Assembly: GCA_963676835.2 (NCBI GenBank)
Contig: CAXXFF010000002.1
Coordinates: 576,001 to 640,000 of the forward strand
DNA length: 64,000 bases
Direction: 5' to 3'
Source of the DNA: Marispirochaeta sp.
GTDB lineage: Bacteria > Spirochaetota > Spirochaetia > JC444 > Marispirochaetaceae
Shown: one piece after another, positions 1 to 64,000 of the stretch
Numbering within the stretch: position 1 is the first letter of the stretch
How the letters are laid out: the number at the start of each line of letters is the position of its first letter
Notes under the pieces: model-generated
The model's database searches: none
What the model was told of the DNA's origin: nothing
The model's input: the letters and a program-made list of their open reading frames with translations, nothing else
Made by a program: the position numbers and the translations under genes

Positions 1-1
1 G

Positions 2-988
2 ACACCCAGTATTTCACTGGCCAGGATATCTGTGAACGGTGCATCCGGCACAGGCGGCACGTTTATTACCGGTGATACAGTAAGCTGTTCCTGGAGTGCA
101 ACCGCAGACGGCGACACAGATATAGATTCTGTAGATTTTGATTTCTCCGACTTCGGCGGAGGCAGTGTTTCCGGTACCTTCTCCAGCGGCAGCTGGTCAG
201 CATCATATACATTAATTGAGGGGTCTATAGATACCACCACTGCTGTGGTTTCCCTGACTGCTGAGGATGACGCCGGTCTTACAGACATACAGGACAGTAA
301 TCAGGTTTCTGTGGATACCGACACCCCGGAAATAACCCTGCCCAATATTTCGGTCAGTGGTGCCAGCGGTTCCGGCGGCGAGTTCCTTGCAGGCGATACA
401 GTTACCGTGACATGGGATGCCGCATCAGATGGTTTTTCAGACATAGATTCAGTGGAATTTGACTTTTCCGATTTCGGCGGAGGCACCCAAACAGATTCAA
501 GTTCTACCGGAGGCTGGTCCTCTACTTACACCCTTTTATCCGGTTCTATAGAATCTGCAGCCGCTGTAATCTCCCTTACAGCCGAAGATGATGCAGGCCT
601 TACCAGCAGTTCTTCAGACAGCAGTAACCAGGCAGTGGATAACCAACTCCCCACCATAACCGGCGGCTCCGTTAACATCACCGACACATCAATCATCGTC
701 ACCTTTTCAGAAGCCGCATATTCAGCAGCAGACGGCAGTGGTGATCTTGTTGCTGCAGATTTCGACATTTCAATCAGCGGAACCGGTGCTACCGACGCCT
801 CCATCACTTCTGTATCACATACTGAAGGAGACTCCAGTGCGACTCTGACCATCAGCTACACCGGCACACAGACAGCAGATAATGATATAATAATTACACC
901 CGCTGACGGCGCATCGGTTTATGATCAGGCGGGGAATCCCATGGACGCAGCACAAACAACCGGCACAATCGATCTGACAGGAAGTTAA
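2..988 (+). CDS. C-terminal part of a large acidic Ser/Thr/Asp-rich surface protein with tandem ~107-108 aa Ig-like repeats (starts upstream of the window)
   Basis: Frame is open from base 2. Two clear repeats (TP.I....ISV.GASG.GG.F..GDTV...W....DG..DIDSV.FDFSDFGGG...W...YTL..GSI....A...LTAEDDAGLT), then a final beta-rich domain ending VYDQAGNPM. Confidence 0.75.
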   Translation, partial: TPSISLARISVNGASGTGGTFITGDTVSCSWSATADGDTDIDSVDFDFSDFGGGSVSGTFSSGSWSASYTLIEGSIDTTTAVVSLTAEDDAGLTDIQDSNQVSVDTDTPEITLPNISVSGASGSGGEFLAGDTVTVTWDAASDGFSDIDSVEFDFSDFGGGTQTDSSSTGGWSSTYTLLSGSIESAAAVISLTAEDDAGLTSSSSDSSNQAVDNQLPTITGGSVNITDTSIIVTFSEAAYSAADGSGDLVAADFDISISGTGATDASITSVSHTEGDSSATLTISYTGTQTADNDIIITPADGASVYDQAGNPMDAAQTTGTIDLTGS

Positions 989-994
989 ACCATA

Positions 995-3900
995 ATGGAT
1001 GTAAAAAAAAGGCTGTTTCGTTTCCTCGCCACCGCCGGATTATCAGCGGTGGCTCTACTCGCAGGCTGCCGCCGTAATGAAGCTGCCCTGGAAACAGCCT
1101 TACCCGACAAAGATGCCCCCCCTATCGGGACAAGCAGCCAGCCCTACGAACCGGAATCGGTACCCAGGCCTGAAATTGCCGCCACAGAATCTGACAAAAG
1201 TCCTCCACCTGTGGTTTCGCAGATAGAATCACCGGCAGAGACTGCTGCTTCGGTAAAATCGGCAGACCGACCGCAGACTCCATCGGTAATAGCCTCTGAT
1301 ATCACAGCGAAGCAGTCAGTCTACACACCACCGATAATAGCCGCCGATGACGAATGGCCGTTAATGGGAATAGCCAGACCCTATACAGGCGAACTGCAGA
1401 AGCCGAAAGCACCGGCAACAGTCCGACCGCAGCCACAGCCCAAACCGGTACCAGTTCCGGTTATCCCCAAACCGGATCCAATTCTGCCGCCCCAGAAACC
1501 GGCATCTTTTATTAAACCGGAGCCGGAACCTGAGCCTGTAACACCCCAAAAAGAAGAAGAGATCCTTGCAGGACCATTCTTTGAAATAGAAACACCCCTT
1601 TCCGGCAGCTACTATTCAGAAGAGATCATTCTCAAGGGAAAAGTCAGTAACAGCTCTGAGCAGACAGACGAAACAGATAATGTCCTTGGTCTGTACTGGG
1701 CACCGGAAGATGACCCGGAAAATATACGCTATATACTGTTTAACGAAGACGGAACCTTCACCTCATTTATCGATGCTTCCCGTTTTTCCGGTGCACTCAG
1801 ACTGGTATTTACCGCAGAAGACATGCAGCATAATAAGAGTATCCGTAGTATTACCCTCAAAGATGGACGCATTCCTCCGCAAATTAATCTTGAAACCCCG
1901 AAACAGGGTGATTCCTATGGTCCGGCCTTCTATATAAGCGGTACTGTTTCCGATCCTTATGCAGCCGATCCAGCTTTCGGCGAGATCGAAAAGGTAGAAT
2001 ACACACTGTCATCCCTTCTCTACCAGGAGAACGAAGAGGACCTAACCGGATCAGTAGTCCCCGGGAGTGACGGCACTTTTTCCTTTGCAGTTGATTCTTC
2101 CAGCCTTCAGGGTGTTCAGCAGCTGGAAGTCCGTGCTGTCGGCAATAACGGCGTTTCAACCCTGGCAGCCCTTACACTTAATCAGGGAGAAGCTGTAATA
2201 AATAAGTTTACCGCTGTTCCCGCAGACAGTTCCGCCCTTGTCTCCTGGCTGGAACTCCCATTCGTCGACAAGTATACAATAACCTGGACTCCATATTCCG
2301 GAGGAGTTCAGACAGGTCCGTCACTGTCAGCAACAGCCGCGTCCTCTCCTGCCCGTCTGGAACCACTGGAAAACGGTCTGAATTATCAAATTCGGGTCGA
2401 CACAGAAATAAACGGTAAACTGATAAGCAGCCGGAGCATACAGCTTCTGCCTCTTACAGCGGAAGACCTTCGTCCATCTCTTGTACCCGACTATCAGCGG
2501 ATTACTGTTCAGTGGAAACCGGTTCCCGGCGCAGGAGCATATGATGTTTTGCGGTCTACAAACCCGGACGGTACCAATGCTGAAATCCTTGCTACAGGCA
2601 TCGAAGAATCAAGTTTTATCGATTACACAAGTGAATTCGGAACTACCTACTATTATGCTGTTCAGCCATCCGACACTATCAGCATTTGCAGCCTTTTCTC
2701 CGCCGCGGAAAGCCTTGAGTCGCCGGTTCAGAAGCTTGAAGTGGTCAACCGGACACCACAGTTCACCAAAGGACGCCTTTTCTCTCTTGGAGGCTACATC
2801 TACTATGCAGACACCGACGGCGGACTTAATATCATCGATGTCTCCCTACCTGGCAGTCTTACCCCGGTAGGCTCAATAGAGACAGAAGGTGCGTCAGGTC
2901 TAACTGTAAGCAAAGACTACGCATTTCTTGCAGAACGGGAACGGGGTTATAAGATAATCAACATAAGTGACCCCAGGTCACCTTATGAGGTGAACCGCAC
3001 AAAAACATCAAACGCAATGGATGCAGCCTGGTTTAATGATGTACTATATATAGCCGACGGCGAAACCGGCTTAAAGGTATTCGATGTCTCCGACCCCCTC
3101 TATCCTTCCGAAGCGTACAGGGTTCTTCTCCCGGAAACACGGAAAGTACTGGTTTCCGGCGAAACCCTGTTTGTATTAACCGCTGAAAATCTCCGGATCT
3201 ATTCCTGTCAGAACCCGTTAAGGCCTGAAGAATTGTCAGTTCTGCCTCTGAAAAACCCTGAGGATATCGCTTTAAGTGAGAACGGCAGCACAGTATACAT
3301 TATTCAAAACAGAACAGCCCTGATAATCGCCGATGTCCAGGACTCCACAACCCCTCAGCTGCTCACTTCAATTGATCTGCCAGGCGCCCTGAATATAGAT
3401 GTGCAGCGTGATTTTGCCTTTATTTCTCTGGGCGACCAGGGCTTTCAGGTTATTGATGTCCGGGACCCGGCGTCGCCTTATCTCTTTGATCAGGAAAAGA
3501 TGAGCAGCGTTACCGATCTGGCCCTGAACGGAACGACTCTTTTTACCTGCGGAGCCGAAGGCATTCAGCGCTACTCTGCCTATCTCTACGGTAACTCCTA
3601 TGAAACAGCCCAGATTAAACTGGACAATGTGGTTCACAGCCTGACACTTACCGGTAAAACTCTCTATGCCGCCAAAAACGAAGCAGGTATGTCTGCAGTT
3701 TCTCTGGAAAGCGCCGATTTCTCCGCCGTATCAGAAGTCCCTTTCTGGCGGGGATATGCCTCAGACAGCCTGCAGCTTTCAGACTATACTCTGGTCGCCG
3801 CCGGGAAGGACGGGGTTGCTGTATTCAGTTCGAAAGAAAATACCGGCAGTCCGGTTTTTATCGCCGCAACGGAAAATTCTGCTGTCCGTATTGCAGATGC

Positions 3901-4507
3901 GGGAAACGGATTTATTGCAGTTCTTAAAGAGGATTCCGGTATCGGATTTTACAACAGCAGGGATTTTTCTGTCCCCGAATCCGGCGGCTTAGCCGTATTA
4001 CCTGCCGAACCCGCAGCATTTATACCTCTCGAGGACCCGAGAGATCTCCTTGTTCACGGGAATATACTTATTGCAGCGGATAATAATCTGGGCCTTCTCA
4101 CCTTCGATATTTCCAGCTGCGACAAACCGGAACTGCTTTTCCCCTTGAAAGTCCCCCATGTAAAAACGCTGACCTCCATCAACGACCTCATCGCTGCCGG
4201 TGGTGCCGACGGCATTGAAATTGTTCAGTTGGAAGATAACGGCAGCCTCACCACTCTTTACTCACTGGATATTCCCATGGTTGAAGGGCTGACCAGCGAC
4301 AGCAGCTACATCTATGTTGCCCAGGGTGTAAATGGGATAAAAGTCATAGACCCCTTCGCCCAGAGAGGCCCCCGGGTGGTCAGCGAATCCCCCTGGATAT
4401 ATTCAACAGATATAGTTATCGATGGAAGTACTGCGTACTCGGCATCAGGAAACATAATTAGAAAAGTACATATAGTAGTTCCCCCCTGGCTTAAAAGCAG
4501 AGATTAA
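995..4507 (+). CDS. Large lipoprotein: Pro-rich linker, Ig/FN3-like domains, C-terminal LVIVD-type beta-propeller repeats
   Basis: Lipobox LLAGC (Cys25). P-rich 130-185 region. FN3-like ITVQWKPVPGAGAYDVLRS...TYYYAV. Repeated YIADG..GL.V.DVSDP..P motifs. Confidence 0.75.
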   Translation: MDVKKRLFRFLATAGLSAVALLAGCRRNEAALETALPDKDAPPIGTSSQPYEPESVPRPEIAATESDKSPPPVVSQIESPAETAASVKSADRPQTPSVIASDITAKQSVYTPPIIAADDEWPLMGIARPYTGELQKPKAPATVRPQPQPKPVPVPVIPKPDPILPPQKPASFIKPEPEPEPVTPQKEEEILAGPFFEIETPLSGSYYSEEIILKGKVSNSSEQTDETDNVLGLYWAPEDDPENIRYILFNEDGTFTSFIDASRFSGALRLVFTAEDMQHNKSIRSITLKDGRIPPQINLETPKQGDSYGPAFYISGTVSDPYAADPAFGEIEKVEYTLSSLLYQENEEDLTGSVVPGSDGTFSFAVDSSSLQGVQQLEVRAVGNNGVSTLAALTLNQGEAVINKFTAVPADSSALVSWLELPFVDKYTITWTPYSGGVQTGPSLSATAASSPARLEPLENGLNYQIRVDTEINGKLISSRSIQLLPLTAEDLRPSLVPDYQRITVQWKPVPGAGAYDVLRSTNPDGTNAEILATGIEESSFIDYTSEFGTTYYYAVQPSDTISICSLFSAAESLESPVQKLEVVNRTPQFTKGRLFSLGGYIYYADTDGGLNIIDVSLPGSLTPVGSIETEGASGLTVSKDYAFLAERERGYKIINISDPRSPYEVNRTKTSNAMDAAWFNDVLYIADGETGLKVFDVSDPLYPSEAYRVLLPETRKVLVSGETLFVLTAENLRIYSCQNPLRPEELSVLPLKNPEDIALSENGSTVYIIQNRTALIIADVQDSTTPQLLTSIDLPGALNIDVQRDFAFISLGDQGFQVIDVRDPASPYLFDQEKMSSVTDLALNGTTLFTCGAEGIQRYSAYLYGNSYETAQIKLDNVVHSLTLTGKTLYAAKNEAGMSAVSLESADFSAVSEVPFWRGYASDSLQLSDYTLVAAGKDGVAVFSSKENTGSPVFIAATENSAVRIADAGNGFIAVLKEDSGIGFYNSRDFSVPESGGLAVLPAEPAAFIPLEDPRDLLVHGNILIAADNNLGLLTFDISSCDKPELLFPLKVPHVKTLTSINDLIAAGGADGIEIVQLEDNGSLTTLYSLDIPMVEGLTSDSSYIYVAQGVNGIKVIDPFAQRGPRVVSESPWIYSTDIVIDGSTAYSASGNIIRKVHIVVPPWLKSRD

Positions 4508-4540
4508 AAGCAGAGTATAAAAAATGTATGGAGTCAAACT

Positions 4541-5230
4541 ATGCCCTCAATGTATGAAATCTATCAAAGTCACGCACCAAAATACGATGAACTGGTAAAT
4601 GCGGAAGATTACCGGCATAACCTGCGCAGCTGGCTCAGAGCCAACATCGAATGGAACGGAAAACAGGTAGTGGAAGCCGGAATTGGTACCGGAAGAATCA
4701 CCCGGTTTTATATAGACCTTGTCGAAGCAGTTTTCGGTTATGACCGAGAGTCACATATGCTTGAGCAGTGCAGGGAGAACCTCAAAGAGTTCTCAGAAAA
4801 TCTCCATCTGGAAAAACAGGAAAACATGCAGCTTAAAGCTAACCCTGCGGATATATTCATAGAAGGGTGGAGCTTCGGGCATACCATTATCCAGAACGAA
4901 GATACTTTCAGCTCAGCTGTCCCTCAATTGATGGACCGTATTTTCAGTTGTGTAAAACCCGGTGGAACCATAATTATTGTTGAATCGGAAGGAACTAACG
5001 TAGACGCCCCAAAGGTAAAAACTCCCTGTCTCTCCCGTTTTTATCATGTACTGGAAAACGAGTATGGTTTTACCCATACAACCATAAGCACAGATTACCG
5101 CTTTTCTTCCATTGAGGAAGCAAGCCGCATAATGGGTTTCTTTTTTGGTGATGCAATGGGAGAAGATATTCTTCGTCAGAAACGTACTGTTATCCCAGAG
5201 TATACCGGCATCTATACAAGGAAAATTTAA
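4541..5230 (+). CDS. Class I SAM-dependent methyltransferase
   Basis: Motif I VVEAGIGTGR; VKPGGTIIIVE. Confidence 0.8.
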   Translation: MPSMYEIYQSHAPKYDELVNAEDYRHNLRSWLRANIEWNGKQVVEAGIGTGRITRFYIDLVEAVFGYDRESHMLEQCRENLKEFSENLHLEKQENMQLKANPADIFIEGWSFGHTIIQNEDTFSSAVPQLMDRIFSCVKPGGTIIIVESEGTNVDAPKVKTPCLSRFYHVLENEYGFTHTTISTDYRFSSIEEASRIMGFFFGDAMGEDILRQKRTVIPEYTGIYTRKI

Positions 5231-5347
5231 AGAAACATGTATAACGTTGACTTCGCATAATTATTTAAATCAGGACCCATTGTAAAAACAGTATAAGATG
5301 ATATATTGCCAGATATAAATTGAGAAAAAGTACATAGAGTATAAAAA

Positions 5348-5659
5348 ATGAGTTATCAGGAAATACTTCAGTTTGAGTGGGACGAATCAAAAAATATAAT
5401 CAACCAGAAAAAACATGGCATCTCCTTCTCAGAAGTATTATCTGTTTTTCAGGATTCAAATATTCTCTCCATGTTTGATCCGGATCACTCACAAACCGAA
5501 GAAAGATGGATATCCATGGGAAGAAGTTTAGATGGTAAAATCCTGGTTATTTCTCATACTTTCCGACAAAACAAGGATAATGAAGAGCAAATCAGAATAA
5601 TTTCCGCCCGTTCTGCCACAAAACAGGAAGAAATAGTATATTATAAAGGAGCACTATGA
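5348..5659 (+). CDS. brnT: BrnT family (DUF497) ribonuclease toxin
   Basis: FEWDESKN..N.KKHGISF, EERW, IRIISARSAT motifs. Confidence 0.88.
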   Translation: MSYQEILQFEWDESKNIINQKKHGISFSEVLSVFQDSNILSMFDPDHSQTEERWISMGRSLDGKILVISHTFRQNKDNEEQIRIISARSATKQEEIVYYKGAL

Positions 5660-5937
5660 GAAAGGAATATGATTTTTCCAATGCAAACCGCGGAACTTTT
5701 TATAAACCCGACAAAGGTATAAAAGTCACAGTTAACGTCGATGAAGAAGATATTCAACATCCTCAATTTGAAGTATTTTCGGTTGTTAATGGTAAATTTC
5801 GTTTTCGCCTTAAAAACGACAGCGGGACTGTTTTCACAAGTACAGACTCCTTTTCAACTCAAGAAGACTGTATTGCAGCAATTAATCAGCTCCGACATGC
5901 TTCTGTAATCGCACCAACAATGGTTACATCGGCCTAG
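5656..5937 (+). CDS. Putative antitoxin: BrnA-like N-terminus fused to a YegP/DUF1508-like domain
   Basis: ATGA overlap with brnT. N-terminal MRKEYDFSNANRG.FY. C-terminal FEVF...NGKFRFRLKNDSG....S..F.T..DC..AI. Confidence 0.65.
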   Translation: MRKEYDFSNANRGTFYKPDKGIKVTVNVDEEDIQHPQFEVFSVVNGKFRFRLKNDSGTVFTSTDSFSTQEDCIAAINQLRHASVIAPTMVTSA

Positions 5938-6195
5938 TATTTTTGTAGTTTCCTTTCTCCACTAGGATTGAATATCAATCTACATATCGGCAAAAACGAG
6001 ATCCTCGGTCAGGAAAACGCGAAAGGTCAAGAATGCCCAATGGAGATAATACACCCCTGGTGGAAGTCCTTGACCGCATACGCTCGTACTGGTTTTCAAA
6101 TTTCCTTTTGAATAAGTTTCTACAAATAAACCTGAGATCTTTTGTTTCTCAGGATTATTAATTGTAGAGCTGAGACTTTATCCCCCGGCAGAAAA

Positions 6196-6921
6196 TCAAT
6201 CCGCCGTCGAAATCTGATACTTCTTGTCATGGGCAATCTGCATGTACGAACCAGACATTACATTATCACCGCTTATTGTCATCTCTTTTAATGATTTAAA
6301 GGTAATATAGGTAACTGTAAAATTTTTCAATGTGCCGGCGGGAATAAGCACGGAACCATCAGTTATATCCACAGTACGGATGAAATCCTCACCGGACTGG
6401 GTGGAGACTGAAGAAATAGAAATTACCACCGAATCCGGGCTGCTGGTGTATCCGCTGACATCCCAGGATACCGTAAGGTCAGACTCTTCATCATAGGGAA
6501 AGCTTTTGTCCGCACTAATATTAGCAACACAATCCGGCATGGCAAGGCTTGCAGCGTGGGTGTCACCGGAAAAATCAACATTCAGGGTAACATCATTTCC
6601 AATGCTAACCGGGTCAATCGAACTGTTTGCATAATAGACAATGGCATCGGCAAGAGTCTCTCCATTAACGGTTACAACCGCACCTTCGGTAATGGGACCG
6701 AACTCCCCGTCTTCCCGAACAACCACCTCGGCTCTTATGTTCTCCTCGGATGAGCCGGTTGGCATGTACTGTCGTATTTCAGCGGTAATTTTATACGGAA
6801 CATCTGCAGCTCCGGTGCCGCCCGTTCCTGAGCTGCTATCTGATGTTCCGGCGGATTCGCATCCGGTTGTCAATGCGAAAAAGATAACTACAATGAGAAC
6901 GAATAGACTTGGTTTTTTCAT
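6196..6921 (-). CDS. Hypothetical lipoprotein, beta-rich
   Basis: Signal peptide with lipobox LTTGC (Cys21), followed by a Ser/Gly linker. Confidence 0.7.
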   Translation of the reverse strand: MKKPSLFVLIVVIFFALTTGCESAGTSDSSSGTGGTGAADVPYKITAEIRQYMPTGSSEENIRAEVVVREDGEFGPITEGAVVTVNGETLADAIVYYANSSIDPVSIGNDVTLNVDFSGDTHAASLAMPDCVANISADKSFPYDEESDLTVSWDVSGYTSSPDSVVISISSVSTQSGEDFIRTVDITDGSVLIPAGTLKNFTVTYITFKSLKEMTISGDNVMSGSYMQIAHDKKYQISTAD

Positions 6922-6932
6922 ACTTTCTTCCC

Positions 6933-6967
6933 TTTCTGTTTTTTCTGTTTTTTCTGTTTTTTCTGTT
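6933..6967. repeat. 9-bp tandem repeat (TTTCTGTTT, about 4 copies) in the 5' leader of the lipoprotein gene
   Basis: tttctgttttttctgttttttctgttttttctgtt read directly. Confidence 0.9.
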
Positions 6968-7045
6968 GATGCTTTTTTATATGCATATCTGGTTTACTAA
7001 TTACCAAATAATAGCGCAAAGGTTGTGAAAAATAAATTTTTTTTC

Positions 7046-7837
7046 TTAACTCAGCAGCACCTCATCGTTCTCAAAATCCTTCCTGCGGATTTGATGAAAC
7101 TTATCCACAAGTTTATCCACAGTTAGGTCCTTTTTCTCTTCTCCCTGGATGTCGAGGATAATCTCCCCGGCGTCCAGCATTAAAAGGCGGTTGCCGTACT
7201 CAATGGCATGGGCCATATTGTGGGTAATCATTATGGCGGTAAGCTTATACTCTTCAATAAACCGTTTAGTCAGTTCCAAAACCTTGGCAGCATTGCGGGG
7301 ATCAAGGGCTGCGGTGTGTTCATCCAGCAGAATCAGCGCCGGCCGGGAGAGAACCATCATCAGCAGGGTAAGAGCCTGACGCTGACCGCCGGACAGTAAG
7401 CTGACATTATTCTCAAGACGCTCTTCCAGACCCATATCCAGAACAGTCAGATCCTTTTTAAACTCTTGCCGTAAGCTGTTGTTAAGACTCATCTTAAGAC
7501 CCTTGAAGCCCTTCTTCCGGCTTATGGCCATATTGTCTTCAAGGCTCATATTCCCGGCAGTCCCCAACAGGGGGTTCTGGAAAATCCTGCCGATGTATTT
7601 TGCACGTTTGTATTCCGGAACTTTGGTTACATCTTCATCGTTAACAAAAATTCTGCCTTCGCTGGGAGCATAGGTACCTGCAATCAGGTTAAAGAGGGTA
7701 GATTTTCCGGCTCCGTTGGAACCGATAATGGTAATAAAGTCGCCTTCATTTACGGTAAGGTTAATATTATTCATGGCACGGGTCTCATTTACCGTACCTT
7801 CGTTAAAAACCTTGCTTACACCTTCAAGCCGTATCAT
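7046..7837 (-). CDS. ABC transporter ATP-binding protein
   Basis: Walker A GSNGAGKS, signature LSGGQRQ, Walker B LLDEH. Confidence 0.92.
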   Translation of the reverse strand: MIRLEGVSKVFNEGTVNETRAMNNINLTVNEGDFITIIGSNGAGKSTLFNLIAGTYAPSEGRIFVNDEDVTKVPEYKRAKYIGRIFQNPLLGTAGNMSLEDNMAISRKKGFKGLKMSLNNSLRQEFKKDLTVLDMGLEERLENNVSLLSGGQRQALTLLMMVLSRPALILLDEHTAALDPRNAAKVLELTKRFIEEYKLTAIMITHNMAHAIEYGNRLLMLDAGEIILDIQGEEKKDLTVDKLVDKFHQIRRKDFENDEVLLS

Positions 7838-8727
7838 GCTGCTGCCTTCCTTTTGCCGGTTTTTACTTTGGTAAGAATCAGGGAAAGGATAATCAGCAGT
7901 CCCGTAATCAGTTTAAGGTCATTGGGGGTCATATGGATCATATAGCCGTATAATCGTCCAAGAAACATGATTCCCCGGAAAACTATGGCCCCCAGTACCA
8001 CCCTTACCAGCAGAGGCCAGATCTTGTTGGAACGGATAAAAAACTCACCGATCATCACCGATGCAAGGCCCGAAACAACTATTCCGGTACCGAGATTTAT
8101 ATCCGCAAAGCCCTGATACTGGGCAGCCAGGGCACCGGCAACACCGACCAGTCCATTGGAAAGCCCTACACCGATAATCTTCATTACCTCCGGGTTAACC
8201 CCCTGGGAGATAACCATCTGCTGGTTGTTGCCCATGGCGCCCAGGGTCAGCCCCATATCGGTATGGAAAAAGAGATTCAGCAGAAAAATGATTCCCCCCG
8301 TTACCAGCAGCAGGAAAATCAGCACCGCATACTCACCGGGAATTCCAATTGCCGTACTTAAACGGTTCACAAATGAAAAGGCGGTATCCACATTCATCAG
8401 CGGAACGTTTGCCCGGTTTCCCAGCACCCGGATATTTACCGAGTAAAGCATGGTCATGGTTAGAATTCCCGCCAGCAGGTTGGGGACCTTCAGCTTGTTG
8501 TGAATAACTGCGGTTACAATGCCGGCAAGTATTCCACCCGCAAGGGCCAGAAGCATGGCTGCAAAAATCGGAAGTCCTGCGGTTATGGCAGAAGCAGCTA
8601 TGGCTGCGCCGAAGGGGAAACTGCCGTCCACCGTAAGGTCGGGAAAGTCAAGAATTCTGAAGGTAATAAAAACCCCCAGAGCCAGAATACCGTAAATAAG
8701 TCCTTCGTGGAGAATGCCCTCTATCAC
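7834..8727 (-). CDS. ABC transporter permease (putative Trp/Tyr-type family)
   Basis: Multi-TM protein; FRILDFPDLTVDGSFPFGAA motif; overlaps the ATPase start. Confidence 0.88.
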   Translation of the reverse strand: MIEGILHEGLIYGILALGVFITFRILDFPDLTVDGSFPFGAAIAASAITAGLPIFAAMLLALAGGILAGIVTAVIHNKLKVPNLLAGILTMTMLYSVNIRVLGNRANVPLMNVDTAFSFVNRLSTAIGIPGEYAVLIFLLLVTGGIIFLLNLFFHTDMGLTLGAMGNNQQMVISQGVNPEVMKIIGVGLSNGLVGVAGALAAQYQGFADINLGTGIVVSGLASVMIGEFFIRSNKIWPLLVRVVLGAIVFRGIMFLGRLYGYMIHMTPNDLKLITGLLIILSLILTKVKTGKRKAAA

Positions 8728-8843
8728 GCTGCTGCTCGTTCCTTGTTATCAAGAGTATATGGTTTCACTTTTAAATATGCAGTACCTGTATTTTCAGGCA
8801 AGTGATTCTATCAGAAATAACAGGAAAGAACGACCCTTCACCA

Positions 8844-8864
8844 TATACCCTATACCCTATACCC
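8844..8864. repeat. 7-bp tandem repeat TATACCC x3 in a divergent intergenic region
   Basis: tataccctataccctataccc read directly. Confidence 0.85.
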
Positions 8865-9006
8865 CTCTGGTAATGCCGGTTTTCTCGTTGCTCCAGGATA
8901 TTGCTTCCTGCATCTTTTCTTTCTTCTTTCTTCTTTTTTCTGGCCACTGGATTTTCGATTTGTCAAACTTCTGGACTTTTCAAAGTTCTACGGCTATTTT
9001 CTTTCT

Positions 9007-9810
9007 ATGATAAAATCACCAAAAGAGCTTGCGCTCAACAGAAAAATACTCAAACTCCTGGAGGGAAAGCCCCTAAAGCTCGCAGAAATCCTGATGGATG
9101 ATCCCGAAATTCACGCCATGCAGGAGTACGCTAATACGGTATCCATAAAACGTCTGGGATTTAACGATCACGGCCCGGTACACATGCGCATGGTCCTGCT
9201 CAATGCCGTTACCATGATGGAACTGCTGAAAAAAGCGGGCATAAAAATGAGTCTGGAAGAGGAGGAGATCGGCAGTTTTGAAGACAGTATGGCTGCAGTC
9301 ATGCTTGCCTCATTTCTTCACGACCTGGGAATGACCATAGGCCGGCAGGATCATGAACTTCACAGCACCTATCTTGCCTATCCCATAATCGACCGGATTC
9401 TAAAAGCAATCTACCCGGACAATCTGGAAAAACGGGTTATAGTACGATCCCTCGCAATTGAAGGTATTGTAGGCCATATGGCTCACCATACGGTTCACTC
9501 CCTGGAAGCAGGAATTATCCTGGTTGCTGACGGCTGCGATATGTCCAGAGGCAGAGCGAGAATACCGCTCTTCCTCAACACCGCACCCAAAGTGGGAGAT
9601 ATCCACAAATACTCTGCCAATTCAATAGAAAAGGTGAAGATAGAAGCAGGGGAGGAACTTCCCGTAAAAGTAACGGTCAAAATGTCATCGGAAGTGGGAT
9701 TCTTTCAGGTGGAAGAGGTGCTTATGACAAAAATCGCCTCCTCCACAGCCAAACCCTATATCGAGCTTTATGCCGGTGTGGACGGAGGCGAAATCAAACG
9801 CTACCTGTAA
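9007..9810 (+). CDS. HD-superfamily metal-dependent phosphohydrolase
   Basis: NDHGPVH, FLHDLG, VADGCD motifs. Confidence 0.85.
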   Translation: MIKSPKELALNRKILKLLEGKPLKLAEILMDDPEIHAMQEYANTVSIKRLGFNDHGPVHMRMVLLNAVTMMELLKKAGIKMSLEEEEIGSFEDSMAAVMLASFLHDLGMTIGRQDHELHSTYLAYPIIDRILKAIYPDNLEKRVIVRSLAIEGIVGHMAHHTVHSLEAGIILVADGCDMSRGRARIPLFLNTAPKVGDIHKYSANSIEKVKIEAGEELPVKVTVKMSSEVGFFQVEEVLMTKIASSTAKPYIELYAGVDGGEIKRYL

Positions 9811-9821
9811 AGCCAGTCTAT

Positions 9822-11600
9822 TTATAAATCTTCGTCGGGCATCTCTATGCGGATGTGCAGCTCTTCGAGCTGACGATCCGATACGGCCCGCGGTGAGTCC
9901 ATCATCGGCTCCTGAGCCTTCTGGTTCATGGGGAAAGCCACAATCTCCCTCAGGTTTTCTACATTAGCCAGCAGCATAACAATCCGATCAAGCCCGGGGG
10001 CAATTCCTCCGTGAGGAGGTGCACCATAACGGAAAGCGGAAATCATACCGCTGAACTGGGCATCAACTTCTTCTTTTGTGTAGCCGCCGATATCGAAGGC
10101 CTTATACATAATTTCCGGCCGGTGGTTTCTGATCGCACCGGAAGAAAGCTCCTCTCCGTTACAGACCAGGTCATACTGGTAAGCCAGAATCTCAAGGGGA
10201 TCCTTGTTTTCCAGGGCTTCCATTCCGCCCTGGGGCATGGAGAAGGGGTTATGACTGAACTGAACCGCTCCGGTATGCTCATCCAGCTCAAACATGGGGT
10301 AATCAACAACCCAGCAGAAGCGGAAGGTATCTTTTTCCAGCAGATCAAGATCCTTACCCAGCTTGTTCCGAACATGTCCGGCAATTGATGCAGCAGGTCC
10401 CGGCTGATCGCAGACAAAAAAGACCACATCACCATCGGCCGCATCACAGGTGGATGCGATAGCCTTCAGATTTTCCTCAGAGAGAAACTTTGCGATGGGA
10501 CTTTTTACCTCGCCGTCGGCCCAGGTAATATAGGCAAGCCCTTTGGATCCAACGGACTGGGCAAACTCAATCATCTTGTCAAAAAAAGAACGGGACTGAC
10601 CGGCAATACCCTTAACCGGCAGAGCCCGTACCACAGCGCCGGATTTAATTGCCCCGGCAAATGCCTTGAAATCGGAATTACGGAATGCCTCTGTGACATC
10701 CTGAATAACAATGGGGTTACGCAGGTCAGGCTTGTCGGAACCGTATTTGAGCATAGCCTCAGCAAAGGGAATCCGCTGGAAAGGTGCTTCAGACATCTTC
10801 CAGCCGGAAAACTCACTGAAGATTCCTGTCATCAGCTCTTCTATAACCTTGAAAACATCATCCTGTTCAACAAAGGACATCTCCACATCTATCTGGTAGA
10901 ACTCACCGGGGCTTCGGTTGGCCCGGGCGTCTTCATCGCGAAAACAGGGGGCAATCTGAAAGTAACGGTCAAAGCCGGCTACCATTAAAAGCTGTTTATA
11001 CTGCTGGGGAGCCTGGGGCAGAGCGTAGAATTTTCCCGGATGAAGCCTGCTTGGGACAAGATAGTCCCTGGCGCCTTCGGGACTGGAAGCGGTCAGAATA
11101 GGAGTCTGATATTCCGTAAAACCCATGGCTTCCATTCTACGGCGGACGGAAGAGATAACCTTCGAACGGAGGAGAATATGCTTATGCATGCTCTCCCGGC
11201 GCAGATCCAGGTAGCGGTAGGTAAGCCGCAGCTCTTCCGGCTCTTTATCCTCGGGAAAAACCTGGAAGGGGAGGGGATCACACTTGCCGAGAATCTCCCA
11301 GCTTTTAATCTCAACCTCAACCTCTCCGGAGGAAATACGGGTATTGACGGTTTCCTCGTCCCGCTTGCGGACGGTTCCGATGACCTTGATGCAGTTCTCT
11401 TTCTGAAGGTGGGCAACCTCATATTTGAAACCCGACTCGGGATAGCTGACCAGCTGAGTAATGCCGTAATTGTCACGTAAGTCGATAAAAAGAACACCAC
11501 CATGGTCGCGGTGATTATTGATCCAGCCCGAGAGGGTTACCTCCTGGCCGACATGATCCTGTGTAAGTTCGTCGCAACGGTGAGTGCGGTATGCGTTCAT
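9822..11600 (-). CDS. aspS: Aspartate--tRNA ligase, probably non-discriminating Asp/Asn type
   Basis: YRTH.C, RDHGG..FIDLRD, FRDED, GAPPHGG..PGLDR. The His in RDHGG and linkage to gatCAB suggest the ND type. Confidence 0.96.
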   Translation of the reverse strand: MNAYRTHRCDELTQDHVGQEVTLSGWINNHRDHGGVLFIDLRDNYGITQLVSYPESGFKYEVAHLQKENCIKVIGTVRKRDEETVNTRISSGEVEVEIKSWEILGKCDPLPFQVFPEDKEPEELRLTYRYLDLRRESMHKHILLRSKVISSVRRRMEAMGFTEYQTPILTASSPEGARDYLVPSRLHPGKFYALPQAPQQYKQLLMVAGFDRYFQIAPCFRDEDARANRSPGEFYQIDVEMSFVEQDDVFKVIEELMTGIFSEFSGWKMSEAPFQRIPFAEAMLKYGSDKPDLRNPIVIQDVTEAFRNSDFKAFAGAIKSGAVVRALPVKGIAGQSRSFFDKMIEFAQSVGSKGLAYITWADGEVKSPIAKFLSEENLKAIASTCDAADGDVVFFVCDQPGPAASIAGHVRNKLGKDLDLLEKDTFRFCWVVDYPMFELDEHTGAVQFSHNPFSMPQGGMEALENKDPLEILAYQYDLVCNGEELSSGAIRNHRPEIMYKAFDIGGYTKEEVDAQFSGMISAFRYGAPPHGGIAPGLDRIVMLLANVENLREIVAFPMNQKAQEPMMDSPRAVSDRQLEELHIRIEMPDEDL

Positions 11601-11691
11601 CTGTGTTTACCCCGTATAATCGGAAAAAGCCTGTAGTAAGTAAGCGAAATACTATCAGAAATAGAAGTACTGTTTCAAGGAAAGGGCGGCA

Positions 11692-13116
11692 TCAGAGCCC
11701 GAAATGGGCCCTGATCAGTGCCTGCGCAGTCTGAGGGTCGGCCTTGCCGGCGGATGCCTTCATTACCTGACCGACAAAAAAGCCGATTGGTTTGAGATCT
11801 CCCGACTGAATCTGCTCCACCGCCTGGGGATTCTCCGCGGCAATTTTTGCAATCAGCTCTTTGAGCTCATCGGAGTTGTCCTCCTGCTCAAGTCCCCGCT
11901 CATCCACAATTACCTCAGGTTCCTTGTCTTCCTCAAGGACTGCTTCAAGCACCTCCCGGGCGGCATTACGGTTGACCGTGTTCTTCTCCACCAGACCGAT
12001 CAGCCTGGCCAGCCGCTGCGGAGTAAGCGCGCTTTCCGCAAGGGAAACATCCATTCTTTTCAGATACTTCTGCACATCTCCGGTAATCCAGGCGGCAGCT
12101 GTGGCAGCATCGACACCGGCAGTTATGGTTTCCTCAAAGAAATCTGCAGAAGCCCGTTCTTCGGTAAGCAGTTCAGCCTGAACAAGCTTCAGCTTGAGCT
12201 CCTCAACAAAGCGGTTTTTCCGTGTAAGGGGCAGTTCAACCAGGGCGGCATCAACCCGTGACATAAACTCTTCTCCCGGACGGAAGGGAGGCATGTCGGG
12301 TTCGGGAAAATAGCGGTAGTCGTGGGCGCTCTCTTTTGTGCGCATCGACTCTGTTCTCGACGCAGCTTCGTCCCAGAGACGGGTCTCCTGCACCACCTTT
12401 TCACCTTTTTCGATAACCTTTCGCTGACGCTTCATTTCATAGTTAAGGGCAAGCTTGAGAAAGCGGGAAGAGTTAACATTCTTCACTTCCGTTTTTGTTC
12501 CCAAGCCCTTCCCCTGAAGGTTTATCGAAATGTTGCCGTCACAGCGCATGGATCCTTCTTCCATGTTGCCGTCACAGACACCCAGGTAGCGCACCAGGCT
12601 GCGGAACTGCTGTAAAAAAGCTTCTGCATCTTCTCCGGTAACCATATCAGGCTCGGTTACAATCTCAAGCAGACTGGTTCCAGCCCGGTTATAGTCCAGA
12701 AGACTGCCGCTGCTGGAGTGAATCATCTTTCCTGCGTCCTCTTCCAGATGAATATCGTGGATTCGGACCCGCTTAACTTCACCGCCCACCTCAATATCGA
12801 AGTAGCCGCCGGTTCCCACGGGCCGGTGAAACTGGGAAATCTGATAGTTTTTGGTCATATCGGGATAAAAGTAGTTTTTTCTGTCAAAGAGGGAGTTTTC
12901 TTCCAGCTTGCAGTTAAGAGCCTTACCAACAAGATAGGACATGAACATCGCCTCGTCGTTCAGGGCGGGTAGAACTCCGGGATACCCCATGCAGACGGGG
13001 CAGACATTGCTGTTGGGTTCATCGCCGAAACGGTTGTCACAGTCGCAGAAAACTTTGGTTTTTGTCTGAAGATGAATATGGACTTCCAGTCCTATGAATG
13101 ATTCGTACTTGCTCAC
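11692..13116 (-). CDS. gatB: Asp/Glu-tRNA amidotransferase subunit B
   Basis: IGLEVH..L.TKTK.FC, DYRYFPEPD. Confidence 0.97.
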   Translation of the reverse strand: MSKYESFIGLEVHIHLQTKTKVFCDCDNRFGDEPNSNVCPVCMGYPGVLPALNDEAMFMSYLVGKALNCKLEENSLFDRKNYFYPDMTKNYQISQFHRPVGTGGYFDIEVGGEVKRVRIHDIHLEEDAGKMIHSSSGSLLDYNRAGTSLLEIVTEPDMVTGEDAEAFLQQFRSLVRYLGVCDGNMEEGSMRCDGNISINLQGKGLGTKTEVKNVNSSRFLKLALNYEMKRQRKVIEKGEKVVQETRLWDEAASRTESMRTKESAHDYRYFPEPDMPPFRPGEEFMSRVDAALVELPLTRKNRFVEELKLKLVQAELLTEERASADFFEETITAGVDAATAAAWITGDVQKYLKRMDVSLAESALTPQRLARLIGLVEKNTVNRNAAREVLEAVLEEDKEPEVIVDERGLEQEDNSDELKELIAKIAAENPQAVEQIQSGDLKPIGFFVGQVMKASAGKADPQTAQALIRAHFGL

Positions 13117-14507
13117 ACTGGCTCCTTGAAACCATCGGGGGTACCGGGACTAAAAACAGAGCGGTAGTCTTCAGCACCCTGGAAAAGCCGTTCCTCGCAG
13201 AGTGCCGGCGCCAGCAGCTGCATTCCCACAGGCAGCTTTCCGTCCATTCCGGCGGGAAAACTGAACCCCGGAATACCCGCAAGGTTTGCAGCGGCGGTAA
13301 ATTTGTCCGCAAGCTTCTGCTGAAACGCATCCAGCCCGGAATCCCCATGGGGAAATGCCGCAGATGGGAAGGCCGGCATGAGCATCATGTCGGCCCCGGC
13401 AAAAACTTCTGCAAACTCATCAGCAATCAGGGTGCGGATGCGCTGGGCCCTTCCGTAATACTGATCCTGAAAACCGGACCGCAGTACATAGGTACCCAGA
13501 AGAATACGCAGCTTGACCTCATGGCCGAAGCCTTCAGAGCGTGTATTCTTAACCATATCCATATGATCGTCTGCGGCGGCACGGTATCCGTAGCGGATTC
13601 CGGTGTAGCGTGCAAGGTTTGCCGACGCTTCCGCCATGGCAATGGTGTAGTAGGCTGGTACTACATATTCAAGACTCTTGAGTGTTACCGGAACAATCTC
13701 GTATCCCAGGCCGCGGAAACCTTCAAGGGTTTCCTCATAAACCTTTGCCACCCCGGGTGTCAGGTCGGAAAGACCTTCAAGAACAGCTATCCGCTTACTG
13801 CCGGAATCACCGGATTTATCTTCGTATTGAACCGTGGTCTGATCCAGTTCATCTTCACCCTTGATAACATCAAACACTGTTCTGCAGGTTTCAATGTCCC
13901 GGGAAAGAATCCCGATGCTTTCCAGAGATGAAGCATAGGCGACAAGACCATACCGGGAAACTGCACCGTAGGAGGGCTTGAGTCCGTACACTCCGCAGAA
14001 CGAAGCGGGCTGCCGCACCGAACCGCCGGTATCACTGCCCAGTGCGAAAGGTACCTGACCTGCTGCAACCGCAGCGGCAGATCCTCCGGATGAACCGCCG
14101 GGAACACAGCCGGTATCCCAGGGATTTGAAGTGGGCCCGTGGATCGAGTTTGCACAGGAAGACCCCATACCGAATTCGTCCAGATTGCATTTTCCGTACA
14201 CCACCGCACCGGCGGCATCAAGCTTGCTTATTGCAGTTGCAGAATAGGGAGAAGTAAATCCTTCCAGAACCTTGGAACCGCAGCTGAGGCCGAAGCCCTC
14301 CACGGCAATATTATCCTTTACTCCGTAAGGTACCCCGGAGAGAGCTCCTTCGGAGCTATCCTGCTTTGCCGGATTATCTGACCGGAGTTCAGTAAATGCG
14401 TTTATCTTCTTTTCCCAGCCGTCAACATAGGCACGGTGGGTTTCCGCCCGGGAGGAATCACTTAACAATCCCTTCCAGGGTGCAAGAATATCAGATTCAT
14501 TACTCAT
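13113..14507 (-). CDS. gatA: Asp/Glu-tRNA amidotransferase subunit A
   Basis: Amidase signature GGSSGGSAAAV, GSDTGGSVRQPA. Confidence 0.96.
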   Translation of the reverse strand: MSNESDILAPWKGLLSDSSRAETHRAYVDGWEKKINAFTELRSDNPAKQDSSEGALSGVPYGVKDNIAVEGFGLSCGSKVLEGFTSPYSATAISKLDAAGAVVYGKCNLDEFGMGSSCANSIHGPTSNPWDTGCVPGGSSGGSAAAVAAGQVPFALGSDTGGSVRQPASFCGVYGLKPSYGAVSRYGLVAYASSLESIGILSRDIETCRTVFDVIKGEDELDQTTVQYEDKSGDSGSKRIAVLEGLSDLTPGVAKVYEETLEGFRGLGYEIVPVTLKSLEYVVPAYYTIAMAEASANLARYTGIRYGYRAAADDHMDMVKNTRSEGFGHEVKLRILLGTYVLRSGFQDQYYGRAQRIRTLIADEFAEVFAGADMMLMPAFPSAAFPHGDSGLDAFQQKLADKFTAAANLAGIPGFSFPAGMDGKLPVGMQLLAPALCEERLFQGAEDYRSVFSPGTPDGFKEPV

Positions 14508-14531
14508 ATATGCTATACCTTGTTCCGGATC

Positions 14532-14810
14532 CTACAGAACCCGGGGAATACGGATAAACCGGTCCTGCATATCCGGACGATTCTTAAGAATCCCCTCGGA
14601 AACATCCCGGTTTCGGGGCTCATCCTTCCGTGTCCGGTTTCCCCGGACGCCTACGTGTGTAGTCGCTTCCACACCTTCCACATCTATTCCGTTCATAAGC
14701 TCAAAATATTCGAGCATACGGCCCACTTCATTCTCGAAAGCTGCCCGTTCGTCCGCAGAAAGTTCAAGATTCGCCAGTTCGGCGGTTAAATCGAGTTCCT
14801 TGTTATCCAT
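14532..14810 (-). CDS. gatC: Asp/Glu-tRNA amidotransferase subunit C
   Basis: A.LANLEL...; size, and position upstream of gatA. Confidence 0.9.
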   Translation of the reverse strand: MDNKELDLTAELANLELSADERAAFENEVGRMLEYFELMNGIDVEGVEATTHVGVRGNRTRKDEPRNRDVSEGILKNRPDMQDRFIRIPRVL

Positions 14811-15068
14811 GATTGCCCCAACTCTACCCCTCCAGTATTGCTCATGTCAAGAGAAGCATTTAACTGTTTATATGGTAATAGGTTAAATCCCCATGACCCC
14901 TTTTACCCCATTTTATTTTGGTCCGTCCGATTTGACTTTTGCTTTTACTTCGTGTATTGTATATGCTTAAATCCTAGGACAGATTTTATACGCTGACCTT
15001 TGCTAACATACATCTAATCTGTATGTGATAATACTAGTATATACCTACTAATCGGGTAAGGAGCTTTA

Positions 15069-16493
15069 GTGGTCAAAACGGGCTTTCCTACTATTCATTT
15101 CTACGACCAGGACTTTGTCGACCTCTATGACCGCACATGGGCATGGCTTGAAGAATTCTGGGGAAAAGGAAGCAAAAAAAACGGGCTTGAAGCACGATTT
15201 TTCAAATATCCCAACAGCGAAACGGTAAACCAGTTCGACGCATGTCTGTCGACCTTTTTTCTGGTATACAGCAATAAAGTATATCCCGCATCCCCCTCAC
15301 TGGATAATTTCTATCAGAAGCAGGAAGAGTCCGGCGCCATCCGTGGTGAATATAATGCGGAAACAGGGGAGCCGGTTCTTACCGACGAAAATCCCGAAGG
15401 TGCTGCTCCTCCGCTCTTTTCCTATGCAGAGTACAATCTCTACCATAAAGAGGGAAACAAGAAACGCCTCAAGGATATAATGCCCATACTGGAAAAGTAC
15501 TTTGACTGGCTGGAAACAACCTTCAGAGACGACACCGGGCTGTATGCTGTCCCTCTTTCAGCAACCTATATGATGAATGCCCCCCGGGAGGGGACCAAAT
15601 ATCCCGTGGACTTCAATACCCAGCAGGCAATCAATGCCCTCTATATGTCCGCCATCGGTGATGTTCTGAACGACAAGGAGATGAGCTTTAAATACAAGCG
15701 TCACTACTTCTCCCTGAAAACCAGAATCAACTCCCAGATGTGGAACGACGAAACAGGATTCTATCACGACCTGGATGCCGACCAGAATCGGCTGCCCCAG
15801 AAAACCATTGCCGGTTTCTGGCCTCTGCTGGCGGAAATTCCCAACGAAGACCGGGCCAACAGGATGATTGATCACCTGACCAACCCGGATACCTTCGGTG
15901 TGGAGAACCCCTTTCCAACCCTTTCTGCGGACGATCCCAACTTCTCCGAAGATGGAAACGGCTACAACGGCGGTGTTGTTCCGGCATTTACCTTTATGGT
16001 GGTAAAGGGACTGGAAAAATATGCCCGCTATGAGATGGCCCGGGAATGTGCGATCCGGCACCTCTATTATATGCTGGATACCCTCCATCCCGAAGGCAAG
16101 GAGAAGGGCAACATCTATGAAGCCTATTCTCCCCGCAAGGACGGTCCGGCCAAGTGGGAAGGAAATCCCGATTTTCCCCGCCCTCTCTATCTGGCCTATG
16201 CCGCCCTCTCTGCGGTAACCCTGATGATAGAAAATATCATCGGTCTGTATATCAGTCTGCCAAGAAAAACCGTGGACTGGATTATCCCCACCCTGGAAAT
16301 CATGGGCATAGAAGGACTTTCCCTTAAACGCAACATGATAACCATTCTGAGCAACAAGAGCGGCAGGGGCTGGGAAATCAGACTGGAATCAGAAAAACTC
16401 TATTACTTTACCATCAACATCCTGAGCGAGCGGAAAAAGAAAACCCTGCCTATTCCTTCGGGAAAATGCTCCATGTTGATCGACAAGCTGTAA
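15069..16493 (+). CDS. MGH1/GH63-like (trehalase-like) six-hairpin glycosidase family protein
   Basis: PPLFSYAEY, MWNDETGFYHD, KTIAGFWPLLA, PFPTLSADDP, NIYEAY motifs. Confidence 0.75.
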   Translation: MVKTGFPTIHFYDQDFVDLYDRTWAWLEEFWGKGSKKNGLEARFFKYPNSETVNQFDACLSTFFLVYSNKVYPASPSLDNFYQKQEESGAIRGEYNAETGEPVLTDENPEGAAPPLFSYAEYNLYHKEGNKKRLKDIMPILEKYFDWLETTFRDDTGLYAVPLSATYMMNAPREGTKYPVDFNTQQAINALYMSAIGDVLNDKEMSFKYKRHYFSLKTRINSQMWNDETGFYHDLDADQNRLPQKTIAGFWPLLAEIPNEDRANRMIDHLTNPDTFGVENPFPTLSADDPNFSEDGNGYNGGVVPAFTFMVVKGLEKYARYEMARECAIRHLYYMLDTLHPEGKEKGNIYEAYSPRKDGPAKWEGNPDFPRPLYLAYAALSAVTLMIENIIGLYISLPRKTVDWIIPTLEIMGIEGLSLKRNMITILSNKSGRGWEIRLESEKLYYFTINILSERKKKTLPIPSGKCSMLIDKL

Positions 16494-16505
16494 GCGGAGA
16501 CTTTC

Positions 16506-17279
16506 ATGGGTCTTTTCGGCAAGATAATCGGCGGAACCATAGGCCTCCTTATGGGAGGCCCCCTGGGAGCCATCGCCGGAGTTGCATTCGCACATGTCCT
16601 GGAACAGTCTCAGGATGCCGACCGCATCTCCGGCTCAAGCTATTTCCGAAACTACAACCGCCGCATGAGCACCACCGAGCATGCCCACATGACCTTCTAT
16701 GTCGGCGCGTTTTCTCTGCTGGCGAAGCTTGCCAAGGTGGACGGCGAAGTTTCCCATAATGAGGAACTTACCATCCGGCGCTTCATGAGTGATGAACTCC
16801 GCCTGGACCCTACCTCTCAATACACCGCACTGAAGATTTTCGATGCCGCCCTGGAATCCTCTGAAGATTACCGGGACATAGCCCGTCAGTTCTACCGGGG
16901 ATTCCGCGGCCAGCCTCAGCTCCTGGAACTTATGATCGATATTCTTTTCCGGGTGGCCGTCGCCGATGGTGGAGTAAGCAAAGCCGAAGGCGGCATGATT
17001 CTTAATATTGCCCGGATCTTCAACTTTCAGCAGTATCAGTACGACCGCATCAAAGAACGTTATGTTGCCAATACCAACAAATACTATGCAATTCTCAACT
17101 GTAATCATGAAGACAGCGACGAAGAGATAAAGAAATCCTACAGAAAGCTGGTACGGGAAAATCATCCCGATGTTATTGCATCAAAGGGTCTTCCCGATGA
17201 GTTTCAGAAGGTCGCTGCCGACAAGTTCCGCCAGATTCAGGATGCCTACGAACATATCCGCAAGGAACGGGGCTTTTAG
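16506..17279 (+). CDS. djlA: DjlA-like co-chaperone (TM + TerB-like + C-terminal J domain)
   Basis: GKIIGG..G...GGPLGA, LAKVDG.V, C-terminal J domain with HPD. Confidence 0.88.
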   Translation: MGLFGKIIGGTIGLLMGGPLGAIAGVAFAHVLEQSQDADRISGSSYFRNYNRRMSTTEHAHMTFYVGAFSLLAKLAKVDGEVSHNEELTIRRFMSDELRLDPTSQYTALKIFDAALESSEDYRDIARQFYRGFRGQPQLLELMIDILFRVAVADGGVSKAEGGMILNIARIFNFQQYQYDRIKERYVANTNKYYAILNCNHEDSDEEIKKSYRKLVRENHPDVIASKGLPDEFQKVAADKFRQIQDAYEHIRKERGF

Positions 17280-17417
17280 GCTCCCGACCAGCCGCACACC
17301 TTTTTACACATTATACATTGTTCAATATTCCATATTTATTATGCAGGTCTCTCAATTATTGTTTTCTCAAAACAGGTGTGGTAGTATTTGCAACGCATAT
17401 TAAAAGAAGAGGTCTCC

Positions 17418-18224
17418 ATGGCGCAGGAAGAAGAACATCCCTATCTGATGGAACATCATGATGAAGGGGCCAGACTTACCCGAAAAACAAAAAGGGAACG
17501 GGTTCTTGACCAGGCAGGCTGGGCAGGGCTGAAACCCGGCATGCGGCTTTTGGATGTAGGCTGCGGCGCAGGCTATACAACCTCTATTCTTGCGGAAATA
17601 ACCGAAAATGCCGAAGGTATGGATGTTTCAGCAGAGAGAATTGCTGATGCGCAACAGGAATATCCCGCCCTGAAATTTCATCAGAAAGATATCTACGGTT
17701 CGCTCTCGGATCTCGGCGGCTTCGATTTTATCTGGGTACGGTTTTTTCTTGAGTATCACCGCAAATCTTCGGCGGATATTATCCGAAATCTGTCTACTCT
17801 TTTAAACCCCGAGGGGATTCTCTGTATTGCCGAGCTGGATTATCACAGCATGAACCACTATCCCGTAAGCGACTCCATGGAAAAAGCCCTTCGGGGACTT
17901 TCTGAACATCTGCAGAAATATGCAGACTGGGATCCCTTTATCGGCCGGAAGATTTATACAGGAATGTATGACGCGGGACTTGCAGAGATAGAAGTACGCA
18001 TGGAACCCCATCATCTGCTCTACGGCTCAATGGAAACGGTTCAGGAAAATGACTGGCTCACCAAACTGAATGTCGCAGCATCCAAAAGCGGTTATCCCTT
18101 CAGTGAGTTTAATAACGGATATGACGGTTTTTACGAAGAGGCAAGCAGGCTGCTTACCAGTCCCAGGCGCTTCACTTACACCCCGTTAATACTGTGCCGG
18201 GGAATCAGGCAAGCTGCTCGTTAA
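17418..18224 (+). CDS. Class I SAM-dependent methyltransferase
   Basis: LLDVGCGAG motif I; ATG at 17418 preceded by AAGAGG. Confidence 0.85.
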   Translation: MAQEEEHPYLMEHHDEGARLTRKTKRERVLDQAGWAGLKPGMRLLDVGCGAGYTTSILAEITENAEGMDVSAERIADAQQEYPALKFHQKDIYGSLSDLGGFDFIWVRFFLEYHRKSSADIIRNLSTLLNPEGILCIAELDYHSMNHYPVSDSMEKALRGLSEHLQKYADWDPFIGRKIYTGMYDAGLAEIEVRMEPHHLLYGSMETVQENDWLTKLNVAASKSGYPFSEFNNGYDGFYEEASRLLTSPRRFTYTPLILCRGIRQAAR

Positions 18225-20154
18225 ATACCGCATCCACCGCAAGAAGCCGGGATTTCTTAAGGTATTGAAAAAAGGCCCCTATCACCCTTCTGTCCAGATG
18301 ATCATCCGCCTCCTGCATCAAAAGTTCCAGGGCCTCTTCGGCATGAAGGGGCTTTCGGTAGTGACGTTTCGACGTAATTGCATCGTAGAAATCCGCAACC
18401 GCGATAATCCGGGCGCCGATGGGAATGTTGTTACCTTTAAGTCCCTGTGGATACCCGTTGCCATCCAGCCGCTCATGATGAGAAGATGCCACCAGCGGAA
18501 CCTGGGTATAGATCCCATCAAAATTAATCTGATTAAGTATCTCCCGTGTCTTGGCTGCATGGGTTTTTATTATTGCAAACTCCTCCGGAGTCAGAGTTCC
18601 CTGTTTTTTAAGAATGGAATCCGGAACACCGATCTTTCCATAATCATGCAGAAGTGCTGCGATGCGGATCATCTCCTGAAACTCTTTATCGAGCCCCATT
18701 TCACGGCATATACCCACGCTGTATTCGGTAACCTGTTCTGAATGACCGGCGGTCAGATTATCCCTGGCGTCGATACTGGATGCAAGTATCTTGATTATAG
18801 ATTTAAACTGGCTTTCGCGGCCGGTAATCAGCTTGGCATTTTTAATGCTCATCCCTATTACCGAGGCAATACCCTTCAGCATATTCAAATCACTGCTTAA
18901 AAGGGGGCGTTTGCTTTCAAGATTGTCCACCGCCAGCACACCAAGGGATTCACCCTCCACAACTATGGGACAGCAGATAAAAGACTTGGTTTCCACCAGA
19001 CGGGCAAAGGCCATACTGTGGGCGGAAAGGTCATCTTCAATTTCGTTTATATCATTAATAAGGAAGGAGCGCTGATCCTTGAAGCTGACGACAAACGCCC
19101 CCCGGGAAGTTTCCTTGTTAAGATGAAACTGGGTATTTGTCAAAAGATCCAGATGCTCGCCGCTGTAGCCGAAGCCCGCCCGGAACTCAAGCAGTGCCCC
19201 GTCCTCATTGGCAAGCATGATCATGCCTCTGTCATAATGAAGCTGCCGTTCAAATATTGCGGCAATACTGGTCAACACATCATCAATGCGGGAATATTTG
19301 CTTATGGCCTCTCCAACCTCGTGGCTGACAGTTGTATTGTTGTAGTTGATCCTTGTCTGCAGTGCCAGATCTTCTGTGGACTGACGCAGCTCTTCCAGTG
19401 TTTCCGACAGAAGATTACTCTCCCGGTATTTTGCCAGCAGGGAAAGACCAAGAACAGCCACAACACTGCCGAGAACACTGAAGCTCCAGGTAAGAGGTGT
19501 CAACAGAGGAGCGCTGATACCGGCAAACAGAATGCTTGCAGCCATTACGATATTCCGCACCATTCTTAAGGGAAAATAGGCGTTACGCTCCCAGTGAATC
19601 CGGTAACGGCAGCTTTTACCGCCATTAAAGAGACACTCTGTATGCTCAATTCTGGGGAGACGCTGGGTAAAGGCAAGGGCGATTGATTCAAGAATACCCA
19701 GCCTGTTTTCACACTGATAGTGCTTCTCTTCTGCACCGGCCTTGGGCGTTACAGTTATTTCAACGGAAGAAACATCCAGTTTTTTTACCGTAAACTCCGA
19801 TGAACGGGTTATCATCGCTGAAGAGCGGTCGAGAATTGAATATGCCTGCATGGGACCGAGAAAGCTGGCAAAATAGCGCCGTATCAGCGACTGGGTTTCG
19901 GAGGCTGTAACAAAGCGGCCTGCTTCCCTGGCAATGGTAAGGTTTCTGGTCTGCTGGACAGTCTTCTCATAAAAGCGGTCGATCTGTTCCTGGGTAAACC
20001 AGTGACCGTCGTCCCGCACTTCGTAGGACTTCATATCGGCATGATCAAGAATCCTCACGATATCTACTTCGGGATACCGTTTTTCAAGAAACTTAACCCA
20101 TACCTGAATGTTACGACTGTTATATAGCTTATCGCTATCTAACCCTTCTCCCAT
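18205..20154 (-). CDS. HD-GYP c-di-GMP phosphodiesterase with N-terminal V4R-like sensor, 2 TM helices and a GAF domain
   Basis: GHSEQV, LLHDYGKIG, HHERLDGNGYP, VADFYDA..S.R.YR all intact. GAF motif SFICCPIVVEG..LGVLAVDN. V4R-like EHTECL..GGKSCRY.I.W. Confidence 0.88.
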   Translation of the reverse strand: MGEGLDSDKLYNSRNIQVWVKFLEKRYPEVDIVRILDHADMKSYEVRDDGHWFTQEQIDRFYEKTVQQTRNLTIAREAGRFVTASETQSLIRRYFASFLGPMQAYSILDRSSAMITRSSEFTVKKLDVSSVEITVTPKAGAEEKHYQCENRLGILESIALAFTQRLPRIEHTECLFNGGKSCRYRIHWERNAYFPLRMVRNIVMAASILFAGISAPLLTPLTWSFSVLGSVVAVLGLSLLAKYRESNLLSETLEELRQSTEDLALQTRINYNNTTVSHEVGEAISKYSRIDDVLTSIAAIFERQLHYDRGMIMLANEDGALLEFRAGFGYSGEHLDLLTNTQFHLNKETSRGAFVVSFKDQRSFLINDINEIEDDLSAHSMAFARLVETKSFICCPIVVEGESLGVLAVDNLESKRPLLSSDLNMLKGIASVIGMSIKNAKLITGRESQFKSIIKILASSIDARDNLTAGHSEQVTEYSVGICREMGLDKEFQEMIRIAALLHDYGKIGVPDSILKKQGTLTPEEFAIIKTHAAKTREILNQINFDGIYTQVPLVASSHHERLDGNGYPQGLKGNNIPIGARIIAVADFYDAITSKRHYRKPLHAEEALELLMQEADDHLDRRVIGAFFQYLKKSRLLAVDAVFNEQLA

Positions 20155-20165
20155 GGACCACTACC

Positions 20166-22238
20166 TCAAGACTGAACTTTATGCAGGACCGATTGAATAT
20201 GCTCGAAGTAGGTATCTCCAATTGCAATATCCATTATCCATGCTACGTAACTTTTCTCATAATCTACGTTCATCTTATCGGCAGAATCCTGGGGAAACAC
20301 GAGTACCGGCGATGCAGAATTTGCACCGTCTGCAGCAGCGGATGCCAGGGCTTTGCGCACAATATCCCGGCTTATCAGCTCGGGCTTGATTACAAACATC
20401 AGGATAGAGTTTGTCAGCTCGGAAAGATTAATTCCCGGATCCGAACAGTTTATCACAAAGACCGCGGTCAGGCGATTGTTGTGTTTCAGTGACCTGAGCT
20501 GCACATTTCTGGTAATACCGAGCTCTTTGTATGCCGCAGTAACACCGGCGTTGGTGCTTTCTATGCCCGCAAAGGGGGGCAAATGCATGGCTTCAAGGAG
20601 CAGTCCTCCGGAAACTCTGGAGTAAAACTCGTTCAGATGGATCATGTCCTCTCTGTCTGAAGCCTCAAGAGACCAGAGGGCATCATGTGAAAGGTCCTCA
20701 TCAGAGGAAGAAAGGGTACAATAGGCCATTTCATCCCCGGAGCAGATTCGCTTGTTATCCACATAATCTATAAGTCCACCGAAAACCCGGTGGGGAAAAC
20801 GGTTTTTACGCCGGTAGAAACACATCAGATAATCGATGTTCATCCGGGTAAAGCGGGAGGTATCATTCAGGTAGCTTCCAGCCTGATGCAGAACATGTAC
20901 TCCTGCATTTTCACTCTTTTCCACCGATGAAGCATGGTGGTGCAGCAGCCAGGTACGCTCATAAAAGCGTACCATGGAGAGATGTCCCTGAATCTTGTCT
21001 TCCCGCTGATAGATAAAATGGCGGGCCACGTTGTTTCTATCCTGGTAGAGCAGTTCAAAACTGCGGCGTATCTGGTCCCTGTTCTGCTGCAGAAAGGTAT
21101 ACTTCTCCGGATAGATAAATCCCGACTCAAAGAAGAAACGCCAGAGGGAATCGAGATCAACCTTTTTACAGAGGGTTGCATAGGTATTGTGAGCCTGGTG
21201 AACCAGTGACAGCAGAATCAGATGATCCCGGGGATCAATATTGAGAATACAGAGGCCGTAGCTGAACTTTTTCCCAACCTCATTCCGGCTGCAGTGTATA
21301 ACCTGGGCACGGACCTTCACACTGCTGTATTCGGCAAAGTGGAGGGTAACCTCATCGAGAATCAGTCCTACCGGAAGTATCGCACTGCGGTGTTCATCCT
21401 TGAAGGAAAATCCCGTCCCGGACATGTCCGTCAGACGCCGTTCCAGCACCCGTCCCGACAGGGGATGGACAAACTGGCAGCGGGGACTTGTCTGCAGTTC
21501 GCTGCGCTGGCTTCTGAACTGCCTGGAAGGAAAGCGTTGAATCTGGTTCCTGCTTACCTTCAGGGTAAATATTCTATCGCCGCCGTCATTGGATATGGTT
21601 GAAATACGGCAGGGCTCACTGAACAGAAGCCCGCCTTTTCGCTCCAGAAGCAGCATTAAATCCGCATTGCTGTTGAACCAGCGGCTGGCTTCAACCTCTG
21701 CACTGCGGACAATCAGCTCTTCCCGGGAAAAACTGATAAGACTGCCTCTTACCCGGATACCGCTTTGAATAATGGTTGCATCAATATTACCAGCGTCTTC
21801 CGGGCTTTCATGATCGTTTTCCAGCACCAGTGCCGTTTTGGGCAGAGCAAGGGAAATCCCCGAACCGCCGATAATAACCTCTTCGGGATAAATCAGTACC
21901 GTGGTGTCTTCATCTATTATGCGGAGATTGGAAACCTTGTACTGATTAATCCAGTCGAAGTCTTCTCCATCCTCATGTATGAACTCAAAATCGCAGTTTT
22001 CCCCTTTACAGATCTGGGGAATAGCCGAGACAAGGCGTACTGTATCGAATTCGGTCTGCCGGAATTCAAAAACAACCGGTTCCCGGCAGAAATTGAGGTG
22101 ATTCAGCTTGTTAACCAGATATTTACGGCGGAGTGTTCGGACAGCCTCTGTTGATTTCGTCTCTTCTGAAGAGTCAGAAACGGGGACAGAAAGGTCTAGA
22201 CCGGGAAAAAGGGATGTCTGTTCCTTCAAGTCTCCCAC
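20166..22238 (-). CDS. PilZ domain-containing multidomain protein with an uncharacterised, possibly GNAT-like, C-terminal half
   Basis: Arg-rich RFPSRQFRSQR followed by DMSGTG (DxSxxG); VRAQVIH...YGLCI. Confidence 0.7.
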   Translation of the reverse strand: MGDLKEQTSLFPGLDLSVPVSDSSEETKSTEAVRTLRRKYLVNKLNHLNFCREPVVFEFRQTEFDTVRLVSAIPQICKGENCDFEFIHEDGEDFDWINQYKVSNLRIIDEDTTVLIYPEEVIIGGSGISLALPKTALVLENDHESPEDAGNIDATIIQSGIRVRGSLISFSREELIVRSAEVEASRWFNSNADLMLLLERKGGLLFSEPCRISTISNDGGDRIFTLKVSRNQIQRFPSRQFRSQRSELQTSPRCQFVHPLSGRVLERRLTDMSGTGFSFKDEHRSAILPVGLILDEVTLHFAEYSSVKVRAQVIHCSRNEVGKKFSYGLCILNIDPRDHLILLSLVHQAHNTYATLCKKVDLDSLWRFFFESGFIYPEKYTFLQQNRDQIRRSFELLYQDRNNVARHFIYQREDKIQGHLSMVRFYERTWLLHHHASSVEKSENAGVHVLHQAGSYLNDTSRFTRMNIDYLMCFYRRKNRFPHRVFGGLIDYVDNKRICSGDEMAYCTLSSSDEDLSHDALWSLEASDREDMIHLNEFYSRVSGGLLLEAMHLPPFAGIESTNAGVTAAYKELGITRNVQLRSLKHNNRLTAVFVINCSDPGINLSELTNSILMFVIKPELISRDIVRKALASAAADGANSASPVLVFPQDSADKMNVDYEKSYVAWIMDIAIGDTYFEHIQSVLHKVQS

Positions 22239-22320
22239 TGGAGGTTTCTCCTTTTATGATAAGCACTGGTTGTAACTGATAGCAGTATATCAGAAAGAAC
22301 TTAAGCAATGTAAGTTATAT

Positions 22321-22908
22321 TTACATTTTTATACGGCCCTTCAAGGACCGTGCCAGGGTAAGGCGGTCTGCATATTCCAGATCGCCCCCCACAGGAAGAC
22401 CAGATGCAAGCCGTGAAACTGCCGCACCGGAATCCTTCAGCAGATTACCCAGATAAAGAGCGGTAGTATCCCCTTCCACCGTCGGATTGGTAGCCAGGAT
22501 AATCTCGTCAACCTCCCCCGAGGTAATTCGCTTCATCAGAGAGTCGATATTAAGATCAGAAGGCCCTACACCGTCGATGGGAGAAAGAGCGCCGCCCAAA
22601 ACATGATACAGTCCCTGGAACTCATGGGTGCCTTCTATGGTGGCCACATCCTGAGACTGTTCAACTACACAGATATTTCGCGTATCCCGCCTGGGATCGG
22701 TACAGAAATCGCAGGGGTCGGCCTCGGTAAATATTCCGCAGACCGAGCAGCGTCTGATCCTGCTCTTTAAGGTTGCAATCTGATCAGCCAGGGCTCGCAG
22801 ATATTCATCGTCACTGGATAACAGAGAATAGGCCATACGGGTGGCGCTTTTTTTCCCGACCCCGGGAAAGCGGGACAGACTGCGGATCAGCTGATCGAGA
22901 ACGGTCAT
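22321..22908 (-). CDS. recR: Recombination mediator RecR
   Basis: FPGVGKKSA.R HhH motif, CSVC...CDFC zinc finger, Toprim ATNPTVEGDTTA. Confidence 0.97.
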   Translation of the reverse strand: MTVLDQLIRSLSRFPGVGKKSATRMAYSLLSSDDEYLRALADQIATLKSRIRRCSVCGIFTEADPCDFCTDPRRDTRNICVVEQSQDVATIEGTHEFQGLYHVLGGALSPIDGVGPSDLNIDSLMKRITSGEVDEIILATNPTVEGDTTALYLGNLLKDSGAAVSRLASGLPVGGDLEYADRLTLARSLKGRIKM

Positions 22909-23225
22909 CAGCTTCCCATAAAGCCGGGAGGCATGGGCATTCCGCCGGTGAGGGAGGAAAACTCTTCCTGGATGGTCTCTTTTGCCCTGCTTATCGCATC
23001 GCTGAGGGCGGCACGAACCAGATCTTCCAGCATGGGAACATCCCGGTTATCCACAACGATGGGGTCAATCTTCACTTCGGTCACCATCATCTGGCCGTTG
23101 ACAGTTATCTTAACCATATCGCCGCCGGCAGTACCGGTTACGCTGATTTTGCCGAGCTTTTCCTGCATATCCTGCATGTTGCTCTGAAGTGACTGGAGGT
23201 TTTTTAACATTTCAAAGGGATTCAC
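22908..23225 (-). CDS. ebfC: YbaB/EbfC nucleoid-associated protein
   Basis: GTAGGDMVKITVNG...IDP...D..MLEDLV.AA; lies between dnaX and recR. Confidence 0.93.
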   Translation of the reverse strand: MNPFEMLKNLQSLQSNMQDMQEKLGKISVTGTAGGDMVKITVNGQMMVTEVKIDPIVVDNRDVPMLEDLVRAALSDAISRAKETIQEEFSSLTGGMPMPPGFMGS

Positions 23226-24766
23226 ACTGATCCTCCTCGTACTATTTCACCGCGGAAAACCTTCTGTACCAGGGCTACCTGGTCATCTTCCTCATGATGA
23301 ACTTCCGCCTCAGCTTCTACCTGGGTCTGCTGAATAAGTTCAACTTTAATACTCGCCTGGGTTCCGGAAAGGTCGTTCAACAGCTGAACAACCTCAGAAC
23401 CTTCTTTACGCAGAAGATTTGCAGAAAAGGAATCCTCAAAAGCAAGGGTTAAAACTGAATCGTGCAGAACCCAGCTGACTGCTTTTTCAAGCGCCGCCGC
23501 CAGAGTCAGTTTTTTTTTTCCCATCTCCTCAATTACTTCTGCCCGGTAAAAATCATTGCGGGGAGGTTCCGGGACTGACTCGGGTTCATTTTCTTCCGTT
23601 CCGGTGGTTATATTCAACTTGCCGCTTTTCAGTTCACTGCGCAGAGTATGAATCTGACCCAGAATCTCCCGGCTGTTGAGGTACTCATTCAGTGAACTCA
23701 AGCGGGATAGAAGCAGTTCAAGCTCAAAGCGCTGGTTCAGGGAATAACGCACATTCCGGTAGAGATCAAGCAGAAGACTCAAGGCATGCTCAAGCTGGGA
23801 GACAGTGAAGGTATCCCTGGCTGCGGCTGAAAACCGTTCGATACCACAGCCGAGAACGGTCTCCCGGTTTATGCCGGATTTAATAAATAGAAGGTTACGG
23901 AAATACTCTGCAAGATCCATGATAAGCTGCTCAACGGAAACACCGTTCATCATTATCTCGCCGCATTTGGCAAGTACCGCCTCAGCCTCTCCTGCGGCCA
24001 TGGAACTGACCATATCGGTAAGATCGTCCATGCCTACCAGTCCGAGTTTTTCCCGGATCTTTTCCAGGGTAATATGTCCGGCGGAAAAGGAGACAACCTG
24101 ATCCAGCAGTGTATATGCATCCCGCATTGATCCGGTAGCTTCTTTGGCTATCCAGAAAAGGGCATCATCATCGGCTTCAACCAAAAGCTCTTCCGAAACC
24201 TTCCTTAAAAGGTCCCGTATTACCTCAACAGTAACCAGACGGAAGTTAAACTGCTGACACCGGGAGCGGATGGTTGCAGGAACCTTATGTATTTCCGTGG
24301 TAGCAAATATAAAGACTATATAGGGAGGCGGTTCTTCAATGGTTTTCAAGAGCGCATTGAAGGCGCTGTTTGAAAGCATATGTACTTCGTCTATTATATA
24401 GACCTTGTAGCGGGAAGAGTTGGGAGCAAAAAGTACCTCGTCTTTTATTTCCCGTACATCATTTACCGAAGTATTGCTGGCACCGTCAATCTCTATAACA
24501 TCAAGAGAGTTACCCTTGCTTATCTCCAGACAGTTGGAACATTTGTTACAGGGTACCGCTGCGGGACCTTCGAGACAGTTAAGTGATTTTGCAAGAATTC
24601 GTGCTGCTGAGGTTTTACCCACTCCCCGGGGACCGGAGAACAGATAGGCGTGGGCTATACGGCCGGATTCAATCGAACTTTTCAGGGTGGAGACAACGAA
24701 CTCCTGTCCCGCCAGGTCATCAAAAGACTGCGGTCGTTTTCGCGTCGCCGTTACCTCGAAATCCAT
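23222..24766 (-). CDS. dnaX: DNA polymerase III subunit gamma/tau
   Basis: GPRGVGKTS, PCNKCSNC, IIDEVHML, SRC motif. Confidence 0.97.
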   Translation of the reverse strand: MDFEVTATRKRPQSFDDLAGQEFVVSTLKSSIESGRIAHAYLFSGPRGVGKTSAARILAKSLNCLEGPAAVPCNKCSNCLEISKGNSLDVIEIDGASNTSVNDVREIKDEVLFAPNSSRYKVYIIDEVHMLSNSAFNALLKTIEEPPPYIVFIFATTEIHKVPATIRSRCQQFNFRLVTVEVIRDLLRKVSEELLVEADDDALFWIAKEATGSMRDAYTLLDQVVSFSAGHITLEKIREKLGLVGMDDLTDMVSSMAAGEAEAVLAKCGEIMMNGVSVEQLIMDLAEYFRNLLFIKSGINRETVLGCGIERFSAAARDTFTVSQLEHALSLLLDLYRNVRYSLNQRFELELLLSRLSSLNEYLNSREILGQIHTLRSELKSGKLNITTGTEENEPESVPEPPRNDFYRAEVIEEMGKKKLTLAAALEKAVSWVLHDSVLTLAFEDSFSANLLRKEGSEVVQLLNDLSGTQASIKVELIQQTQVEAEAEVHHEEDDQVALVQKVFRGEIVRGGSV

Positions 24767-24799
24767 AGACTCCCTACCGTTTCAGCTGAAGAAAAAGAA

Positions 24800-24924
24800 C
24801 CCCCCGGGCTCCGGCCAAGTGAGCTGCGGCTCACCGATCAGTCGCTTACCGCTGCTACCTTCCGGTCCTGACGGGGTTGGGCGATAACCGGTAGCACAGT
24901 ACCTGGCCATCAACGCCAGAGGGG
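24800..24924 (-). ncRNA. ffs: Signal recognition particle RNA (small bacterial SRP)
   Basis: Minus strand carries GTCAGGACCGGAAGGTAGCAGC (helix 8 core). Complementary ends. Directly upstream of dnaX. Confidence 0.92.
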
Positions 24925-24930
24925 AAAATA

Positions 24931-25018
24931 CGGAGAGAGAGGGATTCGAACCCTCGGTGCCCGGTTAGAGCACACACGCTTTCCAAGCGTGCACCTTCGA
25001 CCGCTCGGTCATCTCTCC
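24931..25018 (-). tRNA. tRNA-Ser(GGA)
   Basis: Acceptor GGAGAGA/TCTCTCC; anticodon arm CACGC-TTGGAAA-GCGTG; long variable arm; no encoded CCA. Confidence 0.95.
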
Positions 25019-25094
25019 ATACACAACTTTCTTTCCGGATTGATTAAAAGTGGATTCACCGGCCTTCGCCGCTTTCGAATCCTTCTCTTCCTTA

Positions 25095-25181
25095 CGGAGA
25101 GAGAGGGATTCGAACCCTCGGTACGGCACGCCGTACAACGGCTTTCGAGGCCGCCCGATTCAACCACTCTCGCATCTCTCC
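25095..25181 (-). tRNA. tRNA-Ser(CGA)
   Basis: Anticodon arm GCGGC-CTCGAAA-GCCGT; T loop GTTCGAATC. Confidence 0.95.
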
Positions 25182-25189
25182 AGAGATAG

Positions 25190-25263
25190 CGTACCCAAGA
25201 GGACTCGAACCTCTGACCTTTAGGTCCGCAACCTAACGCTCTATCCAACTGAGCTATGGGTAC
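25190..25263 (-). tRNA. tRNA-Arg(GCG)
   Basis: Acceptor GTACCCA/TGGGTAC; anticodon arm TTAGG-TTGCGGA-CCTAA. Confidence 0.93.
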
Positions 25264-25271
25264 AATTAAAG

Positions 25272-25358
25272 CGGAGAGGGAGGGATTCGAACCCTCGGTG
25301 CAGTCACCCACACAACTCCTTAGCAGGGAGCCCGATTCGACCACTCTCGCACCTCTCC
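25272..25358 (-). tRNA. tRNA-Ser(GCT)
   Basis: Anticodon arm GCTCC-CTGCTAA-GGAGT. Confidence 0.95.
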
Positions 25359-25626
25359 ACGAAAAACCTGATACATGGCGCCGAAGGATGCGAACTTCGG
25401 CATAGTTTGGTTGACAGTAAAAGCTGCAACCTGTGACACAGCGGTGCTAAACGCTGTGTGAGAAGGTGGGATTCCCTTCCGATGTCCGGCTTCCTGCCGG
25501 CCATCTACAGGCCCCTCCGGAGTCACTGGCGCTCGGCATCCTGCCTCGCTACCGCACCTAATCGGTGCGCGTTCCTCCGGTTCGAATCCACCTTTTTTTG
25601 TTCAGCGGCAAGGCGCTGAACCTTAT

Positions 25627-25711
25627 CGGAGAAGGTGGGATTCGAACCCACGGAGCCTCTCGGCTCAACGGTTTTCAAGACCGCCTCCTTCGACCGCTCG
25701 GACACCTCTCC
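25627..25711 (-). tRNA. tRNA-Ser(TGA)
   Basis: Anticodon arm GCGGT-CTTGAAA-ACCGT. Confidence 0.95.
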
Positions 25712-25730
25712 ACTCAAAACTAGGTGTCAC

Positions 25731-25759
25731 ACTATAGAGATACTGGGCTTCTTTGTCAA
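25731..25759 (-). promoter_or_regulatory. Sigma70-type promoter of the tRNA-SRP-dnaX unit
   Basis: Minus strand TTGACA-17 bp-TATAGT, about 20 bp upstream of tRNA-Ser(TGA). Confidence 0.8.
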
Positions 25760-26623
25760 TCAGCGGGAGACAATTTCGAGGATGCGATCGAGATCATCCA
25801 GGGAGAAATAGGAGATCTCTATACGGCCTTTTTTGGGGCTTCCTTTTACCGAAACCTTGGTTCCGAAAAGGTCGATAAGACGCTGCTCAATGGTATTGAG
25901 TTCGGGATCCTTCTTCTTCATGGAGACACTTTTTTCAGCCTGTACAGCCCGTCCGCCACGGTTAAGCTCGCCCGCCTGGGCTTCCGCTTCCCGTACGCTC
26001 AGTCCGTCGGTAACAATCCGGCTGAAGAGAATCATCTGATCCGCAGGGTTAAGAATGGAAAGAAGAGCCCGTGCATGACCGGCGGTCATTTTACCGTAGG
26101 TCAGGGCATCCTGCATCTCCCGGGACATTTTTAACAGACGAAGGCTGTTGGCAATGGTGGAACGGTTCTTTCCCACCTTTTTGGCAACCTCATCCTGACT
26201 GAGGCCGGTATGATCTATCAGGTTCCGGTAGCCAAGTGCCTCTTCAATGGGGTTGAGATCTTCTCGCTGGATATTCTCTATAAGGGCAATCTCAAGCTTT
26301 TCCTCTTCGGTAAAGTTCCTGACAATAACGGGCACTTCCGCCAGGTGAGCAAGCTGTGCTGCCCGGAAACGGCGTTCACCGGCAATAATCCGGTACCCGG
26401 AGCCATACTCTTCTACGATAATGGGCTGGATAATCCCCTGTTCACGGATAGAGTCAGCCAGCTCCTTGAGACTATCTTCCGCGAAGGTTTTTCTGGGCTG
26501 ATCAGGATTGGGGTAGATTTTTCCAAGAGGAACCGAGAGCTGGCCATTGTCTGGTTTCTGTTCTTCTGTTCCGGAGTTCTGCAGCAGGGCTTCAATACCC
26601 TTTCCAAGAGCCCTTTTAGACAC
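25760..26623 (-). CDS. parB: Chromosome partitioning protein ParB
   Basis: ALGKGIEALL, NPDQPRK.F, IIAGERRFRA, HTH region SR..IANSLRLL. GTG at 26623 preferred over TTG at 26629 by SD spacing. Confidence 0.96.
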   Translation of the reverse strand: MSKRALGKGIEALLQNSGTEEQKPDNGQLSVPLGKIYPNPDQPRKTFAEDSLKELADSIREQGIIQPIIVEEYGSGYRIIAGERRFRAAQLAHLAEVPVIVRNFTEEEKLEIALIENIQREDLNPIEEALGYRNLIDHTGLSQDEVAKKVGKNRSTIANSLRLLKMSREMQDALTYGKMTAGHARALLSILNPADQMILFSRIVTDGLSVREAEAQAGELNRGGRAVQAEKSVSMKKKDPELNTIEQRLIDLFGTKVSVKGSPKKGRIEISYFSLDDLDRILEIVSR

Positions 26624-27371
26624 GTGCAATTACCTCTTCGGCGAGCTCTTTATAGCTCATGGCCCCGGCACAGGAGGCGTTATACTGGTTTATGGGAACC
26701 CCGTGGGAAGGTGCCTCGGAGAGCCTGATATTGCGGGGAATGATTGTTCTGAAGACCTTGTCCTTGAAATAGTTGGTAACTTCCTGAACAACTTCATTGG
26801 CAAGCTTGGTTCGTGAGTCATACATGGTAAAAACAATGCCTATAATTGACAGAGCCGGGTTTAAGCCCTTCTGCACCCGCTGAATGGTCTGCAGAAGCAG
26901 GGTAAGTCCCTCAAGGGCAAAATACTCACACTGAAGCGGAACGAGCACATGATCCGCCGCGGTAAGGCCGTTAACCGTAAGAACACCAAGAGACGGCGGA
27001 CAATCAATCAGAATGAAGTCCCATTCCTCGCGTACCTTATTGAGAACGTTTTTCAAAAAGAACTCTCTGTTCTTTTCATCTATAAGTTCTACATTGGCTC
27101 CGGTAAGATCAATATTTGAAGGAACCACAAAAAGATTTTTAACTGTAGTCTCCCGGATAACCCGTTCAATTGGTATCCCTTTTGTAACTACATCATAAAT
27201 ACTCTCATCCTCAACCCTGGATCCTACACTGGAAGAGAGGTTTCCCTGGGGATCAAAATCTATCAGCAGCACCTTCTTGCCCAGTTCGGCAAGATATGCT
27301 CCGAGATTCGCGGTGGTTGTGGTTTTACCTACGCCGCCTTTCTGATTGGCGAATACTATTACCTTTCCCAT
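26616..27371 (-). CDS. parA: Chromosome partitioning ATPase ParA/Soj
   Basis: Deviant Walker A NQKGGVGKTT, DFDPQGN, IDCPP. Confidence 0.96.
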   Translation of the reverse strand: MGKVIVFANQKGGVGKTTTTANLGAYLAELGKKVLLIDFDPQGNLSSSVGSRVEDESIYDVVTKGIPIERVIRETTVKNLFVVPSNIDLTGANVELIDEKNREFFLKNVLNKVREEWDFILIDCPPSLGVLTVNGLTAADHVLVPLQCEYFALEGLTLLLQTIQRVQKGLNPALSIIGIVFTMYDSRTKLANEVVQEVTNYFKDKVFRTIIPRNIRLSEAPSHGVPINQYNASCAGAMSYKELAEEVIARV

Positions 27372-27491
27372 AATGACGATTCATTATAGCGGAAAGCTCA
27401 ATACGTGTCATTTCTTTCTGCAATGCTTGACCAAAAAAACTCACTTATATAGCTTATTAGATATCTCATTTATTATCGCGAGGAGAACAAT

Positions 27492-27713
27492 ATGCGCGAA
27501 GAGGTGATTAAAGCACTGGAAGATGTCCGTCCCTCACTGCAGGCAGACGGTGGTGATATCGAATTCGTCGATCTTACCGATGACGGTCTGGTGACCGTAA
27601 AACTCAAAGGCGCCTGTAACGGCTGCCCCATGGCACAGATGACCCTTAAGCAGGGTGTGGAACAGTACCTCAAAGAGGTTGTTCCCGGCGTATCATCTGT
27701 AGAGTCAGTATAA
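27492..27713 (+). CDS. NifU C-terminal / NfuA-like Fe-S scaffold protein
   Basis: VRPSLQADGGD...GACNGCP. Confidence 0.92.
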   Translation: MREEVIKALEDVRPSLQADGGDIEFVDLTDDGLVTVKLKGACNGCPMAQMTLKQGVEQYLKEVVPGVSSVESV

Positions 27714-27725
27714 AAAGAGCACTAT

Positions 27726-27762
27726 TCCCTTCCGTTCCAGCAGATACCGGACGGAAGGGAAA
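27726..27762. terminator. Hairpin after the NifU-like gene
   Basis: ttcccttccgt ... acggaagggaa inverted repeat; no strong U-tract. Confidence 0.5.
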
Positions 27763-27858
27763 TATTTCACCTGAAAGTATTCAATTATTACCATAAATAT
27801 GCCGTTAATATCCTTGAGGGTGTTGCTTTCCTTAAATCCCACACAATAAGTTGGCCAG

Positions 27859-28923
27859 ATGCAACAGGAAACAGACATAGACCAGTCAGGACTTGAAAAA
27901 CTAATCCGCAGTATTCCCAAAGCTGAGATTCATCTTCATTTGGAAGGTCTCGTCAGTGTGGATTCTCTGTGGAATCTGATTCAGGAAAACCGGCTGGATA
28001 TTGAAGGCATTAAATCTCGCGAAGATCTTGTAAAGAAATTCAGGATCAACAGCCTGGACGAGTTTATCTGGCTCTTTATCAACATCCTTCAGAACGCCTT
28101 CCGCAAACCCGAAGATCTGAACTGGCTCATCAAAGATGCCAGGGAATACCTCACCAGAAACAATATTGTATATGCGGAAATCTTCTTTGCCCCTTCCAAG
28201 TTTGTCCAGAACGGTCTTGATTTCAATGAAATGATGACCATTCTCGATGAGGGCGCAAAAAAGCTCAAAAAAGAAAATAAAATAGAGATTAAATACATTA
28301 TCGACGTCTCCCGTACCTACGGCGTAGAAAATGCAGAGCAGAACCTGGCAATGACCCTGGAATATAAAAAAGATTCCATCATTGGTATCGGTCTTGGCGG
28401 AGCAGAAAGCCAGGGTCCGGCGGAAGATTTTCAGGAAGTATTTCAGAAAGCAATGGATGCAGGCCTCAAGGTTGTTGCCCATGCCGGTGAAGATATCGAA
28501 TCAAAATCCATATGGGACAGTCTTAAGTACCTGAAAGCTCAGCGCATAGGTCACGGAATCAGCGCCATGGATGATGAAAAACTGATAAAGTATCTGGCGG
28601 ACAAGCAGATTCCCCTGGAAATCTGCCCTACCAGCAATATCTTCACAAAGAAATATGTACAGAAACTCGAAGAACACCCTATCCGGCTGTTTTTTGACAA
28701 ATCCATCAATGTTACTCTAAACACCGACGATCCAACCCTCTTCGGCATAGAACTGGTGGAAGAATTTGTTAATCTTTTTAATCACCTCAATTTCAGCGTA
28801 GAAGAACTCCTTCAGATTATGAAAAACACTATCTACGCAACCTTTCAGGGGAAAAAAGAGCAGGATAAGCTCTGGAAGAACGCAGCAAAAGCAATCAAGA
28901 AAGCCGGCTACAAGGCTCCCTGA
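27859..28923 (+). CDS. add: Adenosine deaminase
   Basis: PKAEIHLHLEG, HAGE, RIGHG, LEICPTSN, NTDDP. Confidence 0.9.
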   Translation: MQQETDIDQSGLEKLIRSIPKAEIHLHLEGLVSVDSLWNLIQENRLDIEGIKSREDLVKKFRINSLDEFIWLFINILQNAFRKPEDLNWLIKDAREYLTRNNIVYAEIFFAPSKFVQNGLDFNEMMTILDEGAKKLKKENKIEIKYIIDVSRTYGVENAEQNLAMTLEYKKDSIIGIGLGGAESQGPAEDFQEVFQKAMDAGLKVVAHAGEDIESKSIWDSLKYLKAQRIGHGISAMDDEKLIKYLADKQIPLEICPTSNIFTKKYVQKLEEHPIRLFFDKSINVTLNTDDPTLFGIELVEEFVNLFNHLNFSVEELLQIMKNTIYATFQGKKEQDKLWKNAAKAIKKAGYKAP

Positions 28924-29203
28924 GTAGATTCACGCGACATACCTTACAATAACTCTTTCATAGCAGCGGCTTCTATATTCCGACTGCGCTCAATAGAGGC
29001 TCCACTTAACCACTGCTGGTTGTAATCCTTAAAGTTAGAAAGACTCCTTTGGTCACAAACTGAGTCTCAGTAATTCTGTTCTGATCGCTATGATGAGTAA
29101 ATTTCAGAGCAAACATCGGCTATATCTCAGTTTATCAACATGAAGGGAGCGGTCCTGCTGATTTTGCAGTATCCTGGTGGTTGAGCTGAGTCGAAACCCA
29201 GCT

Positions 29204-29219
29204 TGTTTCACGTGGAACA
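29204..29219. promoter_or_regulatory. parS site 1
   Basis: TGTTTCACGTGGAACA. Confidence 0.9.
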
Positions 29220-29314
29220 TTACACCGATACACATCCCAGCATTTCACATAGAAGCAGGACCCCATACTGATCGAGAAAACTTATCATAGTCGAAGGGAG
29301 TTCGAAACCCACTC

Positions 29315-29330
29315 CGTTTCACGTGAAACA
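29315..29330. promoter_or_regulatory. parS site 2
   Basis: CGTTTCACGTGAAACA. Confidence 0.9.
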
Positions 29331-29644
29331 GTACTCTGATAAGGATCTCTTTCATAAGCATAAGAATCCCGGAGCAGCCATTTTACTGTCGGCTACACAG
29401 CTACGTGAGATGATTTCCGGTATATACATGGTCTTCTAATTTCCTGAAAAGATGGCACCGCCATATTCAACCTCTGCTGTTTATAATTCTGCAAGATAGA
29501 ATGGCTATTTAAAATGACAAGTCTCAACAAACCTTTTCAGGTCATACTGAGAAGACATCTACATTTTTCAAACAATTATTACAATGTGAATATTCCTGTT
29601 GATTAAGCAGCATTCAGGTGGTTGAACGGCGTCAAAACCAGCTC

Positions 29645-29660
29645 CGTTTCACGTGAAACA
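29645..29660. promoter_or_regulatory. parS site 3
   Basis: CGTTTCACGTGAAACA. Confidence 0.9.
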
Positions 29661-29769
29661 ATACGATGATTAAAAACCCCACCCTCCATAATAACGAGAA
29701 AGCCCCGCTGATTAAGAAACCTCCTGGTGGTTGAACAGAGTGGAAACCAGACACTGATACACTTATCTT

Positions 29770-29785
29770 TGTTTCACGTGAAACA
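29770..29785. promoter_or_regulatory. parS site 4
   Basis: TGTTTCACGTGAAACA, perfect palindrome. Confidence 0.93.
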
Positions 29786-29787
29786 GC

Positions 29788-29820
29788 AAAAAAAAGCCGC
29801 CCGGAAACCCGGACGGCTGC
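29788..29820 (-). terminator. Intrinsic terminator of gyrA
   Basis: Minus strand agccgtccgg-gttt-ccgggcggct followed by a T tract. Confidence 0.85.
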
Positions 29821-29824
29821 TGAT

Positions 29825-29840
29825 TGTTTCACGTGAAACG
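29825..29840. promoter_or_regulatory. parS site 5, abutting the gyrA stop codon
   Basis: TGTTTCACGTGAAACG. Confidence 0.9.
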
Positions 29841-32381
29841 TTATTCTTCTTCGTTTAACTCATTTTCTACATCAGTCTCTTCGTCAAATAAATCTTCCTC
29901 TTCTTCCGATTGCTCATTTGACGCTTTTTCATCTGGTTTTTCCTGGGTCTCCTCATCCTCTTTTACAACCCTGGCAACCCCGATAACCACATCAGGAGGC
30001 GTAATGTTAACAATCCGCACACCAAAGGCCGATTTACCCATTACAGAGATCTCTTCAGACTTAATCTTGATGGCCACACCCTGAGAAGTTATGCAGACAA
30101 TCTCGTCATCCTCGTTAAGTGAGGTAACTCCGATAATTTCACCGGTTTTTTCAGATATCTTATAGGCAATCTGACCCCTGGTAGCTCTTCCGTGGGGAGA
30201 AAAATTATCATAATCCGTCCGCTTACCGTATCCGTATTCAGAAAGAAGCAGCATCTTTTCCTCATTATTCACGATCAGAATACCCGCAAGCTCATCTTCT
30301 TTCTGTAGTTTTATCCCCTGAACACCCCTGGAGGCCCTGCCCATGGTTCTCACAGCCTCTTCGTGAAAACGCAGAGCCTGACCGTGCTTGGAAACCAGTA
30401 CCAGCTCGTTATCACCGGTGGTCAGTTTCGCACTGATAAGCATATCTCCCTGATCCAGATTGATGGCCCGTATTCCCCGGGCTCTGGCATTGGAAAAGTC
30501 GGAAATATTAACCTTCTTTACCACACCCCTGCTGGTACCCATGAAAATGCAGCCTTTCTGCTCAAAATCATGGATGGAAACCACCGCATTTATCTCTTCA
30601 TCTGCAGTAATCTGCAGCAGCGCCCGGATATTGGTACCCCGGGAAGTTCTGGAACCTTCGGGGATTTCGTGAACCTTGATCCAGTAGGCCTTTCCTTCGG
30701 AGGTAATACAGAGGATATAGTCATGGGTAGAGGCGATAAACAGGTTTTCAATAAAGTCTTCATCCCGGAGATTGGCTGAGGATGAACCCTTACCGCCTCT
30801 TCCCTGGTTTCTGTAGGCGGAAACCGGAACCCGTTTGATCATTCCACGGTTGGTTGTCAGCACAACCATATCCTCTTTCTTGATCAGGTCCTCAATGTTA
30901 ATTTCCTCAACTTCATCGGCAACAATCTCTGTACGCCGTTCATCACCGTACTTTTCACCGATTTCGAGGGTTTCTTCCTTAACAACCTGCAGAATCTTAC
31001 GTACATCTGAAAGAAGATCCTTGAAATAGGCAATCTGGGCTCGTACTTCGTTCAGTTCATCTACAATCTTCTGGGTTTCCAGGCTGGTAAGCTTCTGAAG
31101 ACGCATATCCAGTATGGCCTGAGCCTGCCGTTCGGAAAGCTCAAAGGTTTTCATCAGGTTTTCCCTGGCGGTATCAACATTACGGGAAGCCTTGATTATG
31201 CGGATTACCTCATCAATGTTATCCAGGGCAATCTTCAGACCGATAAGAATATGTTCCCGCTCTTCGGCCTTTTTCAGGTCATACTTTGTACGCCGGGTAA
31301 CTACTTCTTCCCGGTGATCAACAAAATAACGGATACTGTCCTTCAGGGTAAGCATCTGGGGCTTACCGTCCACCAGTGCGAGGTTATTTACATTGAAGTT
31401 CTGCTGCAGTGCAGTGTGGGTAAAAAGCTGATTGAGAATAATCTTGGGGATTGCGTCCCGTTTCAGCTCTATCACCATACGCATACCGTTTCTGTCGGAT
31501 TCATCCCGCAAATCGGATATGCCGTCAATCTTTTTATCCCGGATTAGCTCGGCAATACGGATCATCAGATTGGCTTTATTTACCGCATAGGGAAGTTCGG
31601 TAACAATTATCCGTTCCTTGCCCCGTTTGGTCTCTTCAAGGGTAAACCGGGCACGGACGACAACCTTGCCCCGGCCGGTGGTATAAGCCTTCTTGATTCC
31701 CCGTCTACCAAAGATTATTCCACCGGTAGGAAAATCAGGACCCTTGATAAAGGCCATAAGATGCTTGATCTCAATCTCGGGATTATCGATATAAGCACCG
31801 ATTCCCTGGCAGATCTCTTTCAGATTATTGGGGGGAATGTTTGTGGCCATTCCGACGGCAATTCCACTGGCTCCATTGGCAAGGAGATAGGGAAAGGCCG
31901 CCGGCAGCACCAGGGGTTCGTCCATGGAATCATCATAGTTGGGACCGAAATCAACGGTCTCCTTCTTTATATCCCGGATCATCTCCTCTGCTATTCGCTG
32001 CAGCTTTGCTTCTGTATAACGCATAGCCGCCGGCGGGTCGCCGTCAACGGATCCGAAGTTTCCCTGACCGTTAACCACGGGATAGCGCATGGAGAAAGTC
32101 TGGGCAAGACGCACCAGGGCATCGTAAACCGAGGCATCACCGTGGGGGTGGAATTTTCCAAGAACGTCCCCGACAATACGGGCACATTTTTTGTTGGGAC
32201 GGTCATAGCGCAGTCCCATCTCGCTCATACCGTAGAGAATCCGGCGGTGTACCGGCTTCAGTCCGTCCCGTGCGTCCGGCAGAGCCCGGCTCACGATTAC
32301 CGACATGGCATAGTTGAGATAGGACTCCTTGATTTCGTCCTCAATAGCTACGGGTATTACTTTCCCGGTGGTCTCTTCCAT
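29841..32381 (-). CDS. gyrA: DNA gyrase subunit A
   Basis: [17 protein letters not shown], GyrA box QGRGGKG. Confidence 0.98.
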
Positions 32382-32516
32382 TTCAAGAGCTCCTTTTTAT
32401 CTGCTGCAGACTCTAGCTTTCATACATATGCTTGTTCAGCCTGTATCCCGCTCTGAAAATGCAGTCCGGAAGGGAGTGCACAGACAGGCGGGAGATCTGC
32501 ATCATTAATAATCTTC

Positions 32517-34825
<2,309 letters not shown>

Positions 34826-36307
34826 ATGAATAGTGTAGACTGGGACTACAGTCTCTTCTGGAAAGAGGCACTCAACCAGATAAGCCGGGATATATCCGAA
34901 CAGGAATATATGATGTGGCTTAAAAATATTGAATACGATTCCTCCGGCGAAACCCAGATTACCTTAAGTGTTCCCTCCGCATTCTATCGGGATCAGGTAA
35001 AACAGCGGTATCAGAGCCTCATAGAAGAAAAACTCAGCGAACTTACCGGTAGTTCCATTCGTCTGGATTATGTGGTAAAAGCACGGGATCTTACCCAGAT
35101 TAAGGAAACATCAGATATTCCCCGTTCTGATATAGCTGAACCATCGGTTTCTGCAATATCAGATCCGGCTCCTTCGGTTTCTTCTACTATAGATACACCT
35201 GAGCGGCATCCGCTTACAGCACCTCTTCATGAAACAACCGTAGTCGAACACCGTATACCGAGAAGGATCCATCCCGATCTCAGAGGTGATTATACCTTTG
35301 AAAATTTTGTTATCGGCGATAACAATACCTTTGCAGCCAATGCCGCCATGGCAATAGCCAAGAATCCGGGAACCGCATACAACCCCTGTCTTATTTACGG
35401 GGGTGTTGGTCTCGGCAAAACCCATCTGGTCCAGTCCATCGGTAATGCGGCATATCAGAAAATAGACTCCTTCAAGGTTATCTATGTGACCTCAGAAACC
35501 TTTATGAACGAGTTTATCCAGGCCATCGGCGAAAAGAAGAATGCCCAGTTTAAAAACCGGTACAGAAACGCAGACCTTCTTCTTATAGATGATATCCAGT
35601 TTCTCCAGGGAAAAGAGGCTACCCTGGAAGAACTCTTCCATACCTTCAATGCCCTCTATGACAGCAATAAACAGATGGTATTTACCTGTGACCGCCCTGT
35701 CTCTGAGTTGAAAAATCTTACTGCCCGCCTTCAGAGCAGATTCGAACGGGGATTGAATGTTGACCTTCAGCCGCCGAATTATGAAACCCGACTTGCTATT
35801 CTTAAACAGAAAGTGGAAGAAAAGCATGTTGATATATCCGATGAGGTAATTAATCTGGTATGTAACCGGATTACCACCAATGTTCGTGACCTTGAAGCGG
35901 CACTTACAAAATTGATGGCCTATGCGGATCTGCTTAACAAGCGGGTAACCCTGGATATAGCGGAACAGCAACTGAAGGATGTTTTTAACAATACCCGCAC
36001 CGGTGCAATTTCGATGGATACCATTCAGAAAGTAGTATCCGACCATTACAGCCTCTCCTACAACGATATGCGGGGTAAGAAAAGAACCAAGGCAATTGCA
36101 TTTCCCCGGCAGATAGCCATGTATATAGCCAGGGAAATTACTGAATACTCAACAACAGAGGTTGGACTTGCTTTTGGAGGCAGGGATCACACAACTGTAA
36201 TGCATGCATGTCAGCGGGTAGAGAGCAGAATGAAAACTGATTCAAGTCTGGAACCGGTAATTCAGCAGCTTATCCGGGCAATTAAAGAGTATGGAACAAA
36301 TTCTTAG
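34826..36307 (+). CDS. dnaA: Chromosomal replication initiator DnaA
   Basis: YGGVGLGKTHL, LLIDDIQF, GGRDHTTVMHA. Confidence 0.98.
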   Translation: MNSVDWDYSLFWKEALNQISRDISEQEYMMWLKNIEYDSSGETQITLSVPSAFYRDQVKQRYQSLIEEKLSELTGSSIRLDYVVKARDLTQIKETSDIPRSDIAEPSVSAISDPAPSVSSTIDTPERHPLTAPLHETTVVEHRIPRRIHPDLRGDYTFENFVIGDNNTFAANAAMAIAKNPGTAYNPCLIYGGVGLGKTHLVQSIGNAAYQKIDSFKVIYVTSETFMNEFIQAIGEKKNAQFKNRYRNADLLLIDDIQFLQGKEATLEELFHTFNALYDSNKQMVFTCDRPVSELKNLTARLQSRFERGLNVDLQPPNYETRLAILKQKVEEKHVDISDEVINLVCNRITTNVRDLEAALTKLMAYADLLNKRVTLDIAEQQLKDVFNNTRTGAISMDTIQKVVSDHYSLSYNDMRGKKRTKAIAFPRQIAMYIAREITEYSTTEVGLAFGGRDHTTVMHACQRVESRMKTDSSLEPVIQQLIRAIKEYGTNS

Positions 36308-36517
36308 AAACATGGTAATACTATGGGGATAAAGCTGAATAAGTTTTTGACGCTGTGGATGATGTGAATGGACTGTGGAAACAGGATACCTGGTTATACA
36401 GAAGCTAAAATGATGTTCTGTAAGGGATTAAAACCCTTTTCCACAAAATCACAGCCCCTATTACTATTTCTACTATATTATATATATTAATTAGATATTA
36501 ATAAGGAGACGGACAGT
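36308..36517. other. oriC part 2: DnaA boxes plus DnaA-trio unwinding element
   Basis: TTTTCCACA-AAATCACA-GCCC-CTA TTA CTA TTT CTA CTA then an AT tract (36437-36503), with degenerate boxes upstream. Confidence 0.85.
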
Positions 36518-37621
36518 ATGAAATTTACCTGCGATAAAGCGAGTATTCTTCGGGAAGTATCCGTTGCACAGGATATAATCTCTTCCCGTAATGCTCTTTC
36601 CATTCTTTCCAATGTACTCATTGAAGTAGCAGATAATACACTTATATTGAAAGCAACTGATTTAAAGGTTGGTTTTGAAACTCAGTTTCCTGTAGATGTA
36701 GCCGTTCCCGGCAGCACAACTGTCTACTGTGATAAATTTTTAGGTATTCTCCGCAGTCTCCCTGAAGGTGAGGTTGAGTTTGAACAGCAGGATACCCGTC
36801 TGGTAATACGGCCTCTCTTCAAAAAAATTGATTTTCAGCTGAAAAGCATTACCTCAGATAAATATCCCGAAATACAGGAAGTAAGCAGGGATACCTTCTT
36901 CACAGTTCCTCAGGTTGATCTTATTGAAATGATTACCCAGACTATTTTTGCCATTTCAGATGATGAGACCCGCTATTTTATGAACGGTGTCTATTTTGAG
37001 AAATCTGAAAGTGCTCTGATCATGGTTGCCACCGATGGACGCAGACTTTCCTATATTTCAAAGGAAGTTGACGGATCCATACCGGATTTTGCCGGAGTAA
37101 TTGTGCCTCCCAAGGTACTGAATCTGGTTCGTAAACTTGCTTCCGGCGAGGGTGATATTTCCATCGCGGTAACAGATAAAAATATCTTCATGCAGTTCGA
37201 TAACCAGAAGATTTCTTCAAACCTGATTGAAGGTCAGTTTCCCAACTACCGGCGGGTTATTCCCGACGCTCAGGAACACCGGATTACCATTAATCGGGAT
37301 GAACTGGTGGATGCCCTCAGACGTGTATCACTGCTGGTAGAGCAGAAATCCCGCAGGGTTTACATGGCTCTGAATGAAAACAGCCTGGTACTTAATTCGG
37401 AGGAATCTGAAATTGGAATTGCCCGGGAAGAGATTGCCTGTGAATATTCCGGACCGGAAACTACAATTGCTTTGAATTATCTCTACCTGATGGATCCTTT
37501 AAAGGTAATCAATCATGAAGAGATTGCCCTGGAGTACACAGAGGCGAATAAAGCGATTTCAATCCTTTCCGTTCCCCCCGGAGACTATTTTCACATAATT
37601 ATGCCAATGCAGCTTGATTAA
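36518..37621 (+). CDS. dnaN: DNA polymerase III beta clamp
   Basis: ATDL, VATDGRRL, EGQFPNYRRVIP, IMPM. Confidence 0.97.
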   Translation: MKFTCDKASILREVSVAQDIISSRNALSILSNVLIEVADNTLILKATDLKVGFETQFPVDVAVPGSTTVYCDKFLGILRSLPEGEVEFEQQDTRLVIRPLFKKIDFQLKSITSDKYPEIQEVSRDTFFTVPQVDLIEMITQTIFAISDDETRYFMNGVYFEKSESALIMVATDGRRLSYISKEVDGSIPDFAGVIVPPKVLNLVRKLASGEGDISIAVTDKNIFMQFDNQKISSNLIEGQFPNYRRVIPDAQEHRITINRDELVDALRRVSLLVEQKSRRVYMALNENSLVLNSEESEIGIAREEIACEYSGPETTIALNYLYLMDPLKVINHEEIALEYTEANKAISILSVPPGDYFHIIMPMQLD

Positions 37622-38700
37622 TGGGTTTTCGTCGTATTGCTTTATACGGCTACCGTAATCTTGCGGATGCAGCGGTATCTACCGATGCCAAAGAGGTTTT
37701 CCTTGTCGGTGAAAACGGACAGGGAAAAACCAATTTTCTGGAAGCAGTTTATACCTTAAGCTTCGGCAGCTCCTTCAGAACGGTTTCTGATTCCCTTATT
37801 CCAAGAACAGGTACAAAAGAGTTCTCATTACGGGCTGATTTCAGAGACGATGACAAAGAGCTGGATATGTCTCTGATATACCGGAATGGAAAAAAAGAGA
37901 TCCGCCTTGATGGTCAGAGAATTAAAGACAGGAAAGAACTGGTTTCCACCATCCCCTGTATAGTTTTTACCCACGGAGATATTGAGTTTGCTTCAGGCAG
38001 GCCTGAACGTCGCCGCTGGTTTATAAACCAGATTATGAGTCTCTTCAATCCGCTCTATATCGATATTCTCAGGCGGTATAACCGGCTGCTGAAAAGCAAG
38101 AATATTCTTCTCAGGGAAAAAAAGCCGGCTCTACTGGATAGCTATGATCAGCAGCTTGCTTCAGCAGGACTGGAAATTCAGCAGCGGCGAAGAGAAACCA
38201 TTGCAGATTTTAATATAACTTTTTCACGGCTGTTTTCAGAAATATCCCGTATTCCCGGCACTCTAACCATTGAATACCGTCCTTCATGGAAACAGGCTAA
38301 TACAGAATCAGATATTCTGGACATTTTAAAAGAACACCGCCAGCGTGATATGCAGCAGGGAGTCTCCACCAGCGGGCCCCATCGGGACAGAATCCGCTTT
38401 CTTATGGATGGTGATGACTTTGTAGCCACCGCCTCTACCGGTCAACTCAGGCTTATCTCTCTGGTTCTCAGGGTAGCCCAGAGTATCTATTTTGCTGAAA
38501 AAACCCGGCGTAAACCGGTACTGCTTTTAGATGATGTACTGCTGGAGCTTGATCTGGAACGGCGCAAACGTTTTCTCAATGCCCTGCCGGAATATGAGCA
38601 GGCTTTTTTCACCTTTCTGCCGGATGAACCCTACCGGGATTACCGTAAGGAAAACACTATAATTTTGCGTACTGATTCTGGTATACTTACACCGCAATGA
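37621..38700 (+). CDS. recF: DNA replication/repair protein RecF
   Basis: GENGQGKTN, GPHRD, STGQ, LLLDDV. Confidence 0.96.
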   Translation: MGFRRIALYGYRNLADAAVSTDAKEVFLVGENGQGKTNFLEAVYTLSFGSSFRTVSDSLIPRTGTKEFSLRADFRDDDKELDMSLIYRNGKKEIRLDGQRIKDRKELVSTIPCIVFTHGDIEFASGRPERRRWFINQIMSLFNPLYIDILRRYNRLLKSKNILLREKKPALLDSYDQQLASAGLEIQQRRRETIADFNITFSRLFSEISRIPGTLTIEYRPSWKQANTESDILDILKEHRQRDMQQGVSTSGPHRDRIRFLMDGDDFVATASTGQLRLISLVLRVAQSIYFAEKTRRKPVLLLDDVLLELDLERRKRFLNALPEYEQAFFTFLPDEPYRDYRKENTIILRTDSGILTPQ

Positions 38701-39170
38701 AGCAGGCCCGGGAACTCATTACAAAGCTCTTCGATAATATTAACCAGCAGGATCTTAAAACCTACAGTGGTCTATTTTCTTCCTGGACAAAAATAGCCGG
38801 TACCGATATTGCGGCTCACTCAAAGATTCTCGAATTTGACCGCCAGATACTCTATATCGGTGTTGATCATCCAGGCTGGATGCAGATGATTGGCTTTAAA
38901 AAGGCCGGTATTCTTAAAGCTCTGAAAAAACAGTATCCCGACCTGAAGATCAAGGATCTGCGTCTCCTGTTGACTGAAGGAGTAGCTGATGAGGTTATGG
39001 AGGAGCGTTTTTCTCCCCCTCATGGATCACAGAACCAAGCCTCTATGGATGATCCCAATAGTGATGAGATGCGGCAGGAAGATACCGAGCCTGAAATTTC
39101 TGAGGAATTCAGCCGGAAACTGGCTAAACTGGGCCGTTCAATTGAGAAAAAATGGCAGGGAAGTGACTGA
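38697..39170 (+). CDS. dciA: DUF721 / DciA family helicase-associated protein
   Basis: W..IAG..IAAHS.......L.I.V.HP.W motif with an acidic tail; follows recF. Confidence 0.8.
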   Translation: MKQARELITKLFDNINQQDLKTYSGLFSSWTKIAGTDIAAHSKILEFDRQILYIGVDHPGWMQMIGFKKAGILKALKKQYPDLKIKDLRLLLTEGVADEVMEERFSPPHGSQNQASMDDPNSDEMRQEDTEPEISEEFSRKLAKLGRSIEKKWQGSD

Positions 39171-39178
39171 CTGCTCCA

Positions 39179-39207
39179 TTGACTGAGAGGCGGGTAATTC
39201 GTATACT
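39179..39207 (+). promoter_or_regulatory. Sigma70-type promoter of the rpmH operon
   Basis: TTGACT-17 bp-TATACT. Confidence 0.75.
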
Positions 39208-39273
39208 ACGGCACCTGTTAAATACGCATCATAATGCGCTTAAAACGCGCGATAGATATTAAGGAGAATCCTG

Positions 39274-39429
39274 ATGAAGAGAACCTACCAGCCGAGCAGG
39301 GTTAAACGGAACAGAAAGTTCGGTTTTCGTGCCCGCATGAAGACTGTAGGCGGAAGACTTGTCCTGGCCCGCAGACGGCGGAAAGGACGGAAAAAACTGT
39401 CCGTCGCCGATGAGAAAAAGCCTTACTAG
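39274..39429 (+). CDS. rpmH: 50S ribosomal protein L34 (51 aa, missing from the ORF track)
   Basis: Translated by hand: [59 protein letters not shown]. Confidence 0.97.
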
Positions 39430-39766
39430 GGATGAACGCCTCCGGAGAAAAAAGGATATAAAACGCCTTTTTACTGCCGGAAAATCAGTTTCCGGAGGAG
39501 CTATCCGGCTAATCTACCGGGCCAACGGCCTGGAAAACAGCCGGGTGCTCATCACTTTACGAAAGAAATTCGGAACAGCGGTAGAACGGAACAGAGCCCG
39601 GCGCCTGGTAAAAGAGGCCTACCGACATCTGAAAGACGGAATACCAAACAGGTACGATATCGGTTTTGTACTGTACGAAAAAGGATTGACCTATACCGAA
39701 ACTGTACAGCTGGTACTGACGCTCCTTAAGCGGGCGGGGTTATATGAGATTGAGAGACATAGTTAG
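39410..39766 (+). CDS. rnpA: Ribonuclease P protein component
   Basis: [27 protein letters not shown] (RNR motif); start taken as the ATG at 39410. Confidence 0.92.
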
Positions 39767-39971
39767 TTTACCTCTCATTGGGCTTGTGCAGCTGTACAGA
39801 TTCGCTATTTCACCACTCCTTCCTCGAAGCTGCCGATTTTATCCTACCTGTTCGGCATATACCATTGAAGCATTAAAAAAACATGGCCCGGTTAAGGGAC
39901 TTGGACTTTCAGTGCGACGTATCAGCAGATGTCATCCTTGGAATCCCGGCGGGCACGATCCTGTTCCCTGA
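39744..39971 (+). CDS. yidD: Membrane protein insertion efficiency factor
   Basis: [24 protein letters not shown]. Confidence 0.95.
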
Positions 39972-40023
39972 CCATTCAACGTAATGCTGTTTCGCCCCTT
40001 TATTCAAAAGGAGCATGATCTAA

Positions 40024-41766
40024 ATGGATAAGAATACCCTGTTGGCGGTTGTTCTTTCGGTAGTTGTTATTACCGTTGGATTCGCCGTTCAGCACACCCT
40101 CTTCCCTGCGCCGGAACCAGCCCAGGAACAGACCCAGACAGCTGTTGCACCTGCACCGGTTGAAGAGGCAGCACCCCAGGCAGAATCAACCGGAGTACCC
40201 CAGGCAAGTTCTGTACTTACTTCGACTGAAACTTCAGCAGTCATAGAAGAGAATCCGGTTATAGAAACCGATATCTTTGTGGCGACATTCTCAAACAAGG
40301 GCGGAGTACTTACTTCTCTGAAGCTCAAAGAACATGAAGAGAACGGTGAACCCCTGGAGATGATTTTCTCAGGCGACAGCGGTGAAGCGGCCTTTAAGCT
40401 TCACTTCGGAGGACCCGATCGCATTGCGGTTAATGATCTTTTCAAGATAGTGCGTCTTGACGGATCAAGCATCCGTTTCGAACGGCAGTTTGCCTACCGG
40501 GATACCACCGGTGAGGTTGTACCCTTTACCCTGCAGAAAACCTATACCTTCAAGCCTGAAGATTATCTGTTTGAACTGGATATTACCGTAATAAACAGTG
40601 TAAACAGGGCACCGGTGCTCGATACTGACGGTTTTGCCTATACTCTCTCTTTCGGCCCCCAGATCGGCCCATCCTTTGACAAGCTCGGCGGCCGTGGTGA
40701 GTACCGGAACTTCTATCTCTATAATGGAGACAAGCGGAGCACGGTTAAGATCGATAAGGATGAGAAATACTCAAGCACTAATGAACGCTATGTCTGGGCA
40801 GCCCTTACGGGAAAATACTTTGCCTTTGTAGCGGTTCCGGATGCGACGGCCTATTCAACCACATTCTCAACCCGGCCCGTGGAAGGGCTTTCCGAAGCCT
40901 CCATGGTTCATTTTTCCCGGCCGGTAATTAAAAGCTCAAACAGCACCGATACCTTCCAGTTCTATTTCGGACCAAAAACACCGAAAATACTCAGTAAATA
41001 CGATACACCCGATGCCAACGGCTTCGGGGTTCAGGATCTTGATCTTGAAGAAGTGATCGATCAGGGAAGAATCCTCGGCTGGATGGAAGCAATCCTGAAG
41101 TTCCTGCTGGTAATGTTCTACAAACTGATACCTAACTATGGTGTGGCCATTATCCTGCTTACGGTTTTCATTAAGGTACTGCTTTTTCCGGTTACCCATA
41201 AAAGCTACGAGTCAACCAGCAAGATGCAGGCTGTGGCGCCGAAGATAACTGAACTGCGTGAGAAGTACAAAGACAACCCCAACAAGATGAATGCCGAAAT
41301 GGCACAGCTCTATAAACGTGAGGGTGTTAACCCCATGGGTGGTTGTCTTCCCATTATGCTGCAGATGCCGGTATTCATTGCTCTATATGGACTCCTGAAC
41401 AAGCATTTTGACCTGAGAGGCGCTGTATTTATTCAGGGATGGATAAATGACCTGTCCGCACCGGAAACAATCTTTACCCTGCCCTTTACGATTCCCTTCC
41501 TCGGCTGGAGTGAGATTCACCTGCTGCCCTTCCTTTTTGTGGGAACACAGCTGGTTTCCTCCAAGCAGATGAGCGCCGGAAGCGCCGGTATGTCCAACAG
41601 TCAGATGAAGATGATGACCTACATGATGCCCATCATGTTCTTCTTTATTCTGTACAATATGCCTTCAGGGCTGCTTCTGTACTGGACAGTAACCAATGCG
41701 CTTACCATGGGACAGCAGATGTTTATCAGCTGGCATCGCAAACGTAAAGAAAAATCAGCCTCCTAG
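40024..41766 (+). CDS. yidC: Membrane protein insertase YidC
   Basis: NYGVAIILLT, GGCLPIMLQMPVF, PSGLLLYW. Confidence 0.96.
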   Translation: MDKNTLLAVVLSVVVITVGFAVQHTLFPAPEPAQEQTQTAVAPAPVEEAAPQAESTGVPQASSVLTSTETSAVIEENPVIETDIFVATFSNKGGVLTSLKLKEHEENGEPLEMIFSGDSGEAAFKLHFGGPDRIAVNDLFKIVRLDGSSIRFERQFAYRDTTGEVVPFTLQKTYTFKPEDYLFELDITVINSVNRAPVLDTDGFAYTLSFGPQIGPSFDKLGGRGEYRNFYLYNGDKRSTVKIDKDEKYSSTNERYVWAALTGKYFAFVAVPDATAYSTTFSTRPVEGLSEASMVHFSRPVIKSSNSTDTFQFYFGPKTPKILSKYDTPDANGFGVQDLDLEEVIDQGRILGWMEAILKFLLVMFYKLIPNYGVAIILLTVFIKVLLFPVTHKSYESTSKMQAVAPKITELREKYKDNPNKMNAEMAQLYKREGVNPMGGCLPIMLQMPVFIALYGLLNKHFDLRGAVFIQGWINDLSAPETIFTLPFTIPFLGWSEIHLLPFLFVGTQLVSSKQMSAGSAGMSNSQMKMMTYMMPIMFFFILYNMPSGLLLYWTVTNALTMGQQMFISWHRKRKEKSAS

Positions 41767-41834
41767 GAAAAACCCTAACACGATTAAATAAAGGGGAGGC
41801 GCTCCCGCCCTGCGGGAGCCTTGAGGAGATATAT

Positions 41835-42482
41835 ATGATAAAAGAGTTCGAGGGGAAAAGCGAACAGGAGGCAATTGATAAAGCAATTGCCGACCTGAAC
41901 CTCGACCGGGAAGAGTTTGACGTTGAAATCGTTGAAACCTCCCGGAGAAGCCTCTTCAGAAAGGGTCCGGTAAAAATCCGGGTTCACATTACTGAGGAAG
42001 AGGATGAAGAAGAAACAGTACTTCCTCCTGCGGAGGGTCAGGAAGAAGAAATTATCGGCTTTATGACTACCCTTATGAGTAAAATGGGTTTTCCCGGAGA
42101 TGTGGTTGTCAGCGGAAGGGAACCCCGGAAAACTATTCTGAGGATAGATTCCGACTATTCCGGAATCCTTATCGGCCGTAAAGGCAAGAATCTGGATGCA
42201 CTGCAGGTTCTGGTAAATGTATTTGCCAGCAAGATCGGCTTTCCCAACCGGGTTGTGGTGGATGCGGAAAACTACCGCAGCCGCAGAGAGGAAAACCTGG
42301 TACGGATGGCGCGCAAAACAGCAGACCAGGTCCGCAGGTCCAGGGAGAGCAGACTGCTTGAACCGATGAACCCCTTCGAGAGAAGAATAATACACACTAC
42401 CCTTAACGGCATCGATGATATCGAGACCAAAAGTGAAGGCGAAGGACTGTTCAAGCAGGTACGGGTGCTTTACCGGGGATAA
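41835..42482 (+). CDS. jag: RNA-binding protein Jag/KhpB (Jag_N, KH, R3H domains)
   Basis: LIGRKGKNLDALQ (KH), PMNPFERRIIH (R3H). Confidence 0.94.
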   Translation: MIKEFEGKSEQEAIDKAIADLNLDREEFDVEIVETSRRSLFRKGPVKIRVHITEEEDEEETVLPPAEGQEEEIIGFMTTLMSKMGFPGDVVVSGREPRKTILRIDSDYSGILIGRKGKNLDALQVLVNVFASKIGFPNRVVVDAENYRSRREENLVRMARKTADQVRRSRESRLLEPMNPFERRIIHTTLNGIDDIETKSEGEGLFKQVRVLYRG

Positions 42483-42542
42483 TCACCCTGTGGATAAAGT
42501 GTGGAAGAATATTTACTGTTAAGCAGTTAAATACTGATATGG

Positions 42543-42583
42543 AAGCGGATTACCGGAATTTTCGGTAAATCCGCTTTTCTTTT
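42543..42583 (+). terminator. Intrinsic terminator after jag
   Basis: aagcggattaccg ... cggtaaatccgctt followed by ttctttt. Confidence 0.75.
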
Positions 42584-42700
42584 GTAGAATCTAACAGTAA
42601 TCTTACCGCTATCTAATATGGTTTTTTTGGCGAAAACTGTGGATATCGTGTTGATAAAAAATTACTATATAGTAACATTTGAAGAACTTCGCCAGACTTC

Positions 42701-42754
42701 AGAAGACCAGAAGACCAGAAGACCAGAAGACCAGAAGACCAGAAGACCAGAAGA
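42701..42754 (+). repeat. 8-bp tandem repeat (AGAAGACC)x6 plus a partial copy, in the ahcY leader
   Basis: Read directly; ends 18 bp before the ahcY ATG. Confidence 0.95.
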
Positions 42755-42772
42755 AAGGAAAAGGACAATACC

Positions 42773-44209
42773 ATGGAATATACAGTTAAAGACATTTCCC
42801 TTGCAGAATGGGGAAGAAAGGAAATTGAGATAGCCGAGAAAGAGATGCCCGGTCTCATCTCTATTCGTAAAAAATTTGCAAAGGCGCAGCCTTTAAAGGG
42901 TGTCCGTATTATGGGCAGCCTGCATATGACGGTTCAGACTGCTGTACTTATCGAAACCCTGGCAGATCTTGGTGCGGACCTGCGCTGGGCAAGCTGTAAT
43001 ATCTTCTCCACCCAGGATCATGCAGCTGCAGCTGTGGTGGTGGGACGGCCTGAAACCGGAGGAACCCAGGAAGCACCCAAAGGTGTACCGGTATTTGCCT
43101 GGAAGGGTGAAACCCTGGAAGAGTACTGGGACTGTACCTACCGCGCCCTCTCTTTCCCGGAAGGCAAAGGACCAAACCTGATTGTAGATGACGGCGGCGA
43201 TGCCACCCTGCTGGTGCATAAAGGGTTTGAACTGGAAAAAGGTTCTGCCTGGGTTAATGAAGCGGCTTCCAGTCGTGAAGAGGGCATTATCAAGGAACTG
43301 CTTAAAAGGATTAACGGAGAACGTGCCGGCTGGTGGAGTGAGATACTTCCTGAACTGAAAGGTGTTTCCGAAGAGACTACCACCGGTGTTCACCGTCTCT
43401 ATCAGATGAGAGATGCTGGTACCCTGCTCTTTCCGGCCATAAATGTTAACGACTCGGTAACCAAGAGCAAGTTTGACAATCTCTACGGATGCCGTGAATC
43501 CCTGGCTGATGGTATTAAGCGGGCAACAGATGTCATGGTTGCAGGTAAAGTAGTTACCGTCTGCGGCTACGGCGATGTGGGTAAAGGATGTGCCCAGTCC
43601 ATGCGCGGATTCGGTGCCCGGGTAATTGTTACTGAAATTGACCCTATATGTGCCCTTCAGGCTGCCATGGAAGGGTTCGAAGTCGCAACCGTAGAGGACA
43701 CCCTGGGTGAAGCTGATATCTATGTTACCACCACCGGAAACAGGGATATTATAACAACAGAGCACATGTCCCGCATGAAAGATCAGGCAATCGTCTGCAA
43801 CATCGGACATTTCGACAATGAAATTCAGGTGGACAAACTCAACGCCCTGCCTGGAGTTGAAAAAATCAATGTTAAACCCCAGGTGGATAAATATGTCTAT
43901 CCTGATGGAAAGGCGATTTTCCTGCTTGCTGAAGGCCGTCTGGTCAATCTCGGCTGTGCCACCGGTCATCCCAGCTTTGTAATGTCAAATTCCTTTTCCA
44001 ATCAGACCTTGGCACAGCTTGATCTCTGGGAAAACCAGGACAAGTATGAAAAAGAGGTCTACCGGTTACCGAAACAGCTTGACGAAGAGGTTGCCCGTCT
44101 GCATCTTGAAAAGATCGGTGTAAAACTGACTAAGCTGAGTAAAGAGCAGGCTGATTATATCGGGGTAAGTCAGGATGGGCCCTATAAACCTGAGCATTAT
44201 CGTTACTAG
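42773..44209 (+). CDS. ahcY: Adenosylhomocysteinase
   Basis: [33 protein letters not shown]-terminal HYRY. Confidence 0.98.
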
Positions 44210-44339
44210 GTTTTCTGGTAGCGGTTTGTTATAAACGACGGTAAGTCCGCAGAATTGCGCCCGGAGAGTTTGTTTACTTTCTTGATTTCTCTCCGGGTCT
44301 TATGTTTGCTTGCTATCGCAAAAAATCTAAGGAGTTTCT

Positions 44340-45512
44340 ATGTCAAATAGATCCTATCTCTTCACTTCCGAAAGTGTCTCGGAAGGTCATCCGGATAAAC
44401 TTGCAGACCAGGTTTCAGATGCTGTACTTGATGCCTGTCTTCAGGGAGATCCCAATTCAAAAGTTGCCTGCGAAACCTTTACCACCACAGGAATGGTACT
44501 GGTTGGAGGCGAAATAACCACCAACACCTATGTGGATATCCAGGAAGTTGCCCGGGGTGTAGCCAAGAAAATCGGCTATGATAAACCAGAATACGGCCTT
44601 GATTATGAATCCATGGCAGTAATGAACACCATCCACAGTCAGAGTCCTGATATTAATCAGGGAGTTGTCGGCCATGGCCTTAAAGAGTTTGAAGGACAGC
44701 AGGGTGCAGGCGATCAGGGAATGATGTTCGGCTTTGCCTGCTCAGAAACCGAAGAACTGATGCCGGCTCCCATTTCCCTTGCTCATAAACTGCTGCTGCA
44801 TGCTGCAGATATCCGTAAAAGCGGAAAACTGACATGGCTCCGACCGGACTCAAAAAGCCAGGTTACCATTGAGTATGACGGACATACACCGAAAAGGATT
44901 GATACTGTTGTTATCAGTCACCAGCACGATGACGGAATCGGTTATGACGAACTTAAATCTGAGATCATTGCCAAGATTGTCAAACCCATACTTGAGCCTA
45001 CCGGACTGCTGAATGAGGATACCAAGTACTTCATCAACCCTACCGGCCGATTCGTAATCGGCGGCCCCCACGGTGACTCCGGGCTGACAGGGCGGAAGAT
45101 TATTGTTGACACCTACGGTGGTATGGGCCGACACGGTGGCGGTGCCTTTTCCGGTAAAGACCCCAGCAAGGTAGACCGTTCAGCAGCCTATATGGCCCGC
45201 TATGTGGCAAAAAATGTGGTTGCTGCTGGTCTGTGTGAACGATGTGAAGTTCAGCTCTCCTACGCTATCGGAGTTCCTTTTCCGGTGAGTGTAATGGTAG
45301 AGGATTTTGGTACTGCAAATGTTGATATCACGAAGATTGAAACCGCGGTTAAGGATATTTTTGACCTCACTCCGGGAGGAATCGTTAAAACCCTCGATCT
45401 GCTGCGTCCGATTTACCAGGAGACAGCCGCCTACGGTCACTTCGGCCGGGACAGCTTTCCCTGGGAAAAGACAGATAAGGCTGCAGAGCTGAAAAGCGCC
45501 TGTGGAGCTTAA
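44340..45512 (+). CDS. metK: Methionine adenosyltransferase
   Basis: [28 protein letters not shown]. Confidence 0.98.
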
Positions 45513-45540
45513 ACTACACTAATCTTACAATTAACAGATG

Positions 45541-45572
45541 GCTGTCCTGGAATGTACCGGGGCAGCTTTTTT
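45541..45572 (+). terminator. Intrinsic terminator after metK
   Basis: gctgtcctgg ... ccggggcagc followed by tttttt. Confidence 0.8.
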
Positions 45573-45575
45573 GTT

Positions 45576-45637
45576 ACAGGATGTACAGGATAGGAAGGAT
45601 ATAAAAAATAATATTTATACTATCCTTCCTGCCATGT
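45576..45637. repeat. REP-like palindromic element upstream of the GxxExxY gene
   Basis: acaggatgtacaggataggaaggata - 19 nt AT loop - tatccttcct. Confidence 0.75.
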
Positions 45638-45686
45638 TTTTTGCTGTTTGTTGAATCAAATCTACAGATTCGCGGTAATAACAGTT

Positions 45687-46109
45687 ATGCAGTCTGTTTC
45701 AATCCTGGATAATATCACTGAAATGATAATTGGAGCATCTTTCGAAGTTATAAATGAACTTGGATCAGGGTTTCTTGAAAAAGTTTATGAAAATGCCCTG
45801 TGTAGAGAACTTGAACAACAAAGGTTAAAAGTTGATCAGCAGAAAAAACTTGATGTCTGGTATAAAGGATCCTGTGTTGGACAATACCGGGCTGATTTGC
45901 TGGTAAATAACCAGATAATCGTTGAATTAAAAGCTGTAAAACACTTAGAGCCTATAAATTCTGCTCAGGTAATTAATTATTTGAAAGCATCAAATTATCC
46001 CTTGGGATTATTGATAAATTTTGGCAATCCAAGACTCGAAATCCGACGTTTATTCAATAGAAACGATAGGAATCAACAAGATATACAGGTTAGGAAGGAT
46101 CTGTGTTAA
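45687..46109 (+). CDS. GxxExxY protein (PD-(D/E)XK nuclease fold)
   Basis: LGSGFLEKVYENAL, YRADLLV...IIVELKAV, GLLINFG; ATG at 45687; AT-rich. Confidence 0.92.
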   Translation: MQSVSILDNITEMIIGASFEVINELGSGFLEKVYENALCRELEQQRLKVDQQKKLDVWYKGSCVGQYRADLLVNNQIIVELKAVKHLEPINSAQVINYLKASNYPLGLLINFGNPRLEIRRLFNRNDRNQQDIQVRKDLC

Positions 46110-46143
46110 TTCCTTTTCATCCTTCCTATCCTCCCCATCTTGT
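46076..46143. repeat. REP-like palindromic element at the 3' end of the GxxExxY gene
   Basis: 25-bp arms (20/25 complementary) around an 18-nt loop; left arm is 22/25 identical to 45576-45600. Confidence 0.8.
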
Positions 46144-46146
46144 CCC

Positions 46147-47139
46147 CTATTTCTTCCACTCCCCTGCATCTAGTCCGGATTTAACCTCCTTAAACTGATC
46201 CGCAGTAAACTGGGCTCCCTTCACGGTGACAATCCTGCTGGCAAGCCATGAGGCGCAGTAACCTGACTCTTCCGCAGACAATCCCTGGCTGAGCCCGTAA
46301 AGAAATCCTGCAGCGTAGGTGTCCCCTGCTCCGGTTGAGTCCACAGCATCAACCTTGAATACGGGAATCTGAAAATCCTCTGTTCTGGTATGGACAATGG
46401 ATCCCCGGGAACCGTCTTTAACCACGGCGATATCACAGACCCGGCCAAGACGATCAACACAGCCTTCCAGGGTATCACAGCCGTAGAGAATTTTCGCTTC
46501 TTCACAGTTTGCAAACAGGATATCCACATGGTTATTCAGAAGATCGATAAAATCATCCCGGTTGCGGGTTACCGCAAAAGGGTCGGCCACATCAAATACA
46601 ACCTTTGTATTCCCTTCCCGGCAGACTTCTATAGCCTTGAGAATAGCGGCTTTCTGCTCCTCCGTATCCCACATATAACCGGTAAAATAGAAATAGTCGG
46701 CATTGTAGACCATCTCCACATCAAGGTCAGCCAGGGAAAATTCCCGGTTTGCACCGAGATAGGTATTCATGGTTCGCTCTGTATCCGGGGTAATCAGGAT
46801 TATACTTGAACCGGTTGCCTCATCTCCCTGTTTCAGGGTCGATTTAGGGGAAATCTCCTTCAGCATCCTTATATACTCATTTCCTTCCTTATCCCTGCCT
46901 ACCTTACCGCCGACTGCGGCTTCTACACCGAGGGATGCCAGGGTAATAATGGTGTTGGGACAGGAGCCGCCACAGCGGTATTCTATGGGGCGGCCCTCCA
47001 GTGTGCTGAGTATGCGGGAGCGTTCATCCAGGTCAATCAGGTGCATGGTTCCCTTGGATAGACCGAGGGTTGTAATATCCTGTTCTTCAACCTGAATGAG
47101 AATATCGATCAGGGGATTGCCGATGCCGAATATGTTCAT
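46147..47139 (-). CDS. PfkB-family kinase, probable adenosine kinase
   Basis: GIGNPLID, GGSC.NT, ERTMNTYLGA, DSTGAGD; convergent on ahcY-metK. Confidence 0.85.
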   Translation of the reverse strand: MNIFGIGNPLIDILIQVEEQDITTLGLSKGTMHLIDLDERSRILSTLEGRPIEYRCGGSCPNTIITLASLGVEAAVGGKVGRDKEGNEYIRMLKEISPKSTLKQGDEATGSSIILITPDTERTMNTYLGANREFSLADLDVEMVYNADYFYFTGYMWDTEEQKAAILKAIEVCREGNTKVVFDVADPFAVTRNRDDFIDLLNNHVDILFANCEEAKILYGCDTLEGCVDRLGRVCDIAVVKDGSRGSIVHTRTEDFQIPVFKVDAVDSTGAGDTYAAGFLYGLSQGLSAEESGYCASWLASRIVTVKGAQFTADQFKEVKSGLDAGEWKK

Positions 47140-47301
47140 GGGATCTCCGTTGGTTTGGTTTTCAGGCAGTATATTCGATCATAGAATAAGTTAGAAGACA
47201 GGCCATTGTCAGTCTAACCATGGAATAAGGTAGGCTTCTTTAATTGATTTCTAAAAAAATAATCACAGTAATCTCATCTGTGAAAGGATTCATTATAATG
47301 C

Positions 47302-48306
47302 ATGGAATCGCGCAGACAAAGATTATTTCTACATATCGGGTATCCAAAAACAGCAACAACAGTACTGCAGAAGCATTATTTTCCCAAGCTTAAAGATATT
47401 TTTTATGCTGGAATCAATTATAACAGTAACCCGAAATTTCTGGTTTCCGAAACTGCGGTCGAATGTCTTGTGCATGGAGATGTTGATAAGGCGCGAAAGC
47501 TGAGGCTTTCAATATCGGAATCTCTGGCAAAGGAGTCTGCAGGTAAAGATATTCTCTTCGCGTTTGAAAAAATCATCGGAAGCATCTTTACACCGCGTAG
47601 AACCCCCGGAGGACGCTGGCATTATACTTCCCCCGAACAGGCGGTGGAGACCATCAGGGCTCTGTTTGATCCTGAAATTTTTGATCTTGTTTTTATAATA
47701 ACCATCAGAAACCAGGCAGAATTAATTCCATCCAAGTACGCACAGTCTTTCAGCAGTGCATATTCACGATTTAACGAATATTCGACCTTTGAGAAATTTA
47801 TAAAAAGGATATATGAAGACTCTGAGAGCAATATCCGGTCGGGGTTTGACTATAACAGGGTTATACAGTGTTTCGAAGGGAAATTCGGACAGGACCGGAT
47901 AAATATTCTGCTGTTTGAGCAGTTTGATGAATCCCCTGACATTTTTCTTCAGCAATTATGTGCAGTTATCGGTATTGAACACGACCGGAATAATTATGCT
48001 GGACATCAAAGGGAAAATGTTCGAAGTAGCAGTGATGGAATCAGATCACACACACCTGTTTCCTTACTGAATAAACTTGGAGATTTGCAGCGGAGATTTT
48101 TTCCCTGGTTAAAACTGAGGACTCCCAAGGTTTTTAAACCGCTGGGTCGGCTGCGTTTTCCCCGGCAAAAAAATCCCGGGGAAATACGATTGAGCACAGA
48201 AAAGAAGCAACAGATTTTAAGTATTTACGATAGTTCGAACAGACAGCTTTCTCAGCGTTTTGGTCTCAACCTGGAACAGTACAACTACTTTCCTATAGAT
48301 AGCTGA
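47302..48306 (+). CDS. Sulfotransferase-fold protein
   Basis: 5'-PSB-like LHIGYPKTATTVLQ; 3'-PB-like IRNQ...IPS.Y. Confidence 0.75.
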   Translation: MESRRQRLFLHIGYPKTATTVLQKHYFPKLKDIFYAGINYNSNPKFLVSETAVECLVHGDVDKARKLRLSISESLAKESAGKDILFAFEKIIGSIFTPRRTPGGRWHYTSPEQAVETIRALFDPEIFDLVFIITIRNQAELIPSKYAQSFSSAYSRFNEYSTFEKFIKRIYEDSESNIRSGFDYNRVIQCFEGKFGQDRINILLFEQFDESPDIFLQQLCAVIGIEHDRNNYAGHQRENVRSSSDGIRSHTPVSLLNKLGDLQRRFFPWLKLRTPKVFKPLGRLRFPRQKNPGEIRLSTEKKQQILSIYDSSNRQLSQRFGLNLEQYNYFPIDS

Positions 48307-48324
48307 CACTTAATTGGAGTTATA

Positions 48325-49149
48325 ATGCTGCGGGTAAAATATACGGTTAACCCGGTTTCAATAAGCAAACTTATTGACCGGGGATTTAAGGCTTTTTCAA
48401 ACAATTTAAGCTATTACAGTGTAAAGGACCTTCAGGTTGATCGGCATCTTGGATTTATTGCCGGGTGCGGACACAGCGGGACTACACTCTTAACAGCAAA
48501 GCTGAGTAATCACCCGGCGGTTTTTACCGTGGGAAGAGAAAGTAATAATTTTTCTCCCTTACGCAATCTCTATTTTTCCAGAGAAATCGTCAGGGAATGG
48601 TGCTTTACCGCAGAACAGTATGGAAAAAGTCATGTTATAGAAAAGACACCTAAGCATGTACATGTTTTAAACCGGATTTTAAGAATTGCTCCGGAAGCAA
48701 AAATTATCCTGATGATACGGAATCCCCTGGATACCTGCAGTTCTTTATATAAGAGGTTTAATAGCGTCAGCACTGCGGTCAAACGGTGGAACCTTGATAA
48801 TCAGGCTGTCCTTTCTAATATAGAGAAGTATTCTAACTCAGTACTTGTTATCCGCTATGAAGACCTTACGGAATGCCCGGAAAAGAGTATGGAAAAGATA
48901 GTACAATTCCTTGATTTGCCCTGGGATGAAATCATACTGTCCGCGGGAGAAACTGTATTTGATAAAACGTCTCTCCGCAGCAAAACAATGCAGCTGCGCC
49001 GGGATCAGGTACAAACTGCTATCAGATCAAATACCGGTAACTACCGGGAGAATCTATCCCCGGACCAGTCTGAACTGGTACTGAAGAAGACAGGCGCCGT
49101 TGCCCGTTCACTCGGCTATGATGAAGAATTCTACAGGGAATTTCTATGA
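48325..49149 (+). CDS. Sulfotransferase
   Basis: IAGCGHSGTTLL, EKTP, IRNPLDTCSS, RYEDL. Confidence 0.85.
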   Translation: MLRVKYTVNPVSISKLIDRGFKAFSNNLSYYSVKDLQVDRHLGFIAGCGHSGTTLLTAKLSNHPAVFTVGRESNNFSPLRNLYFSREIVREWCFTAEQYGKSHVIEKTPKHVHVLNRILRIAPEAKIILMIRNPLDTCSSLYKRFNSVSTAVKRWNLDNQAVLSNIEKYSNSVLVIRYEDLTECPEKSMEKIVQFLDLPWDEIILSAGETVFDKTSLRSKTMQLRRDQVQTAIRSNTGNYRENLSPDQSELVLKKTGAVARSLGYDEEFYREFL

Positions 49150-49952
49150 TCGAAGCGGCAATCCGGATAATTCTCCAGGCCGGCAGTGCCATCCTGAAAG
49201 TATATACAACAGAATTTACTGTAATAACAAAAACGGATACTTCTCCTTTAACCGAAGCGGATATGAAATCTCACCATATACTTGAAACAGGCCTGAAAGA
49301 CAATTATCCGGTACTTTCGGAGGAAAGTGATGCAGGTTCTTTTGATGACCGCAGGAATTGGTCGACTTTCTGGCTAATAGATCCGCTGGATGGAACCAAA
49401 GAGTTTATTAAGAGGAATGGCGAGTTTACGGTTAATGTTGCTTTAATTGAACATGGAGAACCGGTATTCGGCCTAGTCTATGTACCGGTAACAGATGTGC
49501 TTTATATCGGACATCATGGAAAAGGTGCTTGGATAATAGAGAATGCATCAGCGGCAGATCTGGAAAAATGGGAGAGTTTTGGAAAAAAGCTGCCATGTAA
49601 AACCGATCCCCGTCCTTTTACGATAGTCGCCAGCCGCAGCCACTTGAGTTCTGAAACAGAAAAATATATTGCTGCATTACAGAAAGAGCATCCTGACTGT
49701 GTTTCAGTAAGTGCCGGGAGCTCTCTAAAACTCTGTATGGTTGCGGAAGGAAGTGCAGACATCTACCCGCGTTTTGCTCCGACCATGGAGTGGGATACTG
49801 CTGCAGCGGATGCAGTCTGTCGAGCAGCAGGATGTACGGTTTCTCGCTGGTCTGAAAAAGTGAGCAGACCGGATGGACCCCTAGTATACAACAAAGAAGA
49901 TCTTCACAATCCCTGGTTTATTGTGACCGGTAAAAATGGAATAAAGGGATAA
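49146..49952 (+). CDS. cysQ: 3'(2'),5'-bisphosphate nucleotidase
   Basis: SPLTEAD, WLIDPLDGTKEF, EWDTAA. Confidence 0.95.
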   Translation: MIEAAIRIILQAGSAILKVYTTEFTVITKTDTSPLTEADMKSHHILETGLKDNYPVLSEESDAGSFDDRRNWSTFWLIDPLDGTKEFIKRNGEFTVNVALIEHGEPVFGLVYVPVTDVLYIGHHGKGAWIIENASAADLEKWESFGKKLPCKTDPRPFTIVASRSHLSSETEKYIAALQKEHPDCVSVSAGSSLKLCMVAEGSADIYPRFAPTMEWDTAAADAVCRAAGCTVSRWSEKVSRPDGPLVYNKEDLHNPWFIVTGKNGIKG

Positions 49953-49955
49953 CGG

Positions 49956-50867
49956 ATGCGGGAATATCAGCGAAATCATCTGCGTGAGCTTGAATCGGAA
50001 GCCGTCTATATTCTGCGTGAGGTAGCAGCCCAGTTTGAACGTCCTGCAATGCTCTTTTCCGGTGGGAAAGACTCCATCTGCATGGCCCATCTTGCCCGCA
50101 AAGCCTTCTGGCCCGGGAAAATTCCCTTTCCCCTGCTGCATGTCGATACGGAGCATAACTTTAAAGAAACGATCGAATACCGGGACTGGTATGTAAAAGA
50201 CGAACTTGGAGCAAACCTGATTGTGCGATCTGTGCAGGATTCCATTGATTCAGGCAGGGTAACAGAAGAGACCGGCCCGAGGGCAAGCAGAAACGGCTTG
50301 CAGACAGTCACATTATTGGATGCATTGAATGAGTTTCAGTTTGACTGTGCCATGGGTGGAGCCCGACGGGATGAAGAGAAAGCCCGGGCCAAGGAGCGTT
50401 TTTTCAGCTTCCGGGACAGCTTCGGCCAGTGGGACCCGAAAAACCAGCGGCCTGAATTATGGAATATCTTTAATACGCAGCATGCTATTGGTGAACATTT
50501 CCGGGTATTTCCCCTGTCCAACTGGACTGAACTGGATGTCTGGCAATATATAGCATTGGAATCAATCCCGATACCAAACCTCTATTTTTCCCATGAGAGG
50601 AAGGTTTTTGAACGGGATGGTGTGCTGCTCTATCATGACCCTGCAATGATAACTCTGCTGCCAGATGAACAGGTGGAAACCATGAGAGTTCGCTGCCGGA
50701 CAATCGGTGATGTAACCTGTACAGGGTTGTCTTTATCTGAGGCCTCGAGTCTTGAGGATATTATTGCAGAAGTGGCCTTCACCCGCACCACCGAGCGCGG
50801 CGGTCGGGCGGATGATAAACGGTCTGAAGCGGCTATGGAAGACCGGAAGAAACAGGGATATTTCTGA
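49956..50867 (+). CDS. cysD: Sulfate adenylyltransferase subunit 2
   Basis: LFSGGKDS, GGARRDEEKARAKER, MEDRKKQGYF. Confidence 0.97.
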   Translation: MREYQRNHLRELESEAVYILREVAAQFERPAMLFSGGKDSICMAHLARKAFWPGKIPFPLLHVDTEHNFKETIEYRDWYVKDELGANLIVRSVQDSIDSGRVTEETGPRASRNGLQTVTLLDALNEFQFDCAMGGARRDEEKARAKERFFSFRDSFGQWDPKNQRPELWNIFNTQHAIGEHFRVFPLSNWTELDVWQYIALESIPIPNLYFSHERKVFERDGVLLYHDPAMITLLPDEQVETMRVRCRTIGDVTCTGLSLSEASSLEDIIAEVAFTRTTERGGRADDKRSEAAMEDRKKQGYF

Positions 50868-52762
50868 TGAGTGGTGCAGCGAATGATTTCAATGTGGAAG
50901 AGTACCTGAACCGGGAGCTCCTGCGTTTTACTACTGCCGGAAGTGTTGATGACGGAAAAAGTACCTTAATCGGCCGGCTTCTGTACGACAGTAAGGCGAT
51001 TTTTCAGGATCAGATGGAGGCCCTGGAAAAAAGCAGCCGTCTGCGGGGAGAGGAATCGGTAAACCTTGCCCTGCTGACTGATGGACTGCGTTCCGAGCGG
51101 GAACAGGGGATCACCATTGATGTAGCCTACCGTTACTTTGCCACCCCAAAGCGTAAGTTCATAATTGCCGATACCCCCGGACATGAACAGTACACCCGGA
51201 ACATGGTTACCGGTGCCTCAACTGCACAGCTTGCGATTATCCTTATTGATGCACGTAATGGAGTCCTGCCCCAGTCCAAGCGTCACGGCATTCTTGCCAG
51301 TCTTCTGGGCATTCCTCATGTAATTGTTGCGGTAAACAAGATGGATGCGGTTGACTGGTCGGAAGAGGTGTACCGGGATATTGTTGAGGAGTACACAGAG
51401 TTTTCGGGGAAGCTGAATATTCATGATATAACCTTTATTCCTATAAGCGCTCTTTTGGGTGACAGTGTTGTCGAGAAGAGCGTGAATATGGACTGGTACG
51501 ATGGCCCGAGTGTGCTGCATCAGCTTGAGAATGTAACCATATCAGCAGATCGTAACCTGATCGATTTCCGCTTTCCGGTACAGTATGTAGTACGACCCCA
51601 CCAGGATTTCCGTGGTTTTGCGGGACGTATTGCAAGCGGAACCATTAAAGTTGGAGAACCGGTTATTACCCTGCCATCGGGACAGGAATCCCGGATTAAA
51701 GAAATAGTGACCTACAATGACACAAGGAAGCTAGAAGCCAGGGCAGGGGACTCAGTCATACTTACCATTGAGGATGAGCGTGATATCAGTCGTGGTGAGA
51801 TGATTGTACGCAAGAATAATGTCCCGGTAACGGGGAGGCATTTTGAAGCGACCATCTGCTGGATGGATGATAGTAAAAGCCTTGAAACCGGGAAGAGCTA
51901 CAGGATTCAGCATACAACCCGGCTGGTAAATGGTGTGATCAAGAAGCTGCGTTATCAGCTGGATGTGAATACCCTGCATCGACTGGATGCGGATACCTTA
52001 AACCTGAACGAAATAGGTCGTGTGGAGATAGAGACGGGGCAGCCCCTGTTTTTTGATCCCTATACCCAGAACCGTGAGACCGGGGGCTTTGTTATTATAG
52101 ATCCAGCATCCAACCTGACCGTAGCAGCTGGAATGATTCGGGGTGGAATAAGTCAGACTGAACGGGAAGAAATTCAGAAGACTCCCAGGGAAAGAAATAT
52201 TCAATGGGAGGCTTTTCCGGTTACCCGGCAGATGCGGGAAGAGAAGAATGGTCATAGAGGGCATTGTTTCTGGTTTACCGGCCTTTCCGGATCGGGGAAA
52301 AGCACTATAGCAAAAGCATTAAGTAAAAAACTGCATGATGAAGGGAAGAAGGTATATGTGCTCGATGGAGATAATATTCGGCATGGGTTGAATGCGGATC
52401 TTGGATTCAGTGAAGAAGACCGGGAAGAGAATATCCGTCGTATAGGGCATGTTGCACGGCTTATGTATGATGCAGGATTTATTGTAATCTGTTGTTTCAT
52501 CAGTCCGAAACAGAGTATGCGGGATGGTGTACGGAACTTGTTTCCCGAAGGGTCCTTCAGTGAAGTGTATATCAAGTGTAATATTGATGAATGTAGACGC
52601 CGGGATCCCAAAGGGCTGTATAAAGCAGCTGAAGAGGGGCTGATTGCTGATTTTACCGGGTTTGGTTCAGCATATGAGGCGCCGGATGAGCCTGATGTTC
52701 TTTTAGATACTCAGAAGCTTAAATCTGAGGTTATATTGTCAGAACTGTTTAAAAAACTGTAA
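50867..52762 (+). CDS. cysNC: Bifunctional sulfate adenylyltransferase subunit 1 / APS kinase
   Basis: GSVDDGKST, DTPGH, NKMD; C-terminal WFTGLSGSGKST, LDGDNIRHGL, DPKGLY. Confidence 0.96.
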   Translation: MSGAANDFNVEEYLNRELLRFTTAGSVDDGKSTLIGRLLYDSKAIFQDQMEALEKSSRLRGEESVNLALLTDGLRSEREQGITIDVAYRYFATPKRKFIIADTPGHEQYTRNMVTGASTAQLAIILIDARNGVLPQSKRHGILASLLGIPHVIVAVNKMDAVDWSEEVYRDIVEEYTEFSGKLNIHDITFIPISALLGDSVVEKSVNMDWYDGPSVLHQLENVTISADRNLIDFRFPVQYVVRPHQDFRGFAGRIASGTIKVGEPVITLPSGQESRIKEIVTYNDTRKLEARAGDSVILTIEDERDISRGEMIVRKNNVPVTGRHFEATICWMDDSKSLETGKSYRIQHTTRLVNGVIKKLRYQLDVNTLHRLDADTLNLNEIGRVEIETGQPLFFDPYTQNRETGGFVIIDPASNLTVAAGMIRGGISQTEREEIQKTPRERNIQWEAFPVTRQMREEKNGHRGHCFWFTGLSGSGKSTIAKALSKKLHDEGKKVYVLDGDNIRHGLNADLGFSEEDREENIRRIGHVARLMYDAGFIVICCFISPKQSMRDGVRNLFPEGSFSEVYIKCNIDECRRRDPKGLYKAAEEGLIADFTGFGSAYEAPDEPDVLLDTQKLKSEVILSELFKKL

Positions 52763-53007
52763 TTCATTTTTAGTCAGTTTCTACCAGTTTCATATCTAAT
52801 TTCCTTGAAAAAAACTATAGCTGTGGTATTATTGTTCGAAGATTGAACAATAATACTTAAGTGATTCCACATATCCCCTCTCTTGCAGGTAGTCTGTTCC
52901 GGCGGCGCCTTGCAAAGTGGGGTTTGAACTCCGTGTATTATATTTTGCAGAAAAATCAGCCTGCAGATGGAACTCCTGTGTCCTTTTTGAATTCCAGAGA
53001 AAGTATT

Positions 53008-53523
53008 GTGAACACCGACGAAAAAGAACTTGAAATCCTTGAAAATATTTATCATTCCTCTTCATCTATCCGGCAACGGGATCTGGCGGAAGTGGTAGGT
53101 CTTTCCCTGGGAATGACCAATGCCATTCTTAAAAGGCTTACAAATAAGGGACTTCTCAAGATAAAAAAGGTCAACAACCGTAATATTCGCTATATTGTTT
53201 CACCGGAAGGTATTGAGGCAATCTCAAAAAAAAGCTACAAATTTTTCAGGCGCACGATTAAGAATGTAGTTTACTACAAAGAGTCTATTGAAAAGATGAT
53301 TTTACACAGCAAAGAACAGGGTTTTGAAGGGATATTTCTGAAAGGAAAGAGCGACCTTGATTTTATTATAGAACACAGCTGCAGAAAAACCGGAATCGAT
53401 TATATCCTCGATCCTGAAATATCAGCAAAAAAAATACGTATTCTTTATGGAGAAAAAGAAACCCCTTCTACTGTAGTTGAAGAAGGAGCCCTTTTTCTTC
53501 AGGATCTGTTTGTAAAAAGCTGA
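53008..53523 (+). CDS. MarR-like winged-helix regulator (EPS-locus-associated type)
   Basis: QRDLAEVVGLSLGMTNAILKRL..KG...Y.VSPEG; GTG at 53008 preferred over the track start. Confidence 0.82.
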   Translation: MNTDEKELEILENIYHSSSSIRQRDLAEVVGLSLGMTNAILKRLTNKGLLKIKKVNNRNIRYIVSPEGIEAISKKSYKFFRRTIKNVVYYKESIEKMILHSKEQGFEGIFLKGKSDLDFIIEHSCRKTGIDYILDPEISAKKIRILYGEKETPSTVVEEGALFLQDLFVKS

Positions 53524-53544
53524 AGTAGAGCTTAAGGAGTTTTT

Positions 53545-54432
53545 GTGTCCTTACCAGGAAAACAGCGGGCTAACAGGCCCAGTATCAGTTTTGAATTTTT
53601 TCCTCCAAAAACGGAGAAGGGTTTTGAAAACCTGAAAAGCCGCATAAGTAATGATTTTCTGCCCCTGAAGCCCTCGTATGTTTCCATAACCTATGGAGCC
53701 GGAGGATCAACCCGTGAGTTGACCAAAGAGGCAATTCTGGCGGTTAAAAAACAAACCGGCTTAACAGTGGTTTCCCACCTGACTTGTGTAGGTTCAACAA
53801 AGGCTGAGATTGCCACTATTCTTGATGAATATCAGAAATCCGGAGTGACCGACATCCTTGCCTTGAGAGGAGACCCGCCGAAAGATAGCAGCCCGGAAGC
53901 CGGGTTTCCCGGGGACTTTCCCTACGCGAAAGACCTGGTTGCCTTTATTAAACAGCATGCACCACAGATGAATGTCGGTGTCGCAGGCTTTCCTGAAGGA
54001 CATCCGGCAACACCCAACCGGCTTATGGAAATGGATTACCTGAAAGAAAAGGTTGATGCCGGCGCTGATTATATCTGCACCCAGCTCTTTTTTGACAATC
54101 ATGATTTTTATGATTTCCGTGCCCGCTGTATTCTTGCAGGCATTGAGATTCCCATAATTGCAGGAATTATGCCGGTGGTAAGCCGTGCAAACCTTCAGCG
54201 TATGGCGGAACTTTCTCCGGGAACCCGGTTTCCTGCGGGACTACTGAAAAGTGTCTACCGGGCCCGGAACGATGAGCAGGTTGAGCGGGTGGGGATCCAC
54301 TGGGCAACCCAGCAGGTTATGGATCTTCTGGCGAATGGAGTAGATGGGATTCACCTGTATACCTTGAATCAGTCTAAGGCTACCCGGGAGATCTATCGCT
54401 CCCTGGGAATTGAAGATACGGAACAGCTGTAA
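53545..54432 (+). CDS. metF: Methylenetetrahydrofolate reductase
   Basis: SFEFFPPK, TYGAGGS, HLTC, ALRGDPP, TQLFFD, HLYTLN. Confidence 0.96.
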   Translation: MSLPGKQRANRPSISFEFFPPKTEKGFENLKSRISNDFLPLKPSYVSITYGAGGSTRELTKEAILAVKKQTGLTVVSHLTCVGSTKAEIATILDEYQKSGVTDILALRGDPPKDSSPEAGFPGDFPYAKDLVAFIKQHAPQMNVGVAGFPEGHPATPNRLMEMDYLKEKVDAGADYICTQLFFDNHDFYDFRARCILAGIEIPIIAGIMPVVSRANLQRMAELSPGTRFPAGLLKSVYRARNDEQVERVGIHWATQQVMDLLANGVDGIHLYTLNQSKATREIYRSLGIEDTEQL

Positions 54433-54445
54433 AAAGGATGTAGTA

Positions 54446-55030
54446 ATGGCTCTCCCAAAAGCACACGAAAAGTTTAGTTACGCAGATTACCGCTCCTGGC
54501 CGGAAAGTGAGCGCTGGGAGCTTATTGATGGTGAAGCCTGGGCTATGAGCCCGACGCCAAGTAGTACACATCAGGGGATTGTTACGGAACTCGGAAGGCA
54601 GCTTGCCAATTTTCTTGAAGAATCCGGATGTCAGGTATTTGTAGCTCCCCTTGATGTGAAACTGTCGGATCCTGAAGAGGATGATGCGCCGACCATAGTT
54701 CAGCCGGATATTATTGTCTGCTGTGATGAGCAGAAAATCAGCGAACAAGGTATCCAGGGAGCTCCCGATTTTGTTATCGAGGTAGTATCTCCATCAAGCG
54801 GGGTAATGGATCGGAAAATCAAATTTTCTCTCTATGAGGATAATAACGTTGGAGAGTACTGGATTGTTGATCCTGAAGAGAGGGTCGTTGAGGTCTACCG
54901 CAGCACCGGGGAGGGTAAGCAGTCTTTTTTGCGGATTGGGGCCTTTTCCAGGGATGACCGGCCGGGAATAACAGCTCTTCCCGGTTTTGAGATGGACCTA
55001 TCCAGGGTTTTCAGAGAAAAAACAAGCTGA
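54446..55030 (+). CDS. Uma2 family (DUF820) endonuclease-like protein
   Basis: WELIDG..AMSP.P...HQ, VQPD, APDFVIEVVSPS, EYWIVDP. Confidence 0.9.
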   Translation: MALPKAHEKFSYADYRSWPESERWELIDGEAWAMSPTPSSTHQGIVTELGRQLANFLEESGCQVFVAPLDVKLSDPEEDDAPTIVQPDIIVCCDEQKISEQGIQGAPDFVIEVVSPSSGVMDRKIKFSLYEDNNVGEYWIVDPEERVVEVYRSTGEGKQSFLRIGAFSRDDRPGITALPGFEMDLSRVFREKTS

Positions 55031-55131
55031 TTTTTTAGGGTTTTAACAGAAACCTGATAATACCTAATGAAAACGTAAAAAACTAACAGTTTATAAATAC
55101 TTACTGAGTGTAGACATTAAAAGGATTTTGA

Positions 55132-56463
55132 ATGGCAGTTAATGTATGTGTTGTAGGAACAGGATATGTAGGGCTAATCGCAGCCCTTGGATTAGCGGAC
55201 TTCGGAAACACCGTTACTGGTGTTGATATAGATTCTGAAAAAGTAGATTCCCTTAATAAAGGTGTACCCACGATTTATGAACCGGGCTGTGAGGAATATC
55301 TGCGACGAAACCTTGATGCCGGCCGGCTCAAGTTTTCCGCGGATATTAACGGATCAATCGCAAGTGCGGATGTAATATTTATTGCCGTAGGTACTCCGCC
55401 GAAAGAGGATGGAAGTGCGGATCTTAAATATGTTGAAGCCGTAGCGAAGTCCGTAGCGGAAAACATGAAGGATTATACCGTTGTGGTAACAAAATCCACC
55501 GTTCCTGTGGGAACCAATCGCTGGATTGCAGAAAAGATTATCGAGTTTAACCCATCTGCTGTGGAAGGTGAAAATTTCGATGTGGTTTCCAACCCTGAAT
55601 TTTTGCGGGAAGGAAAAGCGGTGCAGGATTTTTTCCACCCCGACAGAATTGTAATTGGTACAGAATCGGCGAAAGCAAAGGAGCTGATGGAGGAACTCTA
55701 CAGGGCGCTGTTCCTTAACCAGACTCCATTTGTCTGGTGTTCTCTGGAGACAGCTGAACTTATCAAATATGCTTCAAACGCATTCCTTGCTGTGAAGATC
55801 ACCTTTATCAACCAGATGGCCAACCTGGCGGAAGCGGTTAACGGGGATATTCATAAAATAGCCAAAGCTATGGGTATGGATGGGCGTATAAGCCCAAAGT
55901 TTCTGCATCCAGGCCCCGGATACGGAGGAAGCTGCTTTCCCAAGGATACCAAGGCTATTGTCTCAACCGGAGAGAAATACGGTGTGAACATGAGCCTGAT
56001 TGCCGAGTCTGTTCGTGCGAATGAAGCGCAGAAGGACTATATGGTGAACAAGCTTGAATCCATGTTCAAGCAGGCGGGTACTCCCGGTTTAAAGGGAAAA
56101 ACCATTGCGGTACTTGGCCTTGCCTTCAAGGCGGAAACCGATGATATCCGTGAATCTCCTGCATTAAATGTTGTGGATAAGCTGTTGAAAGCCGGTGCAC
56201 AGGTACATGCCCATGATCCCAAGGCAATTGAAAACTTCTCTGAAGAATATGATGATGTACTGTATTGTGCCTCCGAGTTTGATGCAGTCAAAGGTGCTGA
56301 TGCCATGATCATCATGACTGAATGGAACCTGTATCGCAATATCGACATGGAAAGAGTGAAAAAACTGATGCAGGGGAATATAATTTTAGATACCCGCAAT
56401 GTCCTGGATATGGAACGGGTGAAAGAGAAAGGATTTCTGTACCAGGGTGTGGGACGGGCCTGA
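55132..56463 (+). CDS. ugd: UDP-glucose/GDP-mannose dehydrogenase family protein
   Basis: GTGYVG, SNPEFLREG, GYGGSCFPKD. Confidence 0.92.
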   Translation: MAVNVCVVGTGYVGLIAALGLADFGNTVTGVDIDSEKVDSLNKGVPTIYEPGCEEYLRRNLDAGRLKFSADINGSIASADVIFIAVGTPPKEDGSADLKYVEAVAKSVAENMKDYTVVVTKSTVPVGTNRWIAEKIIEFNPSAVEGENFDVVSNPEFLREGKAVQDFFHPDRIVIGTESAKAKELMEELYRALFLNQTPFVWCSLETAELIKYASNAFLAVKITFINQMANLAEAVNGDIHKIAKAMGMDGRISPKFLHPGPGYGGSCFPKDTKAIVSTGEKYGVNMSLIAESVRANEAQKDYMVNKLESMFKQAGTPGLKGKTIAVLGLAFKAETDDIRESPALNVVDKLLKAGAQVHAHDPKAIENFSEEYDDVLYCASEFDAVKGADAMIIMTEWNLYRNIDMERVKKLMQGNIILDTRNVLDMERVKEKGFLYQGVGRA

Positions 56464-56481
56464 CAAAGAAGGAAAGAGTAA

Positions 56482-57105
56482 TTGAAGATTCTACATTGTA
56501 CGTTTTTGTTTATTCTGCTGATAACGTCACCATTGCTTAATGCTTCCGAACTGCATGATCTGCTTGAGGGTGCCGGTTATCAGCGGTCCGGATTAAACCA
56601 GGTTGATCTTGATACTCTTACTGCCATGGTGGAATTCGCGGAGAAGAATGAGCTGACAATCTTTGAAACCCTGTATGATGCGGGAACCTATCTTAAGCAG
56701 GCAGATGTTAGAGTGTCTCTTGACGGAGAGGATCTGCGTACCCTTAACCTGCGCTTTGATCTGGGCGGCGACCGGGTAAATACTCTGCTTCCCTTTGATA
56801 AAATCATCAATATTGAGATCGGATCCTCCCAGGGGAAAACAAAACCGGAAATGGAGGTTTTTCTGTCGGAAAAGCACTCCGATTTCCTTGAAATAGGTGA
56901 TTTTTACCTTTCCAGACATTTCGGGTTTGAGACGCTGGAAGATGACTGGTTTAATGATGCATTCGGCGTTAAGGTAAAATACCTCTTTTTAAAGCTGGAT
57001 CTTACCGGCCTCGAACTCTACGACAAGAGCAAGATTGCAATCTATGCTTCAAGTTTTCCGAAACCCAAGCGCTGGCGGATAAAACCTATCCGTGAACTGA
57101 ATTAG
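56482..57105 (+). CDS. Hypothetical secreted protein
   Basis: Fills the gap in the operon; N-terminal signal-peptide-like segment; no recognised family. Confidence 0.6.
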
Positions 57106-57140
57106 AAACAAAAGTATATAACTACAGGAGCAGATACTTC

Positions 57141-58007
57141 ATGAAAGGCATTATTTTATCCGGCGGAACGGCCTCCAGGCTGTTTCCGGCAACCAAGGCA
57201 ATTTCCAAACAGATTCTTCCGGTATATGACAAACCGATGATTTACTACCCGCTGTCGACTTTGATGCTTGCGGGTATAAATGAGATTCTGATTATTTCAA
57301 CACCGAGAGATATCGGGCCTTTTGAAGAACTTCTGGGCGACGGTTCGGAGATCGGTATGTCCTTTTCCTATGCGGTGCAGGAGAACCCCCGGGGATTGGC
57401 GGATGCTTTCATCGTAGGTGAAAAATTCATCGGCGGGGATAATGTCGCTATGATCCTGGGGGATAACATGTTCTACGGCCAGGGATTCTCCGCTATGCTG
57501 AAACGGGCTTCGGAACGGAATAATGGAGCAACCATATTCGGTTATCCGGTAAAAGACCCCAGAGCTTATGGTGTTGTTGATTTTGATGATAACGGGAATG
57601 TCCTTTCCATTGAAGAAAAGCCGGACAAACCGAAATCAAACTATGCGGTTCCGGGGCTCTATTTTTACGACAACTCTGTTGTAGATATCGCGAAGAACGT
57701 AAAACCCTCTGCCCGGGGAGAGATAGAAATTACCAGCGTGAATAATGAATACCTGGAGCGCGGGCAACTGAAAGTTGAACTATTCGGCCGCGGCTTTGCC
57801 TGGCTGGATACGGGAAATCCGACGGATCTGCTGGAGGCGGCAAACTTTATTGAGACTGTTCAGACCCGTCAGGGGTTCTATATCGCCTGTATCGAAGAGA
57901 TAGCCTACCGCAACGGCTGGATCAACAAAGAAAAGCTGCTGAAAAGGGCAGATACCCTAGGAAAAACTGACTATGCAGAATATCTGCGTTTTATCTCACA
58001 GGAGTAG
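57141..58007 (+). CDS. rfbA: Glucose-1-phosphate thymidylyltransferase
   Basis: [27 protein letters not shown]. Confidence 0.96.
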
Positions 58008-58009
58008 AG

Positions 58010-58549
58010 ATGCCTTTTACCTTTACCGAAGGGGAAATCCCGGGTCTTATAATTATTGAACCCCGTATTTTCCCTGATGATCGGGGATTCTTCATGGAAT
58101 CCCACAAGCAGTCAGACTTTGAGCGAGCCGGTATTGCCGGTCCTTTTGTTCAGGATAACCATTCCCGTTCATCAAGGGGAGTTCTTCGGGGTCTTCACTT
58201 TCAGACAGAACCCCATGCACAGGGTAAACTTGTGCGGGTAACCCGGGGAAAACTCTGGGATGTGGCAGTTGATATCAGAAAAGAATCAGCCACTTACGGC
58301 AGATGGCAGGGAGTTGAGCTCTCGGAAGAAAACCGGCGCATGTTCTATATTCCCCCCGGTTTTGCCCACGGCTTTGTCACCCTTGAGGACGGAACCGAAC
58401 TGCAGTACAAGTGTACCGCCGAGTACAATGCCCAGGCCGACGGAGGCATCCGCTGGGATGATCCTGATCTTGCCATAGCCTGGCCGATTACTGATGTTCT
58501 GGTTTCTCCCAAGGATGCGGAATTGTCCTATCTGAAGGACCTTGCATGA
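58010..58549 (+). CDS. rfbC: dTDP-4-dehydrorhamnose 3,5-epimerase
   Basis: DDRGFF.E, QDNHS.S.RGVLRGLHFQ, GFAHGF. Confidence 0.96.
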   Translation: MPFTFTEGEIPGLIIIEPRIFPDDRGFFMESHKQSDFERAGIAGPFVQDNHSRSSRGVLRGLHFQTEPHAQGKLVRVTRGKLWDVAVDIRKESATYGRWQGVELSEENRRMFYIPPGFAHGFVTLEDGTELQYKCTAEYNAQADGGIRWDDPDLAIAWPITDVLVSPKDAELSYLKDLA

Positions 58550-59427
58550 TCTGGCTTATCGGCAACAGGGGAATGCTAGGACAGGAACTTTCCAGAACAT
58601 TTACTAACGCGGGAATAGATTTTGTCGGCAGTGACCGGGAGGTCAGCATACTGGATCCGGAAGCTCTGAAACAGTTTTCAGATGCCAATAAGCCTGATTG
58701 GATAGTAAACTGTTCTGCCTATACCGCGGTAGACAAGGCGGAATCTGAAGAGGATTTGGCCTATGCCCTTAATAGGGACGGTATTGGCAATATCGGATGG
58801 CTTGCAGCAGAGCTTGATATACCGGTTATTCATATTTCCACCGATTATGTCTTTGACGGGACGTCAAAAATACCGTTAACCGAAGATACGCCGACCGGGC
58901 CGGTCAGTGTATACGGTAAAAGCAAGCTGGCAGGTGAAGAAGCTCTAAGGAGCGCTACTGACAAGTATTTCATTATCCGAACTGCGTGGCTTTATGGTCA
59001 GTTCGGGCCGAATTTTGTCTATACAATGATCAAACTGATGAATGGCCGGGATACAATAAAGGTGGTGAATGATCAGCATGGTTCACCCACATGGACAGGT
59101 GAGCTTTCTGCTCTTATCAATAAAATTATAAGCAATGACCGCACCGAATATGGCATCTACCATTTCTCCGGTAATGGCGAATGTTCCTGGTACGATTTTG
59201 CAGGTGAAATCTATCGTATAGGCCGGGAGAATGGTCTTATTGAATCTGATTGTGAGATAACACCCTGTACTTCAGATGAGTTTCCAACGCCTGCACAACG
59301 GCCTGAGTTTTCACTTTTATCCAAGGAAAAAGTAAAAAGCGTTTTTACCTTTACGCCGGAAGACTGGAAAGTAACCCTTGAAAATTTCATAAAAAACGTA
59401 AAAAGAAATGGAGTAGAAATTCTATGA
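58546..59427 (+). CDS. rfbD: dTDP-4-dehydrorhamnose reductase
   Basis: G..GMLG, AYTAVDKAE, ISTDYVFDG, YGKSK. Confidence 0.95.
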   Translation: MIWLIGNRGMLGQELSRTFTNAGIDFVGSDREVSILDPEALKQFSDANKPDWIVNCSAYTAVDKAESEEDLAYALNRDGIGNIGWLAAELDIPVIHISTDYVFDGTSKIPLTEDTPTGPVSVYGKSKLAGEEALRSATDKYFIIRTAWLYGQFGPNFVYTMIKLMNGRDTIKVVNDQHGSPTWTGELSALINKIISNDRTEYGIYHFSGNGECSWYDFAGEIYRIGRENGLIESDCEITPCTSDEFPTPAQRPEFSLLSKEKVKSVFTFTPEDWKVTLENFIKNVKRNGVEIL

Positions 59428-60491
59428 GATTATTACAGAATATACTGGTAACCGGTGGCGCCGGATTTATCGGCGTAAACTTTATACGTTATGTATTTGA
59501 AAAAACCGGTTTTACCGGGCGAATTGTCAATCTGGATGTACTCACCTATGCGGGAAATCCTGCAAGCCTAGAAGATATTGCTGAAAAATATGGTGATCGC
59601 TATGTTTTTATTCCCGGCGATATTCGCAGCAAGGGGACGGTGGAGAAAATCTTTGCCGAATATAACGTTGATTCGGTTATCCATTTTGCAGCAGAGAGCC
59701 ATGTCGACCGTTCCATTCTCGGACCGGAAGAGTTTATTACCACTAATATTATGGGTACCTTTACCCTGCTTGAGGCAGCCCGCAGCTTCTGGAAGGATCG
59801 GGATGATGTGCTTTTTCACCATATAAGCACCGATGAAGTGTTCGGTTCTCTGGGTGAAACAGGCTACTTCCGGGAGGATACTCCTTACGATCCCCGCAGC
59901 CCCTACTCCTCCAGTAAAGCAGGGAGCGATCATCTTGTGAATGCTTATTTTCATACCTACGGACTGCCGGTGACCATGTCCAATTGTTCCAATAACTACG
60001 GTCCCTACCAGTTTCCGGAAAAGTTGATTCCCATCATGATTATGAACATGCTGGAAGGAAAAGCACTGCCGGTGTATGGTGACGGAAAGAATATACGCGA
60101 CTGGCTTTTTGTCGAGGACCATGCCTCGGCAATCTGGGAAATTGTAACGAATGCTGAAGTTGGTTCAAGCTACAATGTGGGTGGTGAGAATGAGTGGGAG
60201 AATATCAAGCTTCTTCATGAGCTTATTAAAATCGTAGCAGATAAAACAGGTAAATCTGTAAATTCCATTACGGATACCATTACCTATGTGAAGGACCGTC
60301 CTGGTCATGACCGGCGGTATGCAATTGACTGCTCAAAAATCAAGAAAGATCTTGGCTGGAAGCAGTCGGTCACCTTTGATGAAGGCCTTGAGCAGACGGT
60401 GGACTGGTATCTTGGTAATCAGGAATGGATAGAGTCCATCCGCTCCGGTGAGTATAAAGAATGGGTGGAGAAGAATTACGGGAAGCGGTAG
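59424..60491 (+). CDS. rfbB: dTDP-glucose 4,6-dehydratase
   Basis: TGGAGFIG, HFAAESHVDRS, STDEV, YSSSK, DRPGHDRRY. Confidence 0.96.
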   Translation: MRLLQNILVTGGAGFIGVNFIRYVFEKTGFTGRIVNLDVLTYAGNPASLEDIAEKYGDRYVFIPGDIRSKGTVEKIFAEYNVDSVIHFAAESHVDRSILGPEEFITTNIMGTFTLLEAARSFWKDRDDVLFHHISTDEVFGSLGETGYFREDTPYDPRSPYSSSKAGSDHLVNAYFHTYGLPVTMSNCSNNYGPYQFPEKLIPIMIMNMLEGKALPVYGDGKNIRDWLFVEDHASAIWEIVTNAEVGSSYNVGGENEWENIKLLHELIKIVADKTGKSVNSITDTITYVKDRPGHDRRYAIDCSKIKKDLGWKQSVTFDEGLEQTVDWYLGNQEWIESIRSGEYKEWVEKNYGKR

Positions 60492-60502
60492 AGGAACATT
60501 TT

Positions 60503-62335
60503 TTGGATAAGAAACCAAAAGAAAAAGGTACTGTCGGAAAACTGTTAAGTCTCTTTTCAAAGAAGGAACGGAAGCAGTTTGTCCTCATGACAGTGGCGAT
60601 TCTGTTAATGGCATTTATGGAAGTCGGCGGTGTAGGTGCAATCGGACCGTTTATGTCCGTTGCCGCAGATCCTTCGGTAATTCAGACAAACCGTATTCTG
60701 CATTCGATCTATACATTTATCGGAATAGAAGATGTACGGTATTTTATTGCAATACTGGGTGTTGCGTTTTTCCTGATTATTCTCGGAACGAATGCTGTTA
60801 CTACGGTGGTTATGTTTTTCATGCACCGCTGGTCGAATATGCGCTCCTATACACTTGGGCGGCGTCTTATGTCTCAATATCTTTATCAGCCGTACAGCTA
60901 TTTTCTTGACCACAATACCAGTGAACTTTCCAAGAATATTCTCGCAGAAGTTCAGCAGGTGCTTACGCAGGCTATCCGCCCGGGTATGGAGCTTATTGCC
61001 CGGGGAATGGTCGCCGGAGCTATCCTTCTATTTCTGTTTATCTCTTCTCCTCTGGTGGCTCTCGTTGTTACAGTTGTGCTGGGCGGTTCCTATGCGCTGG
61101 TATTTGGTCTTTTGAGAAAGAAGCTGACAAGTATCGGTAAATATATCCGGAAATATAACCTGGAGCGGTTCAAGTATTCCGGTGAAGCTTTCGGGGCGAT
61201 TAAAGATGTAAAAATTCTGGGCAAAGAGCCGGTGTTTGAAGAGCAGTTTGCCTATTCTTCACGGCGTTTCGCCCGGCAGCAGGCAAACAGACAGATAGTT
61301 ACCAGCCTTCCCAGGTATATTATAGAAGCAATAGCAATTGGACTCGTAGTTTTGCTTATTGTTGTTTTTGCTGTCAGCGGTGCAAATATTGCGGAAGTCA
61401 TTCCGCTGATTTCGATATATGCTTTTGCCGGTTTCCGGCTGATGCCCGCATTAAGGATAATTTTTAAAAATGCAGGAGCTATTCGTACAGCCGGACCAAT
61501 TATTCATGCGCTTTACCAGGATATTTATAAAAATGCCGAGGAAGTAGAGGCATCAAGGAATGAGGCAGAAAGACTTTACAGTACAAGTGAACGTCTTGCT
61601 TTTAACAATGAAGTCATTCTGAAAAATATTCATTTTTCCTATCCAAGCTCTCCTGCACCTGTTTTAAATAATATTAGTATTTCTATTCAAAAAAACAGCA
61701 CCATTGCCTTTATCGGATCAACCGGATGCGGCAAGACAACCCTAGTGGATATCATTCTTGGGCTGCTGAAAAGTGAAGGGACCATTGAGGTTGACGGTGA
61801 TAAAATTGATTCCGGAAACATCAGGAACTGGCAGCTTAACTTCGGGTATGTGCCGCAGCAGATTTTTCTTGCGGATGATACTGTTTCAAGAAATATTGCC
61901 TTTGGTGTTAAGCCGGATGAGATCGATTTTGAGTCAGTAAAAAGAGCAGCAAAGATTGCACATTTGGATGATTTTATAATGAAACAGTTGCCGGAGGAGT
62001 ATGATACTCTTGTTGGCGAACGGGGTGTACGTTTAAGCGGAGGCCAGCGGCAGCGTATCGGTATTGCCCGCGCATTGTATCATGATCCGGATATTCTGGT
62101 TCTGGATGAAGCAACCAGTGCCCTTGATAATATGACAGAAGTCGCTGTAATGGATGCTATAAATGAACTTATGGGCGAGAAGACAATTATTATGATAGCC
62201 CACCGGTTGACAACTGTCGAGAATGCAGATGTTATATATATGCTTGAGAAAGGGCGGGTTATCGCATCCGGCAGTTATGACAAACTTATGCAGAACAGTC
62301 AGGAGTTCAGGGATCTGGCAAAGATTAACAGTTAA
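60503..62335 (+). CDS. ABC exporter with fused TM and ATPase domains, PglK/WlaB-like glycan flippase
   Basis: TM domain plus GSTGCGKT, LSGGQRQR, DEATSALD. Start uncertain (TTG at 60503 with GAGGAA, or 60461). Confidence 0.85.
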   Translation: MDKKPKEKGTVGKLLSLFSKKERKQFVLMTVAILLMAFMEVGGVGAIGPFMSVAADPSVIQTNRILHSIYTFIGIEDVRYFIAILGVAFFLIILGTNAVTTVVMFFMHRWSNMRSYTLGRRLMSQYLYQPYSYFLDHNTSELSKNILAEVQQVLTQAIRPGMELIARGMVAGAILLFLFISSPLVALVVTVVLGGSYALVFGLLRKKLTSIGKYIRKYNLERFKYSGEAFGAIKDVKILGKEPVFEEQFAYSSRRFARQQANRQIVTSLPRYIIEAIAIGLVVLLIVVFAVSGANIAEVIPLISIYAFAGFRLMPALRIIFKNAGAIRTAGPIIHALYQDIYKNAEEVEASRNEAERLYSTSERLAFNNEVILKNIHFSYPSSPAPVLNNISISIQKNSTIAFIGSTGCGKTTLVDIILGLLKSEGTIEVDGDKIDSGNIRNWQLNFGYVPQQIFLADDTVSRNIAFGVKPDEIDFESVKRAAKIAHLDDFIMKQLPEEYDTLVGERGVRLSGGQRQRIGIARALYHDPDILVLDEATSALDNMTEVAVMDAINELMGEKTIIMIAHRLTTVENADVIYMLEKGRVIASGSYDKLMQNSQEFRDLAKINS

Positions 62336-62352
62336 AACAGGATAATAGATAA

Positions 62353-63090
62353 GTGGCAAATCCTCAACGAATAAAAACGGTTGTAAAAGAGGTCATACCT
62401 TTTGGTGATGATGTCTATAAGGTAGATTTCCTTTCTGAAAAAAAATTCTCCAGATTTAAACCGGGACAGTTTTTACATTTAACTCTTGAGTCTTTTGATC
62501 CGGCAACGGGTTTTTGGCCGGAATCCAGAGTGTTTTCCATTGCAGGCTGTTCTGATGACAGAAAAGAAATTTCAATTGTGTACAGTGTAAAAGGTATCTA
62601 TACCCGCAAGATGAAGGAATTGCTTCATCCAGGTGTTGAGGTATGGCTTAAAGCTCCATATGGGGATTTTATCATTCCAAACTATATAAAACCGGGAGAA
62701 ACCGCAGTGTTAATCGCCGGCGGAACCGGTATATCACCGTTTATTCCTTTTTTAAAAACTGTTTCAAATGATGTAAACGTAAAACTGAATTATGGTTTGC
62801 GGAACATTGACCTGGTCATTTTTGATTATGATCTTAATGAGGCTCTGAAAAACAACAGATTCAACCTCGATCTCTATCTTGAAAGTAAATCCGATAACAT
62901 TCCGCTTGAAGGTAATTTTTCTGTCAAAAGCGGGAAGTTGGCGATTACTGAAATTCTTCAGAATGGCATAGATATAAGCAATTCAAAGTTCTTCATATCG
63001 GGTCCGCCTGCTATGATTGAGTTATTTAAAAAACAGTTGATTGATTCTTCCGTTCCGGAAGATAGAATTGTAATTGATGAATGGGGATAA
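62353..63090 (+). CDS. FAD/NAD(P)H ferredoxin-reductase-type oxidoreductase, probable RfbI/E3 partner
   Basis: [24 protein letters not shown]; immediately upstream of rfbH. Confidence 0.8.
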
Positions 63091-63092
63091 GA

Positions 63093-64000
63093 GTGAAAAC
63101 AGAAAAAGAATTGAGGCTGGAAATTTCCAACCTTGTTAAAGAATTTTTTGATGTTAAATTCGGGGAAAATACCTATATTCCGGGAGAAACACCTGTACGA
63201 TATGCAGGGCGTGTATTTGATGAGAAAGAGCTTCAGTCTCTGGTAGATTCTTCCCTGGATTTCTGGCTGACATCCGGTCGATACACAGAAGATTTTGAAG
63301 CAGAGTTTGCCGATCTTTTTGATCTTGAGTACGCTTTTTTGACCAATTCCGGATCTTCCGCAAATTTGCTTGCGTTTTCCGCCCTTACATCACCTTTGCT
63401 GGGGGATAAGAAACTGAAACCGGGGGATGAAGTTATCTCCGTTGCTGCAGGATTTCCTACGACAGTAAACCCGATTATCCAGCATGGTATGATTCCTGTT
63501 TTCGTTGATGTGGAGCTGGGAACATACAATATAAATCCGGAAGAGCTGAGAAAAGCGATCAGTCCCAAAACAAAAGCGATTTTTCTGGCCCATACACTGG
63601 GAAATCCTTACAATCTGGATGTTGTTCAGGAACTGGTTGAAGAGCACGATCTCTGGTTTATAGAGGATTGTTGTGATGCGCTCGGTTCAAAATATAAGGA
63701 CCGGATGCTGGGGACCTTTGGCCATATTGCCTCCTGTTCATTCTATCCTGCTCATCACATAACAATGGGAGAGGGCGGTGCGGTTGTTACTAATGATGAT
63801 GACCTGGCCAGGGCTGTGCGCTCAATTCGGGATTGGGGTCGGGACTGTTACTGTGCAGGAGGAGAAAACAATACCTGCGGTAAACGTTTTACCGGACAGT
63901 ATGGAACCCTCCCCAAAGGGTATGATCATAAGTATGTGTATTCTCATATCGGGTACAATCTGAAGGTTACCGATATGCAGGCTGCTATCGGCGTGGAGCA
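63093..64000 (+). CDS. rfbH: CDP-4-dehydro-6-deoxyglucose 3-dehydratase (E1), truncated by the window end and missing from the ORF track
   Basis: Translated by hand from GTG at 63093: [65 protein letters not shown]. Confidence 0.93.

Follow-up and report, generated by a model that had tools for sequence, protein, structure and literature searches.

A small nuclease-fold gene between periodic inverted arms in Marispirochaeta: a lineage-specific insert and its candidate repeat partnership

Between a metK-like gene and a kinase gene, the genome of Marispirochaeta sp. carries a short AT-rich gene of the GxxExxY family that is bracketed by two related palindromes. This arrangement raises the question whether gene and palindromes form a mobile cassette and whether the encoded protein acts on the repeats, as a preliminary description had proposed by analogy with the REP palindromes around RAYT transposases. 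The window, i.e. the whole stretch of 64,000 nucleotides that was analysed, contains a unit of about 570 bp with four repeat arms (→← gene →←) around an intact gene for a GxxExxY protein of 140 amino acids with a PD-(D/E)XK fold. The features of the locus are listed below; G000 denotes the genome of the window and G002 to G006 denote five congeners.

44340..45512, plus strand: left flank, an ORF which we take to be metK-like
45540..45575, plus strand: host terminator-like hairpin and T-tract behind metK; the cassette starts immediately after it
45576..45600, plus strand: arm A, outer left end, three RGAT cores at a 9-nt pitch
45612..45637, minus strand: arm A', degenerate inverted partner of arm A, best-paired core at 45621-45630
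45687..46109, plus strand: GxxExxY gene, 140 aa (TIGR04256, 154.6 bits; PF13366, 151.5 bits)
46076..46100, plus strand: arm B, second arm of the left type, 22/25 to arm A; the 3' end of the gene extends into it
46101..46118, no strand: spacer of the second palindrome, 18 nt, containing the stop codon of the gene
46119..46143, minus strand: arm B', outer right end, with the GATGGGG word common to the right arm in G002, G005 and G006
46147..47139, minus strand: right flank, PfkB-family kinase, which adjoins the metK terminator directly in four congeners
53524..53544, no strand: empty counterpart of a second site, which holds the cassette in G002, G005 and G006 and an arm remnant in G003

The recurrence of the 25-mer of arm A, 500 bp further on from start to start and with 22/25 identity (88%), was confirmed. 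All three cores of arm A are of the (A/G)GAT type that had been reported for both copies; in arm B the middle core reads GGTT, not GGAT. Each copy had also been assigned to its own hairpin with a loop of 18-19 nt. This holds for the second hairpin (46076-46100/46119-46143; 80% complementarity, 18-nt loop), while pairing in the first is limited to the inner ~10 bp (45592-45601/45621-45630) around a loop of 19 nt. Arm A' is better preserved in G004 than in the window. The outermost arms A and B' are 80% complementary across 30 nt. Folded as plus strand, both hairpins beat all 200 shuffles (z -3.2 and -3.4). Direct pairs of at least 22/25 at distances of 100-600 bp occurred nine times within the window and not once in ten order-3 Markov windows; the remaining pairs of this kind are situated in a tRNA cluster, in the vicinity of parS-like sites and in a coding repeat.

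The gene, with its likely start at ATG 45687, is indeed AT-rich (GC content of 34% vs 50% in each neighbour). As described, its ORF enters the second hairpin and stops inside the loop (TAA, 46107-46109). This C-terminal tail has low model confidence (pLDDT 71 and 51) and is missing from the homologues in G002, G005 and G006; the overlap of gene and hairpin is probably incidental. The position behind the metK terminator and 3 bp from the last arm to the kinase stop was correctly given, but the name adenosine kinase was too specific, for the protein belongs to the PfkB family and scores below every specific NCBIfam cut-off. The cassette lies behind a terminator and between convergent genes, with one terminator-like site at 45540-45567. 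A promoter scan of the locus gave nothing above shuffles, and Rfam nothing above noise, one sub-threshold snoRNA match being rejected. The contigs of four of seven sequencing runs contained no joint at the cassette that would indicate excision or a circle; this says nothing about such forms, since contigs drop rare variants and the best-matching run may itself be the source of this DNA. The four-arm layout likely represents a gene-plus-palindrome unit beside a second copy of the palindrome, and a loss of the two inner arms would convert it into the common two-arm form described below.

Further features were observed in the window. Five palindromes that we take to be parS-like lie within 640 bp at 29204-29840, with a chance expectation of 0.01; together with ORFs that are presumably recF-, rnpA- and yidC-like, they suggest that the window is likely near the replication origin. 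A tRNA cluster at 24930-25712 comprises four tRNA-Ser and one tRNA-Arg. Between the kinase and the regulator mentioned below, the segment 47302-52762 contains genes of the sulfotransferase family (Pfam) as well as ORFs that are presumably cysQ-, cysD- and cysN-like. This block is missing at the corresponding place in all five congeners, including the closest, G004.

The metK-kinase junction is filled in G000 and G004 and empty in G002, G003, G005 and G006, hence in four of the five congeners. In the empty junctions the kinase gene follows the terminator directly; hairpin and T-tract are present, the arms are absent. About 2 kb further on, G002, G005 and G006 possess a gene of 61-67% identity that is enclosed by a single left and a single right arm. 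Reciprocally, neither G000 nor G004 has an insert at this second junction (53524..53544 in the window), which lies between ORFs that we take to be regulator-like and metF-like; G003 contains an arm remnant there. A further relative was found in G003 at a third location, where it is embedded in long tandem expansions of this arm word. The six genes of the genus with this arm type form one clade over three sites (SH-aLRT 84 in a quick tree). The word pattern of arm A is that of the left arm of the relocated cassette in G002, G005 and G006. Both sites, and two gene-less pairs as well, share the words GAT-RDAC on the left and GAT-GGGG on the right, so that the outer arms A and B' represent the element ends; five other pairs listed do not keep these words. 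Gene and arms together make up a single lineage-specific insert of about 570 bp, and one protein subfamily is located at two addresses, with G003 three, within a genus. The exact insertion junction at the window locus could not be placed, as the empty relatives are too divergent (metK 84-86% at the amino acid level). Among the observations named in advance as contrary to the idea, two of three were examined, and neither spoke against it: the gene is not fixed at its locus, and repeats do flank its homologues. The proposal of a mobile cassette was borne out by the empty sites in congeners and by the repeat flanks of homologues.

Several neighbouring observations were made in the genus. In G003, the 9-nt word is tandemly repeated over several hundred bases on either side of a GxxExxY gene, always in one orientation (L236:1954-3030, contig C101; C549:143215-143372). 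The loci L238 (G005 C1:1194000-1199500), L234 and L213 are array-like hot spots, in which arms stand amid nucleotidyltransferase, HepT-like, PBECR2 and AAA_14-DUF4143 genes, with a second 9-nt arm type nested inside; a pattern for these nested CAGAG-type arms was too strict and found 0/5 genomes, though the arms are visible by eye. Another, multi-copy GxxExxY clade of the genus is devoid of arms and has a long 5' hairpin leader instead (congener loci L011, L012, L015-L017, L019-L024, L026, L029 and L031). Several of these leaders pair over the ribosome-binding site, with z values down to -8.4 and 9/16 at or below -3. L014 and L018 are identical genes in two places of G005. A family of small proteins with internal heptad-like repeats is encoded in G000 at C2:195260-195862, with paralogues near C2:335852-337917; its several copies occupy junctions that hold arms in congeners, and a congener homologue had no Pfam match.

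The membership of the window protein in the GxxExxY family is based on full-model scores far above the cut-offs (TIGR04256, 154.6 bits with a cut-off of 35; PF13366, 151.5 bits with a cut-off of 22). It is the single GxxExxY protein of G000, and its nearest named proteins are from Marispirochaeta. The predicted structure (pLDDT 90.9) agrees with the PD-(D/E)XK-like fold assumed at the outset. Its best structural neighbours were 1y88 (Z 8.4, rmsd 2.2 over 85 aa) and 3ijm (Z 8.2), and nearly every neighbour listed is a nuclease of the restriction-endonuclease-like fold; those at low Z (5-6) include the Hjc resolvase and a homing endonuclease domain. Foldseek gave no match at E ≤0.001, a sequence search for solved relatives none better than E 0.45, and the structure atlas no usable look-alike beyond PF13366. 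The modelled fold is PD-(D/E)XK and not HUH. Only PF13366 and TIGR04256 matched the protein; features of HUH-Y1 enzymes, strand-transfer transposases or TIRYTs were not found in it. Across 147 homologues, E31, D70, E80, K82 and Q94 are each conserved in 146 and Y98 in 142; these residues are taken as the catalytic set of the fold, and their QxxxY motif is like that of RecB and Cas4. Internal stops were present in 7/147 homologues; the copy of G006 has a stop. Orthologous copies differ with a dN/dS of 0.07-0.10, and the dS of orthologous cassettes (0.37, 0.40, 0.77 and 0.95) is of the order of that of metK (0.62, 0.49 and 0.87 in the three pairs computed). It follows that the gene has long occupied its site and is under selection, and such long stationary copies under purifying selection point to a host-level or addictive role. 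The family was encountered in 33/151 Spirochaetota and 29/61 Planctomycetota genomes sampled; it is rare on plasmids (8/72,556), and 50,697 phage records yielded no member. PADLOC yielded no convincing match, the one weak hit being AbiEii (E 0.0013). The superfamily review classes PF13366 as 'Unknown' and reports that it was transferred several times between bacteria and archaea (PMC3424549), and in one of the papers containing the word GxxExxY a passage mentions it only as a domain near a reverse transcriptase.

The repeat flanks were followed through the family in 139 loci (80 best query matches from genome contigs, 30 from the order and 29 from the phylum). After removal of four partial genes, seven loci with short flanks and two duplicates, 126 loci remained, a sample that leans to relatives of the query. 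Palindrome-type repeats around homologues had been predicted, and an inverted match of upstream and downstream flank (score at least 15) was present in 86/126 loci, as opposed to 0/111 control flank pairs 900 nt away. Direct matches were observed in 34 loci, and no inverted pair at this threshold in 40/126, including the genus clade with the 5' hairpin leader. The period of 9 nt proved to be specific to the subfamily of the window gene: among the 252 flanks, strong periodicity was found at 10 nt in 100, at 9 nt in 25 and at 8 nt in 5. Nor is a gene between two hairpins the typical layout. In the 65 loci of the ten-nt type, a single gene in a single inverted pair was the most frequent arrangement (30/65), and opposed pairs on both sides were seen in 3/65. 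The simple elements of this type (n=29) have sharp outer ends and a median length of 439 bp, and in 24/29 the upstream arm includes an in-frame ATG. Elements sit at operon junctions, in one case even within a stop/start overlap, and the orientation of the gene may be opposite to that of its neighbours.

The expected co-variation of protein and repeat was recovered in a quick tree of 147 rows, in which labels set by regular expressions left 53/147 loci as 'none', some wrongly. Nearly all ten-nt-type loci (61/63) fell into one clade of 74 rows (SH-aLRT 95) from many bacterial phyla and archaea, all 16 loci of the CAGAG/CGAA type into another, and the repeat label changed 14 times along the tree vs 47.9 times after shuffling. 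That the repeat type follows the protein tree demonstrates co-inheritance, not recognition. Paired arms agreed at 11.70 of 14 variable positions in register vs 10.75 out of register (44 loci), far beyond the permutation null (difference 0.07, sd 0.20; 0/5000 permutations), and were therefore copied from, or selected to match, each other. The purine-rich arm stood upstream on the sense strand in 76 of the 80 loci with a clear bias. G-T and A-C mismatches were equally frequent (134 vs 132 in 96 loci; 40 vs 37 in 44 loci), which speaks against a one-strand stem, whether of RNA or of REP-type single-stranded DNA, and agrees with a cruciform or with binding sites in duplex DNA. A spacing of the three cores near one helical turn would suit repeated binding on one face of the helix.

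Signs of target duplication were sought at the outer flanks. The longest direct match was 4.2 within and 4.0 across 29 loci, and no duplication is visible at the two genus sites. The insertions are old, and the closest empty allele is only 89% identical; it belongs to a relative of a Scytonema locus, which itself shows a possible 5-bp AT-rich duplication within chance. Empty alleles also occur at a Methylophilaceae junction, where the downstream gene was seen in 28/30 loci and the GxxExxY gene was present in the query's own alone, with one decayed arm and one lone arm of another type among the others. One Nostocaceae junction (L321-L335) contains GxxExxY cassettes, 7-nt tandem repeats, GTAG-type hairpins or nothing, depending on the genome, and is a shared hot spot for several repeat families.

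The dispersed hairpins anticipated for a REP-like system were lacking in the genome of the window and present as gene-less copies in its congeners. In G000, motif scans, short BLAST searches, a weight matrix from 31 congener arms and a scan for periodic inverted elements revealed one lone additional arm (C2:1091490), the score of which (24.1) is under the best reversed-genome control (25.8). In the five congeners, a 22-nt arm pattern had 7, 29, 4, 10 and 8 matches with 0 in the reversed control, including short gene-less inverted pairs. One such pair is present in G002, G005 and G006 and absent from G003, where the flanking genes abut. Gene-less palindromes stay unfilled in genomes with an intact gene, and each arm type in a genome of the genus has one GxxExxY gene. 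The same arms also enclose or flank nucleotidyltransferase, HepT-like, BrnT/CopG, MazF-like and AAA_14-DUF4143 genes. With up to 2 mismatches, the pattern matched 16 of 151 Spirochaetota genomes; more than two matches were confined to G169 (10), whose single GxxExxY gene bears these arms. The pattern missed G130, which has the gene with related 9-nt arms, and single matches also occurred in genomes without the gene. Among 60 Planctomycetota (centre excluded), the 10-nt repeat was detected in 5/28 genomes with the family vs 0/32 without (Fisher p=0.018, kinship ignored) and in 3/4 genomes with a close homologue of the ten-nt clade (p=0.001, kinship ignored). The fourth repeat-bearing genome has a truncated gene between arms, and the fifth (G223) has family members only without that arm type. 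As plain REP-type hairpins the repeats are poorly described, given the missing HUH motif, the mismatches without strand bias, the lack of dispersed hairpins in this genome, the prevalence of a single gene within a single inverted pair and the failure to detect a target duplication.

Two observations concern other enzymes in these genomes. A Y1/RAYT enzyme was considered as mobiliser in the congeners and rejected, as no full-length Y1 transposase gene was found in the arm-rich G002, G005 and G006; G000 encodes a Y1_Tnp gene (C2:781279-781614, L296) with two copies of a short upstream motif and without GxxExxY arms. A second pair of nuclease and repeat is formed in G000 by DUF559 (PF04480) genes at C2:1320049-1321524 and C4:272811-273741 (L319, L320). 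Both adjoin a GC-rich REP-like hairpin family with 11 pattern matches genome-wide, and their ORFs end by reading into the hairpin.

We consider it probable, if only just, that the cassette embodies a partnership resembling TIRtrons and REPtrons, whereby the nuclease would recognise and cleave the arms of its own element and leave it to host repair to join and spread the copies. The protein would bind the tandem words of 9-bp pitch in double-stranded DNA and cut at the arms; host repair would then place copies of the arms, either alone or together with the gene, at other gene junctions, where inserts may be tolerated. The gene-bearing unit would relocate rarely and then persist vertically, like a RAYT gene with its REPINs. 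To our knowledge a PD-(D/E)XK hydrolase cannot rejoin DNA, and the joining must therefore come from the host. The partnership is favoured by the insert, its changed addresses, the conserved distinct ends, the gene-less copies, the clade-tracking arms and the intact conserved active site. Against it, the window genome has an intact gene and yet no gene-less hairpin pair, arms also surround other small genes, 40/126 loci have no inverted pair, and no target duplication was seen. The clustering on the tree may come from linkage alone, kin not being independent, and a dS of metK order indicates that copies sit still for long periods.

The same facts could be read differently if the arms were ends of miniature elements moved by another enzyme, or operators for self-repression, and GxxExxY a favoured passenger, likely a toxin or defence nuclease. 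This main rival is rather unlikely; in its favour, arms also bracket toxin-antitoxin, nucleotidyltransferase and ATPase genes, the vertically inherited copies are under purifying selection, the in-frame ATG (24/29) makes the upstream arm overlap the translation start, and the PD-(D/E)XK fold is unable to join DNA. There is also the precedent of Rpn, another PD-(D/E)XK family once called transposase and now reported as an anti-phage toxin (10.1101/2023.05.02.539157). Against a passenger stand the arm words, which across phyla differ from one protein clade to the next, and the ten-nt repeats, which among the Planctomycetota sampled were found only in genomes with the family. Likewise, no full-length Y1 transposase was found in the three arm-rich congeners (the search covered the Y1 family), neither a target duplication nor a convincing PADLOC match was detected, and the family is rare on plasmids and was not met in the phage records.

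An RNA-level role and homing fit less well than a passenger. If the arms acted in RNA, a long stem would loop the gene out of the operon transcript like an intervening sequence, so that inserts at junctions are tolerated. Operon-junction locations including a stop/start overlap, arms matched in register and the sense-strand bias of the purine-rich arm agree with this; we nevertheless regard it as very improbable, because the expected excess of G-U over A-C is absent, the window copy follows a terminator and has convergent genes on its two sides, the gene is sometimes inverted relative to its neighbours, and Rfam gave no match above noise. Scarcely more probable is homing, where the nuclease would cut gene-less palindromes and recombination with a gene-bearing copy would fill them. 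Homing accords with the layouts that place the gene in or next to a palindrome, with the recurrence of the left and right words in gene-less pairs and with the low-Z likeness to Hjc resolvase and a homing endonuclease domain; it is contradicted by empty metK-kinase alleles without arms (a remnant exists at the second site of G003 only), by palindromes left unfilled despite an intact gene in the genome, and by the single gene per arm type and genome in the genus. A chance likeness of purine-rich tracts around an ordinary AT-rich orphan gene has a practically negligible probability. In its favour, the arms are purine tracts of low complexity, and genomes lacking the gene also contain single matches to the pattern, but the 86/126 inverted matches vs 0/111 in controls refute chance, and so do the hairpins that beat 200 shuffles, the lack of such direct pairs in ten Markov windows and the conservation of the arms at the second site.

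Beyond the genus, the partnership of nuclease and arms might extend to a new class of mobile elements in bacteria and archaea, a generalisation we offer tentatively and which may well prove too broad. A stand-alone PD-(D/E)XK nuclease of ~130 aa would read tandem 8-10-bp words in inverted arms and cut without strand transfer, gene-less and cargo-carrying copies would arise at gene junctions through host repair, each protein clade would have its own repeat code, and DUF559 with its GC-rich hairpins may be a parallel case. No description of a link between GxxExxY genes and repeats was found in the openly accessible literature searched; the design is real, widespread and apparently undescribed. 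GxxExxY is a very large orphan family, and its arms give every clade a defined substrate that can be put to the test. Should the nuclease spread the arms, enzyme-repeat partnerships of the REP type would have arisen a second time from an unrelated, non-joining fold. This would account for one class of intergenic repeats and for one way in which toxin-antitoxin genes come together at gene junctions, and a nuclease of 130 aa with a clade-variable repeat code would have interest as a tool. The window locus contributes a reciprocal pair of filled and empty sites within one gene neighbourhood.

Among known systems, insertion sequences with terminal inverted repeats and MITEs share the sharp, distinct left and right ends, the tandem sub-terminal sites and the gene-less and cargo-carrying derivatives. 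GxxExxY elements differ from them in having no DDE, HUH, serine or tyrosine recombinase, no detected target duplication, no identical multi-copy genes in the window subfamily and almost no presence on plasmids. TnsA, XisH, YhgA-like/Rpn and I-Bth0305I have the same PD-(D/E)XK fold (PMC3424549, PMC5350276, 10.1101/2023.05.02.539157). TnsA and XisH work with a separate joining enzyme, and the pertinent parts of these sources describe no tandem-repeat inverted arms belonging to any of the four.

The closest parallels are TIRtrons and REPtrons. TIRYTs are tyrosine (HUH) transposases, and many of their terminal inverted repeats carry a GGGGWSAS-type motif (PMC3733652). As in TIRtrons, the GxxExxY gene lies inside one pair of terminal inverted repeats, and the repeats belong to moderately abundant families (PMC3733652); in the window the outer arms form such a pair with 80% complementarity over 30 nt. 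In contrast, GxxExxY elements have neither the HUH transposase nor the GGGGWSAS-type motif, and their arms are internally periodic. REPtrons combine RAYT/TnpA-REP with REP/REPIN repeats (PMC5581495, PMC8266576, PMC6006769). They resemble the present system in a small enzyme gene flanked by its own repeat type (here 86/126 loci), in usually one gene per repeat type with several repeat families per genome, in chromosomal, vertical persistence with a patchy spread (single copy in G000), in gene-less inverted doublets elsewhere (here in congeners and other genomes, not in G000) and in repeats and proteins that vary together. They differ in the enzyme, HUH-Y1 instead of PD-(D/E)XK (the Y1_Tnp gene of G000 lies elsewhere, at C2:781279), and in the repeats, for REPs are short hairpins with a GTAG-type foot and the GxxExxY arms are tandem arrays of 25-30 nt. 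The arms of the window, being tandem 9-nt arrays, have no GTAG foot, and the matching rows in supplement 2 of PMC6006769 are short footed hairpins; the CnGA foot of class 3 Y1 elements resembles the arm core, as judged by its description there. GxxExxY arms further have no strand bias and low copy numbers (units to tens), and their gene-bearing unit has itself relocated inside a genus, whereas REPtrons reportedly do not travel as a whole (PMC6006769). With neither the HUH enzyme nor the footed hairpin, the GxxExxY cassette is not a member of these systems, but it would work like a REPtron or TIRtron.
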